Origin: Leptonemataceae bacterium
GTDB taxonomy: Bacteria; Spirochaetota; Leptospiria; Leptospirales; Leptonemataceae
NCBI GenBank assembly: GCA_965227295.1
Contig: OZ245742.1
Coordinates: 800,001 to 864,000, forward strand
Direction: 5' to 3'
DNA length: 64,000 bases
The notes beneath the pieces are model-generated. The model searched no databases. It was given only the letters and a program-made list of their open reading frames with translations, and had not been told where the DNA came from. Position numbers and translations under genes: made by a program. Below are positions 1-64,000 of this stretch, piece by piece. How positions within the stretch are numbered: position 1 is the first letter of the stretch; every line of letters begins with the position of its first letter.

Positions 1-2
1 CC

Positions 3-1451
3 CAGTAAAAGAATCGCCGCGCACAAGAACGCGTAGTACGCGTAGTTCAAACCGAATCGCCGCATGCCCGGCAGGCCGCGCTCCACGAAAGAGCTGGCCC
101 GCAACGCTTCGAACAGAACTAGCAGCACAATCACCACGACACCGGTTTTACGATAAAAAACCTCCAGCGGGAAAATGTGCAGCGCGACCCGGTCTTCGGC
201 AAAAAGATGCGTGAGCACATACGCGGCGTCTTCGAAGCCCGGCGCCCGAAAGAAGACCCACGCCAGCACGGCGCAGTGAAAAACGAAAATCATCTTCAAG
301 CAAGCAACAGCCGTCGCCGCCCGGCTGCCCTCCGCGAAGAGCGGGCCGCCGTACACGCGCACCCACAAACCGCTCGCAATCCGCTCCAGAATCAAGAGCG
401 CGCCGTGAATACCGCCCCAGATCACGAAGTTCCAGCTTGCCCCGTGCCAGAGCCCGCTCACGACGAACACGATCATTAAGTTTACATAAACGCGCATTAG
501 TCCGGCCCGGGAACCGCCCAGAGGAATGTAGAGGTAGTCCCGAAACCAGGTGGACAGCGAAATGTGCCAGCGCCGCCAGAAGTCCGCGAAGCCCGTGCTG
601 AAGTACGGCGTGCGAAAGTTCGTCATAAGCCGCACGCCGAGAACGCGAGCCGCGCCGATGGCAATGTCCGAGTAACCGGAGAAGTCGCAATAAATCTGAA
701 ACGCGAAGAAGTAGGTCGCAACGATCAGCGGCCAGCCGGAAAACTCGCCGGCGTTGTTGTAGACCGGATCCACGTACATCGCCAGACGATCGGCCACCAC
801 GAGTTTCTTGAAGAAACCCCACAGCATCAGCTTGAGTCCGCTCACGGCCTCGTCGCGGTCGAAGAACCGCCGGGCCTGCAATTGCGGAATGAGATTCGCC
901 GGGCGTTCGATGGGCCCGGCCACAAGCTGCGGAAAAAACATGACGAACAGCGCGAGCATCTGCGGATCCTGCTCGGCATGCTGATCGCCGCGATAGACTT
1001 CGATCAAATAACCGGCGGACTGGAACGTATGGAACGACAACCCGATCGGCAGAATTAACTGCAGCGCCCAGGGTTCCACGGCGACACCGAAGAACTGCGC
1101 TACGGCGTCCACGTTTTCGTTGAAGAAGTTGAAGTATTTAAAGACAAACAGCACGCCGAAGTTCGCGATCAACGAAAGCACCAGTACAATGCGCGCGTTC
1201 TTCTTGCTGATGCCCGCGGCCGCCACGCCGTCGACGGCCGGGCCGGCGTGGCGGCGTTCCAGGTACAGCGCGGCCGCGTAATCCACGGCGATGGTCGCGA
1301 GCAAAATGAAAATGTAGTACCACACGAAGAACATGTAGAACACGCAGCTCGCGATCAAGAGCAACGTCTTCCGCCAGGCGTGGGGAATCGAGAAGTGCAG
1401 CAGGACGACGGCGGGGAAGAAGATCAGAAAGTGCCAGGAGTTGAATAGCAT
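3..1451 (-). CDS. MBOAT family O-acyltransferase (AlgI/DltB-like), 3' end runs off the window
   Basis: Not in the ORF track; read manually from ATG at 1451: MLFNSWHFLIFFPAVVLLHF...LPIGLSFHTFQS...YCDFSGYSDIA...FWRRWHISLSTWFRDYLYIPLGG, typical MBOAT motifs. Confidence 0.9.
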   Translation of the reverse strand, partial: MLFNSWHFLIFFPAVVLLHFSIPHAWRKTLLLIASCVFYMFFVWYYIFILLATIAVDYAAALYLERRHAGPAVDGVAAAGISKKNARIVLVLSLIANFGVLFVFKYFNFFNENVDAVAQFFGVAVEPWALQLILPIGLSFHTFQSAGYLIEVYRGDQHAEQDPQMLALFVMFFPQLVAGPIERPANLIPQLQARRFFDRDEAVSGLKLMLWGFFKKLVVADRLAMYVDPVYNNAGEFSGWPLIVATYFFAFQIYCDFSGYSDIAIGAARVLGVRLMTNFRTPYFSTGFADFWRRWHISLSTWFRDYLYIPLGGSRAGLMRVYVNLMIVFVVSGLWHGASWNFVIWGGIHGALLILERIASGLWVRVYGGPLFAEGSRAATAVACLKMIFVFHCAVLAWVFFRAPGFEDAAYVLTHLFAEDRVALHIFPLEVFYRKTGVVVIVLLVLFEALRASSFVERGLPGMRRFGLNYAYYAFLCAAILLL

Positions 1452-1598
1452 GGTGCCGGTCGAGAACTCAGGGAACTATAGATCCGGGACGGGGAGCGAA
1501 AGCAACAGGAAAAGCGCGGCGATTTCACGACGGGAAAAACCCCTGCACAGCCGCGGAATCGATTGACCGATCCAGGCGCGCCGTGCAAAGAAGGGCAT

Positions 1599-2948
1599 AT
1601 GATGCAACCAGCGAGCCTCCGCCGCGAACGCGCCCCGTGGTACGAAATCCTCGGATTCGCCATCTTCGACTTCGCGAACTCCGCGTACACCACCGTAATC
1701 ATCACCGTCGTTTATTCCGTCGTCTACCCCAAGTACATCGTCCAGGACCTGCAGTACGGCAACTTCATGTGGTCCGTCGCCCTGGCCATTAGCTACTGCT
1801 TCGTCGTGATTACGGCCCCCATCTTCGGTGCGATCATGGACTTTTCCGGCTCCAAGAAAAAGTTTCTGCTTGTCACGTATCTCATCACGGTCGTAGCGTC
1901 GGCGGCACTGTTCTTCGTCGCCCCGGGCGCGCTCTTCCTCGGCGCATTGTTCATCGGCATCTCCAACTTCGGTTTCGCCAGCGGGGAGAACATCGTCTCG
2001 GCCTTCCTGCCGGAACTCGGCCCGCCGGAGTCCCTGGGAAAAATCTCCGGCTACGCCTGGGGCCTGGGGTACTTCGGCGGCATCGCCTCGACGCTGCTCG
2101 TGATGGGCGTCACCGGCAGCCCCGGCGAAGGCGACTTCTACGAAAGCGGCAAACAATGGATCGGCCCCATCACCGGCATCTTTTTTCTCATCGCCGGCAT
2201 CCCCACGTTCCTTCTAATGAAAGAACGTGCCGTTAAGCACAGCCTCCCGGCCGGCGAGTCTTACGTCAGCATCGGCTTCAAGCGGCTCAGCAAAACGGTC
2301 TCCGAACTCGGCGCGTTCAAAGATCTCATAATCTTTCTGGTTTCGTACTTCTTCGCGTACTCCGGCCTGGCCATCGTCATCAGCTTCGCGTTCATCTACG
2401 GCGACCAGGTCATCCAGTGGGACGAGGGCACTCCGGCATTGATGTTCGCGCTCACGAACATCTCCGCGGCCATCGGCGCCGTCATCTTCGGTTTCATTCA
2501 GGATCGCATCGGCGACAAACTTACGTACAACATCACCTTAGGAATCTGGGCGGTAGCCGTCTATCTCATCTACGATGCGGTAAACGTCACGCTCTGGATC
2601 AACGGCGCGCTGGGCGCCGACTACGAAACCCAGACGGTCTTTCTGTTCATCGGTTCGCTGGCGGGCCTGTGTCTCGGCGCCACACAATCGGCGTCCCGCG
2701 CGGTCACGGGGGTCTTCAGCCCCACGTCGAAGTCCGGGGAATTCTTCGGCTTCTGGGGCATCTCCACGAAACTCGCCGCGGCCATCGGCATCTTCAGCCT
2801 CGGTTTGTTGCAGTACAACGTCGGCCTGCGGAACGCCATCCTGCTCTGCGGGGCGTTCTTCCTGATCGGCCTCTTCATCAATCTCTTCACGGATGAAGAA
2901 CGCGGACGGCGTGCAGCCATCGAACACGACGAACGTCCTCCGGCGTAA
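1599..2948 (+). CDS. MFS transporter, UMF1/Atg22-like family
   Basis: About 12 TM helices; FDFANSAY, GKISGYAWGLGYFGG and GEFFGFW motifs; start placed at ATG 1599 within ORF 1563..2948. Confidence 0.85.
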   Translation: MMQPASLRRERAPWYEILGFAIFDFANSAYTTVIITVVYSVVYPKYIVQDLQYGNFMWSVALAISYCFVVITAPIFGAIMDFSGSKKKFLLVTYLITVVASAALFFVAPGALFLGALFIGISNFGFASGENIVSAFLPELGPPESLGKISGYAWGLGYFGGIASTLLVMGVTGSPGEGDFYESGKQWIGPITGIFFLIAGIPTFLLMKERAVKHSLPAGESYVSIGFKRLSKTVSELGAFKDLIIFLVSYFFAYSGLAIVISFAFIYGDQVIQWDEGTPALMFALTNISAAIGAVIFGFIQDRIGDKLTYNITLGIWAVAVYLIYDAVNVTLWINGALGADYETQTVFLFIGSLAGLCLGATQSASRAVTGVFSPTSKSGEFFGFWGISTKLAAAIGIFSLGLLQYNVGLRNAILLCGAFFLIGLFINLFTDEERGRRAAIEHDERPPA

Positions 2949-2957
2949 GAATTGTCC

Positions 2958-3100
2958 ACTCCGAGGACCGAGGCACCGAGGGGAAAGAAGAAGAGAAGAA
3001 AGTCTTTATTCTAAACAGCTAACGCGCGCATTCTTAGCCCGATTGCACAAAGGCTACGATTGCTCTCCCCAAAAAACCTCGGTCCCTCGGTCCTCGGAGT
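2958..3100. repeat. Small inverted-repeat element, copy 1 (24-bp terminal IRs, 23/24 match)
   Basis: actccgaggaccgaggcaccgagg at 2958-2981 and cctcggtccctcggtcctcggagt at 3077-3100, between convergent genes. Confidence 0.85.
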
Positions 3101-4026
3101 CAAATCTTCATCTTCGCAGTTGCTTCACGATCCAAACGCAACTGCTCCACCAACTCCTCCACCGAATCGAACTTCACCTCGTCCCGCAAACGATCCCGGA
3201 AGAACACCCGCAGCTCCTGGCCGTAGAGATCCTCGTCAAAGTCCAGCAGATGCGCTTCGATGCTCAACTGCTCCTGACCGAACGTCGGATTGTAGCCGAC
3301 ATTCACCATCGTCTTGAAACGCCGGCCGCCCCACTCGGTGACGGCCGTGTAGACGCCGCGACCGGGCACGGTCTTCGTCGGCGATACGTCCAGGTTCGCG
3401 GTGGGAAAACCGAGGTCCGTGCCGCGTTGTTTGCCGCGCACCACCAGCGCGCTGATGAAAAAATCGTGGCCGAGCATGCGGTTCGCCCCGGCCACGTCGC
3501 CGTCCTCAATCCGTCGGCGAATCTTCGACGTGGACACCACCTCGCCGCGAAACTTCACCGCGCCGATCTGCTCCACGCGAAAATCGTAGCGTCGGGACAT
3601 CTTCTTTAAGAACGCATAGTCACCCTTACGCCCCCGGCCGAAGCGCTGGTCGTAACCGATGATGATGTGTTTCGCATGCAGCTTTTCGAGTAAGATTTCT
3701 TTTAAGTATCGCAGGGCGGACATTTGCGCCAGCTCGCGCGTGAACGGCAGAAAGATGACCGCGTCCAAATCGAAGCGCTGGTACAGGGCGATCTTTTCGT
3801 TGTAGGTAAACAACTCCGAACGCCCCGCATCACGTTTGCCCAGGACCAGGTCCGGATGCGGATGATACGTCACCAGGATGCGCGCGTGCGCGTCGCCACG
3901 GCTGCGCTTCTGCACCCGGGAGATCAGCGCCTGGTGACCGCGATGCATGCCGTCAAAGACGCCCAGGGTCAGCGCCGAGGACTGCCAGCCGGCCTGAAAA
4001 TCGTTGAGATCGTGAATGATGTGCAT
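3100..4026 (-). CDS. ribF: Bifunctional riboflavin kinase / FAD synthetase
   Basis: GVFDGMHRGH, VSTSKIR, LGFPTAN, GYNPTF, IEAHLLDF motifs. Confidence 0.97.
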   Translation of the reverse strand: MHIIHDLNDFQAGWQSSALTLGVFDGMHRGHQALISRVQKRSRGDAHARILVTYHPHPDLVLGKRDAGRSELFTYNEKIALYQRFDLDAVIFLPFTRELAQMSALRYLKEILLEKLHAKHIIIGYDQRFGRGRKGDYAFLKKMSRRYDFRVEQIGAVKFRGEVVSTSKIRRRIEDGDVAGANRMLGHDFFISALVVRGKQRGTDLGFPTANLDVSPTKTVPGRGVYTAVTEWGGRRFKTMVNVGYNPTFGQEQLSIEAHLLDFDEDLYGQELRVFFRDRLRDEVKFDSVEELVEQLRLDREATAKMKI

Positions 4027-4067
4027 ACCGATACTAAGAAGGGGACCAACCCCGGAGACGCCGAACT

Positions 4068-4649
4068 ATGCCAGGACCCTTTCTCTCAGCCCCGCGCCTC
4101 ATCGTCTACTGTATGATCATCCTCAGCGCCGGTACGCTCCACGCCGACGCCGCCCTGCGCTTGCCCTACGAACACAATTTCGGCACCGATCCGCAGCATC
4201 GGGACTATCTACCGGACCGCGAAATCGAGCTGTGGGCCCGCAATCAGAACCTCATCCTCGTCCCCGATGATCCCGGCTACAATCTCCAGGACTTCGAAGC
4301 CGAGACGATCCCGCCCTACGGCAAGACCTTTGAGCTCGGCGCGCCGGGGGACGGCCGGGTCTATCTGCACCTGGACCTGGTGGCCTTTCGGCCGCTGGAA
4401 AACGGAGATATCCCGCGGGTGCGCTGGTTACAGGTCTTCGTCAACGACCACCTGCTGGCCACGCTGTACCGCGGCGGAGGCGCCTTTCTGGAATCCCCCC
4501 AGGTCATCCTGGTGGAGCGAGAGCATACGATGGACCGGCGTCTGCAGGTCTATTTGCGGCCGTCCCCGGGGGACGGCTACTTTGCCATCTGGGATGCGTA
4601 CGTGACGAAACGCGGAACGCCGACGCTCAGCCCGCCACGCGATTTTTGA
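4068..4649 (+). CDS. Hypothetical exported protein
   Basis: 193 aa ORF with signal-peptide-like N-terminus and host-like codon usage; 3' end overlaps the convergent STAS gene by 23 bp. Confidence 0.7.
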   Translation: MPGPFLSAPRLIVYCMIILSAGTLHADAALRLPYEHNFGTDPQHRDYLPDREIELWARNQNLILVPDDPGYNLQDFEAETIPPYGKTFELGAPGDGRVYLHLDLVAFRPLENGDIPRVRWLQVFVNDHLLATLYRGGGAFLESPQVILVEREHTMDRRLQVYLRPSPGDGYFAIWDAYVTKRGTPTLSPPRDF

Positions 4650-4962
4650 AATCTTCGGGCGAGAGGATTTCAAAGTACGAGGTGAGCCCGCTGACCTTGA
4701 AGACCTTTTCGATGGCGGGCTTCAGGTTGGCGACGCTGAGTTTGCCTTTGAGCCCCTGCACGTAGTTGAGGGCCTTTATGAGAATGCCGATGCCGCTGGA
4801 GTCGATGTACGTAAGGCGGTCCATGTCGATGATGACATCCAGGTTCTCGTCCTTCACATGTTCCTCAAGCGCGGCCTTGAGATCGAGGGATGTGTAGATG
4901 TCGAGACTGCCTTCCAGTTCGTAAATAATCTGATTTCCGTTTTTTTTGACGTTGATTTCCAT
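4627..4962 (-). CDS. STAS domain anti-sigma factor antagonist
   Basis: GSLDIYTS and LTYIDSSGIG motifs; start set at MEINVKK (4962). Confidence 0.92.
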   Translation of the reverse strand: MEINVKKNGNQIIYELEGSLDIYTSLDLKAALEEHVKDENLDVIIDMDRLTYIDSSGIGILIKALNYVQGLKGKLSVANLKPAIEKVFKVSGLTSYFEILSPEDFKNRVAG

Positions 4963-5165
4963 ATACAGGACGTGCAGGATGAGGAAGTGCGGGTGCTCCC
5001 GCTGCAAGGCACAGGATCGGGGGCTTCAGTCAAAATTCAATGAAAAAAAATAATGAAAATGAACCCTCCGCCCGCCGGAATTTAAGCCCCACCCGGCTCG
5101 ATTTTAGGGCGGCTTCCGCCGATATTCGCAGAGACCGTCCTTATCCTCGAAGCTGAGGCCCGGAT

Positions 5166-5951
5166 ATGAACACCATGAATTTTCGTCGAATCGCACTCAT
5201 CCTCATCGCGCTGCTGATCAGCGGCCTCTTCGGCCTCGCCGCGACACCGGAATTTTCCGGCGTAAGGAAGCCGGACCCGGACCAGCTCCGGGTCATGAAG
5301 ACGCTGAACCGCCAGATCGCCATTGAGCAAAAGGAGATCGCCGCCTATCACGAAGACCTGCAGGAACGTGAATGTACCGCCACCCACGGCGGCGAACAGA
5401 TCTTTTGCTCCTACTACCAGATCGACGAAAACGGCGAGTCGCTGATCCCGCTCAATGCCGTCATCGAGACCTATTACGGCCAACGCCAGCGCTTCGTGCG
5501 CAACGAACTGGCCAGGGTCCGCTGGGAAAACGAGAAGCCCGTCTTCTTTCAGTTCGAGGTCCGTCGCGGAGCCATCGGCAAGGGCGCCGTCCTCATCAAA
5601 CGCATCTGGGGCAATACCATCGCCGAACAGGCCGAAGCCGACGAAAACGAAGTCACCACCCAGGCGCCCCTGGACCTGGTCGTGAACGAGCTGCTTTCGT
5701 CCGGCAAGGGCGACTTTGTGAACTTCCGCTTCCCCACCGAGGAAGTGGTCCGGGACAGCGTGCAGGAAGTCGAAATCGACGGCAAGAAGACCGAAATCCA
5801 GGTCATCTACGTTCGGGATCCGGCGCAGAAAATCAACATCATGAAAGAGTATCTGCGCATGCTCCGCCTGCTGAACCGTCGCCTCGACTGGACCGTGCGT
5901 TCCAAGAATGCCCGTCAGGCCGCCGACATCGAGCGCATGCTGCGACAGTAA
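5166..5951 (+). CDS. Hypothetical exported/periplasmic protein
   Basis: 261 aa, signal peptide, strong GC3 bias; no family recognised with confidence. Confidence 0.75.
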   Translation: MNTMNFRRIALILIALLISGLFGLAATPEFSGVRKPDPDQLRVMKTLNRQIAIEQKEIAAYHEDLQERECTATHGGEQIFCSYYQIDENGESLIPLNAVIETYYGQRQRFVRNELARVRWENEKPVFFQFEVRRGAIGKGAVLIKRIWGNTIAEQAEADENEVTTQAPLDLVVNELLSSGKGDFVNFRFPTEEVVRDSVQEVEIDGKKTEIQVIYVRDPAQKINIMKEYLRMLRLLNRRLDWTVRSKNARQAADIERMLRQ

Positions 5952-5964
5952 CGGCCCCGAACAC

Positions 5965-6699
5965 ATGCGAAGTGCTGGATTTCCCGGCGGGGATTTGGTA
6001 GCGTTACCTGTGAACGCAACCGGCGCTCAACACCAGGTCTTCGTCGATCACTACGCGAGTCTCGGCATCAGCGTCGCGGCCTCGCTGGACGAAATCAAAC
6101 GCTGCTTCCGCCGCCTGGCCAAACAACACCATCCGGACCTCACCGGCGGCGACGGCTTTCGTTTTCACGAGATCTACACCGCGTATCGCGTCCTCGCCGA
6201 TCCGCAGGCCCGGAGCCTTTATAATCGGCAATACCGCAATTATCTGCTCGGTCTGGCCCGCCGCAGTCAGGACCTGGTTCCGCGGATCCAGGTGCCTGCG
6301 ACGCGCTTGAAATTTCCGGGTGACATCAAGAGCCTGGCAAAACTCGGCCTGCTGCGCAAACGCTGGAGCAGCCGGCGCCGACACTACTTCTTGAATATCG
6401 ACTACGACATCGAAGTCCTGCTTTCCCGCCGCGAGCTCATGTCGCGCATTCGGGTGAGCGTACCGGTCATCGCGCGGAGCGTTTGCCCGGACTGCCTGGG
6501 CAGTGATCCCGACTGCTACGCCTGTTACGGTCGCGGTTCATACAAAAGCTCGCGCACGATTCACCTGGACTTCGAAGGCGGTCTCACCAACGGTCAAATC
6601 ATCGAAGTCAATTTGCGCGGCCTCAAACCGGCACCCATGAGTCATTACAAGCGCCGTCGGCTGCGTTTGAAAATCAGCGAACTGGTTAAATCTGCATGA
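5965..6699 (+). CDS. DnaJ-domain protein with a short Cys4 zinc-finger segment
   Basis: J-domain with HPD (AKQHHPD); CPDCLG..CYACYGRG; start uncertain (ATG 5965). Confidence 0.8.
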   Translation: MRSAGFPGGDLVALPVNATGAQHQVFVDHYASLGISVAASLDEIKRCFRRLAKQHHPDLTGGDGFRFHEIYTAYRVLADPQARSLYNRQYRNYLLGLARRSQDLVPRIQVPATRLKFPGDIKSLAKLGLLRKRWSSRRRHYFLNIDYDIEVLLSRRELMSRIRVSVPVIARSVCPDCLGSDPDCYACYGRGSYKSSRTIHLDFEGGLTNGQIIEVNLRGLKPAPMSHYKRRRLRLKISELVKSA

Positions 6700-8441
6700 A
6701 AAAAATCGTCATCATTCTCATCGCGGCGCTGGTACTTGTGCCGCTCCTCGGTGTGGGAGCCTGCCTCGTGGCCCAAGAAATCGAAGAGCGTCGCCTGCAA
6801 ACGCTGCTCGAACAAACCCCGAAGGACATCGTTTCCCGGATGTCGCTCGAAGAAAAGGTCGGCCAGATCATTCACATCGGCATGCGCGGCAAACGTTTGA
6901 ATCCGCTCGTGCAACGTGAGATTAAAGACTACAAGGTCGGCGGCGTCATTCTGTTTGCCGCGAACTTCGGCAACGCGAAAGAAATTCAAAAGCTCTGCGA
7001 AGATCTTCAGGAGAAGTCCCTGGAAGCCACGGGCATTCCGTTGTTCATCAGCACGGACCAGGAAGGCGGCCGCGTGGTGCGTGTGGACGAAGACGGCACG
7101 GTGCAGTTTCCTTCGGCCATGGCGCTCGGGCAAACGGGGAATCCGGAGCTGGCCGAAGACGCCGGCCTCGTCACCGGCTACGAACTGCGCAAGATCGGCA
7201 TTAACCTGGTGCTCGCCCCGGTGCTGGACGTGAACAATAATCCGAAAAACCCGGTCATCAACGTACGTTCGTTCGGCTCGCGGCCGGAGCTGGTGAGCGA
7301 GATCGGCACGGCCCATGCCCGCGGTTTGCGGCGCTCGCTGTCCGTGCCGGTCATCAAACACTTCCCCGGACACGGCGATACGGACACGGACTCGCACCTG
7401 GCGTTGCCGCGCATCCCCCGCGACCTGGACGCCCTGGAAAAAACCGAGCTGGTTCCGTTTCGTAAAGCCATCGGCGAGGGCGCCGAGGCGGTCATGACGG
7501 CGCACATCCTGTTCGACTCCCTCGACAAAGAAAATCCGGCGACACTATCCCGTGAGATTATCGAAGGTTTACTGCGCAAGAAGTTAGGCTTCGACGGTTT
7601 GGTGATGACCGACGCCATGGAGATGCACGCCATCTCGAAGCGTTATACGAACAAGGTATCCGCGAAGAAGGCCTTCGCCGCCGGTGCCGACGTCATCCTG
7701 CTGACCAGCGATGGTCCCATCGTCACGGAGATGTACGATTCCCTGCTGGAAGGATTTCAGAGCGGCGAGCTTTCGGTGGAACAGTTGGATCGGGCCGTAG
7801 AGAGACAGGTTACGTTAAAGTTTCGCCGCGGCCTGTTTCATAAGTGGCAGGCGCCGCGCACGCCGACGGACGCGCAGTTGAAAGAGTACTTTGCGAACCT
7901 GGAAGATCGCGCGCGCCAGGCCTACGAGAACGTCGAGGCGAAGTATGCGAAGCGGGGCGTTACGCTGAACGAAACCATCTCCCGCGCCGGTGTCGCATCG
8001 CTGCGCAAGGCCTTCGAGGGAATCCCGGCGGCCGAACGCGACAATGTACACGTGATCTTTCGGAGCGGCATCATGCGCGCCGAGGCACGGAACCTCGGCA
8101 TCGCCCCCGCGAATATCTACACCGCGCGGCGCAGCAGTGATCTGTATCTCGTACTAAAAAAGCGCAAGGCCGGGGAAATCTGGATCGTCGAAACGGATAA
8201 CGCCTGGCTATCCTCGTACAATCGTCTCGTGCGCATCCTGGAAGCGTCGGCCCTGGATCGTTACAAAGGGCAGTTGATCGCGCTGCACGTCGGCAACCCG
8301 TTTCTGCCCATGCGCGTTCCCGCGAACGGCGCGGTGCTCGCCTCGTTCTCGCCGACGATTGAATCGCGCAAGGCTCTCGTCTTTCGCGCCCTGAACGGCG
8401 AGTCGGTGCCCGCCGCGGACCTGACGTTGCCGGAGGAATAA
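6696..8441 (+). CDS. nagZ: GH3 beta-N-acetylhexosaminidase (NagZ-like), membrane-anchored or secreted
   Basis: DQEGGRV, APVLDV, RSFG, KHFPGHGD, TDAMEM motifs. Confidence 0.88.
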   Translation: MKKIVIILIAALVLVPLLGVGACLVAQEIEERRLQTLLEQTPKDIVSRMSLEEKVGQIIHIGMRGKRLNPLVQREIKDYKVGGVILFAANFGNAKEIQKLCEDLQEKSLEATGIPLFISTDQEGGRVVRVDEDGTVQFPSAMALGQTGNPELAEDAGLVTGYELRKIGINLVLAPVLDVNNNPKNPVINVRSFGSRPELVSEIGTAHARGLRRSLSVPVIKHFPGHGDTDTDSHLALPRIPRDLDALEKTELVPFRKAIGEGAEAVMTAHILFDSLDKENPATLSREIIEGLLRKKLGFDGLVMTDAMEMHAISKRYTNKVSAKKAFAAGADVILLTSDGPIVTEMYDSLLEGFQSGELSVEQLDRAVERQVTLKFRRGLFHKWQAPRTPTDAQLKEYFANLEDRARQAYENVEAKYAKRGVTLNETISRAGVASLRKAFEGIPAAERDNVHVIFRSGIMRAEARNLGIAPANIYTARRSSDLYLVLKKRKAGEIWIVETDNAWLSSYNRLVRILEASALDRYKGQLIALHVGNPFLPMRVPANGAVLASFSPTIESRKALVFRALNGESVPAADLTLPEE

Positions 8442-8457
8442 CCGACTTTCTTTTGAT

Positions 8458-8501
8458 ATATTGAGATATCTGCATATCTCAACAGGCGGATATCTCAATA
8501 T
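8458..8501. promoter_or_regulatory. AT-rich inverted repeat/hairpin overlapping the probable hemW start
   Basis: atattgagatatc (8458-8470) and gatatctcaatat (8489-8501) form a perfect 13-bp IR; a third copy, atatctcaa, lies at 8474-8482. Confidence 0.55.
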
Positions 8502-9720
8502 GCGGATACATCGAAACTCCGATGCCACCGGCATCTACATCCATTATCCGTACTGCATCCGCAAGTGCGCGTACTGTGATTTCTACTCGGTGGGCCTCGA
8601 AGAGTCCGGACATTACGAACGCGGGCGCGGCGTTGCTCCGGAGTTGCAGCGGGCGTATTACGACGCCCTGGTCCGGGAACTCATCACACGCGCGCCGGCC
8701 TTTCAGCGCTGCGGCCAGGTGAACACGATCTTCTTCGGCGGCGGCACCGCGTCGCTGCTCCCGCCGGACATCATCGCGGACATCCTCGCGCGGATTCGCG
8801 AGCACTTCGAAATCACCGCGGACGCCGAGATCACCCTCGAAGGCAACCCCGAAAACTTTCACTCATCGTACCTTAAGCAACTGGAAGACATCGGCGTCAC
8901 TCGCGTAAACGTGGGCCTGCAAACATTTCGCGAGGATTTGTTAGATCTGGTGAATCGATACTATGATCCGGGCCGCTACGACGAGGTCCTCGCCAACCTG
9001 GCGAACAGCAGCATCGCGGCGGTGGGCGGCGATCTCATCTACGGCTTTCCCGGACAGAGCCGCGACGACTTCGAACACGATCTGCAACGTGTACTGGAAC
9101 ACCAGGCCATCAACCATCTTTCGATCTACAGCCTTACGGTAGAACCGGGCACGCCGTACGCCGCGCAGCTCCGGCAGCGCAAGATCGCCGCGCCGTTGGA
9201 AGGATTACAGGAAGAAGTCTTCCGCGATCTGCCGGCGATCCTGCGCGCGGCCGGCTTTGATCATTACGAGGTCTCGAACTACGCGCGACCGGGCTTCGCG
9301 TGCCGGCACAATCTACGCTACTGGTTGTACGAAAGTTACATGGGCCTCGGTCCCGGCGCCCACGGCTTCGACGGCCGGTTTCGCTACGGCAATCCGCGCA
9401 ACGTGGCGGCCTGGCAACGCAATCCCGCGGGGGCGGAGCAAAGCGAGCACGAGCCGTTGAGTGATCTGCCGCTCATGTATTTGCGACTGTGCTCGGGAAT
9501 TCGCGCGGAGGTGTTTGAGCAGGTGCTGCAAGATGAGCAGTACACCGGACGCCGCGATATTGCGCGCCTCGTAACGGAACAATTCCAGCGCTGGGCATCC
9601 CGGGGCCGCGGCCTCTTCGCGGACGATCAGTTTTCCTGGAGCATGAGCGGACTGCTGAACCTCGACGAACATGTCCTCGAAATGAGCGCGGCCCTGGAAG
9701 CCGTCGCATCGACGACGTAA
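8500..9720 (+). CDS. hemW: Radical SAM heme chaperone HemW
   Basis: YIHYPYCIRKCAYCDF, FFGGGT, HYEVSNYA, HNLRYW motifs; ATG 8500 chosen within ORF 8461..9720. Confidence 0.9.
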   Translation: MRIHRNSDATGIYIHYPYCIRKCAYCDFYSVGLEESGHYERGRGVAPELQRAYYDALVRELITRAPAFQRCGQVNTIFFGGGTASLLPPDIIADILARIREHFEITADAEITLEGNPENFHSSYLKQLEDIGVTRVNVGLQTFREDLLDLVNRYYDPGRYDEVLANLANSSIAAVGGDLIYGFPGQSRDDFEHDLQRVLEHQAINHLSIYSLTVEPGTPYAAQLRQRKIAAPLEGLQEEVFRDLPAILRAAGFDHYEVSNYARPGFACRHNLRYWLYESYMGLGPGAHGFDGRFRYGNPRNVAAWQRNPAGAEQSEHEPLSDLPLMYLRLCSGIRAEVFEQVLQDEQYTGRRDIARLVTEQFQRWASRGRGLFADDQFSWSMSGLLNLDEHVLEMSAALEAVASTT

Positions 9721-9745
9721 CCGAGGGCCAGGCCGGAGCCGGGGC

Positions 9746-11374
9746 TCAATTGCGAGACATGGACAGCATGCCCACGATCATGGGCGTAATCTCCACGTTA
9801 AACATCTTACTGCGCATGGGCTCCGGCGCCTGCTGCTTTCCCCACTTAATGACCCGCAGCATTTTATCGATGTTCAGATCCACGCCCCTGGTCTTCGGCG
9901 AATGCAGCGCGACGATGTCCCGCGGCAGGTACTCCGCTTCACCGAGGATTTCAAAGATGCGTGCGGCGCCGGCCTGAGGCGGCATCGCGCCGCTTTCCAC
10001 CTGATCCAGCACCTCGCCGGCCTGCATCACCAGTCGCTTCGTAAATTCGGAGTAGGCACTGCTGTCCCGGAACATGGGCACCAGCTCTTGATTGCGGGTG
10101 GTAATGTACTTGATGACCAGGCCGAAGGCCCACAGGTCCTGGATCATGCCGAGGGCGGTCCAAACCATGATCATCGCGTTCCACAGCTCAGGATGTACCG
10201 TGGATCGATACATGTCGGCGATAAAGGCGTCCGTAGCATCCAGCGACTGCGCCAGTTTGTTCAGTCCGGCGAAGTCATCTTCCGAAAAGCGATTTTGCTT
10301 TAGAGCAGTATCCAGGCGATCCGCAATGAAGTGCACGAAATTCAGCGAGCTGATGAGCCCGGTGGAGAACAGGGGATCCACAAAGCCGTAGACGTTGCTC
10401 ATTAAGGCCCAGCGTTTACCGGCCGCGTTCTTTGCCGAGTACTGCAAACGTCCCGTCGATACAAAGGGACGCGTGGACTCCGCGTGACGCAGGTGTTCGG
10501 CGACGCTGGGAAATTGCTTCACGTATTTGAAGAACTCTTCTTCCGGACTCAGATCCGTGGGCGGATGCACGTTCCCGTCCAGAGTCACGCCCACGCTGCA
10601 CAGCTCGTTGCTTCCGTTGCGTCCGTCCTCGTTGTTGAACGGAATGATCCAGAACCAACCGCCTTCGAAGACGTGATGCATGGTACCTTCGTGCAAACTA
10701 CGCGACAATCCCTCGGAGGGGCCGATCTCATCGTACGCGGGGATATTCTTAAAGTGCGTGAAGATCGTGCGGGAGTTCGTCTTAAAACGAGTGGGCTCCT
10801 CCCGAAGATCGAGCATCTGGACGAGCTTCGAATTTTTTCCGGTACAATCGACGAAGAACTTTCCGGTAATCGTCCCTTTATCTTTCAGGCTTACCGTAAC
10901 CCGGTCATCGTCCAGATCAATGTCGGTAAGCTCCGTTTCTTCCATGTAATCCACGCCGTAGGATTGCGCGGTTTGTACCATGAAGTGATCGACCTGCTCG
11001 CGAAAGAAATGGCTCTCGCGGATGACGGGAAGCTCCGGCGGAATGAGTTGCCGGCCGTGATCCGCCAGTTGTGCCTGGCCGGGCTGATGGTAAGCGAAAC
11101 CGAACGAACGTTTGATGCCGCAGGCCTTCGCGAAGGCATGACGAGAGCGCGGCGGATTGGCCAGGTCCACCAGTTCCGGAATGTTGTAATGCTCTCCCAG
11201 GATCCACAACCAGATGGTACTCTGGGGTTGCATGGCTTCTCCCAGGGCGAACCGCGGATGGCTGCCCCGCTCGATCATGCTTACGGCATGGCCCTGCTTT
11301 GCCAGAATCGTGGCCAGAACACTGCCGGCCAGGCCCGAGCCGAGGACAATCACATCGGTTTCTCTATTCATCAC
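9746..11374 (-). CDS. Flavin-dependent halogenase, PrnC-like
   Basis: GSGLAG FAD loop, HPRFALGE, GIKRSFGF (Lys at the position I recall as catalytic in PrnC), GWFWIIPF (WxWxIP), GFVDPLFSTGL. Confidence 0.88.
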   Translation of the reverse strand: MMNRETDVIVLGSGLAGSVLATILAKQGHAVSMIERGSHPRFALGEAMQPQSTIWLWILGEHYNIPELVDLANPPRSRHAFAKACGIKRSFGFAYHQPGQAQLADHGRQLIPPELPVIRESHFFREQVDHFMVQTAQSYGVDYMEETELTDIDLDDDRVTVSLKDKGTITGKFFVDCTGKNSKLVQMLDLREEPTRFKTNSRTIFTHFKNIPAYDEIGPSEGLSRSLHEGTMHHVFEGGWFWIIPFNNEDGRNGSNELCSVGVTLDGNVHPPTDLSPEEEFFKYVKQFPSVAEHLRHAESTRPFVSTGRLQYSAKNAAGKRWALMSNVYGFVDPLFSTGLISSLNFVHFIADRLDTALKQNRFSEDDFAGLNKLAQSLDATDAFIADMYRSTVHPELWNAMIMVWTALGMIQDLWAFGLVIKYITTRNQELVPMFRDSSAYSEFTKRLVMQAGEVLDQVESGAMPPQAGAARIFEILGEAEYLPRDIVALHSPKTRGVDLNIDKMLRVIKWGKQQAPEPMRSKMFNVEITPMIVGMLSMSRN

Positions 11375-11383
11375 GGATCCTGC

Positions 11384-12217
11384 TCAGTTCGAATGATCGT
11401 AAGTTTCGATGACGACCGCGTGTTCGTGCTGTCCGCCCATCTGAGAACGGAAGCGATGAACGAATACGATCTCATCCGTTCCTTTACGCAGTTCGGTTTC
11501 AATCGTGAAGTCATCGTACAAATACAAGGGCCGGCTGAATTGCAGGTCGACCTTCGTAATGGAACGACCGAGCAGACCCTGGAGTTCCGGATGCCCTTGC
11601 AGCCCGGCGCCCATTTCGAGCAGAAGCTTCTCTCGCGCGGACGCCGCGAACACGCCGGCTTCGATGTACGACCATTGATCGGCCGCTTCGCAATCATGAC
11701 GATAGATGCGATGACTGACCGAAGAAGTCGCCACTAACTCGTGATTGCGCAGTTTGGCGATCTGCGGTTTCAATCTCCAGCTCACAATGCGTTTGGTGAT
11801 TTTGTCCGGCGGAAAGTAGTCCAGCACCGGCGAACCCACCGGTTCCGGTGAGGCGGCCCACTGGCCGTCTTCCAGTCGCAAAGGACAGCCCAGCATTTCC
11901 AGCGAGGCGAAATGACCCTGGCCGTTTCCGAAGAAGGCTTCCCCCCAGATCACCGTGCGTTTGTTTACGAGTTCCATTTCCGTGCTTACGTTAAAATCTT
12001 CGCTGTCAAAAAACGTGTGCGGCTTTAAGTAGCGAATCCGGGCCCCGAGCACGGCAATGCCGAACTGATCTTCAGTCAGCAGCTTCGGAAAACTCTTCAG
12101 ATGCGCCTTCACCGTCTGGGCCCAACTGCGCATGCCGATTTGCAGCACCGCCCGCGGTTGCATTTGATGCGAGTCGAACAGACTCGTGTCGTGGAGAACG
12201 TTCAGTGTAGTTTGCAT
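11384..12217 (-). CDS. Double hotdog-fold thioesterase-like protein
   Basis: Two repeats of a hotdog-type strand pattern (ARIRYLKP..F.VSTE and KVDLQFSRPL..FTIETE); HRIYRHDCEA resembles the thioesterase V.xxDxD loop. Confidence 0.6.
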   Translation of the reverse strand: MQTTLNVLHDTSLFDSHQMQPRAVLQIGMRSWAQTVKAHLKSFPKLLTEDQFGIAVLGARIRYLKPHTFFDSEDFNVSTEMELVNKRTVIWGEAFFGNGQGHFASLEMLGCPLRLEDGQWAASPEPVGSPVLDYFPPDKITKRIVSWRLKPQIAKLRNHELVATSSVSHRIYRHDCEAADQWSYIEAGVFAASAREKLLLEMGAGLQGHPELQGLLGRSITKVDLQFSRPLYLYDDFTIETELRKGTDEIVFVHRFRSQMGGQHEHAVVIETYDHSN

Positions 12218-12484
12218 TCAGCCCCCCGCGATCGCGGTAATAATGTCCAGCCTGTCGTTCGGCCCGACTCGATTCAGCAAGGCATCTTCCTGGATCTGCT
12301 CGCCGTTCAAGAACAGCCGGTGAATGGAACGTACGGTGCCGTCCGCCTCGAACAGAATCTTCTTCAGCTCCGGATACGTCTCCGAGAGCATCTCCAGACC
12401 CTGGGCGACGTTGTCGGCCTCGGTCATGTGGTTGCGTTGATAGTTGGTAAAACGCTGCAAAGTGCCTGTTACGGTGATGTTCAT
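12218..12484 (-). CDS. MoaD/ThiS-family ubiquitin-like sulfur carrier protein
   Basis: 88 aa, LFLNGE motif, C-terminus ITAIAGG ending in free Gly-Gly. Confidence 0.93.
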   Translation of the reverse strand: MNITVTGTLQRFTNYQRNHMTEADNVAQGLEMLSETYPELKKILFEADGTVRSIHRLFLNGEQIQEDALLNRVGPNDRLDIITAIAGG

Positions 12485-12524
12485 ATACTTGCTTCTCCCT
12501 GTGATCTTATGGTTGATTACTTCG

Positions 12525-13685
12525 TTAAATGAAATCGAAGAGTGTTTGCACGCCGGTATTGACTTCCAGTACGTCCTGCGCCCCGGCCCCGGGGATCATG
12601 CCGTAGCAATCACGCACGTAACGTTCAATGGGATTCGAGCAGAGATACGCGTTGCCGCCCATCAACTCAAAGGCCCACCGGGTTACATTCACGACGGCTT
12701 CCGTGCATTTGTACTTGGCGATGGACGGCGTATCATCAAAGGTCCCGTTCAACTCCGCCCCGGTAATCGCATCCAACGAGCCGTAGATCAGAGACTTCGC
12801 GGCCTCGTACTCCACGCGCATGCGGCCCAGCTTCGCCTGGACGGATCCCAGGGCCGAGATGGGCTGGCCGTGACGCACCGTTCGATTCAGGTGATCCACG
12901 CAGAGATGGATCGTGCGGGCCATGCGTCCCAGGGAAGCGGCGGCCAGCAGCGTGCGGCGCGGGTTTAAGAATTTCTGGACGTGCGTTAGTCCGCCGTCCG
13001 GAGCCAGAATTCTGTTTTGCGGAACTCTAACATCTTCCATGACGATCTTAGCGAGTCCGGCGGAGCGAAAGCCCATGGTTTCCAGCGGCACCAGACGCAT
13101 CCCCGGATCACCGGGTTCGAGCATGACCACGCAGAGTTCATCCGCGGCTTCATCGACGACGTAGGTCATGAAGGCGTCGGCGAGCATGCCGCCCGTCACC
13201 ATCACCTTCTCGCCGCGCACGACGAGGTCGTCGCCGTCTCGCTTCGCGACGCTTTTCAGATTCAGCCCGTCCGCGTTTTCGGTATAAGCGAACGAGGCCA
13301 GGGTATCGCCCGTAGCCAGGCCGCGAACGTAACGATCGATGAGATACTCATTGCCGGAGGAATGGATCATGTTCGCCACGGCGGGAAAGAGACTGATCGT
13401 CAGTCCAAACGAACCGTCATCGCAAATTCGTCCCATCCGCTCCAGCACACGCCCCCACTGCGCTGCCGTACAACCGCGGCCCCCCACTTCCACGGGCAAC
13501 GAGGCCCGTAACAGCTCGCAGGCTTCCGGCGTTTTTAACAGCGCGCGATCGAACGTTTCGCACTTTCGGTCCCGCTCCGCGCATGTGCGGGATACCTCCG
13601 CCAGGAAACTACCCGCAACGGAGTCTACCCACATGGGAATATCCTCTAACTGCTCGCCGATCGACTCTTGCATCTTAACGTTCAT
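12525..13685 (-). CDS. Acyl-CoA dehydrogenase-fold flavoprotein (atypical active site)
   Basis: PVEVGGRG, FAYTE, GEKVMVT, MGFRS, ELMGGNAY, IERYVRD motifs; no Glu at either canonical base position. Confidence 0.85.
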   Translation of the reverse strand: MNVKMQESIGEQLEDIPMWVDSVAGSFLAEVSRTCAERDRKCETFDRALLKTPEACELLRASLPVEVGGRGCTAAQWGRVLERMGRICDDGSFGLTISLFPAVANMIHSSGNEYLIDRYVRGLATGDTLASFAYTENADGLNLKSVAKRDGDDLVVRGEKVMVTGGMLADAFMTYVVDEAADELCVVMLEPGDPGMRLVPLETMGFRSAGLAKIVMEDVRVPQNRILAPDGGLTHVQKFLNPRRTLLAAASLGRMARTIHLCVDHLNRTVRHGQPISALGSVQAKLGRMRVEYEAAKSLIYGSLDAITGAELNGTFDDTPSIAKYKCTEAVVNVTRWAFELMGGNAYLCSNPIERYVRDCYGMIPGAGAQDVLEVNTGVQTLFDFI

Positions 13686-13890
13686 TTGCGGCTCCCATCC
13701 GAACGATGGCGCCGCGGTGTTGCTTTGCGAGAAGATTTAGCCGGACATAGTCGGAATCCGGAGAAACACTCCCCAAAGGAGAGAGTGTCGCGCGATTTGC
13801 TGCACCGGCAACGATTTAGATGCTGACGATTTCGGTGACCGGGGCGGAATACTGGCTGTAAAACTATATATGGAAGCAGGTTGGAGTAAC

Positions 13891-15051
13891 ATGAAATCAC
13901 AAACAGTCAACAAACCACTCATTGCGAGCGAGAGCCTGCCGGAACTGGAGCCCGCGGAGGTCCGCCGTTACGACCGGCACATTATTCTTCCGAACGTTGG
14001 CCGCGAAGGACAGCAGAAACTCAAGGCCGCGCGCGTACTGATCATCGGCGCCGGCGGCCTGGGCTCACCCATCTCCCTGTATCTGGCCGCGGCGGGAGTG
14101 GGAACGCTCGGCCTGGTTGACTCCGATACCGTGGACGAATCGAATCTCCAGCGCCAGGTGCTCTACGGTTCCCAGGACCTGGGACTTTCCAAAGTAGACA
14201 GAGCGGAAGCCCGTCTCAATCAATTGAATCCCCGGACGGAAATCGTAAAGTTCAAAGACAGACTGAGCTCGGCCAACGCCCTCGATATCATCGGGGACTT
14301 TGATCTGGTCGTGGACGGTACGGACAACTTCCCCACGCGCTACCTGGTCAACGATGCGTGCGTCATGCTGGGCAAGCCCTTCTGTTACGGCAGCATCTAT
14401 CAATTCGAAGGGCAGGCGTCCGTCTTCCATCACGCAGACGGGCCGTGCTATCGCTGTCTGTATCCGGAACCGCCGCCGCCGCACCTCGCCCCTTCCTGTT
14501 CCGAGGGCGGCGTGTTCGGTGTTTTGCCTTCGATCATCGGTTCGATCCAGGCCACGGAAGCGATCAAGCTCATCCTCGGCCAGGGAGATGTCTTGAGCGG
14601 ACGTTATCTACTCTTTGACGCGCTCTCCATGGACTTCCGGGAGCTCGCCATCAAACGTAAGTCGGACTGCGCCGTATGCGGGGATGCGCCGACGGTGACC
14701 GACCTCATCGACTACAATCAATTTTGCGGCCTGCCCCCGGTTAACACGGACCCGGGTTACAAAGAAATTACCGGCGCGGATCTCAGGACCCTGCTCGCCG
14801 AAACGAATCCACCGGTGCTGTTGGATGTTCGGGAAGACCATGAGCGCGCCGTGGCTCTCATTCCGGAGTCCATTCACATTCCCATGCACGACGTCGCGTC
14901 TCGCCTGAGCGAGCTGGACGCGCAGCGACCCACCGTCGTGCATTGTAAGATGGGCGGACGTTCCGCGAAGATTTGCGGTACGCTGCTGGCCGCCGGCTTC
15001 ACCGACGTCAGTAATCTCAAAGGTGGAATCGACGCGTACTACGCCGGGTAA
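13891..15051 (+). CDS. moeZ: MoeZ/MoeB-type ThiF adenylyltransferase fused to a rhodanese domain
   Basis: RYDRHI, GAGGLG, SNLQRQ, DGTDNF, CYRC and CAVC zinc site, C-terminal rhodanese HCKMGGRS. Confidence 0.92.
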   Translation: MKSQTVNKPLIASESLPELEPAEVRRYDRHIILPNVGREGQQKLKAARVLIIGAGGLGSPISLYLAAAGVGTLGLVDSDTVDESNLQRQVLYGSQDLGLSKVDRAEARLNQLNPRTEIVKFKDRLSSANALDIIGDFDLVVDGTDNFPTRYLVNDACVMLGKPFCYGSIYQFEGQASVFHHADGPCYRCLYPEPPPPHLAPSCSEGGVFGVLPSIIGSIQATEAIKLILGQGDVLSGRYLLFDALSMDFRELAIKRKSDCAVCGDAPTVTDLIDYNQFCGLPPVNTDPGYKEITGADLRTLLAETNPPVLLDVREDHERAVALIPESIHIPMHDVASRLSELDAQRPTVVHCKMGGRSAKICGTLLAAGFTDVSNLKGGIDAYYAG

Positions 15052-15077
15052 CCGGCGGTACGCGAGCCGCTCCGTGT

Positions 15078-16517
15078 TTAGAACTGAAAATAAATAAACT
15101 GCCCGCTCGCGTCGCCGTAGACCGTCACCAGGTAACCGACCACGAACGTGCCGACGAACACTAATACGTAACGAAGCACAGTTTGCCGGCCGAGCCATTC
15201 TTTGATGCCCGGGTAGTACTGCGGAATGTTAAACAACAACGCCGTAAGACTCAAGAGCAACGTGCCGTCGAAGGACCCCACGGGATTCGCGCGCTGGAAC
15301 GTGAAGATGCCGTAAAAGAGATCCATGGCCTTATCGAAACCCGGGGCCGCGAAGAACACGGCGGTGTAAGCAAACAACAGATACGTACGCGCGCCGCGCA
15401 AAAAGTTCGCCCAACGGGCGTCATCGGGTAGAATCTGCCAGCCGCGTCCCACCGTAAACTGTTCCCAACATAATATTAAGCCGAGCAGCACGCCCCATAC
15501 GAACATCGTCCAGGTGGCCCCGTGCCAGAGGCCGCCCAACGCCATAGTGATTAACACGTTAACATATACCCGGGACGGCCCGACCCGCGAACCGCCCAGC
15601 GGAATGAAGATGTAATCGCGCAACCACATGGTGAGCGTGATGTGCCAGCGTCGCCAGAGCTCGCGCATGGACTTCGCGAGGAACGGACCCGCAAAGTTTT
15701 CGGGAATCTCGTAGCCGATCATCTTCGCCATGCCGCGGGCCATGTCCGTATAGCCGGAGAAGTCGCAGTAGACCTGTGAGATGAAGGCAATCGGAGCGAG
15801 GATCAGGGCCGTGGCGTCGTACTCGGCGGGGTTTTGCCAGAGCGGCGTCATCACCATGCCGATGCGATCGGCGATCAGCACTTTCTTAATGACGCCCTGT
15901 AAAACCAGCAACGAACCGTTCAGCATCTTATCCCGGGACGGCTGCGGATTGTCGATCTGCGGAATGAAATCCGAAGAACGCATGATCGGCCCGGCGATGA
16001 ATTGCGGAAAGAACAGAATGAAAATGACGTACTTGCGAAAGGAAACGCCGGAACTAACGCCGTCTACCTCGGTCTCTTTGATCTCGCCGCGATACGCGTC
16101 GACGAGAAAGGCGACGATCTGGAACGTATAGAACGAGATGGCGATGGGCAACTCGATGCCGAAGTCGTAGTCTTCGATCCAGTTGCGCCGCAGGTCGGCG
16201 ATGTAAGGATCCCCGATGAGCACGCCGGCGGATTCTGCGAAGAAATAAAAATACTTAAAGAATGCAAGGTTCCCGATGTCTATGACCAGGCCCACGATCA
16301 ACGGCCACAGCATCTTGCGTTTCATAAGCAAGGCGCTGAGATAGTAGTTTATGCAGATCAGCAGTAGAAAAACGCCGAGGAAAAAGGGGCTATACCAGGC
16401 GTAGAAAATAAAGCTTGTCAGGATGATGAGAAGCTGCTTTCCTCGAACCGGCAACGGCCAGTAGAGCAGATAAAAAACAAAAAAGAGTACGAGAAAAACT
16501 GCCGAGTTGAACAGCAT
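15078..16517 (-). CDS. MBOAT family O-acyltransferase (AlgI/DltB-like)
   Basis: LPIAISFYTFQ, FFPQFIAGPI, YCDFSGYTD, WRRWHITL, GLWHGA motifs. Confidence 0.93.
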   Translation of the reverse strand: MLFNSAVFLVLFFVFYLLYWPLPVRGKQLLIILTSFIFYAWYSPFFLGVFLLLICINYYLSALLMKRKMLWPLIVGLVIDIGNLAFFKYFYFFAESAGVLIGDPYIADLRRNWIEDYDFGIELPIAISFYTFQIVAFLVDAYRGEIKETEVDGVSSGVSFRKYVIFILFFPQFIAGPIMRSSDFIPQIDNPQPSRDKMLNGSLLVLQGVIKKVLIADRIGMVMTPLWQNPAEYDATALILAPIAFISQVYCDFSGYTDMARGMAKMIGYEIPENFAGPFLAKSMRELWRRWHITLTMWLRDYIFIPLGGSRVGPSRVYVNVLITMALGGLWHGATWTMFVWGVLLGLILCWEQFTVGRGWQILPDDARWANFLRGARTYLLFAYTAVFFAAPGFDKAMDLFYGIFTFQRANPVGSFDGTLLLSLTALLFNIPQYYPGIKEWLGRQTVLRYVLVFVGTFVVGYLVTVYGDASGQFIYFQF

Positions 16518-16576
16518 TCTGCCAGAAAGGGCGCCGGGACATCGATGTCAATCAGGACCGCCTCTCCCCCACTTCC

Positions 16577-16876
16577 ATGCAAATCAAAAGAGAAGGTGAC
16601 ACAGTACACATTCGTTTCGAAGGCCCCGCCACCACGGAACTGGACCGCAACGAGCTGGATTTCCCCGACGACGGCAGCGTCCGTGAATTCAACCTGGAAT
16701 TCCGCGGCGTGAAACTCATCTCGTCCATGGTCCTGGCCAGCATGATGTTCCTCATGGACCGCCACCGCGGCAAAGCGAAGATCCGTCTCATGAATCTGGA
16801 GCCGGAAATGCGCAATTTGCTCACCCGCACCGGCCTGGGCTCCTGGCTGGAGATGGCGGAAAGCTCAGACAAATAA
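16577..16876 (+). CDS. Small STAS-like protein
   Basis: 99 aa; FRGVKLISSMVL resembles the STAS phosphoserine loop; RNLLTRTGL C-terminal motif. Confidence 0.65.
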   Translation: MQIKREGDTVHIRFEGPATTELDRNELDFPDDGSVREFNLEFRGVKLISSMVLASMMFLMDRHRGKAKIRLMNLEPEMRNLLTRTGLGSWLEMAESSDK

Positions 16877-16968
16877 TTCCCCGACTCACTACAAAAAAGC
16901 TGGTTTTCCCGGGCTGGAGTCCCATACTCTTCTCCACCGATATTGCAACATGGCGTAAGTCGACCGGT

Positions 16969-16986
16969 AATGAGACGCGTTCTCAG
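16969..16986. promoter_or_regulatory. Candidate Fur-family operator (aaTGAGA-N5-TCTCA)
   Basis: aatgagacgcgttctcag palindrome about 60 bp upstream of the Fur-family gene. Confidence 0.45.
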
Positions 16987-17045
16987 AAAAAATCTTGCCG
17001 CGAGCACGCTTTCAGGCTAACGTAGAACTATAGAGAGGATCAGCC

Positions 17046-17462
17046 ATGCACAGGGGAATCTTCGGAAAGACCAGACGGGAGATAGCCGCCATCCTGAGAC
17101 AATGCGGGGTAAACCCGACTACGCAACGTGTAGAAATCGCACATTTTCTTCTGCGTCAGCCCCAGCACCTTTCGGCAGATGAGGTACTTCAAGGCCTGAA
17201 CACCGAGTACGAATGCGTCAGCCAGGCTACGGTTTACAATACGCTCCGTCTGTTCGTGGAACGAGGTGTCATCCGCGAGCTGGTCATCTCACCGGATCGC
17301 ATCTATTACGACTCGAACACCTCGCTGCATCACCACTTCCTGGACGTCGAGACTGGCAGCATTCACGACGTCGACGCCGGACAGATCGCCCTGCCGGAGA
17401 TTTCCCTCGATGCGGAGATCGACGAGGTATCGGTGCTGATCAAAGGCCGGTTCAAGAAATAA
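17046..17462 (+). CDS. Fur-family transcriptional regulator (Irr/PerR-like, no Cys4 zinc site)
   Basis: TTQR, HLSADE, SQATVYNTL, YYDSNTSLHHHF motifs. Confidence 0.9.
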   Translation: MHRGIFGKTRREIAAILRQCGVNPTTQRVEIAHFLLRQPQHLSADEVLQGLNTEYECVSQATVYNTLRLFVERGVIRELVISPDRIYYDSNTSLHHHFLDVETGSIHDVDAGQIALPEISLDAEIDEVSVLIKGRFKK

Positions 17463-17495
17463 GGGCCGGACGACGGAAGTACTGCACGACCTCAT

Positions 17496-17714
17496 ATGCT
17501 CCAGAACATAGGCATCGATGGCGGCGATCTTGCCCGCGTCTTTCGCGCCCTCGCGAATCCGGCGCGTTTAAAAATTCTACGCATCCTCGGCGAAATCGAA
17601 GGCACGAAGTCCTGCTACTGCCTGAACTACGGTACCCTGCGCCAGTTTCGCGGCTGGATGAATACGTATCTTGCCGATCTCCCGGACGGCGACGACGATC
17701 CGCACTGCTGTTGA
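17496..17714 (+). pseudogene. ArsR/SmtB-family regulator with in-frame internal deletion of the HTH
   Basis: FRALANPARLKILRIL joins directly to GEIEGTKSCYCLN; the usual C.GE...SQ.T.S.HL segment is absent; ends in CC. Confidence 0.7.
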
Positions 17715-17734
17715 GCCGGGGCAGCTAACTTACA

Positions 17735-18367
17735 GTGAACGCATCCTTACGAGAGTATCTGAACGCCCGCGCCGCGGAGTTCGACAAGATTCCCGAGGAA
17801 CGCCGCTCGATTCTGGATCGCCTGGGCACATTCGCGCGCGAGCGTATTGCGGCCGGCGAAACGGCACAGTTGATCTTTATTTGCACGCACAACTCCCGGC
17901 GCAGTCACCTCGCCCAGGCCGCGGCGCTGTCCGCGGCGGAGTTCTCCGGATACAACCAGGTCGGCGCTACGCAAAACGTCGCGGCCTACTCCGGCGGCAC
18001 CGAAGCCACGGCGATGTTTCGTCGTTCCGTGGACGCACTGCGCGACGCGGGCTATCATATAACAGACGGTGACGGCGGCACCGATGAGAATCCGGTCTAC
18101 GTGATTGCCACGGGCGAGGACGACGCGGGCGTGCGTTTCTTTTCGAAGCGTTTTAATGACGCGGCGAACCCGCAAGGAGGCTTCGCCGCCATCATGACCT
18201 GTTCCCAGGCGGATGCCGAGTGCCCCTTCGTGCCCGGCGCCGCGGCGCGCATCAGTCTGCCGTACGAAGATCCCAAACTCTTCGACGGTACGCCGCGGGA
18301 GTTAGAGAAATACCAGGAACGCTGTCGGGATATTCATCGGGAGATTTTGTACGCGCTGCGAGTTTGA
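17735..18367 (+). CDS. LMW-PTP-fold arsenate reductase / protein-tyrosine-phosphatase-like protein
   Basis: FICTHNSRRS P-loop, SGGTE, TC..AD..CP, YEDP motifs; follows an ArsR relic. Confidence 0.85.
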   Translation: MNASLREYLNARAAEFDKIPEERRSILDRLGTFARERIAAGETAQLIFICTHNSRRSHLAQAAALSAAEFSGYNQVGATQNVAAYSGGTEATAMFRRSVDALRDAGYHITDGDGGTDENPVYVIATGEDDAGVRFFSKRFNDAANPQGGFAAIMTCSQADAECPFVPGAAARISLPYEDPKLFDGTPRELEKYQERCRDIHREILYALRV

Positions 18368-18374
18368 AGCATTA

Positions 18375-18408
18375 ACTCCGAAGACCGGGGCCCCTCGGTC
18401 CCCGGAGT
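18375..18408. repeat. Collapsed copy of the small inverted-repeat element (likely terminator-like hairpin)
   Basis: actccgaagaccggggcccctcggtccccggagt has the same ends as copies at 2958 and 40789; lies between convergent genes. Confidence 0.7.
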
Positions 18409-18416
18409 AATCATCT

Positions 18417-18971
18417 TCACCCCGGCAAATACATCGGCGCGGCTACTTTCTCGCGAACCTCTTTGCCGCAGAGTTGTTCCACTAACTCCAGCGCAAATTC
18501 GAACGCACTCCCCGGCCCGATGCTCGTAGTAATCTTTTCATGGCGCATGAGCCGGGCGTTCTGCACGTACTTGCCGCCCTGGCCGTCTTTCAACGTCGCC
18601 GGATGCAACACGAACGGAACGTCCCCGCTGACGATGCCGTGATTTCGCAGCACGTTCGGTGCCGCGCAAATGGCGCCGATGTAACGATCCTGGTCGCGCA
18701 TCTTTTGCAGGAGTTCCGTAACGACGGGATGCGCTTCCAGATTGCGCGCGCCCTCGGCGCCGCCGGGCAGGACGATCATGTCGAAGTCCTCGCCGGCAAC
18801 ATCGTCAATGAGCGCGTCCGCCACGTGTTTGGTTCCGCGGCTGGCAGTGATGGGTCCGGCATGCAGACCGGCGGCAATGACTTCGAGGTTCGCCCGGCGC
18901 AGGACGTCGATAATGATGATGCCCTCCATCTCTTCGAATCCGTCGGCGAGGGGGACGAGCACTCTCGGCAT
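18417..18971 (-). CDS. DJ-1/YajL/ThiJ family protein
   Basis: GFEEME, DVLRRA, VLPGG, AICAAP, GPGSA motifs. Confidence 0.93.
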   Translation of the reverse strand: MPRVLVPLADGFEEMEGIIIIDVLRRANLEVIAAGLHAGPITASRGTKHVADALIDDVAGEDFDMIVLPGGAEGARNLEAHPVVTELLQKMRDQDRYIGAICAAPNVLRNHGIVSGDVPFVLHPATLKDGQGGKYVQNARLMRHEKITTSIGPGSAFEFALELVEQLCGKEVREKVAAPMYLPG

Positions 18972-18998
18972 GTAAGTTCCTCCAATATAAAGTTAAGA

Positions 18999-20084
18999 TC
19001 AGGAGACGGGTTCTGCCACGTAGTCTTCCAGGTAGAAGATGCGCGTGTCTTCCCGTTTGCCGCGCAGTTTGTTCACGCGCAGGCGTTTTACCCTGGCATG
19101 CGCGCCCAGGGCGTCGCGGGTAGCACCGTCTATGAGTATATCGAGGTTCGCGCGCTTGGTCAACATTTCCAGGCGGCTGGCCACGTTCACCGGATCGCCC
19201 ACCACGGAGTACTCGATGTGCCGGACCGAGCCGATGTTGCCCGCGAAGACCCGACCCGTGGCGATGCCCATGGCCGCTCGCAACGGTTCCGTAAGGTACT
19301 CGGGGCGGACGTCGTTGTACGTGCTGAGGTACTCGCGGATCTGCAACGCGCAGCGAACGCAATTCGCAGCGTCCTCCGGCGAAGAGACCGGGCAACCGAA
19401 TGTCGCAAAAACACCGTCGCCGGTCATCTTGTTGACCGAGCCGTGATTGCCGTATACCAGGTCCATAATGTCCGTAAAAATCTCCGAAAGAAATGAGGAG
19501 AACTCTCGCGGCCCGAGGCTTTCGCCGATCCCGGTACTGTTTCGCAGATCGAAAAACATCAATGAAGCCGTGACGTTGGCGCCGGCCATATCCGCGTCGT
19601 CGTCGTTCAGAATTTTTTCGATGAGTTCGTCCGAGAAGTAACGGGCGAGCCGGTTGCGTTCGCGGGCCAGTTTATCGTTCTCCGCCTTCATGTACTGGCG
19701 GTAGTGCTTGAGCTCGATGAGGTTGCGCAGGCGAATGGCCATCTCCGCCAGATTGAAGGGTTTTTGAATGTACTCGTCCGCGCCGTGCCAGAGCGATTTG
19801 ATCTTCACCTTTTCGCTCTCATCGTCCGAGATGATCATGATCGCTGTTTCTTCGGGACGGCGGGCCTCCTTTACGCGATCGATGAGCTGAAGATTGTCCG
19901 GCCCGGGGTTCTCCATGCCCAGGAGCACGACGTCCGGACGCACATCGCGAACGAGCTCTTCGATCTGCTTCGCACTCGAACTGGTTTCAATGACGTAGCC
20001 GAGTTCGCGGACAGCCTGTTCCAGCAGCGCCAGGGTTTTCGTATCTTCATCCACGGCCAGCAGGCGATGGTTCTCGGTGCCCAT
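18999..20084 (-). CDS. Class III adenylate cyclase with N-terminal degenerate receiver domain
   Basis: FFDLRNST, NKMTGDG, GNIGS, EYSVVGDPVNVASR; receiver has LLG in place of LLD. Confidence 0.9.
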   Translation of the reverse strand: MGTENHRLLAVDEDTKTLALLEQAVRELGYVIETSSSAKQIEELVRDVRPDVVLLGMENPGPDNLQLIDRVKEARRPEETAIMIISDDESEKVKIKSLWHGADEYIQKPFNLAEMAIRLRNLIELKHYRQYMKAENDKLARERNRLARYFSDELIEKILNDDDADMAGANVTASLMFFDLRNSTGIGESLGPREFSSFLSEIFTDIMDLVYGNHGSVNKMTGDGVFATFGCPVSSPEDAANCVRCALQIREYLSTYNDVRPEYLTEPLRAAMGIATGRVFAGNIGSVRHIEYSVVGDPVNVASRLEMLTKRANLDILIDGATRDALGAHARVKRLRVNKLRGKREDTRIFYLEDYVAEPVS

Positions 20085-20149
20085 AGGCGACCAGAGTTGC
20101 AGCTCCAGGCGATGATTGTCTACAAAGAAAGAATGCGCCGATGCTAAGG

Positions 20150-22885
20150 CTACAGCGGCAGTTGAATCGAAAACTCGGTAAACCGTCCCGGGGCGAAGCT
20201 TGTGCGAATCTTACCGCCCAGGTCCTGAATCCCTTTTTTAATGATGTCCATGCCGACACCCCGGCCGGCGAGCTTATCCGATTCATCGGCCGTAGAAAGG
20301 CCTGGCATGTAGATGAGCCGGGCAATCTGCGCCTCGGACCAGGCGTTGATTTCGTCGGCGCTCCACCGGCCGGACTCCAGGGCCAGGCGCCGCAGCTTAT
20401 CGATGGCCAGGCCGCGACCGTCGTCCCGGATCGTAAGATTCAAGCGCCGCTGATCGTTGTCTTCGAGGATCTGCGCCGCGAGCTGAATGGTACCGCAGGC
20501 CGCCTTGGCCGCACCCACGCGCTCGTCCGGTGTTTCGATGCCGTGCGACAGGGAGTTGCGCACTAACTGCACCAGAATGTCCTTTAGCGGCTTACGGAAT
20601 TTCTGCGGAATCATTTCGGCTTCGAAAGCGGCGTGATCCAGGACGCACTCTTTGCCCAGCTCCGTGCTGAGTTTTTCCACGACTCCGGCGAGGCTCTTCA
20701 GGAAGGCTTCGCGGAAACCGCCGACATCCCGCCCGTCGCCCGCGGTGGCGCTGCTGTAATCGGTGAGGCGGCGACTCAGTCCGCCCAGTTCGTCCAGGAG
20801 TTCCTGCATGCGACTCATCATAAAAACCAGCGGCAAAAAATCCGTGCGGCCCAGTTCCGGATTGGCCTTCATTTCCGAGAGACGCTCCTCGAACTCGTGG
20901 GCCTGGTCCGCCACGAAATTCAGTTCCAGGAGTGACGCGTTGCCTTTGATCGTATGCATGGCCCGGTAGATCGCGTCGAGCTTATCGGGAAGGGATAGCG
21001 ACGGGTCGTCGGTACGCAGAATGGTGTTGATGTTTTTAACTTCGGCATTGGAGTCTTCGATGAACTCCGCCAGCGTGGCGGGCTCCACGTGCAGCACGCT
21101 GAAGAGGCGCTCCATTTGTTGTTTGTTCTTTTCTTCGTTGGCCCGCAACTGCCGGGTGAGCATCACCTGTTCGGTTACGTCTTTGACGGCGCCCATCAAG
21201 TGCGTGATCGCCTTGCCGTCGTAGATGCGGCTGAACTTGCACTGTAAGATTTTCGTCGTCGCGCCGCGCACGGTATCGTCGAAGTGAATCTCGAACTCCT
21301 GCATGGGATTCAGGTCGCGCACCCACACGACGTCCATGTCCGGCTTGAGCATAAGTTCCAGGTAATCCTGAATAGCCTGCTGTTCTTCCGGAGTCACCAG
21401 GCGACCGATCATGGTGCCGAAATTTTCCTGGGCCAGGCTCTCGCGCTGGAAGATGCGTTCCAGGGCCTTACTGTACTGCGCCCCGATGATCATATCCGGC
21501 CCCATGAGAAACAGGCCCTCGTCCACGTTTTCAAAGATGGCGTCGCGTTCCTTGAGCGTGGCCTCGAGACTCGACATGACCGTGTTGTAGCGATACGCGA
21601 TCTGGCCGACCTCGGTGAACGGCTCCACGGGAACACGAATGCTCAGATCCCCGCTCCGCGCCTGAGCGTCCATGGCCTGAAACAAATCGATGAGTTCGGT
21701 AGTGGCCCCGTGCTCGGCGACGTTCAGGCCGATCTTCTCGTCCTCGGCACTAACTCTCAGCGGGATTATCTTATCGATCGTCCACAACATGAGGAACCCG
21801 ATGCCGAAGGCCCACACCGCACACGTACCCACACCGAGGGCCTGCGCGCCGAGCTGCTCCCACATGCCAAGGCCGGTACCGAGAATTTCCGGATCGCCGA
21901 AGAGCGCGACCGCGAGCGTCCCCCAGATACCGGCAGCGGCGTGCACCGGGAAGGCGCCCACCGCGTCGTCGATGTGCAGGCGCTCCAGTAACTCTTCAAC
22001 GGCGAACATTACCAGACCGCCGATGCTGCCGATGAGCACGGCGTACGGAGCGGTGACCGCATGACAACTGGCCGTGATGGCGACGAGCCCGGCCAGGCTG
22101 CCGTTAATAATGAACGTAACCTCGGCAACACGTTTGATGGACCAGCCGACGAGCAATGCGGCGACGCCGCCGGCGGCCCCGGCGAGCACGGTGTTGGTAA
22201 TGATGCGCGCAACGCTCGCGTCCATGGCCAGGGTCGAGCCGCCGTTGAAACCGAACCAACCGAACCACAGAAGCAACGAGCCGAGAATCGCGTTGGGAAT
22301 GTTGGAACCGGCAATGTCCCGGGTGGTACCGTCGTCGCCGAAACGTCCGCCCCGGGGTCCGAGTTGAATGACCGCGGCGAGTCCGACCCAGCCGCCGACA
22401 CTATGCACGACGGTGGAACCGGCGAAGTCCACAAAGCCTTCGCCGCCGAGCCAGCCGCCGTCACCCCAGACCCAGTGACCGAAGAGCGGATAGATCAGAC
22501 CGGAGACGACCAGGGTGGCGATGAGATAACTGGAGAAGCGCATGCGTTCTGCCGCGGCGCCGGAGACGATGGTGGCGGCCGTGGCACAGAACATGGCCTG
22601 GAACAAAAAGAACGAGGTATGCCACATCTCGCCGGCGGTATCGAGGAGAAAGGAGTCCGTTCCAACCCAGCCCTTGTAGGTGGCACCGAACATGAGAGCG
22701 AAACCGAAAGCCCAGAAGAGCAGAATCGAGAAGCCGAGGTCGCTCATGTTCTTCATGGCGACGTTGATGCTGTTTTTCGAACGCGTGAAACCGGATTCGA
22801 GCATGGCGAAGCCCGGTTGCATGAGGAATACGAGTCCGGATGCGAGCAGCACCCAGAGAATGTCAGTCAGGCTTTTCTCCGGCAT
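20150..22885 (-). CDS. Ammonium transporter fused to HAMP-like, PAS-like, HPT and CheA-type HATPase domains
   Basis: Amt motifs FQAMF, DFAGSTVVH, WFGWFGFNGGS, DDAVGAFPVH; then MHTIKGNA (HPT), QLVRNSLSHGIE, DDGRG, GRGVGMD; no CheW domain. Confidence 0.92.
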   Translation of the reverse strand: MPEKSLTDILWVLLASGLVFLMQPGFAMLESGFTRSKNSINVAMKNMSDLGFSILLFWAFGFALMFGATYKGWVGTDSFLLDTAGEMWHTSFFLFQAMFCATAATIVSGAAAERMRFSSYLIATLVVSGLIYPLFGHWVWGDGGWLGGEGFVDFAGSTVVHSVGGWVGLAAVIQLGPRGGRFGDDGTTRDIAGSNIPNAILGSLLLWFGWFGFNGGSTLAMDASVARIITNTVLAGAAGGVAALLVGWSIKRVAEVTFIINGSLAGLVAITASCHAVTAPYAVLIGSIGGLVMFAVEELLERLHIDDAVGAFPVHAAAGIWGTLAVALFGDPEILGTGLGMWEQLGAQALGVGTCAVWAFGIGFLMLWTIDKIIPLRVSAEDEKIGLNVAEHGATTELIDLFQAMDAQARSGDLSIRVPVEPFTEVGQIAYRYNTVMSSLEATLKERDAIFENVDEGLFLMGPDMIIGAQYSKALERIFQRESLAQENFGTMIGRLVTPEEQQAIQDYLELMLKPDMDVVWVRDLNPMQEFEIHFDDTVRGATTKILQCKFSRIYDGKAITHLMGAVKDVTEQVMLTRQLRANEEKNKQQMERLFSVLHVEPATLAEFIEDSNAEVKNINTILRTDDPSLSLPDKLDAIYRAMHTIKGNASLLELNFVADQAHEFEERLSEMKANPELGRTDFLPLVFMMSRMQELLDELGGLSRRLTDYSSATAGDGRDVGGFREAFLKSLAGVVEKLSTELGKECVLDHAAFEAEMIPQKFRKPLKDILVQLVRNSLSHGIETPDERVGAAKAACGTIQLAAQILEDNDQRRLNLTIRDDGRGLAIDKLRRLALESGRWSADEINAWSEAQIARLIYMPGLSTADESDKLAGRGVGMDIIKKGIQDLGGKIRTSFAPGRFTEFSIQLPL

Positions 22886-22936
22886 GGGATGGTCCTGTGG
22901 TTGTAGAGTGGCGGCTTAAGAGATAGCGAATGGAAC

Positions 22937-23380
22937 TTACTCGATGCCGGCGACGATGAACGACTTGTGCCCCTTCCAGATGACGGGAATGACGTAGGTC
23001 GGAATACGGACCGGCAGATTGATGCTGGGTTTGCCCACGATGACGATGGGCACCGAGATCATGAAGTTGCTGCCGAAAGACTTGCGCGCGTTGCCGGAGA
23101 TGGTGTTGGCGATTTCACCGACCATGTCCTTCATGGCGTCTTCGGTGGCGTTGCCTTCGCCCAGTACCACTTCCACGATAGCCGTGAGCATGTCCCTGCC
23201 CGTGGTGAAGTAGACGCACCCCTTGCGTTCGCCGGAAATCCCGATGGCCCCGGTATAATCGAGGATGACTTCTTCTTCGCCCTTGAGATACGGGAGGCCG
23301 ATCTCCGGCTCAGAGCCGCCGACCTCACTGAAGTAGTTCAAGGTACCGTTAACAAAAACCTGTACGTCCTGTTCCTGCAT
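22937..23380 (-). CDS. cheX: Chemotaxis phosphatase CheX
   Basis: DYTGAIGISG..KG, GEIANTISGNA (ExxN), ISVP motifs. Confidence 0.92.
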   Translation of the reverse strand: MQEQDVQVFVNGTLNYFSEVGGSEPEIGLPYLKGEEEVILDYTGAIGISGERKGCVYFTTGRDMLTAIVEVVLGEGNATEDAMKDMVGEIANTISGNARKSFGSNFMISVPIVIVGKPSINLPVRIPTYVIPVIWKGHKSFIVAGIE

Positions 23381-23381
23381 C

Positions 23382-23744
23382 TCAGGCGCCCTCCATCAGC
23401 CGGTCGAAAGCTTCTTTGAGTTTGTCTTCGGTGAAGGGTTTGCCGACGAAACCCTTTGCGCCGAGCTTCAATGCTTTGAGGGCCGTGGCCTGATCGCTCA
23501 GGGCGCTGATCACCAGGATGCGCGCGGAACCGTCGATCTTCAGCATCTCTTCGAGAGCGCTGAGACCGTCCATCTCGGGCATGGTGATATCCATGGTCAC
23601 GAGTTCGGGCTTTTTCTCCTGAAACATTTCGATGGCCGTCCGCCCGTCGCCGGCTTCGCCGACCACTTCCAGCTTGTACTGTTCGAGATATTTCTGGATC
23701 GCTTTGCGGATGATGCTGCTATCATCCACGATGAGTATCTTCAT
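23382..23744 (-). CDS. cheY: CheY-like single-domain response regulator
   Basis: ILIVDDS, TMDITMPEMDG, KPF; 120 aa. Confidence 0.88.
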   Translation of the reverse strand: MKILIVDDSSIIRKAIQKYLEQYKLEVVGEAGDGRTAIEMFQEKKPELVTMDITMPEMDGLSALEEMLKIDGSARILVISALSDQATALKALKLGAKGFVGKPFTEDKLKEAFDRLMEGA

Positions 23745-24066
23745 GAGCCACCTGCGCCGTCGGGTTCCATTGCAAATGTTATACCAGGGTTAAATCGGCC
23801 TATTCTGATGATATCAAGCCGAAAAAACAGGCAGGTTGTTAAAAAAACGTGAGGGGTGCTGTTTCCACGCTCAGGTTCTGGGCGGAGAATTCGCGATAGC
23901 TGAGTCGCAAACCGACGTCCGGGTCGAGGCGGACAATGTTAACAAAACGACTTACCACAACTCCCGCGAGCCGTAGCATAAAAATCCCCGCCAGGGTTTC
24001 GCAACTTACTTCATGTTTCCCACGGCAAACGCCGCGAAGTTCGATGCTACGAAACCCCGGGCTCGT

Positions 24067-25080
24067 TTATAACAACTCCGCAATCTGCACGGCATTCAAC
24101 GCGGCGCCCTTGAGAATCTGATCCCCGCAACAGAACAGATCGATCTCGCGGCCGTCTTTAGAGTTCGCGGCCTTGCGCAGCCGGCCCACGAACACCTCGT
24201 CCACGCCGGAGGATTCCAGAGGCATGGGAAAGTAGTTCTTCTCACGATCGTCGATGATCTTCACCCCGGGCATCTTCGCGAGGGCGTCTTGAATGGCACC
24301 GAGGTCCGCCGGGTTTTCCAGTTCCAGGTGCACGGACTCAGCGTGCGCGCGAAACGTGCCGATGCGAATGCACGTCGGAGAAACGCCGATGTCCTCGGTG
24401 TGGAGGATCTTGTGCGTCTCTTTGATCATCTTCGTCTCTTCCTGGTTGTAGCCGGTATCCGGGTCCATCGGTGAATTGTGCGAGAATGCGTTAAACGCGA
24501 TGGGAAACGGAAACGCCTCGGGTTTGATCTCCTTGCCGTCGAGGTAGTCCCGCGCCTGGTCTTCGAGTTCCTGCATGGCCGCGGCGCCGGCGCCGGAGGC
24601 CGCCTGGTACGTCGAGACGACGATGTTCTTCACGGGATTGATGCGATGGATCGGAAACACCGCCATGAGCATGATGATGGTCGAACAGTTGGGATTCGCG
24701 ATGATTCCCTTATGCAACTTCACGTCCTCGGGGTTGATTTCCGGAACGACGAGCGGCGTGTTCGGGTCCATGCGAAACGCCGACGAGTTATCGACGACGA
24801 CGGTACCGGCTTCGACGGCGAGCGGGCCGAACTTCTTGCTTATGGAACCGCCGGCGCTGAAGAGCGCAATGTCGATGCCGGCATCTTTGAAAGACGTCTC
24901 CGTGAGTTCCTGCACGGTGTACTCGGTGCCGCGAAACGTCTGCTTCTTCCCGGCGGAGCGCGCGCTGGAGAGCAACGTCAGTTTGCCCAGGGGAAAGTTG
25001 CGTTTTTCGAGGACCTGCAGGAGCTCCACGCCGACAGCGCCGGTGGAGCCCACGATGGCTACGTGCGGAGAATCTTTCAT
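24067..25080 (-). CDS. asd: Aspartate-semialdehyde dehydrogenase
   Basis: GSTGAVG, VDNSSAFRM, IANPNCST, STYQAASGAG, KGAALNAVQIAE motifs. Confidence 0.97.
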   Translation of the reverse strand: MKDSPHVAIVGSTGAVGVELLQVLEKRNFPLGKLTLLSSARSAGKKQTFRGTEYTVQELTETSFKDAGIDIALFSAGGSISKKFGPLAVEAGTVVVDNSSAFRMDPNTPLVVPEINPEDVKLHKGIIANPNCSTIIMLMAVFPIHRINPVKNIVVSTYQAASGAGAAAMQELEDQARDYLDGKEIKPEAFPFPIAFNAFSHNSPMDPDTGYNQEETKMIKETHKILHTEDIGVSPTCIRIGTFRAHAESVHLELENPADLGAIQDALAKMPGVKIIDDREKNYFPMPLESSGVDEVFVGRLRKAANSKDGREIDLFCCGDQILKGAALNAVQIAELL

Positions 25081-25130
25081 AGTATAACCACAGATTCGCG
25101 GGGCTTCCTGTACGTAAACGCAATCGAAGG

Positions 25131-26195
25131 CTAGCGGCGAGCAGCAATCTGCTTCCGAAACGCCCCCGGGGAAACCCCGGTCTTGCGCCGAAAGGCTTCG
25201 TAAAACACGGAGTTGGTGTTGAATCCCGCTTCAAAACCCACGGCAGTCACCGAAAGCTCCGGCCGCTCCGCGAGCAACTGCCGCGCATACTCCACGCGGT
25301 ACTCATTCACGAAACCGTAGAAGTTCGTATCGAAGCGCGTGTTGATCAGCTCCGACAACTGATGCGCACTCAGGTCCAGGCGTTCCGCGAGGCCGCTCAA
25401 ACTCAGCGAATCATCCTGAAACAGACGCTCGGCTTCCATTATAGAACGGAGTCGTTCCGCGAGGTCGTTCACAGGGAGACCGCGAAGCCGGGACTGTGCG
25501 TAGCGCGCACGTTCGGCCTCTTCCCGCAGAATTTCGAGAAAGGCCGGATGGCGATTGCCGGTCCAGTAGAGCAGAATCAACATTACGGTCACAAAGGCGT
25601 TCAGGATGTCGTGGGGCGCGAAGATTTCGGCCAGGCCGAGGAGGCCGACGGGGATGGCCAGCAGCAGGGCGGCGCGGCGGATTTCCGGGGGCAGGCTCGC
25701 GGATGAATGCCACAGCCCGGCAAACTGATACAACACGGCCAGGGTATACACGACCATCAGGATCGCGGAGGCGTAACCGACGAGGATGACCTGCGGCGGC
25801 ATAAGGAAGTCCGGATCGTTCCACTGCGAGCGACGGAGGACCGCGTAGACGATGAAACTCGCGCCCGCCAGCAGACCGGGAACGAACAACCAGAACGAGC
25901 GGCGGCGTCCTTCCTCGGAATCACCGGCCAGGCCCTGGGTGAAATAGAGATAGAGGAGCGGCCCGGTCCAGAGATACGCCGTGATGGCTCCCAGGTGCAG
26001 GAGATGGGCCGCGGGTCTCTGTCCGTGTTGGACCAGTACCGGATAGAGGCCGCTCGCGCACTGCCAGCCCGCCACCGAAGCCAGCAGGGCCGGCAGGTAT
26101 CGGCTGCCCCGGCCGCCGCGGACGAGCTGCCCGCCGGCCAGGACGGCCGCCAGAAAGCCACCGAACAGAATCCACGCGCTGAACCAGTGAATCAT
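25131..26195 (-). CDS. Membrane-bound AraC-family transcriptional regulator
   Basis: Multiple N-terminal TM segments; C-terminal HQLSELIN, FVNEYRV, GFNTNSVFY..F.R.TG.SP; start set at MIHWF. Confidence 0.88.
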   Translation of the reverse strand: MIHWFSAWILFGGFLAAVLAGGQLVRGGRGSRYLPALLASVAGWQCASGLYPVLVQHGQRPAAHLLHLGAITAYLWTGPLLYLYFTQGLAGDSEEGRRRSFWLFVPGLLAGASFIVYAVLRRSQWNDPDFLMPPQVILVGYASAILMVVYTLAVLYQFAGLWHSSASLPPEIRRAALLLAIPVGLLGLAEIFAPHDILNAFVTVMLILLYWTGNRHPAFLEILREEAERARYAQSRLRGLPVNDLAERLRSIMEAERLFQDDSLSLSGLAERLDLSAHQLSELINTRFDTNFYGFVNEYRVEYARQLLAERPELSVTAVGFEAGFNTNSVFYEAFRRKTGVSPGAFRKQIAARR

Positions 26196-26231
26196 AATGA
26201 AAAAGTTCTCCGGATGTATCCAGACGGATGC

Positions 26232-26260
26232 AATGAGACTGAGAATGAGATTAAATCCCA
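26232..26260. promoter_or_regulatory. Candidate Fur-family operator upstream of the PepSY-TonB receptor operon
   Basis: aatgagactgagaatgagattaaatccca; includes aaTGAGA-N5-TCcCA, the same geometry as the site at 16969. Confidence 0.45.
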
Positions 26261-26297
26261 AAAAGAATTCGGGGCCGGCCCCGGCCAGTCAAAATTC

Positions 26298-27446
26298 ATG
26301 CAACCGCGCACGATTCGCAAACTCCACACCTGGCACGCCTGGACCGGGCTCATCTCCGGCGTCAACGTTCTCATTCTGAGCCTCACCGGCTCCGTGCTCG
26401 TTTTCGTCCATGAACTGCACGAGGCCCTCGGTCCGGAAATTCCCGTCACCATCGACGCCGATCCCGGACTCTACGCCGACCTCCCGCTCCAGCCCCTGGT
26501 CAGCGCCATGCGGGCGGAGTACCCGGACGCCCTGCCCGGCACCGTGGGCATCCCCGATCCGGTGGCGGCCGTGGAGGAGCCGGACGAGTTCCTCTACTTT
26601 TTCGAAGTGTTTCCGCGGGCAGGCGGCGAGGAGATCGAGTTTTTCTTTGATCCCCTGGACGGTCGGTATGCGCAGGCCTCGGACGAAATCGACATCCCCG
26701 CATGGATCTGGCATCTGCACGCGGATCTCTTCGCCGGTCTGCCGGGGCGCATCTTCCTCGGCTTCGTGGGTCTCGCCCTGCTCTTTTCCACCGTAAGCGG
26801 TCTGTTGCTCTACGCCCCGTTCATGAAGGGCCTCGCCTTCGGGACGATTCGCCGGGGCGTCGCGACCCGACTCGCCGTCGCCGACGTGCACAAACTCGTC
26901 GGCATCGTGGCTCTATTCTTTAACATGTTAATGGCAACGACCGGCATCCTGCTTACCCTGGGGCAGCTGCTCATCAATCTCTACAGCTACCAGGTCATCC
27001 GCACGCTCGAACCCGTGGACGTTTCCCCGGGCACCGCCCGGGTGGACGTGGACCGGGTGCTGGCCTCGGCGCGGAGCAACTTTCCGGAGAAACATGTTCG
27101 CTGGATCACCTTTCCCGGCGGCATCCAGGGCGAGCACCACTACGTGGCCTTTGCGTACGAGCGCACGTTCTTTCTTTCGCGCATCCCGTACGTTTGTCTC
27201 ATCAACGCCTACGATGCAGAAGTCGATCTCACCGTGGACCTGCCCTGGTGGATTACGATGATCTACGTCGCCGTGCCGCTGCACTTCGGCGACTTCGGCG
27301 GTCTGGGCCTGCGCCTCGTGTACTGCGTCTTCGGCCTCGCCACCGGAGCCCTGAGCATTACCGGGTTCGCCATGTTTTACCTGAAGCGCCGCCGCAAGAA
27401 CGCCCCGGCACAAGATTACTCTGAAAGGAAGTTAGAGAAAGTATGA
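26298..27446 (+). CDS. PepSY-associated TM helix domain protein (iron-regulated membrane protein)
   Basis: True start ATG 26298 inside ORF 25707..27446; LHTWHAWTG, SLTGS, LHADL, DVHKLVG, LHFGDFGG motifs. Confidence 0.9.
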   Translation: MQPRTIRKLHTWHAWTGLISGVNVLILSLTGSVLVFVHELHEALGPEIPVTIDADPGLYADLPLQPLVSAMRAEYPDALPGTVGIPDPVAAVEEPDEFLYFFEVFPRAGGEEIEFFFDPLDGRYAQASDEIDIPAWIWHLHADLFAGLPGRIFLGFVGLALLFSTVSGLLLYAPFMKGLAFGTIRRGVATRLAVADVHKLVGIVALFFNMLMATTGILLTLGQLLINLYSYQVIRTLEPVDVSPGTARVDVDRVLASARSNFPEKHVRWITFPGGIQGEHHYVAFAYERTFFLSRIPYVCLINAYDAEVDLTVDLPWWITMIYVAVPLHFGDFGGLGLRLVYCVFGLATGALSITGFAMFYLKRRRKNAPAQDYSERKLEKV

Positions 27447-29794
27447 CTCGATTTCTTAAGATTGCCGTGATTGCGCTGCTGATCGCCGCGCCTGCCGCCG
27501 GCCTGCGCGCTCAGGAACAGGAGCCCGAACCGCAACCGAACGATGAAGACATCATCATCGAAGCCGAGTCGGATTCCGGGAAGTACATTCGCAAGCGCGC
27601 GCCCGGGGTGCTCAAGTCCGACGTGCCCATCATGAACACGCCGCAGAGCGTGCAAATCGTTCCGGAGCAGGTGTATCGCGATCAGCAGGCGCAGGATCTC
27701 AGCGAGGCCACGCGCAACGTGAGCAACGTAACGACGCTGTTTCCGAGCGTCGGCGTGCGCGACTCTCTGGCCATCCGCGGTTTTCAGGTAACGTCCATGT
27801 TGATTGACGGCCTGCCGAACATTACGACCAGCGCCGGCTTCGCTCGACGCGAACTATTGATGTACGAACGCCTGGAAGTTCTGAAAGGTCCGGCTTCGGT
27901 CACGTTCGGCGCCATTGAACCGGGGGGTGCGTTGAACCTGGTAACGAAACGCCCGCAGGGGGAAGCGCGACGTGAGGTGGAGCTGTCCCACGGACGCTGG
28001 GACAACAACGCCGCCACCGCCGATCTGACCGGCCCGCTGAACGAAGACCGCACGTTATTGTACCGCGCCCTGGGCGCCTTTCGTTCCTCACTGAGCTATC
28101 GCGACGAAGTGGAGTCCGAGCGTTACTTTCTCGCGCCGTCGCTTTCCTGGCTCGTGACGCGCGATACGACGATCACGCTCTTCGGTCACTATCAGCGCGA
28201 CAGCGTCGTCAACGATTGGGGCAGCCCGTCCATTCGCGATCCCTATACCGTGGCGTCCCGCGATGTTTATAGCGCGTTGGTGCCGGACCTCATCGAACAG
28301 GCGTACCCGGCGAGCGAGGCCTTTCCGGAAGAGTTTCGCGTGGATGAAAACATCTACACCGAACGTTTCTTCGGAAACGAAAACAACAATCGCAACGAAC
28401 AGGACCAGGGCAGCGCCGGTTATCTCTGGGAAACCGACTTCGGCAACTGGGTCTTCCAGCATCGCAGCCAGGGCGAAAGCGCGTCAACTCACGAGGGACT
28501 GACCTACAATCTAAGTACCATCGAAGATGACAACCGCACGGTGCAACGCGGCTTCGCGAAGCGGGCCTACTACATCGGCACCTACAGCACGCAGTTCGCG
28601 CTGAGCGGCGAGCTGGAGGACGGCTCCGTAACCCATCGCCCGCACATCGGCGTGGACTTCACGCATACGTTTTACCAGGTGAACATCAGCGAGAGCTACC
28701 TCGACGCCGGCACGAACGACATTTACTTAACTGAAAGTGAGCGTGCCTTTGTCGACAACCTGGCGGCGCCGAACCTGGAATTTCTGTGGCTGCACGAGTT
28801 CGACAAACCCATCAACCTGGCGTCGGGGCAGCTACTGCCCGTGGAACAGAAGTTGCGCGCGAATTACGGTGCCGTGTACGGCCGGCATCAGGTTTCCTTC
28901 GGCGACCTGCTGCACGTGAGCGCGGGCGCACGGTTCGACCAGGTGCGCGGCAAGATTCGCGATCAGAACTACGGCATTCGCGAACAGTTGTTCTTTGTGC
29001 CGTCGATTTTTCCCACGCTCTTTACGAACCCGCGGGAGCGTTCGTTAAACGGGGACTTCATCAGTCCTCAGGGCGGCGTGGTGCTGCGGCCCATCAAGTA
29101 CGTTTCAATTTTTGCCAGCGCGTCGGAATCTTACAACCACGACTTCAGCGCGCTGACCCACGGCAATCTCACACCGAAACCGATTCGCTCCGTGGGCTAC
29201 GAGGGCGGGCTGAAGTTCGCGTTCTTCGACGAAAACCTCATCGCCACCACCACCGTGTTTGAAATTACGAAAACCAACGTCTTGATCGACGACCCGCTTC
29301 AGGCGAATCGCCTGCTGCAAAGCGGGGAACAACGCCACCAGGGTTTCGAGTTCGACCTGCTCGCGACACCGGTGGAAGGTCTGAACATGATCGCTTCGTA
29401 TGGTTACATCGACGCAAAGATCACGAAAGACGACACCCGCGATCCCGAAACCGGTCGCAAACTCATTGAAGGCAAACGACCGAACCTGGTGCCCGAGCAC
29501 AACGCCAACGCCTGGATCGTCTACGAACTTCAGGGCGGCCCGTTGCGCGGCCTGGGCTTCGGCGGCGGCGTGTATCACAACTCGTCACGCTACGCCACCG
29601 CGAGCAACGATCTGGTACTGCCGGAGTACACGATCGGCACGGGTCTGATCTACTACAAGATCTACGACGCGAAGCTCTCGGTAACCGCGAAGAACATCAC
29701 GAACAAACGTTACTATGAATCGGCGAACTCCCGCAACGGCATCATTGAGGGCCGGCCGTTCGAGGTCATCGTCGCGCTGAACGCGAAGTTTTGA
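27443..29794 (+). CDS. TonB-dependent siderophore receptor
   Basis: Signal peptide, PQSVQIV, IRGF, ERLEVLKGPAS, GGALNLVTKRP plug motifs; C-terminal Phe. Confidence 0.95.
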   Translation: MTRFLKIAVIALLIAAPAAGLRAQEQEPEPQPNDEDIIIEAESDSGKYIRKRAPGVLKSDVPIMNTPQSVQIVPEQVYRDQQAQDLSEATRNVSNVTTLFPSVGVRDSLAIRGFQVTSMLIDGLPNITTSAGFARRELLMYERLEVLKGPASVTFGAIEPGGALNLVTKRPQGEARREVELSHGRWDNNAATADLTGPLNEDRTLLYRALGAFRSSLSYRDEVESERYFLAPSLSWLVTRDTTITLFGHYQRDSVVNDWGSPSIRDPYTVASRDVYSALVPDLIEQAYPASEAFPEEFRVDENIYTERFFGNENNNRNEQDQGSAGYLWETDFGNWVFQHRSQGESASTHEGLTYNLSTIEDDNRTVQRGFAKRAYYIGTYSTQFALSGELEDGSVTHRPHIGVDFTHTFYQVNISESYLDAGTNDIYLTESERAFVDNLAAPNLEFLWLHEFDKPINLASGQLLPVEQKLRANYGAVYGRHQVSFGDLLHVSAGARFDQVRGKIRDQNYGIREQLFFVPSIFPTLFTNPRERSLNGDFISPQGGVVLRPIKYVSIFASASESYNHDFSALTHGNLTPKPIRSVGYEGGLKFAFFDENLIATTTVFEITKTNVLIDDPLQANRLLQSGEQRHQGFEFDLLATPVEGLNMIASYGYIDAKITKDDTRDPETGRKLIEGKRPNLVPEHNANAWIVYELQGGPLRGLGFGGGVYHNSSRYATASNDLVLPEYTIGTGLIYYKIYDAKLSVTAKNITNKRYYESANSRNGIIEGRPFEVIVALNAKF

Positions 29795-29833
29795 AATCGT
29801 CGGGCTCGCTCGATCGGCCGACAATCAACATGT

Positions 29834-30676
29834 ATGGCCGATCCTCGCGATTCGCAGGCAAACCGCCCGGAGTTTTCCGATCCGGACAACGGCGATTTTC
29901 GCGCGGCGCTCACCTGGTCATTGCTGCAGCCCGCCGCGCGCCGGGAGATTGCGAAACATCTTACGCTGGAAGAACTCGAACGCCTGAATCACGCCTGGAA
30001 GATTTTCCAGAAACTGCCGCGCGCGGACCGGCTGCGCATCGAACGTCAGGTGCATCGCGCCACGGCGAACAAGAACAGCCCCTGGCCCATGGCGTTGTCG
30101 CTGGCCGTCGGCATTCTTTCGGTCGGCCTCATGCTGATCCACACGGCGCAGGTCCCGCTCATGGCCTGGTCCAATCGCTCGTTGTTGTTCGCGCCGCTGC
30201 TACTTGCCACGATCGCCCCGCTCACGCTGTACCTGTTGCCGCGTTATCGTTTATCCGCGCTGTTTCTGCCGCGCTTCGATCCGCAGTCGCTCATCGCTGC
30301 TGTGTTGTGTTACGTCGGTTTGATCTGGATTTTGTTTTTTATCGGCGAGGAGCAGACCGGCGGCCAGGGTTTCGTGCGCCTGGATACGCTGTCGTTGCTC
30401 GTGTACTCCGTCGGCGCGTTCTTTGCGCCGTTGCTCGAAGAGATCGTGTATCGCGAGTTTTTACCGTCCATCGACGGCCGCCCGCCGCATTACATCGGTC
30501 ACTTCATCGGCGCTCTGTTGTTCGCGGCTTCGCATCTGCCGGATACGCCCGAGCTGTTCGTGCTGAATCTGAGCGCGGCGTTGTTGTTGTCCGGCGTGCG
30601 TTTGTTCTCCGGCGGTTTGCTCTGGTGCTACCTGGCCCACGCCGCGGCGAATGTGACCGTCCTGTGGATCGGCTGA
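29834..30676 (+). CDS. CPBP family intramembrane glutamic endopeptidase with soluble N-terminal extension
   Basis: APLLEEIVYR, FAASH, AH..AN motifs. Confidence 0.8.
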   Translation: MADPRDSQANRPEFSDPDNGDFRAALTWSLLQPAARREIAKHLTLEELERLNHAWKIFQKLPRADRLRIERQVHRATANKNSPWPMALSLAVGILSVGLMLIHTAQVPLMAWSNRSLLFAPLLLATIAPLTLYLLPRYRLSALFLPRFDPQSLIAAVLCYVGLIWILFFIGEEQTGGQGFVRLDTLSLLVYSVGAFFAPLLEEIVYREFLPSIDGRPPHYIGHFIGALLFAASHLPDTPELFVLNLSAALLLSGVRLFSGGLLWCYLAHAAANVTVLWIG

Positions 30677-30843
30677 AAGTATCGTGCCACGCGCCGGTTT
30701 TTCGCACGCGTCCCGAATCGTAGTGTAAGTAGCGGTCAGTGTACATTAAGCCTTTATTGGTCACGACTGGTTCCAGCTGACGAACGGAGGTCATGTCGGG
30801 GAATGTGGTAGGGCGGACCGGAACGGCGTCTTCCAGCCCCGCT

Positions 30844-32574
30844 CTATTTACGGGGCGGAGCGTCGCGCCTTCGCGCTGCTGCGAGCGTTCCGGTGACCTT
30901 CCATTTTTTCTCGAAGCCGAAGTGCTGCATCTTTTTCACGCCGTGCTTCGGCGGGATCAACGACATGGCCCGTTCACTCAGCGCCGTGATCGAAAGACTC
31001 GGATTCACGCCCGGGTTCGCCGGAATCATGGAACCGTCGCAGACGAGCATGTTCTCGTAACCGTGCACGCGGTTCTCCAGATCAATGACGCCTTCGTCCG
31101 CGCTCGCTCCCATGCACGCCCCGCCCAGGATGTGCGCGGTCGTGGGAACATCGAGCAACACTTCATTGTAGGAACTCCGCGCATAACCGCCGGTGCGTTC
31201 GGCCAGGCGGCGGGCGAAGTCGTTCGCCTCGGGAATGTACGTCGGAATGTGATCGCTGCCCTCGCTCGCATCGCTGGTGAGCGTCTTTTGAAACGGCCAG
31301 ATCCAACGCCGCTTGCGCACAAGATGAATGCTGTTGTCGAGCGACTGCATGACCAGCAGGATGATGGACTTCTGCGCGAAACCGAACGGAATCAACGTGC
31401 GCAAAAACGTAACGGGGTTGCGAAAAATGTTCAGCAAGAAACGCAACGGCCGCGGAATGTTTCCCCCGCCGTCGGTCATGATCGTTGCGAGCGATCCCAT
31501 GGCGTCCTGGCCCTTTGCGTAACGTACCGGTTCGATGTGCGTGTTTTCGTCGATGTGCACGCTCGAGGTGATGGCAATGCCGCGCGAAAAATCCGTCTCG
31601 CGCTTCGGCACCGTCACCCCGACGATGGACTCGCTGTTCGTGCGCACCGTCGACCCCAGACGATGCGAAAGACGGCTTAGATGATTGCGCTGCTTCAGCT
31701 TCGTAAGCAGACCCACGGTTCCCAGAACACCCGCCGAGAATACGACGCCCCGCGTGCGAAACTTGCGTCGCGGCGTACCGAACCAGCCCGTCGTGGATTC
31801 GGTACGAATCTCGTAACCGTGACTGCCGTCCGCATCGACGTCGAACTCGCCGTTCGCGTCGAGCGGCAATACATCGACGACTTTGGTTTCGGGAATGATT
31901 CTCGCGCCCAGTTGTTCGGCGAAGTAGAGGTAGTTTTTGTCGAGGGTGTTCTTGGAATCATAACGACAGCCGACCATGCAGCCGCCGCAAAAATTACAGC
32001 CGAGGCGAGCCGGGCCTTCGCCGCCGAAGTACGGGTCCTTCGCTTTCTCGCGATCGCCGAAGTAGATGCCCACCGGCGTCGGCGTAAAAGAATCGGCCAC
32101 GCCGAAGTCCGCGGCGGTATCCTGCATGAGCTGATCCACTTCCCAGAGCCGCGGGTTTTTCGTAACACCGAGCATGCGTTCCGCGAGTTTGTAGAACGGC
32201 ATGAGTTTCTTCTCGCCGCCCATGCCCCGAACCACGGCACTCCGGAAGAACTCCGGCTTCGGAACGTACAATGTATTCGCGTATACCAGGCTGCCGCCGC
32301 CGACGCCGGCCCCGCTCAGAATCATGACGTGATTCAAGAGATTGATGCGCTGAATGCCGTACATAAACAGCTTCGGAAACCAGAAGAACTTGAACGCGTT
32401 CCAGTTGCTGTTCGGGAAGTCTTTGCCGGTCCAGCGCTTGCCGGACTCGATCACCGCGACACGATAGCCTTTCTGGCTCAGCCGCATGGCACTGACGCTG
32501 CCGCCGAAGCCCGAACCGATGACGATGTAATCATAGTCATACTCCGCCTGCTCGTTCTGGTTGCGCATCGGCAC
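30844..32574 (-). CDS. GMC-family oxidoreductase, cholesterol oxidase (ChoD)-like
   Basis: [46 protein letters not shown] motifs. Confidence 0.9.
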
Positions 32575-32650
32575 ACGGGAAAGCGGCGGGCAAACCAGAG
32601 CAATAGAAATTTCTCAAGGTGCCCGGGGAAGTGCCGATATATCCGAATAG

Positions 32651-33142
32651 ATGCAAGTCCGCACGCTCAGTACCAACGACCGCGAATTGCGGCGGCGTAC
32701 CGGCAAGTCCGGGACGCGCGAAGGCTCCGCCGCGAGCCGCACATCCGCCACGGCACCGGTACAGAAGAGCCCCTTCGAAGAAATCCTGGACGAGGTCCTG
32801 CCGGCGGAACGCGCGGGAGCGCCGAACGATCTCCACTCGCTCTGGAAGAGCCTGCCGGACGCCGAACGCGAGCTCATGGATCATCCGAGCAACGCGAACC
32901 TGTATCGATATCGGGATCTCGTCATCGCCATCGCCCGGGAAACCCTGCGGCGCAACGCCCGCGTCAAGAAGCTACGCCGCCGCAATCGCCACGGCGACGT
33001 GATCGAGCTGTCCATCGTAGAATTCGTGGACGAGCGGCTGCAGAAGATGGCGAACCTCATGCACGCCCCCGGAAATTCGGCCTTCCTCATGTTAAAAACG
33101 GTGGAGGAAATCCGCGGCGCCCTGCTCGATGTTCGGGAATGA
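32651..33142 (+). CDS. DUF327/YaaR family protein
   Basis: P.NANL..Y, VDERL, EEIRGALLD C-terminal pattern. Confidence 0.75.
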   Translation: MQVRTLSTNDRELRRRTGKSGTREGSAASRTSATAPVQKSPFEEILDEVLPAERAGAPNDLHSLWKSLPDAERELMDHPSNANLYRYRDLVIAIARETLRRNARVKKLRRRNRHGDVIELSIVEFVDERLQKMANLMHAPGNSAFLMLKTVEEIRGALLDVRE

Positions 33143-33660
33143 TCCCGGAGTTTCATTTTGCCCGCACGTTTCGTCGCCTGCTCACGTTCACGCTCCTGAC
33201 CTGCGTCGTCGCGGGCATTCCATCCGCCGCCGGCTGGGAGCACCTGCCCCGCGGTGACTGGCAGGAAGAAGAAAACGGCGACCTCCGACTGAACATCGGA
33301 GCGAAGAACACACTAACCTTCGGCGGCGAGCACTTTACTAACGCCATCACCGTGAAGGCCGTAGTAACGGCCCAGGTCCGGCGCGAGTACTGGTGCCTCA
33401 TCCAGGAGATAGAGTCCAGAGATCTCAAAAAGAAAGCGGAGCCGAAAAAGAAAGACGCCGTGGACGACGACAAAGCCGGTGAAAAGAAAGAAGCCGGGCA
33501 ACCGCGGACTCCGGAACCGCTGCGTCTGGATTTTCTACAGAAAGGCGAGCGCCTCGTGCTGACCATCGGCTACGACGAGAAAAAGAAAAAAGACGTCCTG
33601 GAGATTCTGGCCTTTCGCGACGGCAAGGTCGCCCGGGAACTTCGTTTTCTGGAGCCTTAG
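33139..33660 (+). CDS. Hypothetical exported protein
   Basis: ATG 33139 overlaps the upstream stop (ATGA); signal peptide; real part of ORF 31681..33660. Confidence 0.7.
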   Translation: MIPEFHFARTFRRLLTFTLLTCVVAGIPSAAGWEHLPRGDWQEEENGDLRLNIGAKNTLTFGGEHFTNAITVKAVVTAQVRREYWCLIQEIESRDLKKKAEPKKKDAVDDDKAGEKKEAGQPRTPEPLRLDFLQKGERLVLTIGYDEKKKKDVLEILAFRDGKVARELRFLEP

Positions 33661-34640
33661 TCCGCTTCCCAGATCGAATTCAAGAAGTAACGCCGGCTAT
33701 CGTAGAGCATGTCCACGATGGCGAACTCGTTTTGCCGCGCGAGGTCTTCCACGTCCTCGGGCAGGTACTTCCAGGAGTACTCCGTGTGGATGGCCTCCCA
33801 CGGTCGAAAATCGAAGCTGCGTTCCAGCGCGTCGATGTCCACTGTCTGCGCCTCGCGGGAAATGAGATAACTCTCCATGGCACCGCTGTGCACGTTGTAA
33901 GTCGCGAAGTGTTTGAAAGCATCCACGTCGAAGTTCCCGCCTAACTCACGATTGATGCGACTCAACAGATTCAGATTAAAACGCTCCGTAACGCCGTGAG
34001 GATCCGAGTAAGCCGGGATCAACACGTCGGTATCCTTGCGTAAGTCAAAGCCGATGATAACCAGGTCGCCGGGGGACAGCATGTCCCGCAGGCTCCGGCA
34101 AAAGCGGTGCGACTGTTCAAACGTAAAGTTGCCGATGCTGGATCCCAGGAACAGCACGACGTTGCGTTTTTTGTCCTCGCGCAGGAAACGCAGGCCGTGG
34201 TTGTACTCGCAGACCAGGCCCGTGGTACGAATGTCCGGGAACCGCCGGATCACGTTGTCCACGAGCTCGATCATGGCGCCCTCGGAGATGTCGATGGGCG
34301 AATACTCGAAGTTGTAGTCGTTTTCGGCGAAGTAGTCGAGCAGGATGTGCGTCTTGCGTCCGTCCCCGGCGCCCAGTTCCACCAGGCGAAACTCTTCATC
34401 ACCCAAAAGCTCGCCGATGTGCGCGCGAGAATTCAGGAGAATTTCACGCTCGCAGTCCGTAGGATAGTACTCTTCGAGATCCATGATCTCCTGAAAGATG
34501 CGACTGCCTTCATCATCGTAGAAGTACCGCGAAGCAATGCGTTTGCTCGGGTTGGAGAGTCCCTCGAGGACGTCCCGGCGGAACGCCTCGTGCATTTCAG
34601 TGGGATTTTGTTGCTCAAGAACGCGGACGTGAGACGACAT
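33657..34640 (-). CDS. egtD: L-histidine N-alpha-methyltransferase EgtD
   Basis: YFYDDEGS, EYYPT, ELGAGDGRKT, FLGSSIGNF, AYSD..GVT..FN.N, IHTEYS.KY motifs. Confidence 0.93.
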   Translation of the reverse strand: MSSHVRVLEQQNPTEMHEAFRRDVLEGLSNPSKRIASRYFYDDEGSRIFQEIMDLEEYYPTDCEREILLNSRAHIGELLGDEEFRLVELGAGDGRKTHILLDYFAENDYNFEYSPIDISEGAMIELVDNVIRRFPDIRTTGLVCEYNHGLRFLREDKKRNVVLFLGSSIGNFTFEQSHRFCRSLRDMLSPGDLVIIGFDLRKDTDVLIPAYSDPHGVTERFNLNLLSRINRELGGNFDVDAFKHFATYNVHSGAMESYLISREAQTVDIDALERSFDFRPWEAIHTEYSWKYLPEDVEDLARQNEFAIVDMLYDSRRYFLNSIWEAD

Positions 34641-34828
34641 AGGGGCGAACGTTAAACCGGATGGTTGGCTTTACAAGGGAATTCCGGCGCAGGATCGGCC
34701 GTTAAGCTTTGGATGCAAACAACGCTGCGCGGTTACGATTTTTTTAAGATTGTGTCCGTGCGGCCGGGTAGGTAGATCTGCGTAAACGTCATGTGAATGT
34801 GACGGAGCCGCAGTGTACATGTCTTCGC

Positions 34829-36235
34829 CTAACGTTCGCCATAGACAAACTCGGGCAGCCAGGTCACCAGTTCCGGAAAAAGGACGAGGATCAAGAGCAT
34901 CGCGAGCTGAATGCCGATAAAAGGAATCGCCCCGCGGTAAATCTCCACGGTCTTGATTTCGTCCGGGCACACCCCGCGTAAGTAAAAGAGCGCGAATCCG
35001 AAGGGCGGCGTGAGAAACGACGTCTGCAAGTTCAGGGCGATCACCACGCCGAGCCAGATCGGCGACATGGCCCCGGAGCCGTCGTCGAGCGCCAGCAGCA
35101 CCGGCCCGACAATCGGCACGACCACAAACGTAATCTCGAAGAAATCCAGGAAGAAACCGAGCACGAACATTACGAGCATCACGACGAAGAACGCCGCCCA
35201 CTTGCCGCCCGGCAAATTCTCGAGGAACGTCTCGACCAACAGGTCGCCCTCGAAACCGCGGAACACCAGCGAGAACAAAGACGCTCCGATCAAAATCAAG
35301 AACACCATGCAGTTGATCTTCATGGTATCGACGACGGCGTCACGCAGCACCGTGCCGCCGAGACGACTGCGCAACCGTGCGAGCAAAAGCGCGCCCATGC
35401 AGCCCACGGAAGCCGCCTCCGTCGCCGTGGCGGCCCCGGCAATGATCGAACCCAGCACCCCGAGAATCAGCAGCACCGGCGGGATCAACGCGCCGAGGGC
35501 CCGCTTCGCTAACTCGCTCCGATTGTACTTTAAGCGTTCTTCCACGGGAATCGCCGGCGCGAGGTCCGGTTTCACCGCCGCCGCCACGGCAATGTACACG
35601 ATGTAGAGCGTAACCAGCAAAAGTCCCGGCAGGAGCGCACCGACGAACAGATCGCCGACGCTCACCGAACCGCCGGAGAAATCGCCGAGCTTGAGTCGCG
35701 CCTGCTGGTAGGCCGACGAAATTTGATCGCCCAGGATGATCAAAATGATGCTGGGCGGGATGATCTGCCCCAGTGTACCCGAGGCGCTGACGATGCCCGT
35801 GGCGAAGGACGGCCGGTAGTTGTACTTCAACATGGCCGGCAACGAAATGAGTCCCATGGTAACGACGGTGGCGCCGACAATGCCGGTGGACGCGGCGAGC
35901 AGCGCGCCGACAATGCAAATGGAAATGCCGAGACCGCCGCGCAGACCGCCGAAGATCAGTCCCATGACCTCCAGCAATTCTTCAGCGATCTTCGAACGTT
36001 CGAGCAAAACCCCCATGAACACGAACAACGGAATCGCGATCAACGTTTCGTTCGTCATGATGCCGTAGATGCGACCGGGAAAGGCACCGAAGAGCGTTAG
36101 ATCAAACACGCCGAAGAGCGCGCCGAGCAAAGCGAAAGCGAGCGATACGCCGGCAAGACTGAAGGCCACGGGATAACCGCTGAGCAAAACGCCCACGGTC
36201 ACGGCAAAAAGTAAGATGGCGAATACGACTTCCAT
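34829..36235 (-). CDS. dctM: TRAP transporter large permease
   Basis: GYPVAFSL, AIPLFVFMG, GTLGQIIPPS, QTSFLTPPFG motifs. Confidence 0.93.
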   Translation of the reverse strand: MEVVFAILLFAVTVGVLLSGYPVAFSLAGVSLAFALLGALFGVFDLTLFGAFPGRIYGIMTNETLIAIPLFVFMGVLLERSKIAEELLEVMGLIFGGLRGGLGISICIVGALLAASTGIVGATVVTMGLISLPAMLKYNYRPSFATGIVSASGTLGQIIPPSIILIILGDQISSAYQQARLKLGDFSGGSVSVGDLFVGALLPGLLLVTLYIVYIAVAAAVKPDLAPAIPVEERLKYNRSELAKRALGALIPPVLLILGVLGSIIAGAATATEAASVGCMGALLLARLRSRLGGTVLRDAVVDTMKINCMVFLILIGASLFSLVFRGFEGDLLVETFLENLPGGKWAAFFVVMLVMFVLGFFLDFFEITFVVVPIVGPVLLALDDGSGAMSPIWLGVVIALNLQTSFLTPPFGFALFYLRGVCPDEIKTVEIYRGAIPFIGIQLAMLLILVLFPELVTWLPEFVYGER

Positions 36236-36254
36236 AACCGTCGTTCAGCGAAAC

Positions 36255-36830
36255 TTAAGAGGCGGCCTCTTCCGCGCTTTTCACCGGTGCCGATACATCC
36301 TGCGGGACGGGCGCTGCGTGCATGGCGAGCCAGGCTCGTAGCGCTACGGCAGTGCCCTGCGCCAACAACGCGAGGGGCAACACGAGAATCATCGTCTTGA
36401 GAACAAACACCGCGGGAATGCCGCCGGCCTCGGGACTGCCTTCGAGGCGCGCCCAGGAATCGAAGACATAGGGCACGCCGAACCACAGCAGCAGCAAACA
36501 TACAGGCAAGAGCAACAGCAATGTTCCGTAGAAGTCCACCCGTGCGCGATTCTCGGGAGACCAATCACGAAAGAACACGTCCACGCGTACATGACCGTGC
36601 ACGAGCAGCGTATAACCGGCGGCGCCCATAAACAGGGCCGCATGCAGATAGACCACGAGTTCCTGCAACCAGATCCAGCCCAGACTGAACACGTAGCGCA
36701 GTACCACGATACCGAACGTCAGCGCGGCCATGGCGACGACCACCCACGCCACGGCATGCCCGATCAACCGTTGCACGCCTTCCAGGGCGGTGATGATTCT
36801 ATGAAACAGAGCGATGCGTTCGGGATTCAT
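36255..36830 (-). CDS. dctQ: TRAP transporter small permease
   Basis: 4 TM helices; LRYVF, GYTL..GHVRVD motifs. Confidence 0.92.
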   Translation of the reverse strand: MNPERIALFHRIITALEGVQRLIGHAVAWVVVAMAALTFGIVVLRYVFSLGWIWLQELVVYLHAALFMGAAGYTLLVHGHVRVDVFFRDWSPENRARVDFYGTLLLLLPVCLLLLWFGVPYVFDSWARLEGSPEAGGIPAVFVLKTMILVLPLALLAQGTAVALRAWLAMHAAPVPQDVSAPVKSAEEAAS

Positions 36831-37807
36831 GAACTCTTTGCTTTCGCCGGCAGGAGGCTCTTCATGAGTCGTAGCGAGCCGTTGACCAACTTGTAGCGCA
36901 GCGATTGCTGGTACTCGTAAAACTTAAGATAGTCTTCGGTCGCCTGTCGCCCCTGACCGATCAACCATTCTTTTTGTTCGTCGGAGATCTCGAAGTCCAC
37001 CGGGGAGATGTCGCCGGTATCGATGAACACCGTGCGCCGGCGATGTTCCGGCTGCATGCTGAGCAGATTCAGTTGCACCTTCTTCACGGTCTCGTAGAGA
37101 TGCTCGGCCCAGCGGCGAAACGTGCCGAACTGCAGATCGCTGACGGCACCCAGGTTGTCGTCTTCATCCAGGGAAAAGCCCAGGGTCTCTTTATTGATGC
37201 TGCCGTCGTCGAAGGCCACGATGGGATAATTCAACAACGCGCCCCCGTCGACGTAGATGTGATCGTCGGGATTGTTGTCGGGGAACTGGAACGATTGAAA
37301 GAACGCGGGGATCGTGAGCGAAGCGGTGACGGCGTCGATCACACGCACGGACGGTGTGCGTCTGCGGCTGAATTCGCGGATCGCGCGGCGGTTTAAGTCC
37401 GTGGCGAAGACCCGCATGTTGCGCGCGCCGGCCTGCCCGATCTCTTCAAACGTTTCGTCGCCGCTCAGTTCGACATCGCCGAAATTCTTGCCGGCCTGCT
37501 TAACATGATTTCGCAGCCACTTACGCAGAGGCCCGGTGGTGTACCAGCCGTAGCGCTCGTGAAACTCCAGCGGCCGGGACTCGGACGTAAAGTTCCTGAA
37601 GTCGGCGTCCAGCATGGCCGCCTCCATCTCATCCACGTTGTAGCGCAGCGACAACATGAGCGATGCGATGGCACCGGCCGAGGTTCCGGCGACGTTTTCG
37701 ATCTGCGCGAGAACGCCCTTCTCTTCGAGCACACGGACGGCGCCGGCATACGCGGTGCCGAGGACACCGCCGCCCTGAAAGACGAGATTCTTAAACGGTA
37801 AACTCAC
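36827..37807 (-). CDS. Patatin-like phospholipase
   Basis: GGGVLG oxyanion loop, GTSAG nucleophile, YVDGG catalytic Asp. Confidence 0.93.
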   Translation of the reverse strand: MSLPFKNLVFQGGGVLGTAYAGAVRVLEEKGVLAQIENVAGTSAGAIASLMLSLRYNVDEMEAAMLDADFRNFTSESRPLEFHERYGWYTTGPLRKWLRNHVKQAGKNFGDVELSGDETFEEIGQAGARNMRVFATDLNRRAIREFSRRRTPSVRVIDAVTASLTIPAFFQSFQFPDNNPDDHIYVDGGALLNYPIVAFDDGSINKETLGFSLDEDDNLGAVSDLQFGTFRRWAEHLYETVKKVQLNLLSMQPEHRRRTVFIDTGDISPVDFEISDEQKEWLIGQGRQATEDYLKFYEYQQSLRYKLVNGSLRLMKSLLPAKAKSS

Positions 37808-37822
37808 TCGCCCATCAAAGCC

Positions 37823-38440
37823 TTACTTCAGTGCAACGTCGCTTGCTTTTTCTTCCGGCTCCACTCGAGCGCAGCTCAGCAGACCGGCGCCCTGCGGCGG
37901 ATTGCAGAGCAGAGCCAGGTGCGGCTCCGGATTCACGGCACGACCCTTTACACGATATTCAAAGTGCAGGTGATGGCCGCTGGCGAGGCCGGTCTTACCC
38001 AGACGGGCAATCACCTGGCCGCGCTCGACCCTTTGGCCGCGGCGAACGAGGTTCACCTTGTTGTGCGCGTACACGGTCTTTACGTCGTCCCCGTGGTCGA
38101 TGATGATCATGTTGCCGTAGCCCTGGCGTTCCCATCCGGCAAAGACAATGCGTCCCGGGGCACTGGCGAGGATCGGCGCCCCCGGCCGGGCGACGAGATC
38201 GAGGCCCTTATGCATTTTGCCCCAGCGCCAGCCGTAGCGCGAGGAGATGTGAACGCGTTTCGTCGGCCAGTCGTAATGATCTTCGACTTCACTGTGGAGC
38301 GGCGACGGCTCGTCCCGATTGAGAATAGGATCCAGCTGGGCGCAGTGACCCAGGGTGAGCAGAACGGCGGCAAGGATCGTGAATCGGACCGCCGGGGCGT
38401 GTGTATTGCGGTTCATGGTTGTTTCCAGAACGCGCCGCAA
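37823..38440 (-). CDS. M23 family peptidase, probable lipoprotein
   Basis: HKGLD, YAH, HLHFE motifs; LGHC lipobox-like sequence; start uncertain. Confidence 0.9.
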   Translation of the reverse strand: MRRVLETTMNRNTHAPAVRFTILAAVLLTLGHCAQLDPILNRDEPSPLHSEVEDHYDWPTKRVHISSRYGWRWGKMHKGLDLVARPGAPILASAPGRIVFAGWERQGYGNMIIIDHGDDVKTVYAHNKVNLVRRGQRVERGQVIARLGKTGLASGHHLHFEYRVKGRAVNPEPHLALLCNPPQGAGLLSCARVEPEEKASDVALK

Positions 38441-38599
38441 AAGTGCAAATTTCGATGATGCGGCGCACTATGTTTTCAACCATGCTTTTGTGCGCCGCAC
38501 AGGGGTCAAGCAGGATTCGGGCGAGGGTGTACGGGTTTGGGGCTAATTTGGGTTGGACACGAGAACACAGGATGCGATGTTTTTGTCAGGAGTCGGGCC

Positions 38600-38721
38600 A
38601 TGGAAGATGTGAAAGAACGTACTTTCGCATCTTGTACCTTCTGAAGCCCGACGGCAATATCGACATTCTGAGTGTTCTGCATGGCTCCATGGATATGGAG
38701 CGCCACTTCGAACTGGAATAA
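38600..38721 (+). pseudogene. RelE/ParE toxin C-terminal relic
   Basis: FRILYLLKPDGNIDILSVLHGSMDMERHF resembles a ParE/RelE C-terminus; no intact N-terminus or antitoxin seen. Confidence 0.55.
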
Positions 38722-38723
38722 TC

Positions 38724-39875
38724 CTACAAACTCAAAGCCCGCGCCAGCGTAAAACCTTCCTCGCCAATGCGCGTCCACTCCACCGCCTGCCCGCGGAACT
38801 TCAGATACGATTCAAAGATCTTCTTCGAAGCTGCGTCTTTCGAGCCGATGCCCGCCGCCACATCCGCGCTGAGTTCGCCCATCTTCTTCAATACGTCGTC
38901 CGGGAATTTCTTAAGTTGCACGCCGTGTTTCTTAACGAGTTCTTCCAGCGCCGTATTGTTCCGGGCGGCGAATTCCGAGAGCATGTCCTGGTAAGCGGCC
39001 TTCGTCGCGACGTCGAGGATCGTCTGCAAATCTTTTGGAAGGGATTCGTAGGTCTTGCGATTGACCAGGAACTCCAGGGCCGTACCCGGTTCGTGCCAGC
39101 CCGGCCAGTAATAGAGCTTCGCCGCCTTGTAAAAGCCGAACGCCAGGTCGTTGTACGGGCCGACCCATTCCGTGGCGTCGATGGCCCCGCTCTGGAGTGA
39201 TTGAAAGATTTCCCCGCCCGGGATGTTCACGACGGTGGCGCCGGCTTCGCTCAGGACTTCGCCGCCGAGACCGGGCATGCGAATCTTCAAACCGCGAAAG
39301 TCGTTCACGCTGCCGATGGGTTTGTTAAACCAGCCGCCCATCTGCACACCGGTATTGCCGCAGGCGAACGGCTTCAGGTTAAAGTCCGCGTAGAGATCGT
39401 CCCAGAGTTTCTGCGCCCCGCCGTAGTTGATCCAGCCGGCCATTTCGCTCGCGTTCAACCCGAACGGAACCGCTGCGAAGAACTGCGCCGCTTCGACCTT
39501 GCCCTTCCAGTAGTAGGCCGCGCCGTGGGCCAGGTCCGCCGTACCGTTGGAGACGGCGTCGAAGGCCTCGAAGGCCGGCACGAGTTCGCCCGCGGCATAG
39601 ACCCGCACCTGGATGCGCCCGCCGGACATGGCTTCAATCAACTCCGCGAGTTTGTTCGCGCCGGTGCCCAGGCCGGGAAAGTTCTTCGGCCAGGTGGTGA
39701 CCATCTTGAACTTGTAGGTTTTGCCCGAGTCGGCCGCGCCGCCCCCGCTACTCTGCGGCCCGCACGATGGGAGGGCCGACGCGCCGGCCAGGCCGGCACC
39801 GAGGCCCAGGGATTTTTTGATAAAACTTTTGCGGCTTTCCTGCATGAACGATCTCCGAGTCGCAGACACGATCAA
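38724..39875 (-). CDS. dctP: TRAP transporter substrate-binding lipoprotein (TakP-like)
   Basis: MVTTWP..FPG, AGELVPAF, YYWKGK, GNTGVQMGGWF, GLKIRMPG, EWVGPY.D motifs. Confidence 0.93.
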   Translation of the reverse strand: MIVSATRRSFMQESRKSFIKKSLGLGAGLAGASALPSCGPQSSGGGAADSGKTYKFKMVTTWPKNFPGLGTGANKLAELIEAMSGGRIQVRVYAAGELVPAFEAFDAVSNGTADLAHGAAYYWKGKVEAAQFFAAVPFGLNASEMAGWINYGGAQKLWDDLYADFNLKPFACGNTGVQMGGWFNKPIGSVNDFRGLKIRMPGLGGEVLSEAGATVVNIPGGEIFQSLQSGAIDATEWVGPYNDLAFGFYKAAKLYYWPGWHEPGTALEFLVNRKTYESLPKDLQTILDVATKAAYQDMLSEFAARNNTALEELVKKHGVQLKKFPDDVLKKMGELSADVAAGIGSKDAASKKIFESYLKFRGQAVEWTRIGEEGFTLARALSL

Positions 39876-39939
39876 CGAAGCGGGGTAGATTTTCCATCAT
39901 CTTTATTGACCGGCAACTTTCCCGTGAGTTTGTGGCGGC

Positions 39940-40788
39940 ATGACCGTACCGGTCATCGACACCCATTGTCACATCGACATCGTCCGCGATCAGGGCATTC
40001 CTCCGGAGACGGCGCTCGCCGAAGCCGCCGCCGCCGGTGTCGAAGCGTGGATTCAGATCTCCACGGGCCTCACGTCCGCACGGTTCAACCGCGACTTCGC
40101 CGCGCAGCACGCCGGGGCGGAAGCACCGCATCCGCGCATCCTCTGGACCGCCGGCCTGCATCCGGAGTCCGCCGAGGACATTCAGGACCTGGAGGACATC
40201 TTCGCCATGATCCGCGAGCACCGCGACGATGCGGCCTTCGTCGGCGTCGGCGAGACCGGCCTGGACTACTTCCACACGACGGACTTCAAGCAGCAGCAAC
40301 TGGAAAGCCTGGAGCGCCACTTTGCCCTGGCCGAAGAACTGAACCTGCCGATCGTCCTGCACCTGCGCGACGAACGCGTGTACAATCCGGACAACATCAA
40401 GACGGCGGAAGATGCAAGTGCCATCCTGCGCAACTTTCCCAAACTGCGCGGCGTTTTGCACTGCTACACCTACACCGAACGCGAGGCGGAACCGTTCCTG
40501 GCCCAGGGCTGGTTCGTGAGTTACAGCGGCATCCTCACGTTCAAGAACGCAAAGACGATCCAGGCGGGGGCAATCAAAGTACCGCTGGATCGACTCATGG
40601 TGGAAACGGACGCGCCGTTTCTCGCGCCCATTCCGTATCGCGGTCAAACCAACCAGCCGGCCTACGTCGGTCACACGCTGGAATACCTGGCGAACCTGCG
40701 CGCGGAGCACTGCGGGGAGGATCCGTTAACAGTGAAACAGACGATCTTAGAGAACTCGAAACGATTTATAGACATCAAGAATCAATAG
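39940..40788 (+). CDS. tatD: TatD family deoxyribonuclease
   Basis: DTHCH, GLHP, GETGLDY, LHCY, ETDAPFL motifs. Confidence 0.93.
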   Translation: MTVPVIDTHCHIDIVRDQGIPPETALAEAAAAGVEAWIQISTGLTSARFNRDFAAQHAGAEAPHPRILWTAGLHPESAEDIQDLEDIFAMIREHRDDAAFVGVGETGLDYFHTTDFKQQQLESLERHFALAEELNLPIVLHLRDERVYNPDNIKTAEDASAILRNFPKLRGVLHCYTYTEREAEPFLAQGWFVSYSGILTFKNAKTIQAGAIKVPLDRLMVETDAPFLAPIPYRGQTNQPAYVGHTLEYLANLRAEHCGEDPLTVKQTILENSKRFIDIKNQ

Positions 40789-40898
40789 ACTCCGAGGACC
40801 GAGACACCGAGGATCAAAATCAGAGCGCGTCCTTAGCCTGCATACATTCAGCTACGCAAGCCCTCCCAATCTTCCCTCGGTACCTCGATCCTCGGAGT
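40789..40898. repeat. Small inverted-repeat element, copy 2
   Basis: actccgaggaccgagacaccgagg (40789-40812) and cctcggtacctcgatcctcggagt (40875-40898); interior shares gcgcg..cttagcc..gctacg..ctccc with copy 1. Confidence 0.85.
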
Positions 40899-40911
40899 AA
40901 ATAACCTACCC

Positions 40912-42189
40912 ATGCTCGATCTAAAACTCATACAAGATAACCCGCAAGCCCTCGAAGACATGCTGCGCCGGCGGCGGGCGAAGGGCGTCGATACTGCCGC
41001 CCTGGGCGCGCTCATCGAAAAACGCAAAGAGAGCATCGCGAAAGTCGAGGCCCTGCGCTCGGAACGCAACGCGGCGAGCAAAGAGATCGGCGCATTGATG
41101 GGCAAAGGCGAAAAAGACGCCGCCGAAGAACGCAAGGCCGAGGTCAAAGGCCTGGGTGACGAAATCAGCGCCCTGGAAGAACAACTGAACGGCGTTGAAA
41201 CTGAGATGAACGAAATCGTGCAGGGCCTGCCCAACTGGCTCGACGATTCCGTTCCCGACGGCGAGGACGACTCCGACAACGTGGAACTTCGCCAGGTCGG
41301 CGATATTCCGAAGTTCGACTTCGAACCGAAGCCGCACTACGAACTCGGCGAGGCCCTGGGCATTCTGGACTTCGAGCGCGGCGTAAAGCTCGCCGGCTCG
41401 CGTTTTTATACGTATCGCGGGCTCGCCGCACAGCTCGAACGTGCGCTCATCTCGTTCATGCTGGACCTGCACACCGGCCGCCACGGTTACACCGAGGTCT
41501 TTGTGCCGCTGCTAACTTCCGATGACAGCATGTTTGCCACCGGCCAGTTCCCGAAGTTCCGCGGCGACTTCTACGCCCTGGAAAACGACGGCCTGAATCT
41601 CATCCCCACGAGCGAAGTGCAACTCGTGAATCTCTACCGCGACGAGATCATCGCCGCGGACGATCTGCCCATCGCCGTCACCGCGTCCACGTCGTGCTTC
41701 CGCCGGGAGGCCGGCGCCGCGGGCAAGGACACCCGCGGTCTGGTGCGCGTGCATCAATTTCAGAAAGTAGAGCTGGTACAGCTCGCGCACCCCGATCAAT
41801 CCGAAGCGATCCACGAGGCCATGCTCGGCCACGCCGAGGCCGTGCTGCAACACCTGGGCATTCCGTACCGCGTGGTACAACTTTGCTCCGGCGACATCGG
41901 CGCCGCGGCGGTAAAGACCTACGATATCGAAGTCTGGATGCCGGGCCTGAACCGCTGGCTCGAAATCTCGTCCGTCTCGAATTGCCGGGACTACCAGGCG
42001 CGACGCGGCATGATTCGCTTCAAAGGTACTGAAAAGAAAGCGAAGACCGCGTATCTGCATACCCTGAACGGCTCCGGTGTCGCCGCCGGTCGCTGCCTCA
42101 TTGCAATCATGGAAAACTACCAGCAGGCCGACGGCACCTTCGCCGTGCCCGCCGCTCTGAAACCGTACATGGAACGGGCACTGCCCTGA
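40912..42189 (+). CDS. serS: Seryl-tRNA synthetase
   Basis: MLDLK, LIPTSEV, CFRREAG, RVHQFQKVE, EISSVSNC, HTLNGSG motifs. Confidence 0.98.
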   Translation: MLDLKLIQDNPQALEDMLRRRRAKGVDTAALGALIEKRKESIAKVEALRSERNAASKEIGALMGKGEKDAAEERKAEVKGLGDEISALEEQLNGVETEMNEIVQGLPNWLDDSVPDGEDDSDNVELRQVGDIPKFDFEPKPHYELGEALGILDFERGVKLAGSRFYTYRGLAAQLERALISFMLDLHTGRHGYTEVFVPLLTSDDSMFATGQFPKFRGDFYALENDGLNLIPTSEVQLVNLYRDEIIAADDLPIAVTASTSCFRREAGAAGKDTRGLVRVHQFQKVELVQLAHPDQSEAIHEAMLGHAEAVLQHLGIPYRVVQLCSGDIGAAAVKTYDIEVWMPGLNRWLEISSVSNCRDYQARRGMIRFKGTEKKAKTAYLHTLNGSGVAAGRCLIAIMENYQQADGTFAVPAALKPYMERALP

Positions 42190-42190
42190 A

Positions 42191-42421
42191 TCATTTTCAC
42201 AGGACCACAGTGTCCCGCGCTACGGCGACGTGGAACTGGCCGCCAAAATGATGCGCAAGCACAAGATCCATCATCTGGTCGTAACGCATGAGCAGAAGCT
42301 CGTAGGAATCGTCAGTTCGTTTGATCTGCTTCAACTGATCGAAGGCAAAAGGTTTTCGGCAAAGAACGCGCCGACGCCGAAAAAGAAGGCAGCGGGCAAA
42401 CGGGCCCGGGCAGAGGCCTGA
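42191..42421 (+). pseudogene. CBS-domain protein relic (second CBS repeat only)
   Basis: HSVPRYGDVELAAKMMRKHKIHHLVVTHEQKLVGIVSSFDLL; begins right after the serS stop with no room for the first CBS repeat. Confidence 0.65.
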
Positions 42422-42504
42422 CCGGTATTCACTACGGCGAAGCCATCGTCGGCAACGTCGGCTCATCGGAGCGACTGGAGTATACGGTCATCGGCGACAC
42501 TGTG
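42421..42504 (+). pseudogene. Class III nucleotidyl cyclase internal fragment
   Basis: Manual translation TGIHYGEAIVGNVGSSERLEYTVIGDTV, then unrelated sequence and a stop; no start codon. Confidence 0.75.
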
Positions 42505-42692
42505 ATATTGAGACCTTTGCCGTGGTTCAAGACTTAGTTACGGATGCACGGTCGTTAAAATCGTAGAGTAAGTTCCGGAATGGTTAAGGGAATTTTTTGG
42601 CTACGGCACCGGGAGAACAGTCACCACTACTCTCCGCATCCTTCGTACCTCTGCGGTAAGAACGCCGCGATTGCCGCTGCGCGACACCGCCA

Positions 42693-43124
42693 CTACAACA
42701 GCGGTTCGAGCGCGTGCACGCCGCGCACCAGGTGACCGATGATTTCCGGAAACTTCGCGCGCTGTTCGTCCGTAAACTCCGCGAAGGAAATCGGCGCGCG
42801 GATGGCATCGAACGTGCGCGCGGTGAAAAACAGAATGCCGTCCGCCGGATTGCCGCGGCGAATCGAATTGCGTAAAAACGACACGTTGCCTTCCAGTTTC
42901 AGAGAGGGCACCATCGCATTCAGTTCACCCAGGCCGTGGACCAACTCCAGCATGGCCGCCTCGAAGCGGCGCCGCTGTTCCTCGTCGAAGCTGTCCTCTT
43001 CGAGAAAGTGCTCCACGTACTCCTCGATGGCCAGAAACGTCTCCGCGAAGGCCGCGATGATTTGATCCAGGGGAACGTTCTTCTTCGCCTGGCTCATGAT
43101 AAATGCGATATTCTTGCGAAACAT
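42693..43124 (-). CDS. Hypothetical protein
   Basis: 143 aa ORF; start overlaps the MCP stop codon; host-like codon usage. Confidence 0.65.
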   Translation of the reverse strand: MFRKNIAFIMSQAKKNVPLDQIIAAFAETFLAIEEYVEHFLEEDSFDEEQRRRFEAAMLELVHGLGELNAMVPSLKLEGNVSFLRNSIRRGNPADGILFFTARTFDAIRAPISFAEFTDEQRAKFPEIIGHLVRGVHALEPLL

Positions 43125-45286
43125 CAGTTTTCCGAGATCTTAAAATCTTCCACTGTCCGTGCAAGAAATTCTGCCTGGTCGGCGACGGTCTTGATGGATC
43201 GCGCCATTTCCTGGGAGTTATTCGAAGAGTTCTGTGCGCTTTCGCTGATGCCGGCAATCGTGTTCATCATCTCTTCCGCCGTGGAACTCTGCTGCTGCTC
43301 CGACGATACGATCTGCTTCGTCATTTCGGTCATGCGCTGCATGGACTCCCGAATGGTTTCGTTTAACTTCGCCTGATTTTTGGCCAGGCTTTCCAGCACC
43401 TCGGCCAATTCGCTGACCTGAGACGCCTCGGTGCGCATGTGCTTCACCGCCTCACCCAGGGATTCGACCTTCTCTTCGCCGGAGCTGACGCTGGAGAGGG
43501 CCTCATGGATCAGTTCTTCAATCTCCCCCGTCGCCTCGGAAGAGCGTTCCGCGAGACGCGAGACCTCATCGGCGACCACGGCAAATCCGCGACCGGCCTC
43601 CCCCGCCCGGGCCGCTTCAATGGCAGCATTCAGAGAAAGCAAGTTAGTGCGATCGGAGATGTCGTTGATGACGCTCAAGATCTCGCTGATCTTCTCGCTG
43701 GAGGACACGATGCGCCGAATGCCCTCCACTGCTTCCTGGGACGACGCCTGGGCCTGCCAGGCCTGGTGCACCGAGGACTCCGAGCGATTACGGATCTCGT
43801 GCGCCTTAATCGTGAGATTCTCGATCGACGCGTTCAAATCTTTTTCGAGGACCGTCAGGATATTCGAAATCAAAGCTGACTGCTCCGAAATTTTGCCGGA
43901 TATCTCCTCGATGGATGCGCTCATTTCCTCCATGGAAGCCGAGGCCTCCTCGGTGGCAGAGGCCTGGTCCTGGGCGCCGTCGGCGAAACCTTCCGCCGAA
44001 CGGGTGAGTGCCTCGTTTTGATCCTGCACCCGGACGGCCACGCCGCGGATCGTATTGATCTTCGCCGAGAGCTGTACAAAAAACGAACTGAGTGTCAACG
44101 CCAGCCGACCGATCTCGTCGAGAGACTCGGCACCGGCCCGGTGACTGAGATCACCGCGCTCCACGCGCTCGGTCATACGCATGAGCCCGTTGATGCTGCG
44201 GGCAATCGTATTCGCAAAGAAGAACGAAAGACTCGCCGCCACGATCAACCCACCCACGGCGAAGATGCCGATCCACATCCACAACGAGTTCAGTCGCTGG
44301 AGCTCAGCCGCCAGATCCCGCACCGAACAGAGGAAGTACTCGCTGCCCCGCGAACAGACGATGATGCGTTCCAGCTCGGTATCGTAGTAGGATCCCCCCG
44401 AAACGTTTTCAAAGACCTTGCGAAAGTGATCGCCGGCATCCGCCTGGCGATGATGCTGAAACAGTTTCGGTCCCGTACTCAGAATCAGATCGTTTTCGTT
44501 AGCATCGTACAGATAAAAGTTACGCTGATATACCGTTTTGGCCTGCCTGAGCCGGAGCTTCATGTTGCTTTCGAACTCATCGTCCAGGAAGGTTTCCGCA
44601 AAGATGTGTTTGTGAATATGTTCCGTGCTGTACTCGATCTCTCGAATGGTTTCGTTGACGCCGGTGTAGTAAGCCATGCCGCCCAGCCAGATGGTATAGC
44701 CGAGGGGAAAGAGCAAAAAGGCCGGCACAATCTTCGACCGAAGGGACCACTGGAATCCGCGGACCTCGTGACCAGCGTCGGCTATGCGCCGGGACAGGCT
44801 TGCCGCCAGGGGACCGAGAAAGGCCGAGAAGCCCGCGTAAACATTGAGGGGGACGGCGATCAACCCGGCGCAAGCACCGAGGACGATGGTTCCCATGGTA
44901 AGCGGGCCGAAGTGCTGCAACTTCCAGAAAACGTAAACCAACGCCGACGCCGCCAGCCACACGACGATGATCACGACGGTCATGCGAACCGGCAACGAGT
45001 AGGATCTCCGGACGGCCCGGTCCAGCTCCGCGGCTTCCACATCTTCGCGCTGGTCCAGCCGCCGTACACAGCTTCGAAGCGGAGCTGACACGAGAAAGTA
45101 ATAAACCAACGCCGCCACGGCGCCGACGAACCAGATTCCGATCACCACCGGCACAAGTACGGGAAAACGCGAAGTCGGATAGTTGCCCAAATAGAACAGG
45201 GCCACTGCCCAGACACCGTTCCACAGGAACCAGTTTGCAAGATAACAGAGCAGCAGTGCCGTGCCGGGGTAACGAAGAATCTCCAT
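43124..45286 (-). CDS. Methyl-accepting chemotaxis protein with extra N-terminal TM helices
   Basis: HAMP (GDLS..DEIG) and [29 protein letters not shown] hairpin tip. Confidence 0.95.
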
Positions 45287-45388
45287 AGAACGGAAGACCT
45301 ACACCGTGCCCGGCAGTGCGATTTGCATAGAAAATTTACAATAGTCGGAGATGCGAAAACAGAAAATCAGCTCCGATTTAAGCAAGCT

Positions 45389-45871
45389 TCAAAGCAACTT
45401 TTCGATGTCACCGGCCATATCTTCGGGTTTCGTATTCGGCGCGTAGCGATCCACCACCTCACCGTTCTTGTTAACGAGGAACTTCGTAAAGTTCCACTTA
45501 ATGGCTTCCGTACCCAGCACACCCTTCTGCGCTTTTTTCAAATGCTGGAAGAGCGGATGCGCGCTCTGTCCGTTGACGTCGACCTTCGTGTGCATGGGAA
45601 AACTGACGCCGTAGTTTACCTGGCAAAAACTTTGAATATCCTCGGCACTGCCCGGTTCTTGCTGACCGAATTGATTGCACGGAAAACCGAGGACGACCAG
45701 ACCCTGGTCCTTAAACTTTTTGTGAAGATTTTCGAGGCCCTCATACTGCGGCGTGAAACCGCACTGGCTCGCCGTGTTGACGATCAACATAACCTGATCT
45801 TTGTATTCACCGAGCTTGCGTTTCTCGCCGCCGATGGACTCCACTTCAATATCATAAATAGAATCTGACAT
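45389..45871 (-). CDS. Glutathione peroxidase family protein (Cys-type)
   Basis: VNTASQCGFT, LGFPCNQFG.QEPG, KWNFTKFL motifs. Confidence 0.96.
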   Translation of the reverse strand: MSDSIYDIEVESIGGEKRKLGEYKDQVMLIVNTASQCGFTPQYEGLENLHKKFKDQGLVVLGFPCNQFGQQEPGSAEDIQSFCQVNYGVSFPMHTKVDVNGQSAHPLFQHLKKAQKGVLGTEAIKWNFTKFLVNKNGEVVDRYAPNTKPEDMAGDIEKLL

Positions 45872-45981
45872 TTGTTACTCCCTGAATTGCATTCAACTAA
45901 GCCCCGGTCCGCCTTACCCGGCCACCGTAAATCCGCACAAAAAATGCTCCCGGGATCCGTGCGATCATCCGAAGCTGAAAT

Positions 45982-46608
45982 ATGGACTTCTCCTCCGATA
46001 ACCCGATGCTCCGAATCCAGGGCCGGGTAGGCGACATAATCCAGCGCATGCAGAGTATGGAGCAGCGCGTCGGTGGCCGGGCCGGCGCGATCACGGAGCG
46101 CTTCTCCACCGCGACTCCCGCGCCGGAACACGGCGCGCAGCGGGTCGGGCCGGACCGGCCTCCCGAAAAAGCGACAGAGTCATCGCCCGGGACTCCTGAA
46201 ACCGTCGGCGGCATCCCGCGCTCCGGCTTCGCCGCGGAACTGGAAGCCATGATCCAGGCCGAAGCGGGTCGCAGCCGGGTCTCGCCCGACCTGATCCGCG
46301 CCGTGGTGGAAACCGAAAGCGCCGGCAAGGCGGACGCTGTATCCCGGGCGGGCGCCGTCGGTCTCATGCAACTCATGCCGGACACGGCCCGGGAACTCGG
46401 CGTCGATCCCACGGACCCGCAGGAGAACCTCCGCGGCGGCGTGCAGTACCTCACGCAGATGGCGCGGCAGTTCGGCAACCTGGACGAGACCCTGGCCGCC
46501 TACAACGCCGGTCCGGGCGCGGTGAAACGCCACGGCGGCGTGCCGCCCTATCAAGAAACCCAGGATTATGTGAAACGCATCCGTCGAATTCTCGACGAAA
46601 AGAGATGA
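45982..46608 (+). CDS. Lytic transglycosylase (SLT domain)
   Basis: ETES, SRAGAVGLMQLMP, AAYNAGPG, ETQDYV motifs. Confidence 0.93.
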   Translation: MDFSSDNPMLRIQGRVGDIIQRMQSMEQRVGGRAGAITERFSTATPAPEHGAQRVGPDRPPEKATESSPGTPETVGGIPRSGFAAELEAMIQAEAGRSRVSPDLIRAVVETESAGKADAVSRAGAVGLMQLMPDTARELGVDPTDPQENLRGGVQYLTQMARQFGNLDETLAAYNAGPGAVKRHGGVPPYQETQDYVKRIRRILDEKR

Positions 46609-46630
46609 GCACCCGCGCGCGAACTTTACA

Positions 46631-47245
46631 ATGCGATCCTGTTTCTTCCGATGTACAGTGCTGATTCTTTGTGCGCTGATCTTCACTGCCTGTCCGCGCA
46701 ATCCCGAGGACGCGCTGATGCTGCATCTGTATCACTCGTTGCACGAAGAGATTCAGCGCGCGGCGCTGGGAACGGACGTTGCACCGGAGTACATGGCCGC
46801 GCTCATCAGCCTCGAGTCCTCCCCGCCCGGCAATCGCGACAGCGAACGTTTCGAACAGCACGTCTACGAAAAGATCCTGGCGCTGAAACACGAGGGCACG
46901 GCCTGGGGCGGCCTGAATCGCAAACAGGTCCGGCGCATCTCCGACAACGAACTGCGTAAACTCGCCACAAGCTACGGCCTGGTGCAGATCATGGGATACC
47001 ACTGCCTGCAACTCGGCTGCGAAATCGATGAGCTGACCGGCCCGTACCAACTCCAGTGGGCCGCAGCATATATGCAATTCCACTACGGCCGGCAGGCGAA
47101 GCGTAGCGATTGGGAAGACTGTTTTCGCATCCACAATACCGGTCGTCCCGACGGGCGCACCGGACGCCGCGACTACGTGGAACGCGGCATCGTCCGCATG
47201 GAGTACTATCGCGAATGGATGCAAAGAGAAGGACGCATGTTTTGA
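46631..47245 (+). CDS. Putative lysozyme/SLT-fold lipoprotein
   Basis: FTAC lipobox-like sequence; ALISLESS and SYGLVQIMG resemble lysozyme-superfamily motifs. Confidence 0.6.
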   Translation: MRSCFFRCTVLILCALIFTACPRNPEDALMLHLYHSLHEEIQRAALGTDVAPEYMAALISLESSPPGNRDSERFEQHVYEKILALKHEGTAWGGLNRKQVRRISDNELRKLATSYGLVQIMGYHCLQLGCEIDELTGPYQLQWAAAYMQFHYGRQAKRSDWEDCFRIHNTGRPDGRTGRRDYVERGIVRMEYYREWMQREGRMF

Positions 47246-47246
47246 C

Positions 47247-47972
47247 TCAAACGCGCTTCGCAAACCAACCGTGCACGAGCGCGGCCCGAAAAAACTCTAC
47301 CGGCGTTTGAAAACCGCCGGCTTCGATCATGGCAGCAACTGATTCCGGCGGCAGGACCGCCACGTCCCCCGCATAAGTTGCGCGCGTTTGCTCCAATTTT
47401 TCGGCGGAGAAGTGCCCGCCGGTCTGCACGCGAATCCAGATGCGCAACAGCGCGTCGTACTGATTGCTACTGATATCCGACGCCAGATCGGCATTCGCCA
47501 GGATGCCTCCGGGAACAAGTCTGTCCGCGATGGCCTGGAAAAAAGCGGAGCGCGCCTTCGGTTCCAGGATAAACTGCGAGACGAGAAAGCACGTGGCCGC
47601 GTGATGCATGTCTTTCGGCGGCAACGAGTCCAGGTAACCTTCGTGAAAGTAACAACGCGAGGCGAAGCCCTGCTCCTCGGCTCGCCGACGACAGACCTCC
47701 AGCATTCCGCCGGATGGCTCGACCGCGGTGAATTGCCAGGCCGGATACGCTTCGGCCAGGTACGCCATCTCGCGGCCGGTTCCGGGACCGACACACAGAA
47801 TCCGCGCCTCCTCCGGAAGCTCCGCGAGTCCGAGTTTCAGCAGATAGTACAGTCCGTTTAAGATCGGCGCGTGCTTCTCCCACTGTTTGTCGTACCCCGA
47901 CGCCTGCTTATCAAAAATAGCTTTGAGATCCTCTTGCCGCATGTGATTTCCTGAATAATGCGCACAGAGCAC
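47247..47972 (-). CDS. Class I SAM-dependent methyltransferase
   Basis: ILCVGPGTG, AVEPSGGML, LVPGG motifs; start may be the downstream MRQED. Confidence 0.88.
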   Translation of the reverse strand: MLCAHYSGNHMRQEDLKAIFDKQASGYDKQWEKHAPILNGLYYLLKLGLAELPEEARILCVGPGTGREMAYLAEAYPAWQFTAVEPSGGMLEVCRRRAEEQGFASRCYFHEGYLDSLPPKDMHHAATCFLVSQFILEPKARSAFFQAIADRLVPGGILANADLASDISSNQYDALLRIWIRVQTGGHFSAEKLEQTRATYAGDVAVLPPESVAAMIEAGGFQTPVEFFRAALVHGWFAKRV

Positions 47973-47980
47973 GTGCGCAC

Positions 47981-48020
47981 AAAAAAACCGGGCGACACTT
48001 CGTGTGCCGGCCCGGTTTTT
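47981..48020. terminator. Intrinsic terminator downstream of the lipL21-like gene
   Basis: aaaaaaaccgggc...gcccggttttt GC stem with A/T tails on both sides. Confidence 0.8.
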
Positions 48021-48041
48021 CGTTCCACGCTGCCGGTGGAA

Positions 48042-48638
48042 TTACATGTCCGCGTCGATCTCTTCGACCTGCGCTTCGAATGCTTTCTGTCCGCCGGGAT
48101 ACTTGAAGTAACCGACGCACTGGCAATCTTCCCAGGTCTCGGCTTCGCCTTCCGCGGGGTTGGCGCAACGACCGGTGTCCTGGCTCAGAGAGCAGCAGTC
48201 GTAAAGACCGATGCCGCTGATTTTGCCGGCACTCTGCGTAACGATGGCCTGACCGGTCGACTGACCGTCGGAAACACCGGAAGCCTGCTCTACGTAGTCA
48301 CCCACGATTTTGGAGAGGCCGTCACCGGCTACCAGGTCACGAGCGGCGCGGCGGCAGGTCGTTTGTTTCATCGCGATAGAGCGAGCGTTGATGGCGCGCT
48401 GAGAAGCACGCGCGGAGAATTTGAGATACAGATAGTCTTTTTTAGTATCGTCATCGCAGTACTCAGCGGGACTGAGACCGGACTTGGCTTTGGCCGCGTC
48501 GGGGGCGCAGGCCCAACCTTCGAATACCCAGCCCTCGGCACCTACGGTCGTGGCATCGCGACGTGCGTCGCCGCCACCGCCGCATTGAAATCCGAAAGCG
48601 ACAGCCAGTAAAATTGCTACGATTGAAAAGCGGTTCAT
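48042..48638 (-). CDS. lipL21: LipL21-like outer membrane lipoprotein
   Basis: Lipobox FQC; DATTVG.EGW.FEGW, ASQRAI...AMKQTTC..AA, SGVSDGQST recalled as resembling Leptospira LipL21. Confidence 0.8.
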   Translation of the reverse strand: MNRFSIVAILLAVAFGFQCGGGGDARRDATTVGAEGWVFEGWACAPDAAKAKSGLSPAEYCDDDTKKDYLYLKFSARASQRAINARSIAMKQTTCRRAARDLVAGDGLSKIVGDYVEQASGVSDGQSTGQAIVTQSAGKISGIGLYDCCSLSQDTGRCANPAEGEAETWEDCQCVGYFKYPGGQKAFEAQVEEIDADM

Positions 48639-48822
48639 CGTTTATGACTCCTTTGTTTCCGTGCGGGTTGATGTCTTTCCGTGCCCGACAGACCGAAATG
48701 CTGTTCGTGCGCAGGAATTCGTCAATTCAATTTAGGCAGCCCCGCGGCCCACAGGGGGTTTTTGGGACATTTCACGGCTTTAGTCCGGCGGGTTCCTGAA
48801 AAAGTTCGACTTTTCCGGCCCC

Positions 48823-50583
48823 GTGGCGAGTTTCGCAGTGAAAGACGTGTCTATCTCCTTTCTAAAGATTCGGCGTACTGGAAGCCTGCTGCTCTTTGCG
48901 GCGGCACTGGGTGTGCTCATCGGCCTGCCGGCGTACTTTGCCGTGAGCATGCCGGCTGCCGACTTCGGGGCGGTGCAGGGCATCGTGAGTGCCTCGGAGC
49001 AGTGGATCGGAGCGGGCCTGCTCGGGACGGCCTTCCTCCTCCTGCTGCGGAGGATGCGCCGGGGACAGTTCCCCGCCATCGATGGCGGCGGCCCGATTTC
49101 CGGCGCGAGCCTGGCCGTGTTCCTCCCGGCAATACCGTTATTGGTGTATGTGTGGCTCTTCAGTGAGCAGGCCTACTCCAATCTCTTTTTGAGCGATCAG
49201 GACTTTACCAACATATCCAGCGCCATCAACAACACCGCGCGCGGAGACGGCCTGCTGACGACCGCGTTCTTGCAAACCGGGGCCGGCGGATCGTATCTCG
49301 GTCATCATTTTTCTCCGGTACTGTTCCTCTACGTTCCGGTGTACTGGTTCTTTCACGCGGCCGGTCGCTGGCTCGCTCCGGAGGTTTTGCTGGAATGGGG
49401 GAACACCCTGCAGCCCACGCACTGGGTCTACGCCGTGCTGCTCTGGATCACGCTGCTCGCGGCGCTCTGGTTGTGGACTCGCTTCGTGCGCCTGGAATTG
49501 CGCGATCCCCTGGCGGCGGTACTGGTCTCCGCGTTGCTTGTATCGGCGTATCCGTTGTGGCGGTTATCACTTTCGTACCACTATGAGTTGCCGGCCCTGG
49601 TCTTTTCGGCAGCGGCCTTTCTGGCATTGCGACGACGACGCATGCTTGCGTACTGGGTGGCGTTATTCTTATGGATGTCGTGCAAAGAAGACATTGCCGT
49701 ATACGTTGCGCTCTTCGGCATCTACCTGGCTGTCCACCGGCGCGACGGCGGTCCGCGCATCGGCCTGGCAACGGCAATCGTGGGGGTACTCTACTTCCTG
49801 CTCGCCAGCGGGCCGTTCATGGATCTCTTTGCGGGCGCGGAAAAACCGAACTGGGCGTCAGTATGGCAGGACGTCTGGCTCATTGACGGGCGTTCCGCAC
49901 GACCGACGTTTTTTATCGTGGCAGCGTTTGCGCTTCTGCCCCTGCTGAACGGCCGGTTGTTCTGGATCGTCATCGCGCCGATCCTCGCGCTGCACTACTT
50001 CTCGTATCATCCCTGGCATCACAACTTCCTCGGCCACTACAGTTACGATGTGCTGCCCTTTTTAATGTTCGGAACAATTCGCAGCGCGCAACGTCTGGGT
50101 CGCATCGGCCGGGTGTTCGGCGAACGGCTCCGCGAGTTCGCCCTGGTCGCGGCCCTGGGCATAAGCCTGCTTGCCGCGAGCGCGGACCGTTACATGCCCA
50201 TTCCGGGTTTGCCCGAGGATGAACGTTACAGCGTCGTCCACTCGCTACTGGAACGCATCCCCCGCGGGGCGTGTGTGCAAACCCAGGCGCCGTTCAGCGC
50301 TCACGTTCCGTTGCACGCGCGCGTGTTTCCGCTGATGATTCCCGAGACGAATCCGTTTCACGATCGCCTGCCCGGCCCGCATAACTTTGATCGTTTTTAC
50401 TTTCGCGACGCAATCTGTCGCCGCTACTATTTGCTTCTGGATCCGGACGACCCGATCGTCCCGTTCTATGTTCAGGAACATCTGGATGCCTTCGCGAACT
50501 TCGCGCGGCGCAATTTGTTTTTGGAATCGGAGCGAGAGGGCCTGCATCTCTACGTCCTGCCGCTCGTGGACCGAACCTACTGA
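48823..50583 (+). CDS. DUF2079-like multi-TM protein (GT-C-like glycosyltransferase candidate)
   Basis: SYLGHHFSP, YHYE, CKED, HYS motifs in a polytopic membrane protein. Confidence 0.7.
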   Translation: MASFAVKDVSISFLKIRRTGSLLLFAAALGVLIGLPAYFAVSMPAADFGAVQGIVSASEQWIGAGLLGTAFLLLLRRMRRGQFPAIDGGGPISGASLAVFLPAIPLLVYVWLFSEQAYSNLFLSDQDFTNISSAINNTARGDGLLTTAFLQTGAGGSYLGHHFSPVLFLYVPVYWFFHAAGRWLAPEVLLEWGNTLQPTHWVYAVLLWITLLAALWLWTRFVRLELRDPLAAVLVSALLVSAYPLWRLSLSYHYELPALVFSAAAFLALRRRRMLAYWVALFLWMSCKEDIAVYVALFGIYLAVHRRDGGPRIGLATAIVGVLYFLLASGPFMDLFAGAEKPNWASVWQDVWLIDGRSARPTFFIVAAFALLPLLNGRLFWIVIAPILALHYFSYHPWHHNFLGHYSYDVLPFLMFGTIRSAQRLGRIGRVFGERLREFALVAALGISLLAASADRYMPIPGLPEDERYSVVHSLLERIPRGACVQTQAPFSAHVPLHARVFPLMIPETNPFHDRLPGPHNFDRFYFRDAICRRYYLLLDPDDPIVPFYVQEHLDAFANFARRNLFLESEREGLHLYVLPLVDRTY

Positions 50584-50604
50584 CGACCGGCAGGCCGCAG
50601 TAAA

Positions 50605-50913
50605 TCAGACGTAGACGATGTCGATGTTACCGAGGTAGTCGCGAATTTTGCCGAGGGTTTCCGTGATGGTAGCGGCGTCGCTCGCCTTCGCAGCATCTTC
50701 GATGGTCTTACCGTGTGTCGACAGATCGTGGAATCCGTAGCCGCCTCCGGATCCCTTCATGTTATGCCCCAGAATGCGGGCCTGCTCAAAGTCCCCCGCG
50801 GCGACCGCGGCTGCAAGCTTCTCAAGATTGCCGTCCAGATTCGACAGATACGTGGGGATTAGATCCTCCAGATCGGAGTCCACTTCCACGCGAATTTTTC
50901 CTTCGTTCGACAT
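50605..50913 (-). CDS. Stand-alone Hpt domain protein
   Basis: LGHNMKGSGGGYGF phosphoacceptor motif. Confidence 0.92.
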   Translation of the reverse strand: MSNEGKIRVEVDSDLEDLIPTYLSNLDGNLEKLAAAVAAGDFEQARILGHNMKGSGGGYGFHDLSTHGKTIEDAAKASDAATITETLGKIRDYLGNIDIVYV

Positions 50914-51007
50914 ACGCCGCTCCCGCCAACCATCGTACGCAGCCCGCGCGGATTTGTTATCTGTTTTTTTTGCGCATAGCCCACTTTTAACGGAAGTCTA
51001 ACAATGA

Positions 51008-51664
51008 TTATAGGTCGGATTTCGTCTGCGAATCGTCCGCGGGTGCTGACCGTGCCGGAGCGGGCCGGCGATTCACGTACTCGGCCTCGATGGCCGCATT
51101 GATATTTCGGGCCAGCACCTGGAGGACACGGCGGCGGGCCTGGTATTCCGATTCCACGAATCCCTCACGATGAGAGTACTCCGTGCGCGCGGAGAGTTCG
51201 CGGCTCAGATACAGCTCGGATCCCGGATTCTCCCGCAGTTTGATGCGACAGGCGATCAGCAATTCATAACGCGTGGGCGTGCGCAGGTTGTCGAACATGC
51301 GGCCCTCTTTGCGGTAGACCGTGATCTCTCCGTAGAGCCAGAGCCGGGCTTCTTCCCGGGAACCGCGAAGAAAAAAGTTCTCCCGGGCCCCGGCGGCGTT
51401 GCGTACGAACTCGGCCAGCTCCACGTTGACATCCGGCTGAAAGGACTCGTTCGTGAAGTTGTGCACGAAGAGGGTGCGCGAATCGGCGGGATACTCCGAG
51501 AGATCCAGGCGCTGAAAATAAGCGCAGCCCCAGAGCGAACACACGAGCGTCGCGAACACACACGTGCGCAGTACGGCGACCGGCAATCCTCGCGGAACGG
51601 GATTATTGCGGGGCTGGCTGTTTGTCGGATGCAGGCGGTTCATCGTTCTCCGGAGGAGGTTCAT
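51008..51664 (-). CDS. LptE-like lipoprotein
   Basis: LWGC lipobox, FTNESFQP; true start likely downstream of 51664. Confidence 0.65.
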   Translation of the reverse strand: MNLLRRTMNRLHPTNSQPRNNPVPRGLPVAVLRTCVFATLVCSLWGCAYFQRLDLSEYPADSRTLFVHNFTNESFQPDVNVELAEFVRNAAGARENFFLRGSREEARLWLYGEITVYRKEGRMFDNLRTPTRYELLIACRIKLRENPGSELYLSRELSARTEYSHREGFVESEYQARRRVLQVLARNINAAIEAEYVNRRPAPARSAPADDSQTKSDL

Positions 51665-52763
51665 AATTCACGGCCTGCTTCAGACGGTCCAGTGTGTTCT
51701 CGTAATTTGCCAGGCGCGTCCAGTCCGTTCCCGATTCCAGTCCGGATTGGACCAGCGCCCGCGTGGTGGCCGCTTCGGCGCTAACATCTTCCGGCACGGG
51801 ACGCACCCGGGTGATGAACTCCGCATCACCCTCGCCGGCCAGTTGCAGGCGAATCTTCAGTTCTTTCGCGCCGTCGCTCCGCTTCCAGAGATCTTCGGCA
51901 TCGACTCCGTCCTCAAGCAACTCCGGGTCGTCGCGAAAACGGTCGATGTTCACGCCTTTGGCTGAAGCATCGAGCGGAGACGCGACGTTCATCGGCAACT
52001 CCACACGCTCGCCGTTCATGACGCGAAACCACTTGATCACCGGCGAAGAGCCCTCGCGCCCTTCGCGCTCCTGTTCGATGAGCACACTTTCCGGTTGCCC
52101 GTCACCATCGACGTCGCCGCTGATTTCCAGTTCGCCGGTGTACGACTTCGACTGAAACTCGACGAGACGCTTCTCGCGAAAGTTCATGGCCGGCTGTTGC
52201 AGTCGGGTGATGAGATAATCCGGAATCAACAGGACGAGTCCGGCGTGGTCGGAATGCGTGGAGATGATGTAACGATTGCCGGCGCGCGCTTTGCCCGCCC
52301 GGATCACCACCGGCTCTGCATCGGGTGAGTCGTAGAATCGTACGGTCGCCTCCGGTTCGGTGAGACCGAGCTCGGCAAGTTTGTCGGGATCTTCCACGGA
52401 ATAGTAGGCCTTGAGTTGAGCCTCGCGCCAATCGTTGAACAGATTCGTTACGGCCGGACCACCACGGCGGCGGGTGTAGGCAGCGTCCTCGGCAGTCGTC
52501 TGTGGCTGTGCGGCGGTTTCTTCGTCTTCCTGCGTTTGCAGATGAGCCGACACCGTCTCCACGAAGTACTCGTCCTTAAATAACGAGCCCTGACGAATTA
52601 AGCGCAGCGGCGGTTCTCCGGGCTCCTCGTACTCGATGACCGCCCAGTCCTGTTTCCAGAGATAGCCCTGGGTATCTTTGTCTTCTTCCAGCGGACCGTA
52701 GAGAATCAGCACGAGCACGATCAGCCCCGCGCCCGCGGCGATCAGAGGATAGTAACGCGCCAT
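51603..52763 (-). CDS. DUF4340-like membrane-anchored protein of a Gld-type ABC system
   Basis: N-terminal TM, LAELGL.EP, FREKRL; last gene of the ABC/GldG operon. Confidence 0.7.
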   Translation of the reverse strand: MARYYPLIAAGAGLIVLVLILYGPLEEDKDTQGYLWKQDWAVIEYEEPGEPPLRLIRQGSLFKDEYFVETVSAHLQTQEDEETAAQPQTTAEDAAYTRRRGGPAVTNLFNDWREAQLKAYYSVEDPDKLAELGLTEPEATVRFYDSPDAEPVVIRAGKARAGNRYIISTHSDHAGLVLLIPDYLITRLQQPAMNFREKRLVEFQSKSYTGELEISGDVDGDGQPESVLIEQEREGREGSSPVIKWFRVMNGERVELPMNVASPLDASAKGVNIDRFRDDPELLEDGVDAEDLWKRSDGAKELKIRLQLAGEGDAEFITRVRPVPEDVSAEAATTRALVQSGLESGTDWTRLANYENTLDRLKQAVNYEPPPENDEPPASDKQPAPQ

Positions 52764-54706
52764 CAGCCTGCTCCCACAAACTTACGATTGCGGCGATAAA
52801 GATAGATGCTCAGCGCCAGACTGAGACTCACCACGAGCGGAAAGATGAAGATGCCGACGGTGATGAGACGAAACTTGCTTTCGTCGGTGACCTCGGTGGT
52901 ACGCTGGAGGCGTTCCTTCGGAACGATGCCGGCGACCAGCGGGCTCTCGGTCAGCCAGAAGAACGCCTGGGATGCCAGCACCAGGTTTTTGTGGCGCACC
53001 TCGTACGCGCGCAGGCCGCGTTCCGCAATCCAATCGGTACCGGAGAAGATAAGGACCCGGGGACCCTCTTCGTTCGCGGCAGCGGCGGCCGGGTTTTCGT
53101 AGGCCAGGGCCGCGGCATGACGCGGCATGGCCTCGGACGCATCCCGGCGACGATTGCGGTTCGCGTCGTGATATGCGTCGTACGGTGTGTTCAGTACTTC
53201 TTTCGGTGTTAGATCCTGGAGCGGACTTTCTTCTTCGGCCTTCGCAGCATCCGGGGAACGCAGCACGCTTTCGAAATAACCGCCGTTGGGATAAACGACC
53301 AGGGCCTGAATGCCGCGGTTGATGTCTTTGAGAATCGGATGATCACCGAAGTTTCGCATGACGGCGACGTTCGGCACCGTGGTATTCGTAAGCGGGCGAT
53401 TGCGATACTCGTAGGGTTTGCCGCCCATGGCGTCGCGCAGCCACTTGAAATCTTCGCGCCCCTCGGGATCGATCGTAATAAAGAGTTTCCCGCCGCGCTG
53501 AACGTAATCGAAGATCGCCTGGCGGGCTTCGTCGCCGAAGGGCACCGTCGGCCCCACGATAAACAATACGGATGTATCGTCTTTCACCGGGCCGGGCCAG
53601 CCGTTCCGCGTATCAAAGTGATCGACACTGCTGTTGAAAAAGCGCAGTTGTTCCTTGAGGCTTTCGATGCTTGCCGCCTGGCTGATGTCCTGCGTGAGGC
53701 CGTAGCGTTCGCCGTTGGCGTTGGTGAAGTAGATCTTGCGACGCGGCGAAGACACGTAGATGAGCGCCTCGGTGGCCTCACGCTCCAGCTTGCTCATGTC
53801 TTTTTCGGACAGAACGTGCACCCGGCGCTCGACGTAGGGTTTGTCCCCGGCCGATACGAAGTCCTTGCGTGTTACCCGAAACACGATGGTGCCGTTGGAA
53901 ACCGTACCGAACTCCTCGGTATTGAAGGCTTCTAAGTCGGCGTTCTTGAAGACGAGTTCGATGTTTGAATTGATCAGCGGAAGTTGCTCGAGCATCACCC
54001 GCAGTTCTTCGACAATGCGATAGAGTTCCGGAGTGCGCACGCGATCGGAACGCTGCTGCACCATCTGTTGCTCCGGCAAAAAGGCCGTGATCTCGACCTT
54101 CTCTTCGATGGAGCCGATGATGGTCCGCGATTCTTCGCCGAAAGAAAAATAACCCGGCGAAAGATCCAGGGCGGGATTCCGCACGGCGCTCACGAAGTTG
54201 AGCAGGATGAGGATCGGCACGAAGGCGAAGATTGAAAACGCCGAGGTCTTGAGAAAGTTCTGCTTTTTGTCACGCAGGCGTGCGCCGCCGGCATCGGCCT
54301 GCACGGAGAAGCTCATGCTGAGCATGAAACGATAGATGACCGAGGCACCGTACGAAATCAAAAAGAGAAACAGCAACGCCAGGCGCAACCGCGGCAGGAA
54401 CGCTTCTTCACCGGCGGCCAGTTGACTCACCGGCACCTCAATGAAATAACGAATCAGAAAAAAAACGAGCGCCGCAAGAGCGAGCCCCCAGGCGATCCAG
54501 AAGCCGCGCTCAATGCTCTCGAGTTTTTGCTGCGCCTTTGCGAGCAACAGCATTGCCGGGTCGCTGAGCGCGGCCAGCGCGCCGAGAATCAAGAAGGCCC
54601 AGCCCCAGACCGTATCCGGAAAACTCGTGGCGACGTAGAATACGAGCGAGCCCGCGAAGTAGATCCAGATACCGAAGCGTTGATAGAGGGGAACGATTCT
54701 TTCCAT
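52763..54706 (-). CDS. GldG-family ABC auxiliary component
   Basis: Multiple N-terminal TMs, DLS...FS, KIYFT..GE, YV.RGGKL, C-terminal TM; start set at MERIV. Confidence 0.75.
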   Translation of the reverse strand: MERIVPLYQRFGIWIYFAGSLVFYVATSFPDTVWGWAFLILGALAALSDPAMLLLAKAQQKLESIERGFWIAWGLALAALVFFLIRYFIEVPVSQLAAGEEAFLPRLRLALLFLFLISYGASVIYRFMLSMSFSVQADAGGARLRDKKQNFLKTSAFSIFAFVPILILLNFVSAVRNPALDLSPGYFSFGEESRTIIGSIEEKVEITAFLPEQQMVQQRSDRVRTPELYRIVEELRVMLEQLPLINSNIELVFKNADLEAFNTEEFGTVSNGTIVFRVTRKDFVSAGDKPYVERRVHVLSEKDMSKLEREATEALIYVSSPRRKIYFTNANGERYGLTQDISQAASIESLKEQLRFFNSSVDHFDTRNGWPGPVKDDTSVLFIVGPTVPFGDEARQAIFDYVQRGGKLFITIDPEGREDFKWLRDAMGGKPYEYRNRPLTNTTVPNVAVMRNFGDHPILKDINRGIQALVVYPNGGYFESVLRSPDAAKAEEESPLQDLTPKEVLNTPYDAYHDANRNRRRDASEAMPRHAAALAYENPAAAAANEEGPRVLIFSGTDWIAERGLRAYEVRHKNLVLASQAFFWLTESPLVAGIVPKERLQRTTEVTDESKFRLITVGIFIFPLVVSLSLALSIYLYRRNRKFVGAG

Positions 54707-54749
54707 AAGAAGTAAACTGTGCGATGATACGTGTGATGCGCCGGTCTGT

Positions 54750-55538
54750 TCAGCCCTGACCGCGCCAGCGCCGGGATTCCAGAACCTTAACCGTAAGAAA
54801 TAAGAACAAAGCCGTGAGGCTCGCAAAGAAGACCATGCCCTTGAGCGGAATCACGCCCCGGGTAAACGGCATGTACTGATGCAATCCGTGCAGATGCGTG
54901 AAGATGCCCTTCGCCGGCTCCGGTAAGAGGCCCGCCATAAAACCGCCGACTTCCACCACGAGCAGCAAGGCCGCGCCGATCAACAACGCCATGAGATAGG
55001 TATCGGAGAGCGACGAAGCGAACAGGCCGATGCTGTAGCCGTAGAGGCCGGCCAGGATGAGTCCGACCAGGCCGGACACGACCATCCACCACGGCGCTTC
55101 GGCGATCCAGAGGATGTAGATCATCGTAACGCCGAACGAGATGCTCGTAATTAAGAACGCGCCCATAAGGAACTTACCGAGGACGATTTCGACATCGGTG
55201 ACGGGCAGCGTGTAGAGCAACTCCAGGGTTCCCTGGCGACGCTCGTGTACGAAGGCCGACATCGAGAGAAAGAGCGACGCAAGCAAGATGATGCGGTAGA
55301 ACGTTTGAAACAGAACGCTCGAAACGGTTTCGTACGTCGTGCCCGGCGTAAGCGCCAGCAGCACGCTGATGAGACCGCACAAGAATGCGACGATGCCGAT
55401 GCTCACCGCGGGCAGGTTGGAACCGAGAAAGGAATCCAGTTCTTTGAGAAAGATCCAGCGGGCCTGGGTAAAGGCCCGCAGCGGGGACAGCCCCTTTTCC
55501 GCGGGCTTTGCTCCCGTAGTTTCTTTTGAATCGCTCAT
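54750..55538 (-). CDS. ABC-2 type permease (GldF-like)
   Basis: KEL, ERRQGTLELLYTLPV, IVLGKF, IGLFASSL, ESRRW motifs; start MSDSK. Confidence 0.9.
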   Translation of the reverse strand: MSDSKETTGAKPAEKGLSPLRAFTQARWIFLKELDSFLGSNLPAVSIGIVAFLCGLISVLLALTPGTTYETVSSVLFQTFYRIILLASLFLSMSAFVHERRQGTLELLYTLPVTDVEIVLGKFLMGAFLITSISFGVTMIYILWIAEAPWWMVVSGLVGLILAGLYGYSIGLFASSLSDTYLMALLIGAALLLVVEVGGFMAGLLPEPAKGIFTHLHGLHQYMPFTRGVIPLKGMVFFASLTALFLFLTVKVLESRRWRGQG

Positions 55539-55555
55539 AACGTTTGTGGTTGTCT

Positions 55556-56278
55556 TCAGCCGCCGACGCGGGTCACGGGATCCCTTGTCATTTCCAGGAA
55601 CTGTGCTTCCAGGTTTTGGTGCAGGGAATCGCCGGAGAGTTCGCCGGCCAATTCGCCCTTGTGGATGACGACGACCCGGTCGCAAGTTTGGCTGACCTCT
55701 GTCAGAATATGACTGGAGATGAGAATCGTATGCTCCCCGGCCAGGCGGCGCATGAGTTTGCGGATCTCGACGATCTGCACGGGATCGAGTCCGGAGATGG
55801 GCTCATCAAAGATGAGCACCTGGGGCGTTCCGATGAGGGCCTGGGAAATCCCTACCCGCTTACGATAGCCGAGGGACAGGTTGCCGATCAAAGAACGCCG
55901 GGCCGGTTCGAGGCGCGTGAGTTCGGTGACGCGCAGGAACTCCGCTTCGAACTCTTCTTTTTCGGTCACCCCGCGGAGGCGGGCGACGAAGCGCAGGTAA
56001 TCCTCAACGGTAAGTTCCGGATACAGGGGCGGCACTTCCGGCAAATAGCCGATGCGGTGTTTCACCGCGAGCGGATCTTCAAAAACGTCAATGCCGTCGA
56101 TGGAACACTCGCCGCTGGTGGGCGTGAGGAAACCGGTGAGAGTACGGAGGCATGTGGTCTTGCCGGCGCCGTTCAAACCCAGCAGTCCAACCACTTCTCC
56201 CGGCTGAATATCGAAGCTGACATTTTTCAGAGCCGGAAACGTGCCGTAGTATTTGGTCAGGTTTTCGACGTGAATCAT
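55556..56278 (-). CDS. ABC transporter ATP-binding protein (GldA-like)
   Basis: GLNGAGKTT, LSLGY, FDEP, SSH motifs. Confidence 0.95.
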   Translation of the reverse strand: MIHVENLTKYYGTFPALKNVSFDIQPGEVVGLLGLNGAGKTTCLRTLTGFLTPTSGECSIDGIDVFEDPLAVKHRIGYLPEVPPLYPELTVEDYLRFVARLRGVTEKEEFEAEFLRVTELTRLEPARRSLIGNLSLGYRKRVGISQALIGTPQVLIFDEPISGLDPVQIVEIRKLMRRLAGEHTILISSHILTEVSQTCDRVVVIHKGELAGELSGDSLHQNLEAQFLEMTRDPVTRVGG

Positions 56279-56366
56279 CTTGCTTACACCTGTCTCACGC
56301 GCACTCGCCCGCTGACTGTCAATAAATTTTATTGGACTCTAATCGACCTGGCGCTACCCTGCCCCT

Positions 56367-58019
56367 GTGAGACTTCCGGCTGCACCGGCGCTCGCCGTTT
56401 CCCTCCTCGTATTTTCCCTGACGGGCCTTGCGGTTCTCGTAAATCCGGAACCGCTGTGCGCGGATGGCGGCTATTATCGCCAGGGTAAAATCCACTTCGG
56501 CGCGCGCCAGTACGACCAGGCCTTCGAATACTTCCAGAAAGCCCTGCGCGCCCAACCGTCCAACGGCAATCCGCTGTTCTACATGGGCTACATCCTGGAA
56601 CAACAGAACCGGCGCGCCGAGGCCGTGGAATCGTATCGCCGGGCGGTGGATCTGCGCATGGATCGCGATCTGCGCGAGAAGGCGTTCTGGAAGATCGTAC
56701 TCCACTATAAGTTCATTCAGGACTGGGAGAATCTCTACGTTTACTCCGAGAAATTCTTAAAATACAACGATTCGAAATCAGTTCGTAAACTTTACGATCT
56801 GGCCGCCGAGAAGCGCGATCCCCGCATGGCGCGCATCACGCCGCTCATGACGGCAGCGGCGAAAGACCGCAAGGCCGGGCGCTACTACGAGGCGGCGGAC
56901 AACTACCGCCGCGCCCTCGGCATTAAGTCGGATCACTACCCGGCTCGCTGGGAACTGGCTTTAATTGAAATGAAGTTAAAGCAGTACCGCTCCGCCGAAC
57001 GGAATTTGCGCACGCTCATGCGGTCCACGTCGGCGCGCTGGGAGTACTTCTACAAGGCGGCCATCTGCAACTATCACATCGAGAACTACGACCAGGCCCT
57101 GAGAGACCTGGAAGCCGCCCGGAAGAACAACGAAGATCCCAACGACGCTTTTATCTACTACGTAAATCTCGCCGAGGGACTCATTCGCCTGGAAGAGAAT
57201 CAGGCAGTGCGCGCCCGGGAAGTTCTCAGCGAGGCCAACGAGAAAAAGAGCACGCCCCGCGTACAGGGCGCCCTGGCCCGGGCCCTCTGGGAAACCGGCG
57301 ACCACGGCAACGCCCACAGCCTGGCCCGGCGCGCGCTCAAAGCGGAACCGCGTCAGGAAGACGCTCTGCTGGTGGACGCCCTGGCTCTCATTCGCGCGAA
57401 CAAATCACAAGCTTATACTCGCAGTAAGTTACTGCTGGACGTCGTGAACGCGGAACTCGGCGAAGAACGCGCCGGTGAACCCGCGCCGCCGCAGTATACA
57501 CCGGCCATGCTGTACCTCGGTCGCGCGGCCGCGGCGAAGCGTGACTGGAAACTCGCCATTGCCGCTTACGAACGCGTGCACCTGCGCAAGCTGCAATCCA
57601 TCTACGAAGGCGAGCGTCGCGCCGGTTCGAAAGACAACTCCCTGCACGAGTACAACTACCATTACGGCACGGCCCTCTATCACGCCGATCGCCTGCCCCA
57701 GGCCATCGTCACTCTCCGACGCGCGGACGACCTGCCCGCGGCGAAGTTTATGATCGCCCAGGCTTACGCGAAACAAGAGGACGAGCGCAACGCCCGCAGT
57801 TGGTTGAAGAGCGCGGCGGAGGCCGATGAAAAGTACTGGCAGGCGGCCGAGCGTGACGCGGCGTTTTCCAAACTCATGCGCGACGCCGACTTCGCCGGTT
57901 TCGTGCGTCGCCGCGGCAAAGAACCGGAACCTGAGCCGCAAGAAACGAAGCAGGTCGAATCATTCACCACGGAAACGAATCAATCGTCTCCGCAATCAAG
58001 TACGGGCGGACGAGAGTAA
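56367..58019 (+). CDS. Exported tetratricopeptide repeat protein
   Basis: Signal peptide and multiple TPR-like helical repeats. Confidence 0.85.
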   Translation: MRLPAAPALAVSLLVFSLTGLAVLVNPEPLCADGGYYRQGKIHFGARQYDQAFEYFQKALRAQPSNGNPLFYMGYILEQQNRRAEAVESYRRAVDLRMDRDLREKAFWKIVLHYKFIQDWENLYVYSEKFLKYNDSKSVRKLYDLAAEKRDPRMARITPLMTAAAKDRKAGRYYEAADNYRRALGIKSDHYPARWELALIEMKLKQYRSAERNLRTLMRSTSARWEYFYKAAICNYHIENYDQALRDLEAARKNNEDPNDAFIYYVNLAEGLIRLEENQAVRAREVLSEANEKKSTPRVQGALARALWETGDHGNAHSLARRALKAEPRQEDALLVDALALIRANKSQAYTRSKLLLDVVNAELGEERAGEPAPPQYTPAMLYLGRAAAAKRDWKLAIAAYERVHLRKLQSIYEGERRAGSKDNSLHEYNYHYGTALYHADRLPQAIVTLRRADDLPAAKFMIAQAYAKQEDERNARSWLKSAAEADEKYWQAAERDAAFSKLMRDADFAGFVRRRGKEPEPEPQETKQVESFTTETNQSSPQSSTGGRE

Positions 58020-58021
58020 CC

Positions 58022-59722
58022 ATGCCGTCGCGTAAAACAGCAGACGATCCCGGCGATTCCGCCGGGGGGTTATTCGATCGATCCGGCCTGCAACGCGCAA
58101 AGCGCTACATGCAGGAAGAACTGGACCGGGCCCGCCGTAACTTTCGCGTGCGCGGCAAGCCGCCGATCTATTATCTCTCGTACCTCTTTCGCAATCACCG
58201 CACGCTGAAACTCTGGGGGCGCCTGGGAGCCATCAACGAACGTTCGGATCGCACGCAGAATTCGGTCTACTGCGACGTGCGTGTGGGCTCGCATCGCTAC
58301 GATAACGTGAGCGGCGGCGGCCTCGAGGATAACAGCGACCGCGACGAATCCTACGACTACATCCAGATGCCCCAGGAACCTTCGAAGGATTCCTTTAAGT
58401 TCGGATTGTGGAAACTTACGGACGCCCGCTACCGCGACGCGGCGGAACAGTACTATCATCGCAAGTCCCAGGAACTGCACTACGTCGAAGCCTATCCGGA
58501 ACTGCCGTCCCGGCGCCGCGCAAAAAAAGAACACCACTTCCGCTATCGCGAAGTACCCGAGGTGGACCTCGACTACTGGACGCATCTCTTGCGCCGGGCC
58601 GGCAACCTGGTAAAAAAGTACCGGGAAATCCAGAATTCCTGGTTTGAGTTCATCGCCCGCCAACGCCAGCATCTCTTCGTCTCCAGCGCGGACAGTCTCA
58701 TTCTTCAGCAGTGGGGCATCTACGAACTGCGCGCGCATGTGTGGTTGCTCACACCGGACGGCGAGGGACTCTCGCAGGAAGTCAACTTGATCGAAGGCGA
58801 TCCGTCCGATCTGCCCAACGAAAAAGAGTTTCTGCGTCAGGTCCAGGCGCGCATCGACACGCTGCTGGAATTACAGAAGGCGCCGCGTCTGAACTCGTAC
58901 TCGGGACCGGTGCTGCTCGCCCCGGACCCGGCCGGCGTATTCTTTCACGAGGTCATCGGCCATCGCCTGGAAGGATCCCGGTTGCTGAATCCCGACGAAG
59001 GCGCCACGTTCATGGACCTGCGCGGACAACGCGTGGCGCCGGACTACATCGACATCGTCGACGATCCCACGTTGGAAACCTTCGAAGAGACGGGAGCGGA
59101 CGGACGCAAACGCAAGCGCACGATGATCGGTCGTTTTCGTTACGATGACGAAGGCAGTCGTTCGGAACGCGCGGTGCTCGTAGAACGCGGCGTGCTCAAG
59201 AACTTCCTGACCACCGCGGCGCCGATTCCCGGCCAGCGTACGTTGAACGGTCACGCGCGAAACGAGTTTCACGAGCGGCCCATCTCTCGCATGGGCAATC
59301 TCTACGTGGTAAACCGCAAGCCCGTATCGCGCGAAGAGATGCGCGAACGTTTTATTGAAGAGATCAAACGACAAAAGAAACCGTACGGCATTGTCGTCAA
59401 AGAGGTGCTCGGCGGTGAGACCGGCACCGATAACTACGACTTCCAGGCGTTTAAGGGCGAGATCCTGCACGCCGTCCGCGTCTTTGCCGACGGCCGCGAG
59501 GAACCGGTGCGCGGAGTGGACTTCGTCGGCACGCCCATGTCCGCGCTGGACTCCGTCGTCTGTCTCGGCGACGATGCGATCCTCGATAACTCCTACTGCG
59601 GCGCCGAGTCCGGCATGGTCCCGGTATCGACGATCGCGCCGTCGATGTTGATCCGCAACCTGGAGTTACAGGGCCAGGATCGCGAACGGTTTACACAGTA
59701 CGTCTTGCCGCTGCCGTATTGA
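58022..59722 (+). CDS. TldD/PmbA family metallopeptidase
   Basis: FFHEVIGHRLE (HExxxH), DDP, YDDEG, NGHAR, RMGN, CG..SG.VPV motifs. Confidence 0.9.
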   Translation: MPSRKTADDPGDSAGGLFDRSGLQRAKRYMQEELDRARRNFRVRGKPPIYYLSYLFRNHRTLKLWGRLGAINERSDRTQNSVYCDVRVGSHRYDNVSGGGLEDNSDRDESYDYIQMPQEPSKDSFKFGLWKLTDARYRDAAEQYYHRKSQELHYVEAYPELPSRRRAKKEHHFRYREVPEVDLDYWTHLLRRAGNLVKKYREIQNSWFEFIARQRQHLFVSSADSLILQQWGIYELRAHVWLLTPDGEGLSQEVNLIEGDPSDLPNEKEFLRQVQARIDTLLELQKAPRLNSYSGPVLLAPDPAGVFFHEVIGHRLEGSRLLNPDEGATFMDLRGQRVAPDYIDIVDDPTLETFEETGADGRKRKRTMIGRFRYDDEGSRSERAVLVERGVLKNFLTTAAPIPGQRTLNGHARNEFHERPISRMGNLYVVNRKPVSREEMRERFIEEIKRQKKPYGIVVKEVLGGETGTDNYDFQAFKGEILHAVRVFADGREEPVRGVDFVGTPMSALDSVVCLGDDAILDNSYCGAESGMVPVSTIAPSMLIRNLELQGQDRERFTQYVLPLPY

Positions 59723-59727
59723 TTGCG

Positions 59728-61782
59728 ATGCAACTCCGCGACTTCGCACAGCAACTGCTCTACGGCGACGACCTCGCCGACAAGCTCATCCACCCCGCTT
59801 CCTTCGAAGACGAAACGCCCGGCCACGCCCTCATCGAAGCGCCGCGCGCGCCCGGTCGACCACGCAATCTAAAGTTCGAAACAAACAAAGCTAAAAAGCA
59901 CGGCTACCGCCTCAAACAACTCGAACGCGCCGAGAACCGCGCCCATCTGCTGCATCACCTGGCGAACCACGAGCTGCTCGCCATTGAACTTATGGCGCTC
60001 ACCCTGCTGCGTTTTCCCGACGCCCCCGCAAGTTTTCGGCGAAGCATCGCGGCGAGCATCCTCGAAGAACAAAAACACCTGCGCCTGTATCGCTCGCGCA
60101 TGCGCAAACTCGGCTACGACTTCGGCGACTTGCCGGTGAACGATTTTTTCTGGAAGCATCTCCGCGACATGCAGTCGCCCGCGGATTACGCCGTACGCAT
60201 GGGGCTAACATTCGAGCAGGCAAACTTAGACTATGCCTCTCATTACCGGGAGGCCTTCGCGAAAATCGGCGACCGGGCGACGGCGGCGGTTCTGGAAATC
60301 GTGCTGCAAGATGAGATCGGTCACGTGAAAAACGGCGTCGTCTGGTTTGATCGCCTGCGCAAGGGCGAGGCGTCGCAGTGGCACGCGTACTGCGACGCAC
60401 TCCCGGAGAATCTCAGCCCGGTCCGTGCCCGGGGCCTCGGTTACAACGCGGAAGCCCGCCGCCTGGCCGGGATTTCCGCGGAGTTCATCCGCAAGCTGGA
60501 AGTCTTCGCGTACTCGAAGGGTCGGCCGCCGTCCGTGTTTTACTTTTATCCCGCGTGCGAAGACGACATCGCCCGGCCCGGCTCCGTTCCCTCCGCGGCC
60601 GTCCGCGATCTCACGCACGATCTCGCAACCCTGCCGTTGTTCCTCGCGGGACATGAGGACCTGGTCCTGCTTCCGGCAGACGTTCCACTTCCGAATATGG
60701 ACTGGCTGCGCGGCCTGCGTTCCGCCGGCTACGCGATTCCGGAGTTCGTACACAATCTTCCGCCGGACCGCAAACTCGGAGACCTCCTGCCCTGGGGCTG
60801 GTGTCCCACGGTACGCAAAACGTTCGCGCAGGCACTGCACAACGTCGTCGGGCATCGCGGCGAGGCGCTGCGCGCTCAAAATAACGATGAGCACGATGCG
60901 ATCTTCGCCAGGGACTTCGGACTAACCGTACTTCAAGAGTACTTAAACGAGCACGGCGACGCAGAGCTGTGTCCGCCGGAAGAGAGCGGCATTCGTTGCC
61001 GTTCGCTTCCGGAGATTCGCGCGGCATTGCGGGGTTTCGCAGCACCGTTGATTGTGAAAGCGGCCTACAGCGCGTCCGGTCGTCGCCGCGTCATCCTGCA
61101 CGACGACACGCTCCGCCCGCAAGACGAACGCACGCTGGAGAAACTACTCGCTCATTCCCGCAGTGTGATTGTCGAACCGTTCTTCGAACGAGTACTGGAT
61201 CTGTCGGCGCACGTCAGCATTGAATCTGAACAGGAGTCCTTTCGGATCGTCGAGCACGGCATCACGCGATTGTGGAACGACGAACGCGGCTCATACCTCG
61301 GTACGTTTTGCGGCAGCATCCTCGATGATCTCGACGACGACCTGCGTCGTTATGTTGCCGGCGAAAAACGAGGGCGGCACGGGGCCCTTTCCCGGCTGAC
61401 CGAGGCCGCGCGCCATGCCGGCCGCCGCCTCGGCGAAGCCGGCTATCGCGGTCCGGCGGGGATCGACGCCTTTGTGTATCGCAAAGAAAACCGACTCCGA
61501 CTGCGACCGATCGTCGAAATTAATCCGCGCTACACGATGGGTCGCACGGCTCTGGCCGCATCGCGGCGCGTCCGCCGGCATCGCACGTCCCTGTGGACCT
61601 TCGTTCATCCGGAGGACGCGGGTCGCGCCGGTGAAGACGTCCGGCTCGTGGACGGCCTCATCGATCACGGCGTGTTGGTCGCCGGCGACCGCAGGGCCGT
61701 CCGGCAACGCTGCCCCGTCCTGATCGTCGCGGATGATGTTGCGGCGTGCCGTAATTTACTGAGCTCCATCACCAGAAAATGA
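59728..61782 (+). CDS. DUF455 ferritin-like diiron domain fused to an ATP-grasp-like domain
   Basis: ANHELLAIE, EEQKH, FEQANLD, DEIGH; then VKA..SASGR, VEP, GY.GPAGID, VEINPRYTMG. Confidence 0.82.
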   Translation: MQLRDFAQQLLYGDDLADKLIHPASFEDETPGHALIEAPRAPGRPRNLKFETNKAKKHGYRLKQLERAENRAHLLHHLANHELLAIELMALTLLRFPDAPASFRRSIAASILEEQKHLRLYRSRMRKLGYDFGDLPVNDFFWKHLRDMQSPADYAVRMGLTFEQANLDYASHYREAFAKIGDRATAAVLEIVLQDEIGHVKNGVVWFDRLRKGEASQWHAYCDALPENLSPVRARGLGYNAEARRLAGISAEFIRKLEVFAYSKGRPPSVFYFYPACEDDIARPGSVPSAAVRDLTHDLATLPLFLAGHEDLVLLPADVPLPNMDWLRGLRSAGYAIPEFVHNLPPDRKLGDLLPWGWCPTVRKTFAQALHNVVGHRGEALRAQNNDEHDAIFARDFGLTVLQEYLNEHGDAELCPPEESGIRCRSLPEIRAALRGFAAPLIVKAAYSASGRRRVILHDDTLRPQDERTLEKLLAHSRSVIVEPFFERVLDLSAHVSIESEQESFRIVEHGITRLWNDERGSYLGTFCGSILDDLDDDLRRYVAGEKRGRHGALSRLTEAARHAGRRLGEAGYRGPAGIDAFVYRKENRLRLRPIVEINPRYTMGRTALAASRRVRRHRTSLWTFVHPEDAGRAGEDVRLVDGLIDHGVLVAGDRRAVRQRCPVLIVADDVAACRNLLSSITRK

Positions 61783-61850
61783 TCACACTCTTGCGATCCA
61801 GAATGGCTGCGAATCTGTTGCCCCCCGCTATGCGATAGTTAGAATCGACC

Positions 61851-63878
61851 ATGCGCGTATGTCGGGCCTGGATTCTATTGTGGGTATGCGTCGCATTGTC
61901 GTCCGGTTGCTCCGGCACAGCAGAGGACACCGCCCTTCTCTGCGAAATGGGAGACCTGGAATGGATCGCCAGGAAAGGCTGGGAAGATCGGGATCGCTTC
62001 GGAGATTTTTTCGGCGGAGATGTGCGAACGGTGGGCCGCTTTCCCCTGGCCTTGAATCACATCTTCCGTCCGGAGGCCGGTGACGGCGAGGTGGAGTACG
62101 CCCTCGCCGCAACGTTCGAACTCAACGCCGACGATCTCGACGGCCTCCGACCGGCCATTCTGATCCCCGGCATCGGTTCCGCGTGGCAGCTCTATCTCAA
62201 CGGTCGTTTGATTCGCGACGAACTGCCGCTGCATCCCGACGGCAGCCTGCGCGCGCACCGCACGCTGCAACACGTTTTCACCCCGCTAAACCGCGAAGAC
62301 TTGCGCACCGGCACGAACGTCGTGGTGTTCCGACTCCGCGGCGATCGACCGGCGCTGTCGTTTTTGCCGAACCGGGTGCCGGGTTTCTTTTTTCAGAGCG
62401 GCTACTTCCTGGGGGATGCGGACGCGCTCAAGCGAGACCTGAGCGAGTACGGCCTGGTGGCCATGCTCAGCGTGTACCTGCTGTTCGGCCTGTACCACCT
62501 GACCCTCTTTCGATTTCGGCAGAGCGAAGGTTACCTGCTCATGTACGGAACCTTCTGCGTGCTGGTCTTCGTGTACATGTTCACGCGATTGTCTGCGGTG
62601 CTGGAATCCTTTCCGGACACACGACCGCTCAATCGCCTGGAGTACATGGCGCTAATGTTTCTTCCCGGTACGTTTACGGCGTTTTTCCACATGTACTGGG
62701 GCGTCCCCCTGCCGCGCTGGCTCAAATGGTCCGTCTATTTCTGCGCCGCTCTCGCCTTAATCGTAGCTGTCGGGCCCATTGTGTTACTGCAATTCGTGGA
62801 AACCTGTTTTCGTTTCGTCGCCCTGGCAATGGCTCTCCACTGGCCGATTTTCATGTATCGACGCATTCGTGAAGGCCGGCCGCATGTCTATCAAACCGCC
62901 GCGGCCACGGCACTCTTCTTCGCCGCGGTCATGTTCGATCTTGTCAACCCGCTGATCGGTTACGTTACCATCCCGCCCCTTTTTCCGTACGGCTTCTTTG
63001 TTTTTACGATCTACATGGGCGTGCTGCTGGCCGTGCGTTTCGAAAATCTGTACCGGGATTCGGATCGATTGAATCGTGAGCTGGACGAAAAGAACCGCGC
63101 CGTGGAACGCACCGCCCAGGAAATGCGCGCGCTGAACCGTGATCTGGAAAACATCATCGAGGAACGCACCGAAGAACTCAAGCGCAGCTACGGCCGCCTC
63201 AACGAACTGGCCCTCAGCGAGGAACGCGCACGCATCTCCGCCGAACTGCACGACAACATGGGCGGCCACCTGGTGGACACCTCGATGCTGCTCGCGCGTT
63301 TATCGCCGGGAGAGACGCTACAGGGAGAACTCTTAATCGAGCTACGCCGGCAGATGCAGTACGCCATCCGCAGCTTTCGTGAAGGGCTGTCCCGGGTACA
63401 GGACGTCTCGCTTTTGAACCAGGACTTCACCGACGGCCTCGCGCTGATTCTATTGCGACGCTACAGTAACGCCGACCGCCAACTACGCTACGAAGCAGAC
63501 GACGGAGTTCGCGAAGTCCTGAGCCGACCGGAGTCCGAGGACATCCGTCGCATTCTGCTCGCGGTTTCCCGGGAAATCGCCACGAACGACCTGAAGTACG
63601 GCGAAGATCTATCCCGGTGGGATCTAAAGCTGGAATCCGGGGACGACGGGCAAATGGTCGTCCTCAGCGTACGCAGCCGAACCGTCTACGACGAACGCAT
63701 CCGGAACACGGCCGGTGACGGTGAAGGCATGGGGTCCCGCACGATCCAGGAGCGGGTCAGTTCGGCCGGTGGCACGGTGGAATGGTGTCTGGTGCAGCCA
63801 TCGACGGCTTTGGGGGCCGAGCACTTAACTTACTTTGAACTGAACTTACGGTTGCCCGTGAGCCGGCCCGCTTCCTGA
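61851..63878 (+). CDS. Membrane sensor histidine kinase (7TM-DISM-like input, HisKA_3)
   Basis: Periplasmic beta domain, about 7 TMs, coiled coil, ERARISAELHDNMG, TNDLKYG, GMG. Confidence 0.85.
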   Translation: MRVCRAWILLWVCVALSSGCSGTAEDTALLCEMGDLEWIARKGWEDRDRFGDFFGGDVRTVGRFPLALNHIFRPEAGDGEVEYALAATFELNADDLDGLRPAILIPGIGSAWQLYLNGRLIRDELPLHPDGSLRAHRTLQHVFTPLNREDLRTGTNVVVFRLRGDRPALSFLPNRVPGFFFQSGYFLGDADALKRDLSEYGLVAMLSVYLLFGLYHLTLFRFRQSEGYLLMYGTFCVLVFVYMFTRLSAVLESFPDTRPLNRLEYMALMFLPGTFTAFFHMYWGVPLPRWLKWSVYFCAALALIVAVGPIVLLQFVETCFRFVALAMALHWPIFMYRRIREGRPHVYQTAAATALFFAAVMFDLVNPLIGYVTIPPLFPYGFFVFTIYMGVLLAVRFENLYRDSDRLNRELDEKNRAVERTAQEMRALNRDLENIIEERTEELKRSYGRLNELALSEERARISAELHDNMGGHLVDTSMLLARLSPGETLQGELLIELRRQMQYAIRSFREGLSRVQDVSLLNQDFTDGLALILLRRYSNADRQLRYEADDGVREVLSRPESEDIRRILLAVSREIATNDLKYGEDLSRWDLKLESGDDGQMVVLSVRSRTVYDERIRNTAGDGEGMGSRTIQERVSSAGGTVEWCLVQPSTALGAEHLTYFELNLRLPVSRPAS

Positions 63879-63998
63879 TTGCGCGCGAATGCCCTGAATG
63901 CGCCGAAACAAACGCGAGAAACGTTCGCCGGCCACGTCGAAGCGCGGTGTTCGGCGGCGGAAACTCACGAACTCGCCGTTCTTTCCGGGAATCAACTC
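63846..63998 (-). CDS. Possible C-terminal end of a gene entering from the right edge
   Basis: Open frame ELIPGKNGEFVSFRRRTPRF...GQP-stop; too short to identify. Confidence 0.35.
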   Translation of the reverse strand, partial: ELIPGKNGEFVSFRRRTPRFDVAGERFSRLFRRIQGIRAQSGSGPAHGQP

Positions 63999-64000
63999 AA

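Follow-up and report, generated by a model that had tools for sequence, protein, structure and literature searches.

Thio-acid cassettes such as those for PDTC, thioquinolobactin, yatakemycin and thioplatensimycin consist of a ThiS-like carrier, a MoeZ-like E1, an acyl-CoA synthetase and a two-domain type III CoA-transferase (PdtH/F/J/I, QbsE/C/L/K and PtmS2-4/A3/U4). Other systems, in which a carrier is combined with a JAB/JAMM protein to build C-S bonds, include CysO-CysM-Mec+ (cysteine), HcyS (homocysteine) and Cxm3/Cxm4 (chuangxinmycin); in these, the thiocarboxylate attacks an activated carbon and the resulting carrier-substrate adduct needs to be resolved. Pyoluteorin-type pathways have a different layout, comprising an ACAD-fold prolyl-carrier dehydrogenase, a carrier protein, a thioesterase and halogenases. 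Extracts of PMC6006322 provide a precedent for chemistry between carrier thiocarboxylates and CoA thioesters, the PDTC operon is tabulated in an extract of PMC1779556, and the chuangxinmycin carrier system is described in an extract of PMC5925218. Here we describe a five-gene cluster from a Leptonemataceae bacterium that we judge to be an undescribed sulfur-carrier-dependent pathway. None of the family models, solved structures and literature searched matched the five-gene combination, in agreement with a preliminary description of this DNA that knew of no such cluster, and the chemistry by which the cluster uses sulfur has probably not been described previously.

The window analyzed is a stretch of 64,000 nucleotides. 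Four of the genes lie on its minus strand: a flavoprotein of the ACAD fold that lacks the canonical catalytic glutamate (positions 12525-13685, 386 aa), a ThiS/MoaD-type sulfur carrier with the C-terminus AIAGG (12218-12484, 88 aa), a double-hotdog protein of the thioesterase fold from a rare, uncharacterised family (11384-12217, 277 aa) and a halogenase (9746-11374, 541-542 aa). The fifth gene, on the plus strand (13870-15051), encodes a 393-aa fusion of a MoeZ/MoeB-type E1 adenylyltransferase with a rhodanese sulfurtransferase. A gap of 40 bp separates the ACAD-fold gene from the carrier gene, whose TGA directly abuts the ATG of the hotdog gene (0 bp), and the halogenase follows after 9 bp if it begins at a GTG or after 12 bp if it begins at the ATG at 11371. 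The ATG is the likely start, being preceded by AGGA 7 nt upstream, and the 541-aa database form begins there. The gene arrangement places the presumed promoters of both transcription units in the 184-bp divergent spacer (13686-13869), in which a scan for the sigma-70 consensus returned 0 sites.

Domain scans covered the five cluster genes plus their two neighbours; for the ThiS, ThiF and MoaE families, the entire genome was scanned. The preliminary description was right about the five genes, how they are spaced and which domains they contain, and its statement that the window holds no ACP was borne out by zero PP-binding (ACP/PCP) matches within the window's genome coordinates. The block is located between gene calls for hemW (8461-9720, plus strand) and an MBOAT gene (15078-16517, minus strand). 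This position had been read as an insertion; the position stands, but flanking repeats of an insertion event were not found, and no empty site can be defined because synteny with relatives is too broken.

The carrier matched Pfam ThiS (29.7 bits, cut-off 22.5) and, below cut-off, the NCBIfam models SAMP1 and MoaD_arch. The E1 matched ThiF (E 3.7e-83) and Rhodanese (E 8e-15), reached 431-453 bits against NCBIfam MoeB/MoeZ models, all just below or below their cut-offs (nearest equivalog 447.8 against 449), and carries the zinc motifs CYRC and CAVC and the rhodanese loop HCKMGGR. The genome scan also revealed a ThiS-family gene adjoining MoaE at 708 kb, a further ThiS-family gene at 3.70 Mb and a second MoeB/ThiF at 3.62 Mb. 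The carrier and E1 of the cluster are therefore extra copies and not the genome's Moco or thiamine set, which rules out the possibility, left open at first, that they were its sole copies for these pathways.

In a second genome of the genus (G001), the five genes recur in identical order at another chromosomal place, confirming that they co-occur as one unit. The MoeZ, ACAD, carrier, hotdog and halogenase proteins are 76-82% identical to their counterparts there; the E1 orthologue (77%) occupies the same divergent position, with a 219-bp spacer, and the halogenase and hotdog genes overlap by 4 bp. The block in this genome is flanked by genes for an AraC regulator, a FadL/TodX protein, an MCP and a cytochrome c peroxidase, and the hemW and MBOAT orthologues are 2.3-2.4 Mb away. 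Across 41 related genomes, the hotdog and the halogenase were each present in the same two. A halogenase (P0021, 85% identical) and an ACAD-fold protein (P0287, 80%) from one 23,759-bp contig of the same source represent a third instance, although this copy may be incomplete or uncalled, since no hotdog of about 80% identity was found in the word-based search.

Beyond the genus, the conserved unit is smaller. In 14 of the 15 loci that could be assessed, which come from Spirochaetota, Myxococcota and Burkholderiales, the carrier, ACAD-fold and hotdog genes lie next to one another, and one protein (P0220, 682 aa) is a natural hotdog-ACAD fusion. The AIAGG tail is invariant in all 12 carrier family members from triad loci. 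Of 11 long loci, 5 also have an E1 next to the triad, and one of these (L048) has a cysteine desulfurase as well. In the L048 module, a class-V aminotransferase of the cysteine-desulfurase family (E 5e-88) and ThiF are divergent to ACAD-carrier-hotdog, and a sigma-54 activator follows these five genes. Both the E1-rhodanese and this distant triad beside cysteine desulfurase and ThiF support a sulfur role for the carrier. The halogenase occurred at one of 13 other triad loci (L004) and was seen next to the triad in no other genus; because the observed linkage is limited to one genus, its two or three instances are close kin, and the halogenase could be a passenger. A conserved cluster of five genes, as proposed earlier, thus holds within the genus, whereas across bacteria the unit is the carrier, ACAD-fold protein and hotdog, with or without the E1, and the halogenase is an add-on. 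Given the recurrence in the second genome and the triad in 14 of 15 loci, the five-gene arrangement is more than chance.

Two members of the triad are unusual enzymes. The ACAD-fold protein matched all three ACAD Pfam domains, with all NCBIfam equivalogs far under cut-off (best 123.5 bits against 640). The glutamate of the YEG motif is replaced by A367 ('iyegt' of 4l1f pairs with 'ipgag'), and none of 41 subfamily members has an acidic residue in this column; plain acyl-CoA dehydrogenation is doubtful because the catalytic glutamate is missing. R243-R244 is invariant in the family. The hotdog protein gave a single Pfam match, 4HBT_2, at 20.7 bits (cut-off 25.5), and its double-hotdog fold was confirmed by an AF2 model (pLDDT 87.8) and Foldseek. 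The best Foldseek matches were acyl-ACP thioesterases 4gak and 2own (TM 0.73-0.79), with ACOT7 and LnmK also found, and its neighbours in the ESM Atlas are annotated as acyl-CoA thioesterase or bear LnmK_N_HDF. The word-based search recovered 19 family members out of 5.8 billion proteins, and a profile search 218 cluster representatives out of 1.84 billion. The motif R173-H-D-C176-E177-A-A-D180-Q-W182 (R-H-x-C-E-[AV]-A-D-Q-W in the family) is well conserved among 142 members (R173 97%, C176 85%, E177 97%, D180 94%, W182 99%, H254 94%), although covalent catalysis through Cys176 is not general, as some members have Ser or Ala there. In the model, the conserved residues gather at the start of the second central helix, the usual catalytic site of hotdog enzymes.

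We give about an even chance to the cluster being an accessory biosynthetic module that moves between bacteria, in which the carrier thiocarboxylate, the ACAD/hotdog pair and the halogenase make a small molecule. By analogy with its family, the E1-rhodanese would adenylate the terminal glycine of the carrier and convert it to a thiocarboxylate. The ACAD-fold and hotdog proteins, as a co-evolving pair, may then transfer sulfur from this thiocarboxylate to a thioester-type substrate, which could be an acyl-CoA or a carrier-bound intermediate. The flavoprotein, which no longer has the dehydrogenase base but has acquired an invariant Arg-Arg, would bind or activate the substrate, and the hotdog would form or resolve a carrier-C(=O)-S-substrate thioester, freeing a thiol or thio-acid and regenerating the carrier; it would thereby take the part that JAB peptidases or type III CoA-transferases play in systems already known. 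In this genus only, the halogenase may chlorinate or brominate the electron-rich product once it is released, with FADH2 supplied by a reductase encoded outside the cluster. We infer that the product is a sulfur-containing, possibly halogenated small molecule. The block and its flanks in both genomes contain no CoA ligase, A domain, PKS or NRPS to supply the substrate.

An unlikely alternative is that the carrier serves as a scaffold, with the substrate covalently attached to its C-terminus, either by an amide bond or by a thioester through the sulfur of the thiocarboxylate. The ACAD-fold and hotdog proteins would act on the tethered intermediate, as prolyl-carrier dehydrogenases and acyl-ACP thioesterases do on ACP/PCP-bound substrates, the hotdog would release the product, and the halogenase would act afterwards. 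The carrier is the sole carrier protein present, as the window has no ACP or PCP, it is translationally abutted to the hotdog, and the closest hotdog folds are acyl-ACP thioesterases and the ACP-loading LnmK. The best named NCBIfam matches of the ACAD-fold family also include the prolyl-PCP dehydrogenases RedW (E 3.5e-34) and PigA (E 1.5e-32), but their scores are far under the cut-offs (118 against 650) and ordinary acyl-CoA dehydrogenases match equally well. The rhodanese and the cysteine-desulfurase linkage indicate sulfur delivery instead, and the halogenase clade takes free, not tethered, substrates.

The halogenase matched Pfam Trp_halogenase (E 2e-15) and is the only match to this family in the genome. 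In phmmer searches against the PDB, CtcP (7xgb) aligned over residues 4-514, including the C-terminal helical region (E 5.9e-97), followed by PltM (6bza, 5.9e-78), whereas PltA reached just 1.2e-24. Its closest database proteins are 85% and 78% identical, and all others at most 43%. GSGLAG and WFWIIP (WxWxIP) are kept, and K88 aligns with the GQK/GIK lysine of CtcP and PltM, identified in an extract of PMC12400496 as catalytic Lys98 and Lys87. By sequence, the enzyme belongs to the free-substrate (variant A) CtcP/PltM/PrnC clade with its catalytic motifs intact, which bears out its original naming as PrnC-type; an extract of PMC10770391 describes this clade as working on free-standing substrates. 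The block contains no flavin reductase, and the genome's only Flavin_Reduct match is at 1.80 Mb. Free-substrate halogenases need an electron-rich sp2 carbon. A simple mercapto-acyl product would offer none, which counts against the main proposal.

It is likewise improbable that the triad and E1 form an accessory sulfur-metabolism module, for a thiol cofactor, a primary-type metabolite or sulfur salvage or detoxification, beside a halogenase that is separate or a plain flavin monooxygenase. Minimal versions without tailoring genes exist (L048, and L040, where the operon stops after the hotdog), no scaffold-forming enzyme is present, and the ACAD family weakly matches SfnB and 3-sulfinopropanoyl-CoA desulfinase, both ACAD-fold sulfur enzymes. 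However, the very rare and patchy spread of the module (2 of 41 relatives, 1 of 301 Spirochaetota and 2 of 301 in the phylum of genome G325) fits specialised metabolism, and the Myxococcota/Burkholderiales triads lie among methyltransferases, a class C radical SAM enzyme, a redoxin, an esterase and an MFS exporter. The 4-bp overlap with the hotdog gene in G001, the common presence pattern and the retained halogenase-specific lysine and WxWxIP also argue against this reading. That the genes are unrelated neighbours, with MoeZ and the carrier working in tRNA thiolation or in Moco, thiamine or cysteine pathways and the ACAD and hotdog in fatty-acid metabolism, is disfavoured as very improbable: the E1 scores near the MoeB/MoeZ equivalog cut-off and each domain is common by itself, but the triad is adjacent across phyla and includes a hotdog-ACAD fusion, separate MoaD-MoaE, ThiS-family and MoeB genes exist, the ACAD lacks its catalytic Glu, and the carrier family has its own invariant tail.

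Returning to the accessory biosynthetic module, the thio-acid cassettes share with it a dedicated or recruited ThiS-type GG carrier and a thiocarboxylate-making E1-rhodanese, and in those cassettes sulfur goes to a thioester-activated small molecule (extracts of PMC6006322 and PMC1779556). In contrast, the five genes and two flanking genes include no AMP-ligase, CaiB/type III CoA-transferase or JAB peptidase, and a Glu-less ACAD-fold flavoprotein and a double hotdog are found instead. Compared with the carrier and JAB/JAMM systems, the cluster is without a PLP enzyme or JAB peptidase, and the hotdog would have to resolve the adduct. CtcP (tetracycline), PltM (phloroglucinol) and PrnC (aryl-pyrrole) have full-length homology to the halogenase and share its catalytic Lys and WxWxIP; in the literature searched, none of them was found beside a sulfur-carrier system. 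Pyoluteorin-type logic uses the same set of folds (ACAD-fold enzyme, small carrier, thioesterase and FADH2-dependent halogenase), but its carrier is a phosphopantetheinyl PCP loaded by an A domain, whereas the cluster has a beta-grasp carrier of the ThiS type, which an E1 activates. Finally, the hotdog matches the fold of acyl-ACP thioesterases (FatA/FatB type, 2own, 4gak) and LnmK at TM 0.63-0.79 with just 8-14% identity, and differs from them in having its own family motif and in being partnered with an ACAD-fold protein and a ThiS-type carrier (14 of 15 loci).

The best-supported reading of the five-gene block is that it encodes an accessory, probably horizontally spread, sulfur-carrier-dependent pathway. 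According to the ORF list, four of the genes lie on the minus strand and encode an FAD protein, the halogenase (542 aa; 9746-11374), a double-hotdog protein (277 aa; 11384-12217), a carrier ending in AIAGG (88 aa; 12218-12484), and an ACAD-fold protein (386 aa; 12525-13685), while the divergent plus-strand gene encodes a ThiF-rhodanese E1 (393 aa; 13870-15051). The block is flanked by hemW (8461-9720, plus strand), which is convergent with the halogenase gene and 25 bp from it, and by an MBOAT gene (15078-16517, minus strand) at a distance of 26 bp. The tight packing noted in the preliminary description was confirmed by reading the DNA: the TGA of the carrier gene directly abuts the ATG of the hotdog gene, and 9 nt separate the hotdog TGA from the GTG-ATG of the halogenase. 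Of these two halogenase starts, the ATG is better spaced for ribosome binding, and a 541-aa database form of the protein begins there. Trp_halogenase/FAD, ThiS, three ACAD domains, and ThiF plus Rhodanese were recovered with Pfam and NCBIfam.

A search at the block ends turned up neither direct nor inverted repeats flanking it, and the GC content, 55-58% inside the block and 58-62% around it, gave no clear shift. Because synteny with two genomes of the same genus, G001 and G002, is broken, no empty site was definable at the window locus by comparison with them. A scan for promoter and terminator consensus sequences returned no promoter-like site; terminator-like sites numbered 7, with 5.0 expected. 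hemW was considered as a sixth member of the block and rejected; it is 26% identical to the HemN-class radical SAM genes of clusters in Myxococcota and Burkholderiales, it narrowly passes the HemW model of NCBIfam (211.8 bits against a cut-off of 205.4), and its orthologues in G001 and G002 retain the same upstream gene and are located away from the module. No substrate-supplying enzyme was found in the block. Elsewhere in the genome, outside the window, four PP-binding domains occur in open frames of 1916, 2636, and 3247 aa (G000:C1:4,883,578-4,899,594), which indicates a large PKS/NRPS locus and therefore other secondary metabolism in this organism.

In the pathway that we propose, the E1-rhodanese would convert the carrier to a thiocarboxylate, which the ACAD-fold and hotdog pair would apply to a thioester-type substrate. 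The hotdog protein may make or resolve a thioester between carrier and substrate, and in this genus a halogenase acting on free substrates would tailor the product.

The GxGxxG FAD-binding motif and WxWxIP are the defining motifs of flavin-dependent halogenases, and the translated halogenase contains both, as GSGLAG at residues 12-17 and as WFWIIP. In the alignment, K88 (...CGIKRSFGF) is matched by GQK in CtcP and by GIK in PltM, whose catalytic lysines are given as Lys98 and Lys87, respectively, in the available part of PMC12400496. Among solved structures, the best match was the tetracycline 7-halogenase CtcP (E 5.9e-97, residues 4-514), with homology that reaches into the clade-specific C-terminal helical region; the phenol halogenase PltM matched at E 5.9e-78 and the carrier-dependent PltA only at E 1.2e-24. 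By its sequence, the enzyme is assigned to flavin-dependent variant A, the CtcP/PltM/PrnC clade. The accessible text of PMC10770391 describes PrnC as close kin of PltM and CtcP, with free-standing substrates. Calling the enzyme PrnC-type, as had been done from the DNA sequence, is therefore fair, since its best matches are CtcP and PltM, the catalytic lysine is kept, and PrnC is closely related to both, our comparison having been made with CtcP and PltM. One of the two main rivals to our reading is that the substrate remains tethered to the carrier; the placement of the halogenase in a clade that acts on free substrates weighs against it. In a collection of 5.8 billion proteins, the halogenase had two relatives at 85% and 78% identity, and all others were at or below 43%. 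It is the only Trp_halogenase-family match in the genome; no flavin reductase was found in the block, and the only Flavin_Reduct match of the genome lies at 1.80 Mb.

The co-occurrence of the five genes elsewhere, on which the first interpretation depended, was borne out by tblastn. All five are present in G001, a 'Leptospirales bacterium' MAG belonging to the genus of the window genome. Their order and the divergent orientation of the E1 are unchanged there, the copies are 76-82% identical to those of the window, and the ORFs of hotdog and halogenase share 4 bp. The surroundings differ from those in the window: one flank encodes an MCP, a FadL/TodX protein, and an AraC regulator, and the opposite flank a cytochrome c peroxidase and a STAS protein. 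In G001, orthologues from the hemW and MBOAT sides of the window lie at 2.82 Mb and 2.95 Mb, respectively, and the module at ~0.51 Mb. At the G001 locus, the AraC-family regulator and the FadL/TodX-type outer-membrane channel for hydrophobic compounds adjoin the E1 (L004:1974-5185); both are absent at the window copy.

Of 41 related genomes, the same 2 contained the hotdog gene and the halogenase gene, with neither in G002, and the hotdog family occurred in 1 of 301 sampled Spirochaetota genomes, that of the window. Two database proteins, the halogenase P0021 (85% identical) and the ACAD-fold protein P0287 (80%), each come from a 23,759-bp contig of the same source and likely represent a third instance of the module; a word-based search found no hotdog of comparable similarity. 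The link between halogenase and triad (carrier, ACAD-fold flavoprotein, and hotdog protein) is based on two or three genomes that are close kin, and the halogenase could be a passenger. In the other main rival, the triad would serve sulfur metabolism as a module of its own, with the halogenase as such a passenger; the overlap of the hotdog and halogenase genes in G001 and their shared presence pattern weigh against it.

A scan of one genome per species yielded 7 loci, and a scan of JGI metagenomes 8 more. Fifteen loci, the window included, were of sufficient length to be assessed, and in 14 of them the three genes of the triad stand side by side (the window, L004-L010, L035, L038, L040, L041, L044, and L048); three others (L036, L039, and L042) were left out of the count as too short. 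The exception was the metagenomic locus L037 (854-2614), which lacks the carrier and has, ahead of the hotdog gene, only the final ~100 codons of the ACAD gene; it may be a disrupted copy. The triad occurs in three phyla, is once fused, and adjoins sulfur-mobilising genes. That these genes are neighbours by chance is very unlikely.

Two arrangements were distinguished. The first, in the order ACAD-carrier-hotdog, occurs in the window, L004, L040, L041, L044, and L048. The second, from Myxococcota and Burkholderiales (L005 at 3826-12149, L006-L010, L035, and L038), is a larger cluster whose roughly ten genes encode a UbiE-like methyltransferase, a 115-aa protein of no family, a TrmO-like protein, a PF10118 protein, the carrier, the ACAD-fold and hotdog proteins, an AhpC/redoxin protein, a PHB-depolymerase-type esterase, and a HemN-class radical SAM enzyme, often together with a second TrmO-like gene and an MFS gene. 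No family model names this cluster and we found no paper on it; its PF10118 protein has no useful solved relative, and the relatives retrieved for its radical SAM enzyme were HemN and NocN only. Of the 11 long triad loci, 5 have an E1, in one case together with a cysteine-desulfurase-family gene. The hotdogs of two distant triads, L044 and L048, are 28-30% identical to that of the window, and both loci have an E1. In L044, the order is ACAD, carrier, hotdog, a gene for a 298-aa unknown protein, and then a MoeZ homologue. In L048 (5744-12552, genome G618), a cysteine-desulfurase-family gene and a ThiF gene without rhodanese are divergent to ACAD-carrier-hotdog, which is followed by an FHA/sigma-54 activator. 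L048 carries no tailoring genes and, from its gene content, looks like a minimal form of the system.

The AlphaFold model of the 277-aa protein (pLDDT 87.8, pTM 0.87) consists of two helix-plus-sheet units, so that the protein is predicted to be a double hotdog. Foldseek matched it with a probability of 1.00 to double-hotdog thioesterases, the best being the acyl-ACP thioesterases 4gak and 2own (TM 0.73-0.79), along with ACOT7 and LnmK, all at 8-14% identity, and its ESM Atlas neighbours agree. It falls below the curated thioesterase cut-offs (4HBT_2, 20.7 against 25.5; YbgC/FadM, 17.4 against 68.7). Across 142 full-length members, conservation peaks in the second unit, at R173, C176 (85%), E177, D180, Q181, W182, R195, E196, H254, and E271, and in the model the conserved residues start at the beginning of the central helix; Cys176 is replaced by Ser or Ala in some Burkholderia-type members. 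Complex prediction for the hotdog and the carrier, run without controls, gave scores of 0.20 and 0.18, the mark being 0.32; we take these values as evidence neither way on binding. The family is very rare: a word-based search returned 19 proteins including that of the window, and a profile search of 1.84 billion representatives returned 218 members at E <= 0.001 and 113 at E <= 1e-30. Two natural fusions were found among these members. P0220 (682 aa) joins a hotdog to an ACAD-fold part that is also without the catalytic Glu, and P0256 (810 aa) joins a malate synthase to a hotdog, which hints that C4-dicarboxyl-CoA-type compounds may be the substrates of some family members.

The ACAD-fold protein exceeds the cut-offs of Acyl-CoA_dh_N, _M, and _1 and thus has the three-domain ACAD fold. 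In alignment with butyryl-CoA dehydrogenase 4l1f, 'iyegt' pairs with 'ipgag', so that the catalytic Glu is replaced by Ala367. In none of the 41 subfamily members, among them those of the distant triads and the fusion, is this YEG-Glu column acidic; it holds Ala, Val, or Gln, and the Arg-Arg pair R243-R244 is invariant in all 41. We take R243 to be at the IVD-type alternative base position (MCAD Thr255, IVD Glu254). These residues indicate that the protein is not a standard alpha,beta-dehydrogenase. It also scores far below the models for prolyl-carrier-protein dehydrogenases (RedW, 118.2 against 650; PigA, 88.9 against 500). In a tree of the 41 sequences, the three Leptospirales sequences form one clade, sister to seven metagenomic sequences, and both together are sister to the clade of the second arrangement.

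The carrier matches Pfam ThiS (29.7 bits against a cut-off of 22.5), its C-terminal AIAGG is invariant in 12 of 12 family members, and its cognate E1 lies nearby, as the divergent ThiF-rhodanese gene beside it. The E1 scores 278.8 bits to ThiF and 55.6 bits to Rhodanese in Pfam, and its translation contains the rhodanese active-site loop HCKMGGR and CxxC pairs. It falls below the MoeZ/MoeB equivalog cut-offs of NCBIfam (452.8 against 633, 447.8 against 449, and 431.2 against 647) and passes only one NCBIfam model, the subfamily model PRK05690 (295.8 against 266). The genome has four ThiS-family matches, of which three exceed the cut-off (that of the cluster, one at 708 kb that lies 39 bp away from a MoaE gene, and one at 3.70 Mb). 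ThiF-family matches number three, and one of them is a second MoeB/ThiF-type gene at 3.62 Mb. The carrier and E1 of the cluster are extra copies. Because of these further ThiS-family copies and the second MoeB/ThiF-type gene, an objection raised in the preliminary description, that the MoaD/MoeZ pair could be the genome's only copies for Moco or thiamine, does not apply.

A bolder possibility, which we put forward tentatively and regard as rather less probable than its negation, is that the ACAD-fold and hotdog pair is a new carrier-dependent machinery for C-S bonds or thio-acids, in which a flavoprotein with an Arg-Arg pair instead of the dehydrogenase base and a thioesterase-fold protein take over the role that PLP enzymes, JAB peptidases, or CoA-transferases play in every known carrier-thiocarboxylate pathway and, in this Leptospirales genus, feed a free-substrate halogenase. 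To our knowledge, Spirochaetota are not known for halogenated sulfur-metabolite chemistry. If true, the halogenase link would point to a new halogenated sulfur metabolite and the first route to a combined organohalogen and organosulfur metabolite in this phylum, and a triad of a base-less ACAD-fold flavoprotein and a double hotdog with their own carrier would add new enzymology. The hotdog motif R-H-x-C-E-[AV]-A-D-Q-W together with the carrier tail AIAGG offers a handle for genome mining, and the larger cluster of Myxococcota and Burkholderiales is a second, untouched target around the same triad core.

We know of only a handful of routes by which the sulfur of ThiS/MoaD thiocarboxylates reaches small molecules, namely ThiG, MoaE, CysM/MetY with JAB, BexX, and type III CoA-transferases. 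Among full texts, which covered few subscription journals and no supplements, we found no literature that joins a ThiS/MoaD carrier or MoeZ either with a halogenase or with a pair of ACAD-like and hotdog proteins. A 2006 survey of ThiS/MoaD neighbourhoods contains 0 mentions of acyl-CoA, thioesterase, hotdog, or halogenase (PMC1779556), and the available part of the same paper describes PDTC-type operons that also include a JAB peptidase. Known thio-acid pathways, as described in the accessible text of PMC6006322, rely on two enzymes together, an acyl-CoA synthetase and a two-domain type III CoA-transferase, and their sulfur comes from ThiS-like carriers and a MoeZ-like E1. In contrast to such a cassette of the PtmA3/PtmU4 type, neither an acyl-CoA synthetase nor a type III CoA-transferase is present in the five genes, in hemW and the MBOAT gene, or in the G001 flanks; unlike the systems that pair a carrier with a JAB peptidase, the block and its flanks contain no JAB/JAMM peptidase.

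Follow-up and report, generated by a model that had tools for sequence, protein, structure and literature searches.

In a spirochaete-type bacterium, an ammonium-receptor membrane domain is joined to a reduced chemotaxis-type kinase and encoded beside its own CheY and CheX (Table 1). The fusion, which lies in a 64,000-nucleotide stretch of DNA (the window), probably acts as an ammonium-receptor kinase that signals to the adjacent CheY, with CheX resetting the signal.

Layout and integrity of the locus

The genes are tightly packed: cheY and cheX are separated by 1 nt, cheX and the kinase gene by 51 nt, and the kinase gene and a downstream cyclase gene by 65 nt. A reading of the letters alone (the sequence-only reading) had placed cheY and cheX directly upstream of the kinase gene, and both are indeed found there on the same strand. 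The spacer between asd and cheY is likely the operon promoter region; a dispersed genomic repeat sits in it, and a promoter scan of this spacer gave a result no better than chance. The operon holds neither an MCP gene nor a soluble chemoreceptor, and the nearest of the 20 MCP genes in the genome is ~20 kb away.

Table 1. Features of the locus, with positions in the window and residues of the fusion protein
Feature	Positions	Strand	Basis
Amt-fused CheA-type (class III-like) sensor histidine kinase	20150..22885 incl. stop	-	single open frame, 911 aa, ATG start
Amt domain, residues 10-395, predicted ammonium-receptor type	21701..22858	-	Pfam Ammonium_transp 2e-122
HAMP-like two-helix linker, residues 396-453	21527..21700	-	alignment to Sd-Amt1 and AF2 helices
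PAS-like alpha/beta domain, residues 457-569	21179..21517	-	AF2 topology, block pLDDT ~80-91
Hpt (P1-like) helical bundle, residues 602-714	20744..21082	-	Pfam Hpt 605-700, 2e-10; AF2 helices
CheA P4-type ATP-binding kinase domain, residues 719-911	20153..20731	-	Pfam HATPase_c 769-911, 4.5e-12
cheX, CheY-P phosphatase family	22937..23380	-	147 aa, Pfam CheX 5.2e-19, above cut-off
cheY-like single-domain response regulator	23382..23744	-	120 aa, Pfam Response_reg 1.4e-30
Downstream receiver-like + class III adenylate/guanylate cyclase gene	18999..20084	-	361 aa
asd-cheY spacer, 322 nt	23745..24066	.	ORF map

Could amt and a kinase gene have been wrongly joined, by an assembly artefact or in a decaying gene? 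Misassembly, the objection that the sequence-only reading had raised beforehand against itself, was not seen: a 20,846-nt Logan contig, independently assembled and probably from the source sample, spans positions 18300-23919 without a single difference or gap. The 911-codon frame stays open, full-length homologues with 42-49% identity are present in 12 other genomes, and the Amt+Hpt+HATPase_c architecture recurs in 49 of 120 database clusters, among the matches listed. No point in favor of a wrong joining was found, and such an origin is hardly credible.

From the receptor domain to the transmitter

Among solved proteins, the Amt domain is closest to Sd-Amt1 from Shewanella denitrificans (PDB 8qj3/8qj4/8qpf), which it resembles over residues 9-444, i.e., the Amt domain plus the HAMP-like linker (E 2e-117 with 8qj3), followed by Ks-Amt5 (6eu6; 1e-96), Af-Amt1 (1e-59) and E. 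coli AmtB (~1e-40); judged by its sequence, it belongs to the Sd-Amt1/Ks-Amt5 ammonium-receptor type. The full Amt domain claimed earlier, with a Phe gate, a Trp/Ser site and twin histidines, is borne out residue by residue in a phmmer alignment to Sd-Amt1, which maps the gate to Phe99/Phe213, the vestibule to Trp140/Ser217, and the histidines to His161 (VVH) and His315 (PVH). The N1/N2 site comprises Gln23, Phe26, Glu30, Lys45, Asn46, Asp49, Thr105, Ser108 and Tyr120; the ligands described for Sd-Amt1 in excerpts of its report are all kept (Glu30, Asn46, Asp49, Thr105 and Ser108), as are Gln23, the Lys45/Tyr120 switch pair, and Asn261, which occupies the position of the Sd-Amt1 Asn-269 that narrows the cytoplasmic exit (PMC11152129). 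The published strict N1/N2 regular expression fails on this domain because Leu50 stands where it has Phe/Thr; the Sd-Amt1 counterpart, Phe49, is not a ligand according to the same excerpts (PMC11152129).

Does this domain still transport ammonium? As a transceptor, it would remain a working transporter, and the kinase would either report flux or stand in for GlnK-type control of uptake. Every transport-pore residue is intact, no glnK adjoins the fusion gene, and the N1/N2 signature also occurs in some proteins that do transport, plant AMT1 among them (PMC11152129, in part), but Asn261 sits at the exit-narrowing position and both characterized fused relatives, Ks-Amt5 and Sd-Amt1, bind NH4+ rather than translocate it, as described in the available parts of the two reports (PMC5764959, PMC11152129). 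Furthermore, two other, stand-alone Amt genes are present in the genome, one of them followed by two glnK genes (C1:2121007-2123082); uptake would therefore be independent of the fusion, an argument likewise made in the available text on Sd-Amt1 (PMC11152129). A transceptor is thus improbable, and the Amt domain is better read as a receptor.

Two segments separate this receptor from the transmitter. A HAMP-like linker had been proposed, and residues 396-442 do align to Sd-Amt1 404-450, a region termed HAMP by its authors in the text available (PMC11152129), with two helices (401-411 and 425-453) in the AF2 model; however, there is no match to Pfam HAMP. Similarly, the proposed PAS-like region has the alpha/beta fold in the AF2 model, followed by a long helix (571-598), but the PAS_9 match (E 0.033) is below its cut-off. 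Gly457, Phe459, Ser472, Pro527 and Asp569 are invariant in an alignment of 56 family members, and the PAS-like domain could serve as an entry for a second, cytoplasmic signal.

The transmitter resembles a CheA pared down to two domains. The phospho-accepting His644 (MHTIKG; codon 20954-20956) is on the second helix of the Hpt bundle, as in P1 of CheA, and the P4-type domain has a N box (Asn777/His781/Gly782/Glu784), a G1 box (Asp821/Gly823) and a G2 box (Gly874/Gly876/Gly878); His644 and all three boxes are invariant among the 56 aligned family members. Matches to NCBIfam CheA models are confined to residues 734-911, the P4 part, which is 26-30% identical to solved CheA P4 chains (E 1e-20 to 3e-26) and superimposes on 1i58/8pf2 in Foldseek with a TM (target) of 0.81-0.88 and an rmsd of 2-3 Å. 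These matches, together with those of the Pfam Hpt and HATPase_c models, uphold the Hpt and CheA-type ATPase of the sequence-only reading, as well as its C-terminus lacking CheW/P5: neither CheW nor H-kinase_dim matches residues 400-911 even at E<=10. The label "CheA-like kinase" fares less well. P2 and P3 are also missing, and there is no room for P3 because the Hpt bundle ends at ~714 and P4 begins at ~719. The protein is therefore not a CheA by the four-core-domain definition; in the available parts of a survey of CheAs, CheW is present in 100%, always alongside H-kinase_dim, and there is no input domain, whereas the fusion carries its own sensor (PMC10782961).

Partners, proposed signaling path and known systems

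The partners are conserved along with the kinase. Among 300 sampled genomes of the phylum, 12 besides the source genome carry a full-length kinase homologue, and the cheY-cheX-kinase triad is present at all 12 of these loci. Where the same type of transmitter follows other sensors, CheY and CheX are adjacent in five of the six loci examined, including a second cassette in the same genome. The CheY-like protein has Asp7/Asp8, the phospho-acceptor Asp52, Ser80 and Lys102 (Asp52 and Lys102 are invariant among 12 cassette CheYs), and among solved structures it is most similar to CheY proteins (6er7, 2.9e-32; Thermotoga maritima CheY, 1e-30); a CheY tree does not separate it as a motor or non-motor type. 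CheX aligns to solved CheX (3h4y/3hm4; 1e-13), including Glu89-x-x-Asn92 within GEIANTISG, an ExxN element that we take to be the active-site motif. The earlier suggestion of a self-contained receptor-kinase working apart from an MCP/CheW array fits these data: the triad is universal at the homologous loci, and the operon has no MCP.

How might the signal travel? The Amt module should assemble as a membrane trimer and would bind NH4+ at its internal N1/N2 site; the ensuing conformational change would pass through the HAMP-like helix pair and the PAS-like domain to the transmitter, which would work with P1 (Hpt, His644) and P4 of CheA alone. P4 would most likely phosphorylate an Hpt within the trimer, either in the same chain or in an adjacent one; the AF2 model (pLDDT 85.1, pTM 0.46) leaves the inter-domain geometry uncertain, and phosphorylation in cis is therefore a guess. 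The co-transcribed CheY-like protein would then receive the phosphoryl group on Asp52 and lose it again through CheX, giving a fast, self-resetting signal that dispenses with MCP, CheW, CheR and CheB. The transmitter has no dimerization domain, and phosphorylation within a chain or trimer would sidestep the conflict between trimer and dimer that has been raised for Sd-Amt1.

Sd-Amt1 likewise has a cytoplasmic transducer fused C-terminally, but this is a GGDEF diguanylate cyclase needing dimerization (PMC11152129, in part) in place of the PAS-like, Hpt and CheA-type ATPase modules, and the fusion, unlike Sd-Amt1, has its own CheY and CheX. Ks-Amt5 (Ca. Kuenenia stuttgartiensis) also combines a receptor-type Amt with a histidine kinase, for which the available text reports ammonium-dependent autophosphorylation; its kinase, however, is a classical DHp+CA (class I) enzyme lacking HAMP, with a response regulator that this text leaves unidentified, whereas here the phospho-His is on an Hpt bundle paired with a CheA-type ATPase and the likely partners are products of adjacent genes (PMC5764959). 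CheA (class II; P1-P2-P3-P4-P5; PDB 1b3q, 1i58, 6s1k) shares the P1-like Hpt, the P4 fold and, presumably, CheY and CheX as partners.

The design as a whole matches another class. Class III histidine kinases (HKIII) were reportedly described by Adebali, Petukh, Reznik, Tishkov, Upadhyay and Zhulin (J Bacteriol 2017) as having their own sensory domains, an Hpt and a CheA-like kinase domain, with no dimerization domain and no CheW, and as working with a single-domain response regulator and CheX; for their output, type IV pilus-based motility was reportedly proposed, with PilT as the marker behind it. The 911-aa fusion, in which each of these design features was found, presumably belongs to this class; bypassing the array is therefore a known principle, not a new one. 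The differences are that sensing falls to an Amt ammonium-receptor domain, that the operon has no soluble chemoreceptor, and that PilT falls under its cut-off. A literature search, in agreement with the earlier claim, found no paper on this fusion and no characterized Amt-CheA-type fusion; its parts are of known kinds.

The output of the pathway

What does CheY-P act on? This is the weakest part of the explanation. The flagellar switch, where CheY-P would bias swimming in ammonium gradients, is the leading but tentative candidate, short of an even chance, and ammonium taxis, as suggested by the sequence-only reading, may follow from it. FliM is above the cut-off in all 13 cassette genomes (the source and the 12 others) and PilT (TIGR01420) in none, a new observation that is permissive only, as these are related, non-independent genomes of one phylum; the window CheY has bona fide CheYs as its nearest relatives. 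Pilus-based, PilT-dependent motility would suit a kinase with the other class III features (own sensor, Hpt and CheA-type ATPase, no dimerization domain, single-domain response regulator, CheX), yet the best TIGR01420 scores in the cassette genomes, 164-196 bits, fall short of the 319-bit cut-off and come from ORFs of 494-585 aa resembling secretion or assembly ATPases, while 5 of 14 control genomes contain a passing match; this output is disfavored and very improbable.

A non-motor target of CheY-P, e.g., the neighboring adenylate cyclase, ranks next. The same receptor kinase would then control a cytoplasmic enzyme, directly or through CheY-P: here the cyclase, encoded just downstream on the same strand, and in other lineages a PAS-cyclase or a PP2C phosphatase. 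A cyclase follows the triad in 4/11 evaluable loci (window, L123, L121, L120) and SpoIIE/PP2C in 2/11 (L119, L127), six in total, which hints at non-motor outputs; in the phylum, the Amt domains most closely related to this one are joined either to SpoIIE (L103) or to a PAS domain and an RsbW-like ATPase (L102). The cyclase (Pfam Response_reg 6e-15, Guanylate_cyc 4e-18), which the sequence-only reading had overlooked, looks intact in FFDL, KMTGDG and GDPVNVASRLE, which we assume to be its catalytic motifs. However, its receiver has Gly56 at the phospho-acceptor position (LLGMENP vs TMDITMP in the alignment), a new feature that rules out canonical phosphotransfer to this protein. The downstream gene is also unrelated or on the opposite strand in 5/11 loci, whereas CheY and CheX are always there, and the N-terminal domains of the cyclases vary (pseudo-receiver, PAS, none), so that they share no evident docking module. 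Finally, a dedicated CheX suggests that the signal must be reset on a second scale, as is typical of motility control and in line with CheX in spirochaetes. A non-motility output is accordingly possible but doubtful; if true, ammonium would set cAMP levels or the state of a partner switch. With the preferred receptor kinase, whichever its target, ammonium could be signaled without chemoreceptors, by a receptor domain joined to a kinase with CheY and CheX encoded alongside.

The fused receptor and its operon

The sequence-only reading had described an ammonium transporter (Amt) domain joined to a CheA-like kinase that ends without CheW, and had named misassembly as one way in which this could fail. 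The fusion is real: a Logan contig of 20,846 nt, which was independently built, probably from the source sample, and so tests the assembler but not the sample, spans positions 18300-23919 with 0 differences and 0 gaps, and full-length homologues occur in other genomes. The domain assignments hold as well: Pfam and NCBIfam models recognise Amt, Hpt and CheA-type ATPase, and none matches CheW. Two genes that the earlier reading had missed, for a receiver-cyclase and a DJ-1/PfpI protein, lie downstream of the kinase. Scans of positions 17600-24400 returned 2 promoter-like sites (vs 2.2 expected by chance) and 5 terminator-like sites (vs 7.0). The 322-nt spacer between asd and cheY holds a dispersed intergenic repeat (23889-24038): searched against the genome (blastn-short), the spacer gives 164 HSPs, with up to ~128 copies over roughly 23895-23975, and the Logan contigs of both sequencing runs end there, summed contig depth going from ~216 to ~5700.

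Genes around the fused kinase (window coordinates) and parts of its transmitter (kinase residues, AF2 model)
Feature	Position	Strand	Remarks
DJ-1/PfpI gene			27 nt beyond cyclase gene, downstream
Receiver + class III cyclase gene, 361 aa	18999..20084	same as kinase	65 nt downstream of kinase
Kinase gene	20150..22885	-	single open frame, 911 codons, ATG start
cheX, 147 aa	22937..23380	-	upstream of kinase, 51-nt gap
cheY-like receiver, 120 aa	23382..23744	-	upstream of cheX, 1-nt gap
asd			322 nt upstream of cheY
Two helices	residues 401-411, 425-453		block pLDDT 67-77; aligned to Sd-Amt1 region named HAMP by its authors
PAS-like alpha/beta domain	residues 457-569		beta2-alpha-beta3 topology
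Long helix	residues 571-598
Hpt helical bundle	residues 602-714		His644 on second helix
First P4 helix	residues about 719-742
ATPase	up to residue 911		protein ends with P4

Residues 10-395 of the kinase are an Ammonium_transp domain (Pfam, E 2e-122). Among solved structures searched by sequence, the best relative of the whole protein is Sd-Amt1 (8qj3/8qpf; E 2e-117 over residues 9-444), the diguanylate cyclase fusion of Shewanella denitrificans, and the next is Ks-Amt5 (6eu6; E 1e-96), the histidine kinase fusion of Candidatus Kuenenia stuttgartiensis; Af-Amt1 follows at E 1e-59 and E. coli AmtB at E about 1e-40. Alignment to Sd-Amt1 places the Phe gate at residues 99/213, the vestibule pair at Trp140/Ser217 and the twin His at 161/315. 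The N1/N2 ligands of Sd-Amt1 (Glu29, Asn45, Asp48, Thr104 and Ser107, plus Gln22; PMC11152129, available text), transferred through a phmmer alignment and then checked residue by residue, are all present: Gln22/Glu29/Asn45/Asp48/Thr104/Ser107 correspond to Gln23/Glu30/Asn46/Asp49/Thr105/Ser108. The switch pair Lys44/Tyr119 likewise becomes Lys45/Tyr120, the access residue Phe25 becomes Phe26, and Asn269, which narrows the cytoplasmic exit of Sd-Amt1 (PMC11152129, available text), becomes Asn261. The literal signature of the ammonium-receptor subclass, QX6EX15NX2D[F/T]X54-60TX2[S/T] in the same source, fails at the [F/T] position only, where the kinase has Leu50; the Sd-Amt1 residue at this position, Phe49, is no ligand (PMC11152129). 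Among 39 Amt-bearing homologues the position is Leu in 19, Phe in 3, Ala in 2 and Met in 2; in the remaining 13 the relaxed pattern is unmatched.

Uptake is separately provided for, since the genome holds two more stand-alone Amt genes, one of them a classical amt followed by two P-II (glnK) genes (contig positions 2121007-2123082); the available text on Sd-Amt1 argues in the same way (PMC11152129). The other, at 870943-872163, lies ~7 kb beyond the window end and has no P-II neighbour. The nearest relatives of the Amt domain in the phylum, compared over the Amt part and linker, are found at two loci of other genomes, L103 (787-2925, minus strand; 57% identity) and L102 (589-2859, minus strand; 62%). 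At L103 the Amt is fused to SpoIIE/PP2C, in a same-order family of 45 genomes with up to three copies per genome; at L102 it is fused to PAS and an RsbW-like HATPase_c_2. As these transducers differ from each other and from that of the kinase, the same receptor is coupled to at least three outputs.

A transmitter built of CheA parts

Residues 400-911 were aligned with 55 homologues (56 rows) and then folded, giving an AF2 model with mean pLDDT 85.1 and pTM 0.46. In its front half the HAMP-like region has no Pfam HAMP match, the PAS_9 match to the PAS-like region is weak (E 0.033, 14.9 bits vs a cut-off of 27), and a whole-chain Foldseek search matched PAS-kinase proteins with poor rmsd. The rear half is recognised by Pfam as Hpt (residues 605-700, E 2e-10) and HATPase_c (residues 769-911, E 4.5e-12). 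NCBIfam CheA models cover residues 734-911 only, the P4 part (8e-43 and 9e-32), and no class I (classical) kinase model does better than 5e-5. The ATPase superposes on CheA P4 (1i58, 8pf2 and others; Foldseek) with TM 0.81-0.88, rmsd 2-3 A and 26-30% identity. His644, the N box (Asn777/His781/Gly782/Glu784), G1 (Asp821/Gly823) and G2 (Gly874/Gly876/Gly878) are invariant in 56/56 sequences.

If the kinase is built of CheA parts, is it a CheA? Like CheA, it has an Hpt with a phospho-His (His644) and a CheA-type HATPase_c. A survey of CheAs reports that each has Hpt, H-kinase_dim, HATPase_c and CheW and that none has an input domain (Berry, Andrianova and Zhulin, PMC10782961, available text); the kinase has neither the dimerisation domain H-kinase_dim (P3) nor the CheW-like P5 and carries Amt as an input domain, and, since three of the survey's features fail, it is not a CheA. 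In residues 400-911 neither H-kinase_dim nor CheW is matched even at E<=10. Because P3 can escape HMMER detection (PMC10782961, available text), the weight falls on structure: in the AF2 model ~5 residues separate the end of the Hpt bundle (~714) from the first P4 helix (~719), a gap that, as modelled, is too short to hold the P3 dimerisation hairpin. On a transmitter tree of 56 rows the Amt label takes 5 changes on the best tree, of which well-supported branches force only 1.

Distribution and class III kinship

A word-indexed search with residues 400-911 found 1957 proteins at E<=1e-3 among 8000 candidates scored. The sequence-only reading had called for an architecture search for Ammonium_transp, Hpt and HATPase_c, and 49 of the 120 matches listed (the best 120 of 1957) carry this combination; their organism-level names are all spirochaete (Leptospirales, Spirochaetales, Spirochaeta, Treponema), and one row reads 'bacterium'. 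The other matches listed place HAMP, Reg_prop/Y_Y_Y, GAF, PAS, REC, PilJ or 7TMR-DISM before the same transmitter. The PAS-like and Hpt part alone (residues 446-715), searched exhaustively, matches 2569 representatives at E<=1e-3, of which 1188 reach E<=1e-10 and 376 reach E<=1e-30. One database protein of 4858 aa (P0127) matches this part in 25 separate stretches and is apparently a giant tandem array of the module.

The Amt-transmitter fusion is widespread in spirochaetes. Full-length homologues of the kinase, at 42-49% identity, occur in 12 of 300 sampled genomes of the phylum (two loci are cut by contig ends), and 12/12 of these loci have a CheX gene and a CheY-like gene immediately upstream, with gene order conserved. 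A contig scan with the whole kinase was swamped by conserved Amt peptides and is uninformative on distribution outside the phylum: none of the 80 loci kept (L009-L088) has the transmitter or CheX (phmmer). The transmitter also adjoins CheY and CheX when it stands behind other sensors, at 4/5 loci in other genomes, the fifth lying on a 3.4-kb contig that reaches only 969 nt upstream, and at 5/6 when the own genome's second cassette is counted. This second cassette (contig positions 2969415-2982371; L131:3415-16371) encodes a REC protein of 147 aa, a CheX of 158 aa and two tandem ~2000-aa proteins, each with the order Pkinase (Ser/Thr), AAA_16 (STAND-like), GAF, Hpt and CheA-type HATPase_c.

The class III histidine kinases that Adebali and colleagues reportedly defined in 2017 are said to have their own sensors, no dimerisation domain, and a single-domain regulator with CheX, sometimes with a soluble chemoreceptor; pilT is reportedly present in all class III genomes, and a role in type IV pilus motility is said to have been proposed. 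Set against this definition, the kinase is alike in having its own sensor, Hpt and CheA-like ATPase with neither dimerisation domain nor CheW, and in the single-domain receiver and CheX encoded alongside (in the window, at 12/12 Amt-type loci and at 5/6 other-sensor loci). It differs in pilT: the PilT model TIGR01420 passes in 0/13 cassette genomes (the own genome and the 12 others with the triad), in which the best scores are 164-196 bits vs a cut-off of 319, from ORFs of 494-585 aa; it passes in 5/14 control genomes. FliM passes its cut-off in 13/13 cassette genomes, which are kin, so that both counts are permissive and not statistical. The kinase is thus a variant joining two known kinds, the fused ammonium receptors and the class III kinases. 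The earlier reading was right about an array-independent design but overlooked this class III precedent, and the ammonium taxis that it suggested is conjectural.

What is the receptor's own precedent? To our knowledge, studies of fused ammonium receptors are confined to two proteins, in which the transducer is a classical kinase and a diguanylate cyclase respectively. In each of them the sensor is a trimer and has to drive a transducer whose working form is the dimer. The Sd-Amt1 authors term this mismatch a symmetry break (PMC11152129, available text). In the kinase, unlike Sd-Amt1 and Ks-Amt5, the same type of receptor is joined to a kinase without a dimerisation domain, and the genes for CheY and CheX, the likely substrate and the likely reset enzyme, lie beside it. 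CheA, Hpt and chemotaxis go unmentioned in the available texts of PMC11152129, PMC5764959 and a 2023 Amt review, and the main-text literature searched describes no Amt-CheA-type or Amt-class III fusion, in keeping with the earlier statement that none is characterised; the architecture Amt+Hpt+HATPase_c may figure in supplementary tables.

A proposed path from ammonium to output

The CheY-like protein is a single receiver with the acidic pocket Asp7/Asp8, the phospho-acceptor Asp52, Ser80 and Lys102, and its top solved matches are CheYs. CheX scores 68.6 bits against Pfam CheX (cut-off 27), and its Glu89-x-x-Asn92 aligns with that of solved CheX; this ExxN we take to be the active-site motif of the CheC/CheX fold. 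The downstream receiver-cyclase has Gly56 where CheY has Asp52 and 8 other cassette CheYs have an invariant Asp, which, judged from the sequence, rules it out as a second phospho-acceptor; a role as a binding partner is still conceivable.

A mechanism that we consider likely, and the most likely one, starts with NH4+ at N1/N2: its occupancy would be transmitted to P4 by way of the HAMP-like and PAS-like parts and would control the phosphorylation of His644 by P4; from His644 the phosphoryl group would move on to the neighbouring CheY, at Asp52, and CheX, through Glu89-x-x-Asn92, would reset CheY-P. Because it lacks a dimerisation domain, the transmitter could in principle act chain by chain or among the chains of the Amt trimer, and the symmetry break of Sd-Amt1 may be avoided here; the pTM of the model is low, which makes it silent on per-chain versus in-trimer working.

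Where would the signal go? The flagellar switch is a tentative candidate, put forward because of the closeness of the cassette CheY to bona fide CheYs, a dedicated fast phosphatase, the presence of flagella and the absence of PilT. A CheY tree of 24 rows has long branches, only 3 of them starred, and does not distinguish the motor type of the cassette CheY. FliM1 of the own genome has an N-terminus of the LSQDEIDALL type; a complex prediction for CheY with the first 45 residues of FliM1, run with controls absent, scored 0.02 vs a mark of 0.32 and speaks neither for nor against. The three FliM paralogues map to contig positions 4065632-4068379 and 679474-680343: two adjoin, one with the LSQDEIDALL-type N-terminus and the other with the variant ISREELENLL, and the third is shorter and has no motif. 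A cyclase, PP2C or other enzyme as the output is somewhat unlikely; in its favour are recurrent downstream neighbours. Of 11 evaluable loci, the window included, 4 have a class III cyclase at this place and 2 have SpoIIE/PP2C; at the other 5 the downstream genes are unrelated or on the opposite strand. A further share of the likelihood falls to no named target. The N-domains of the four cyclases are pseudo-REC, PAS, PAS-PAS or none recognised.

The boldest reading, which we hold to be unlikely, takes the cassette as an array-free chemotaxis input, in which a trimeric receptor with three dimerisation-free CheA-type transmitters would act through a dedicated CheY on the flagellar switch, giving ammonium taxis without MCP, CheW or methylation adaptation, the response being timed by CheX and perhaps also by the two-ion N1/N2 site. 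The genome also encodes four canonical CheAs that bear CheW, besides 20 MCP genes and the three FliM paralogues, and none of the 20 MCP genes lies within ~20 kb of the kinase operon. The window's only MCP signalling domain (43322-43783, minus strand) sits in a 724-aa open frame ~20 kb away and is unlinked to the operon. A 1163-aa open frame that encodes a canonical CheA (contig positions 2934899-2936692) also has a weak CheX-like match (23.9 bits), which fits the CheA-CheC/CheX fusions reported for Leptospirae (PMC10782961, available text).

With a receptor joined to a dimerisation-free kinase and a likely CheY substrate and CheX next door, the kinase is a clean system in which to ask by what route an Amt trimer controls a kinase, whether the action of class III kinases is in cis, and what CheW-less 'mini-chemosensory' units control. 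We know of no functional proposal for class III kinases other than pilus motility. The absence of PilT from 13/13 cassette genomes calls that proposal into question and opens a flagellar or cAMP output to direct test; if the array-free reading were true, class III kinases would feed sensory signals directly into flagellar motors, in a phylum without PilT, contradicting the pilus role reportedly proposed for them.
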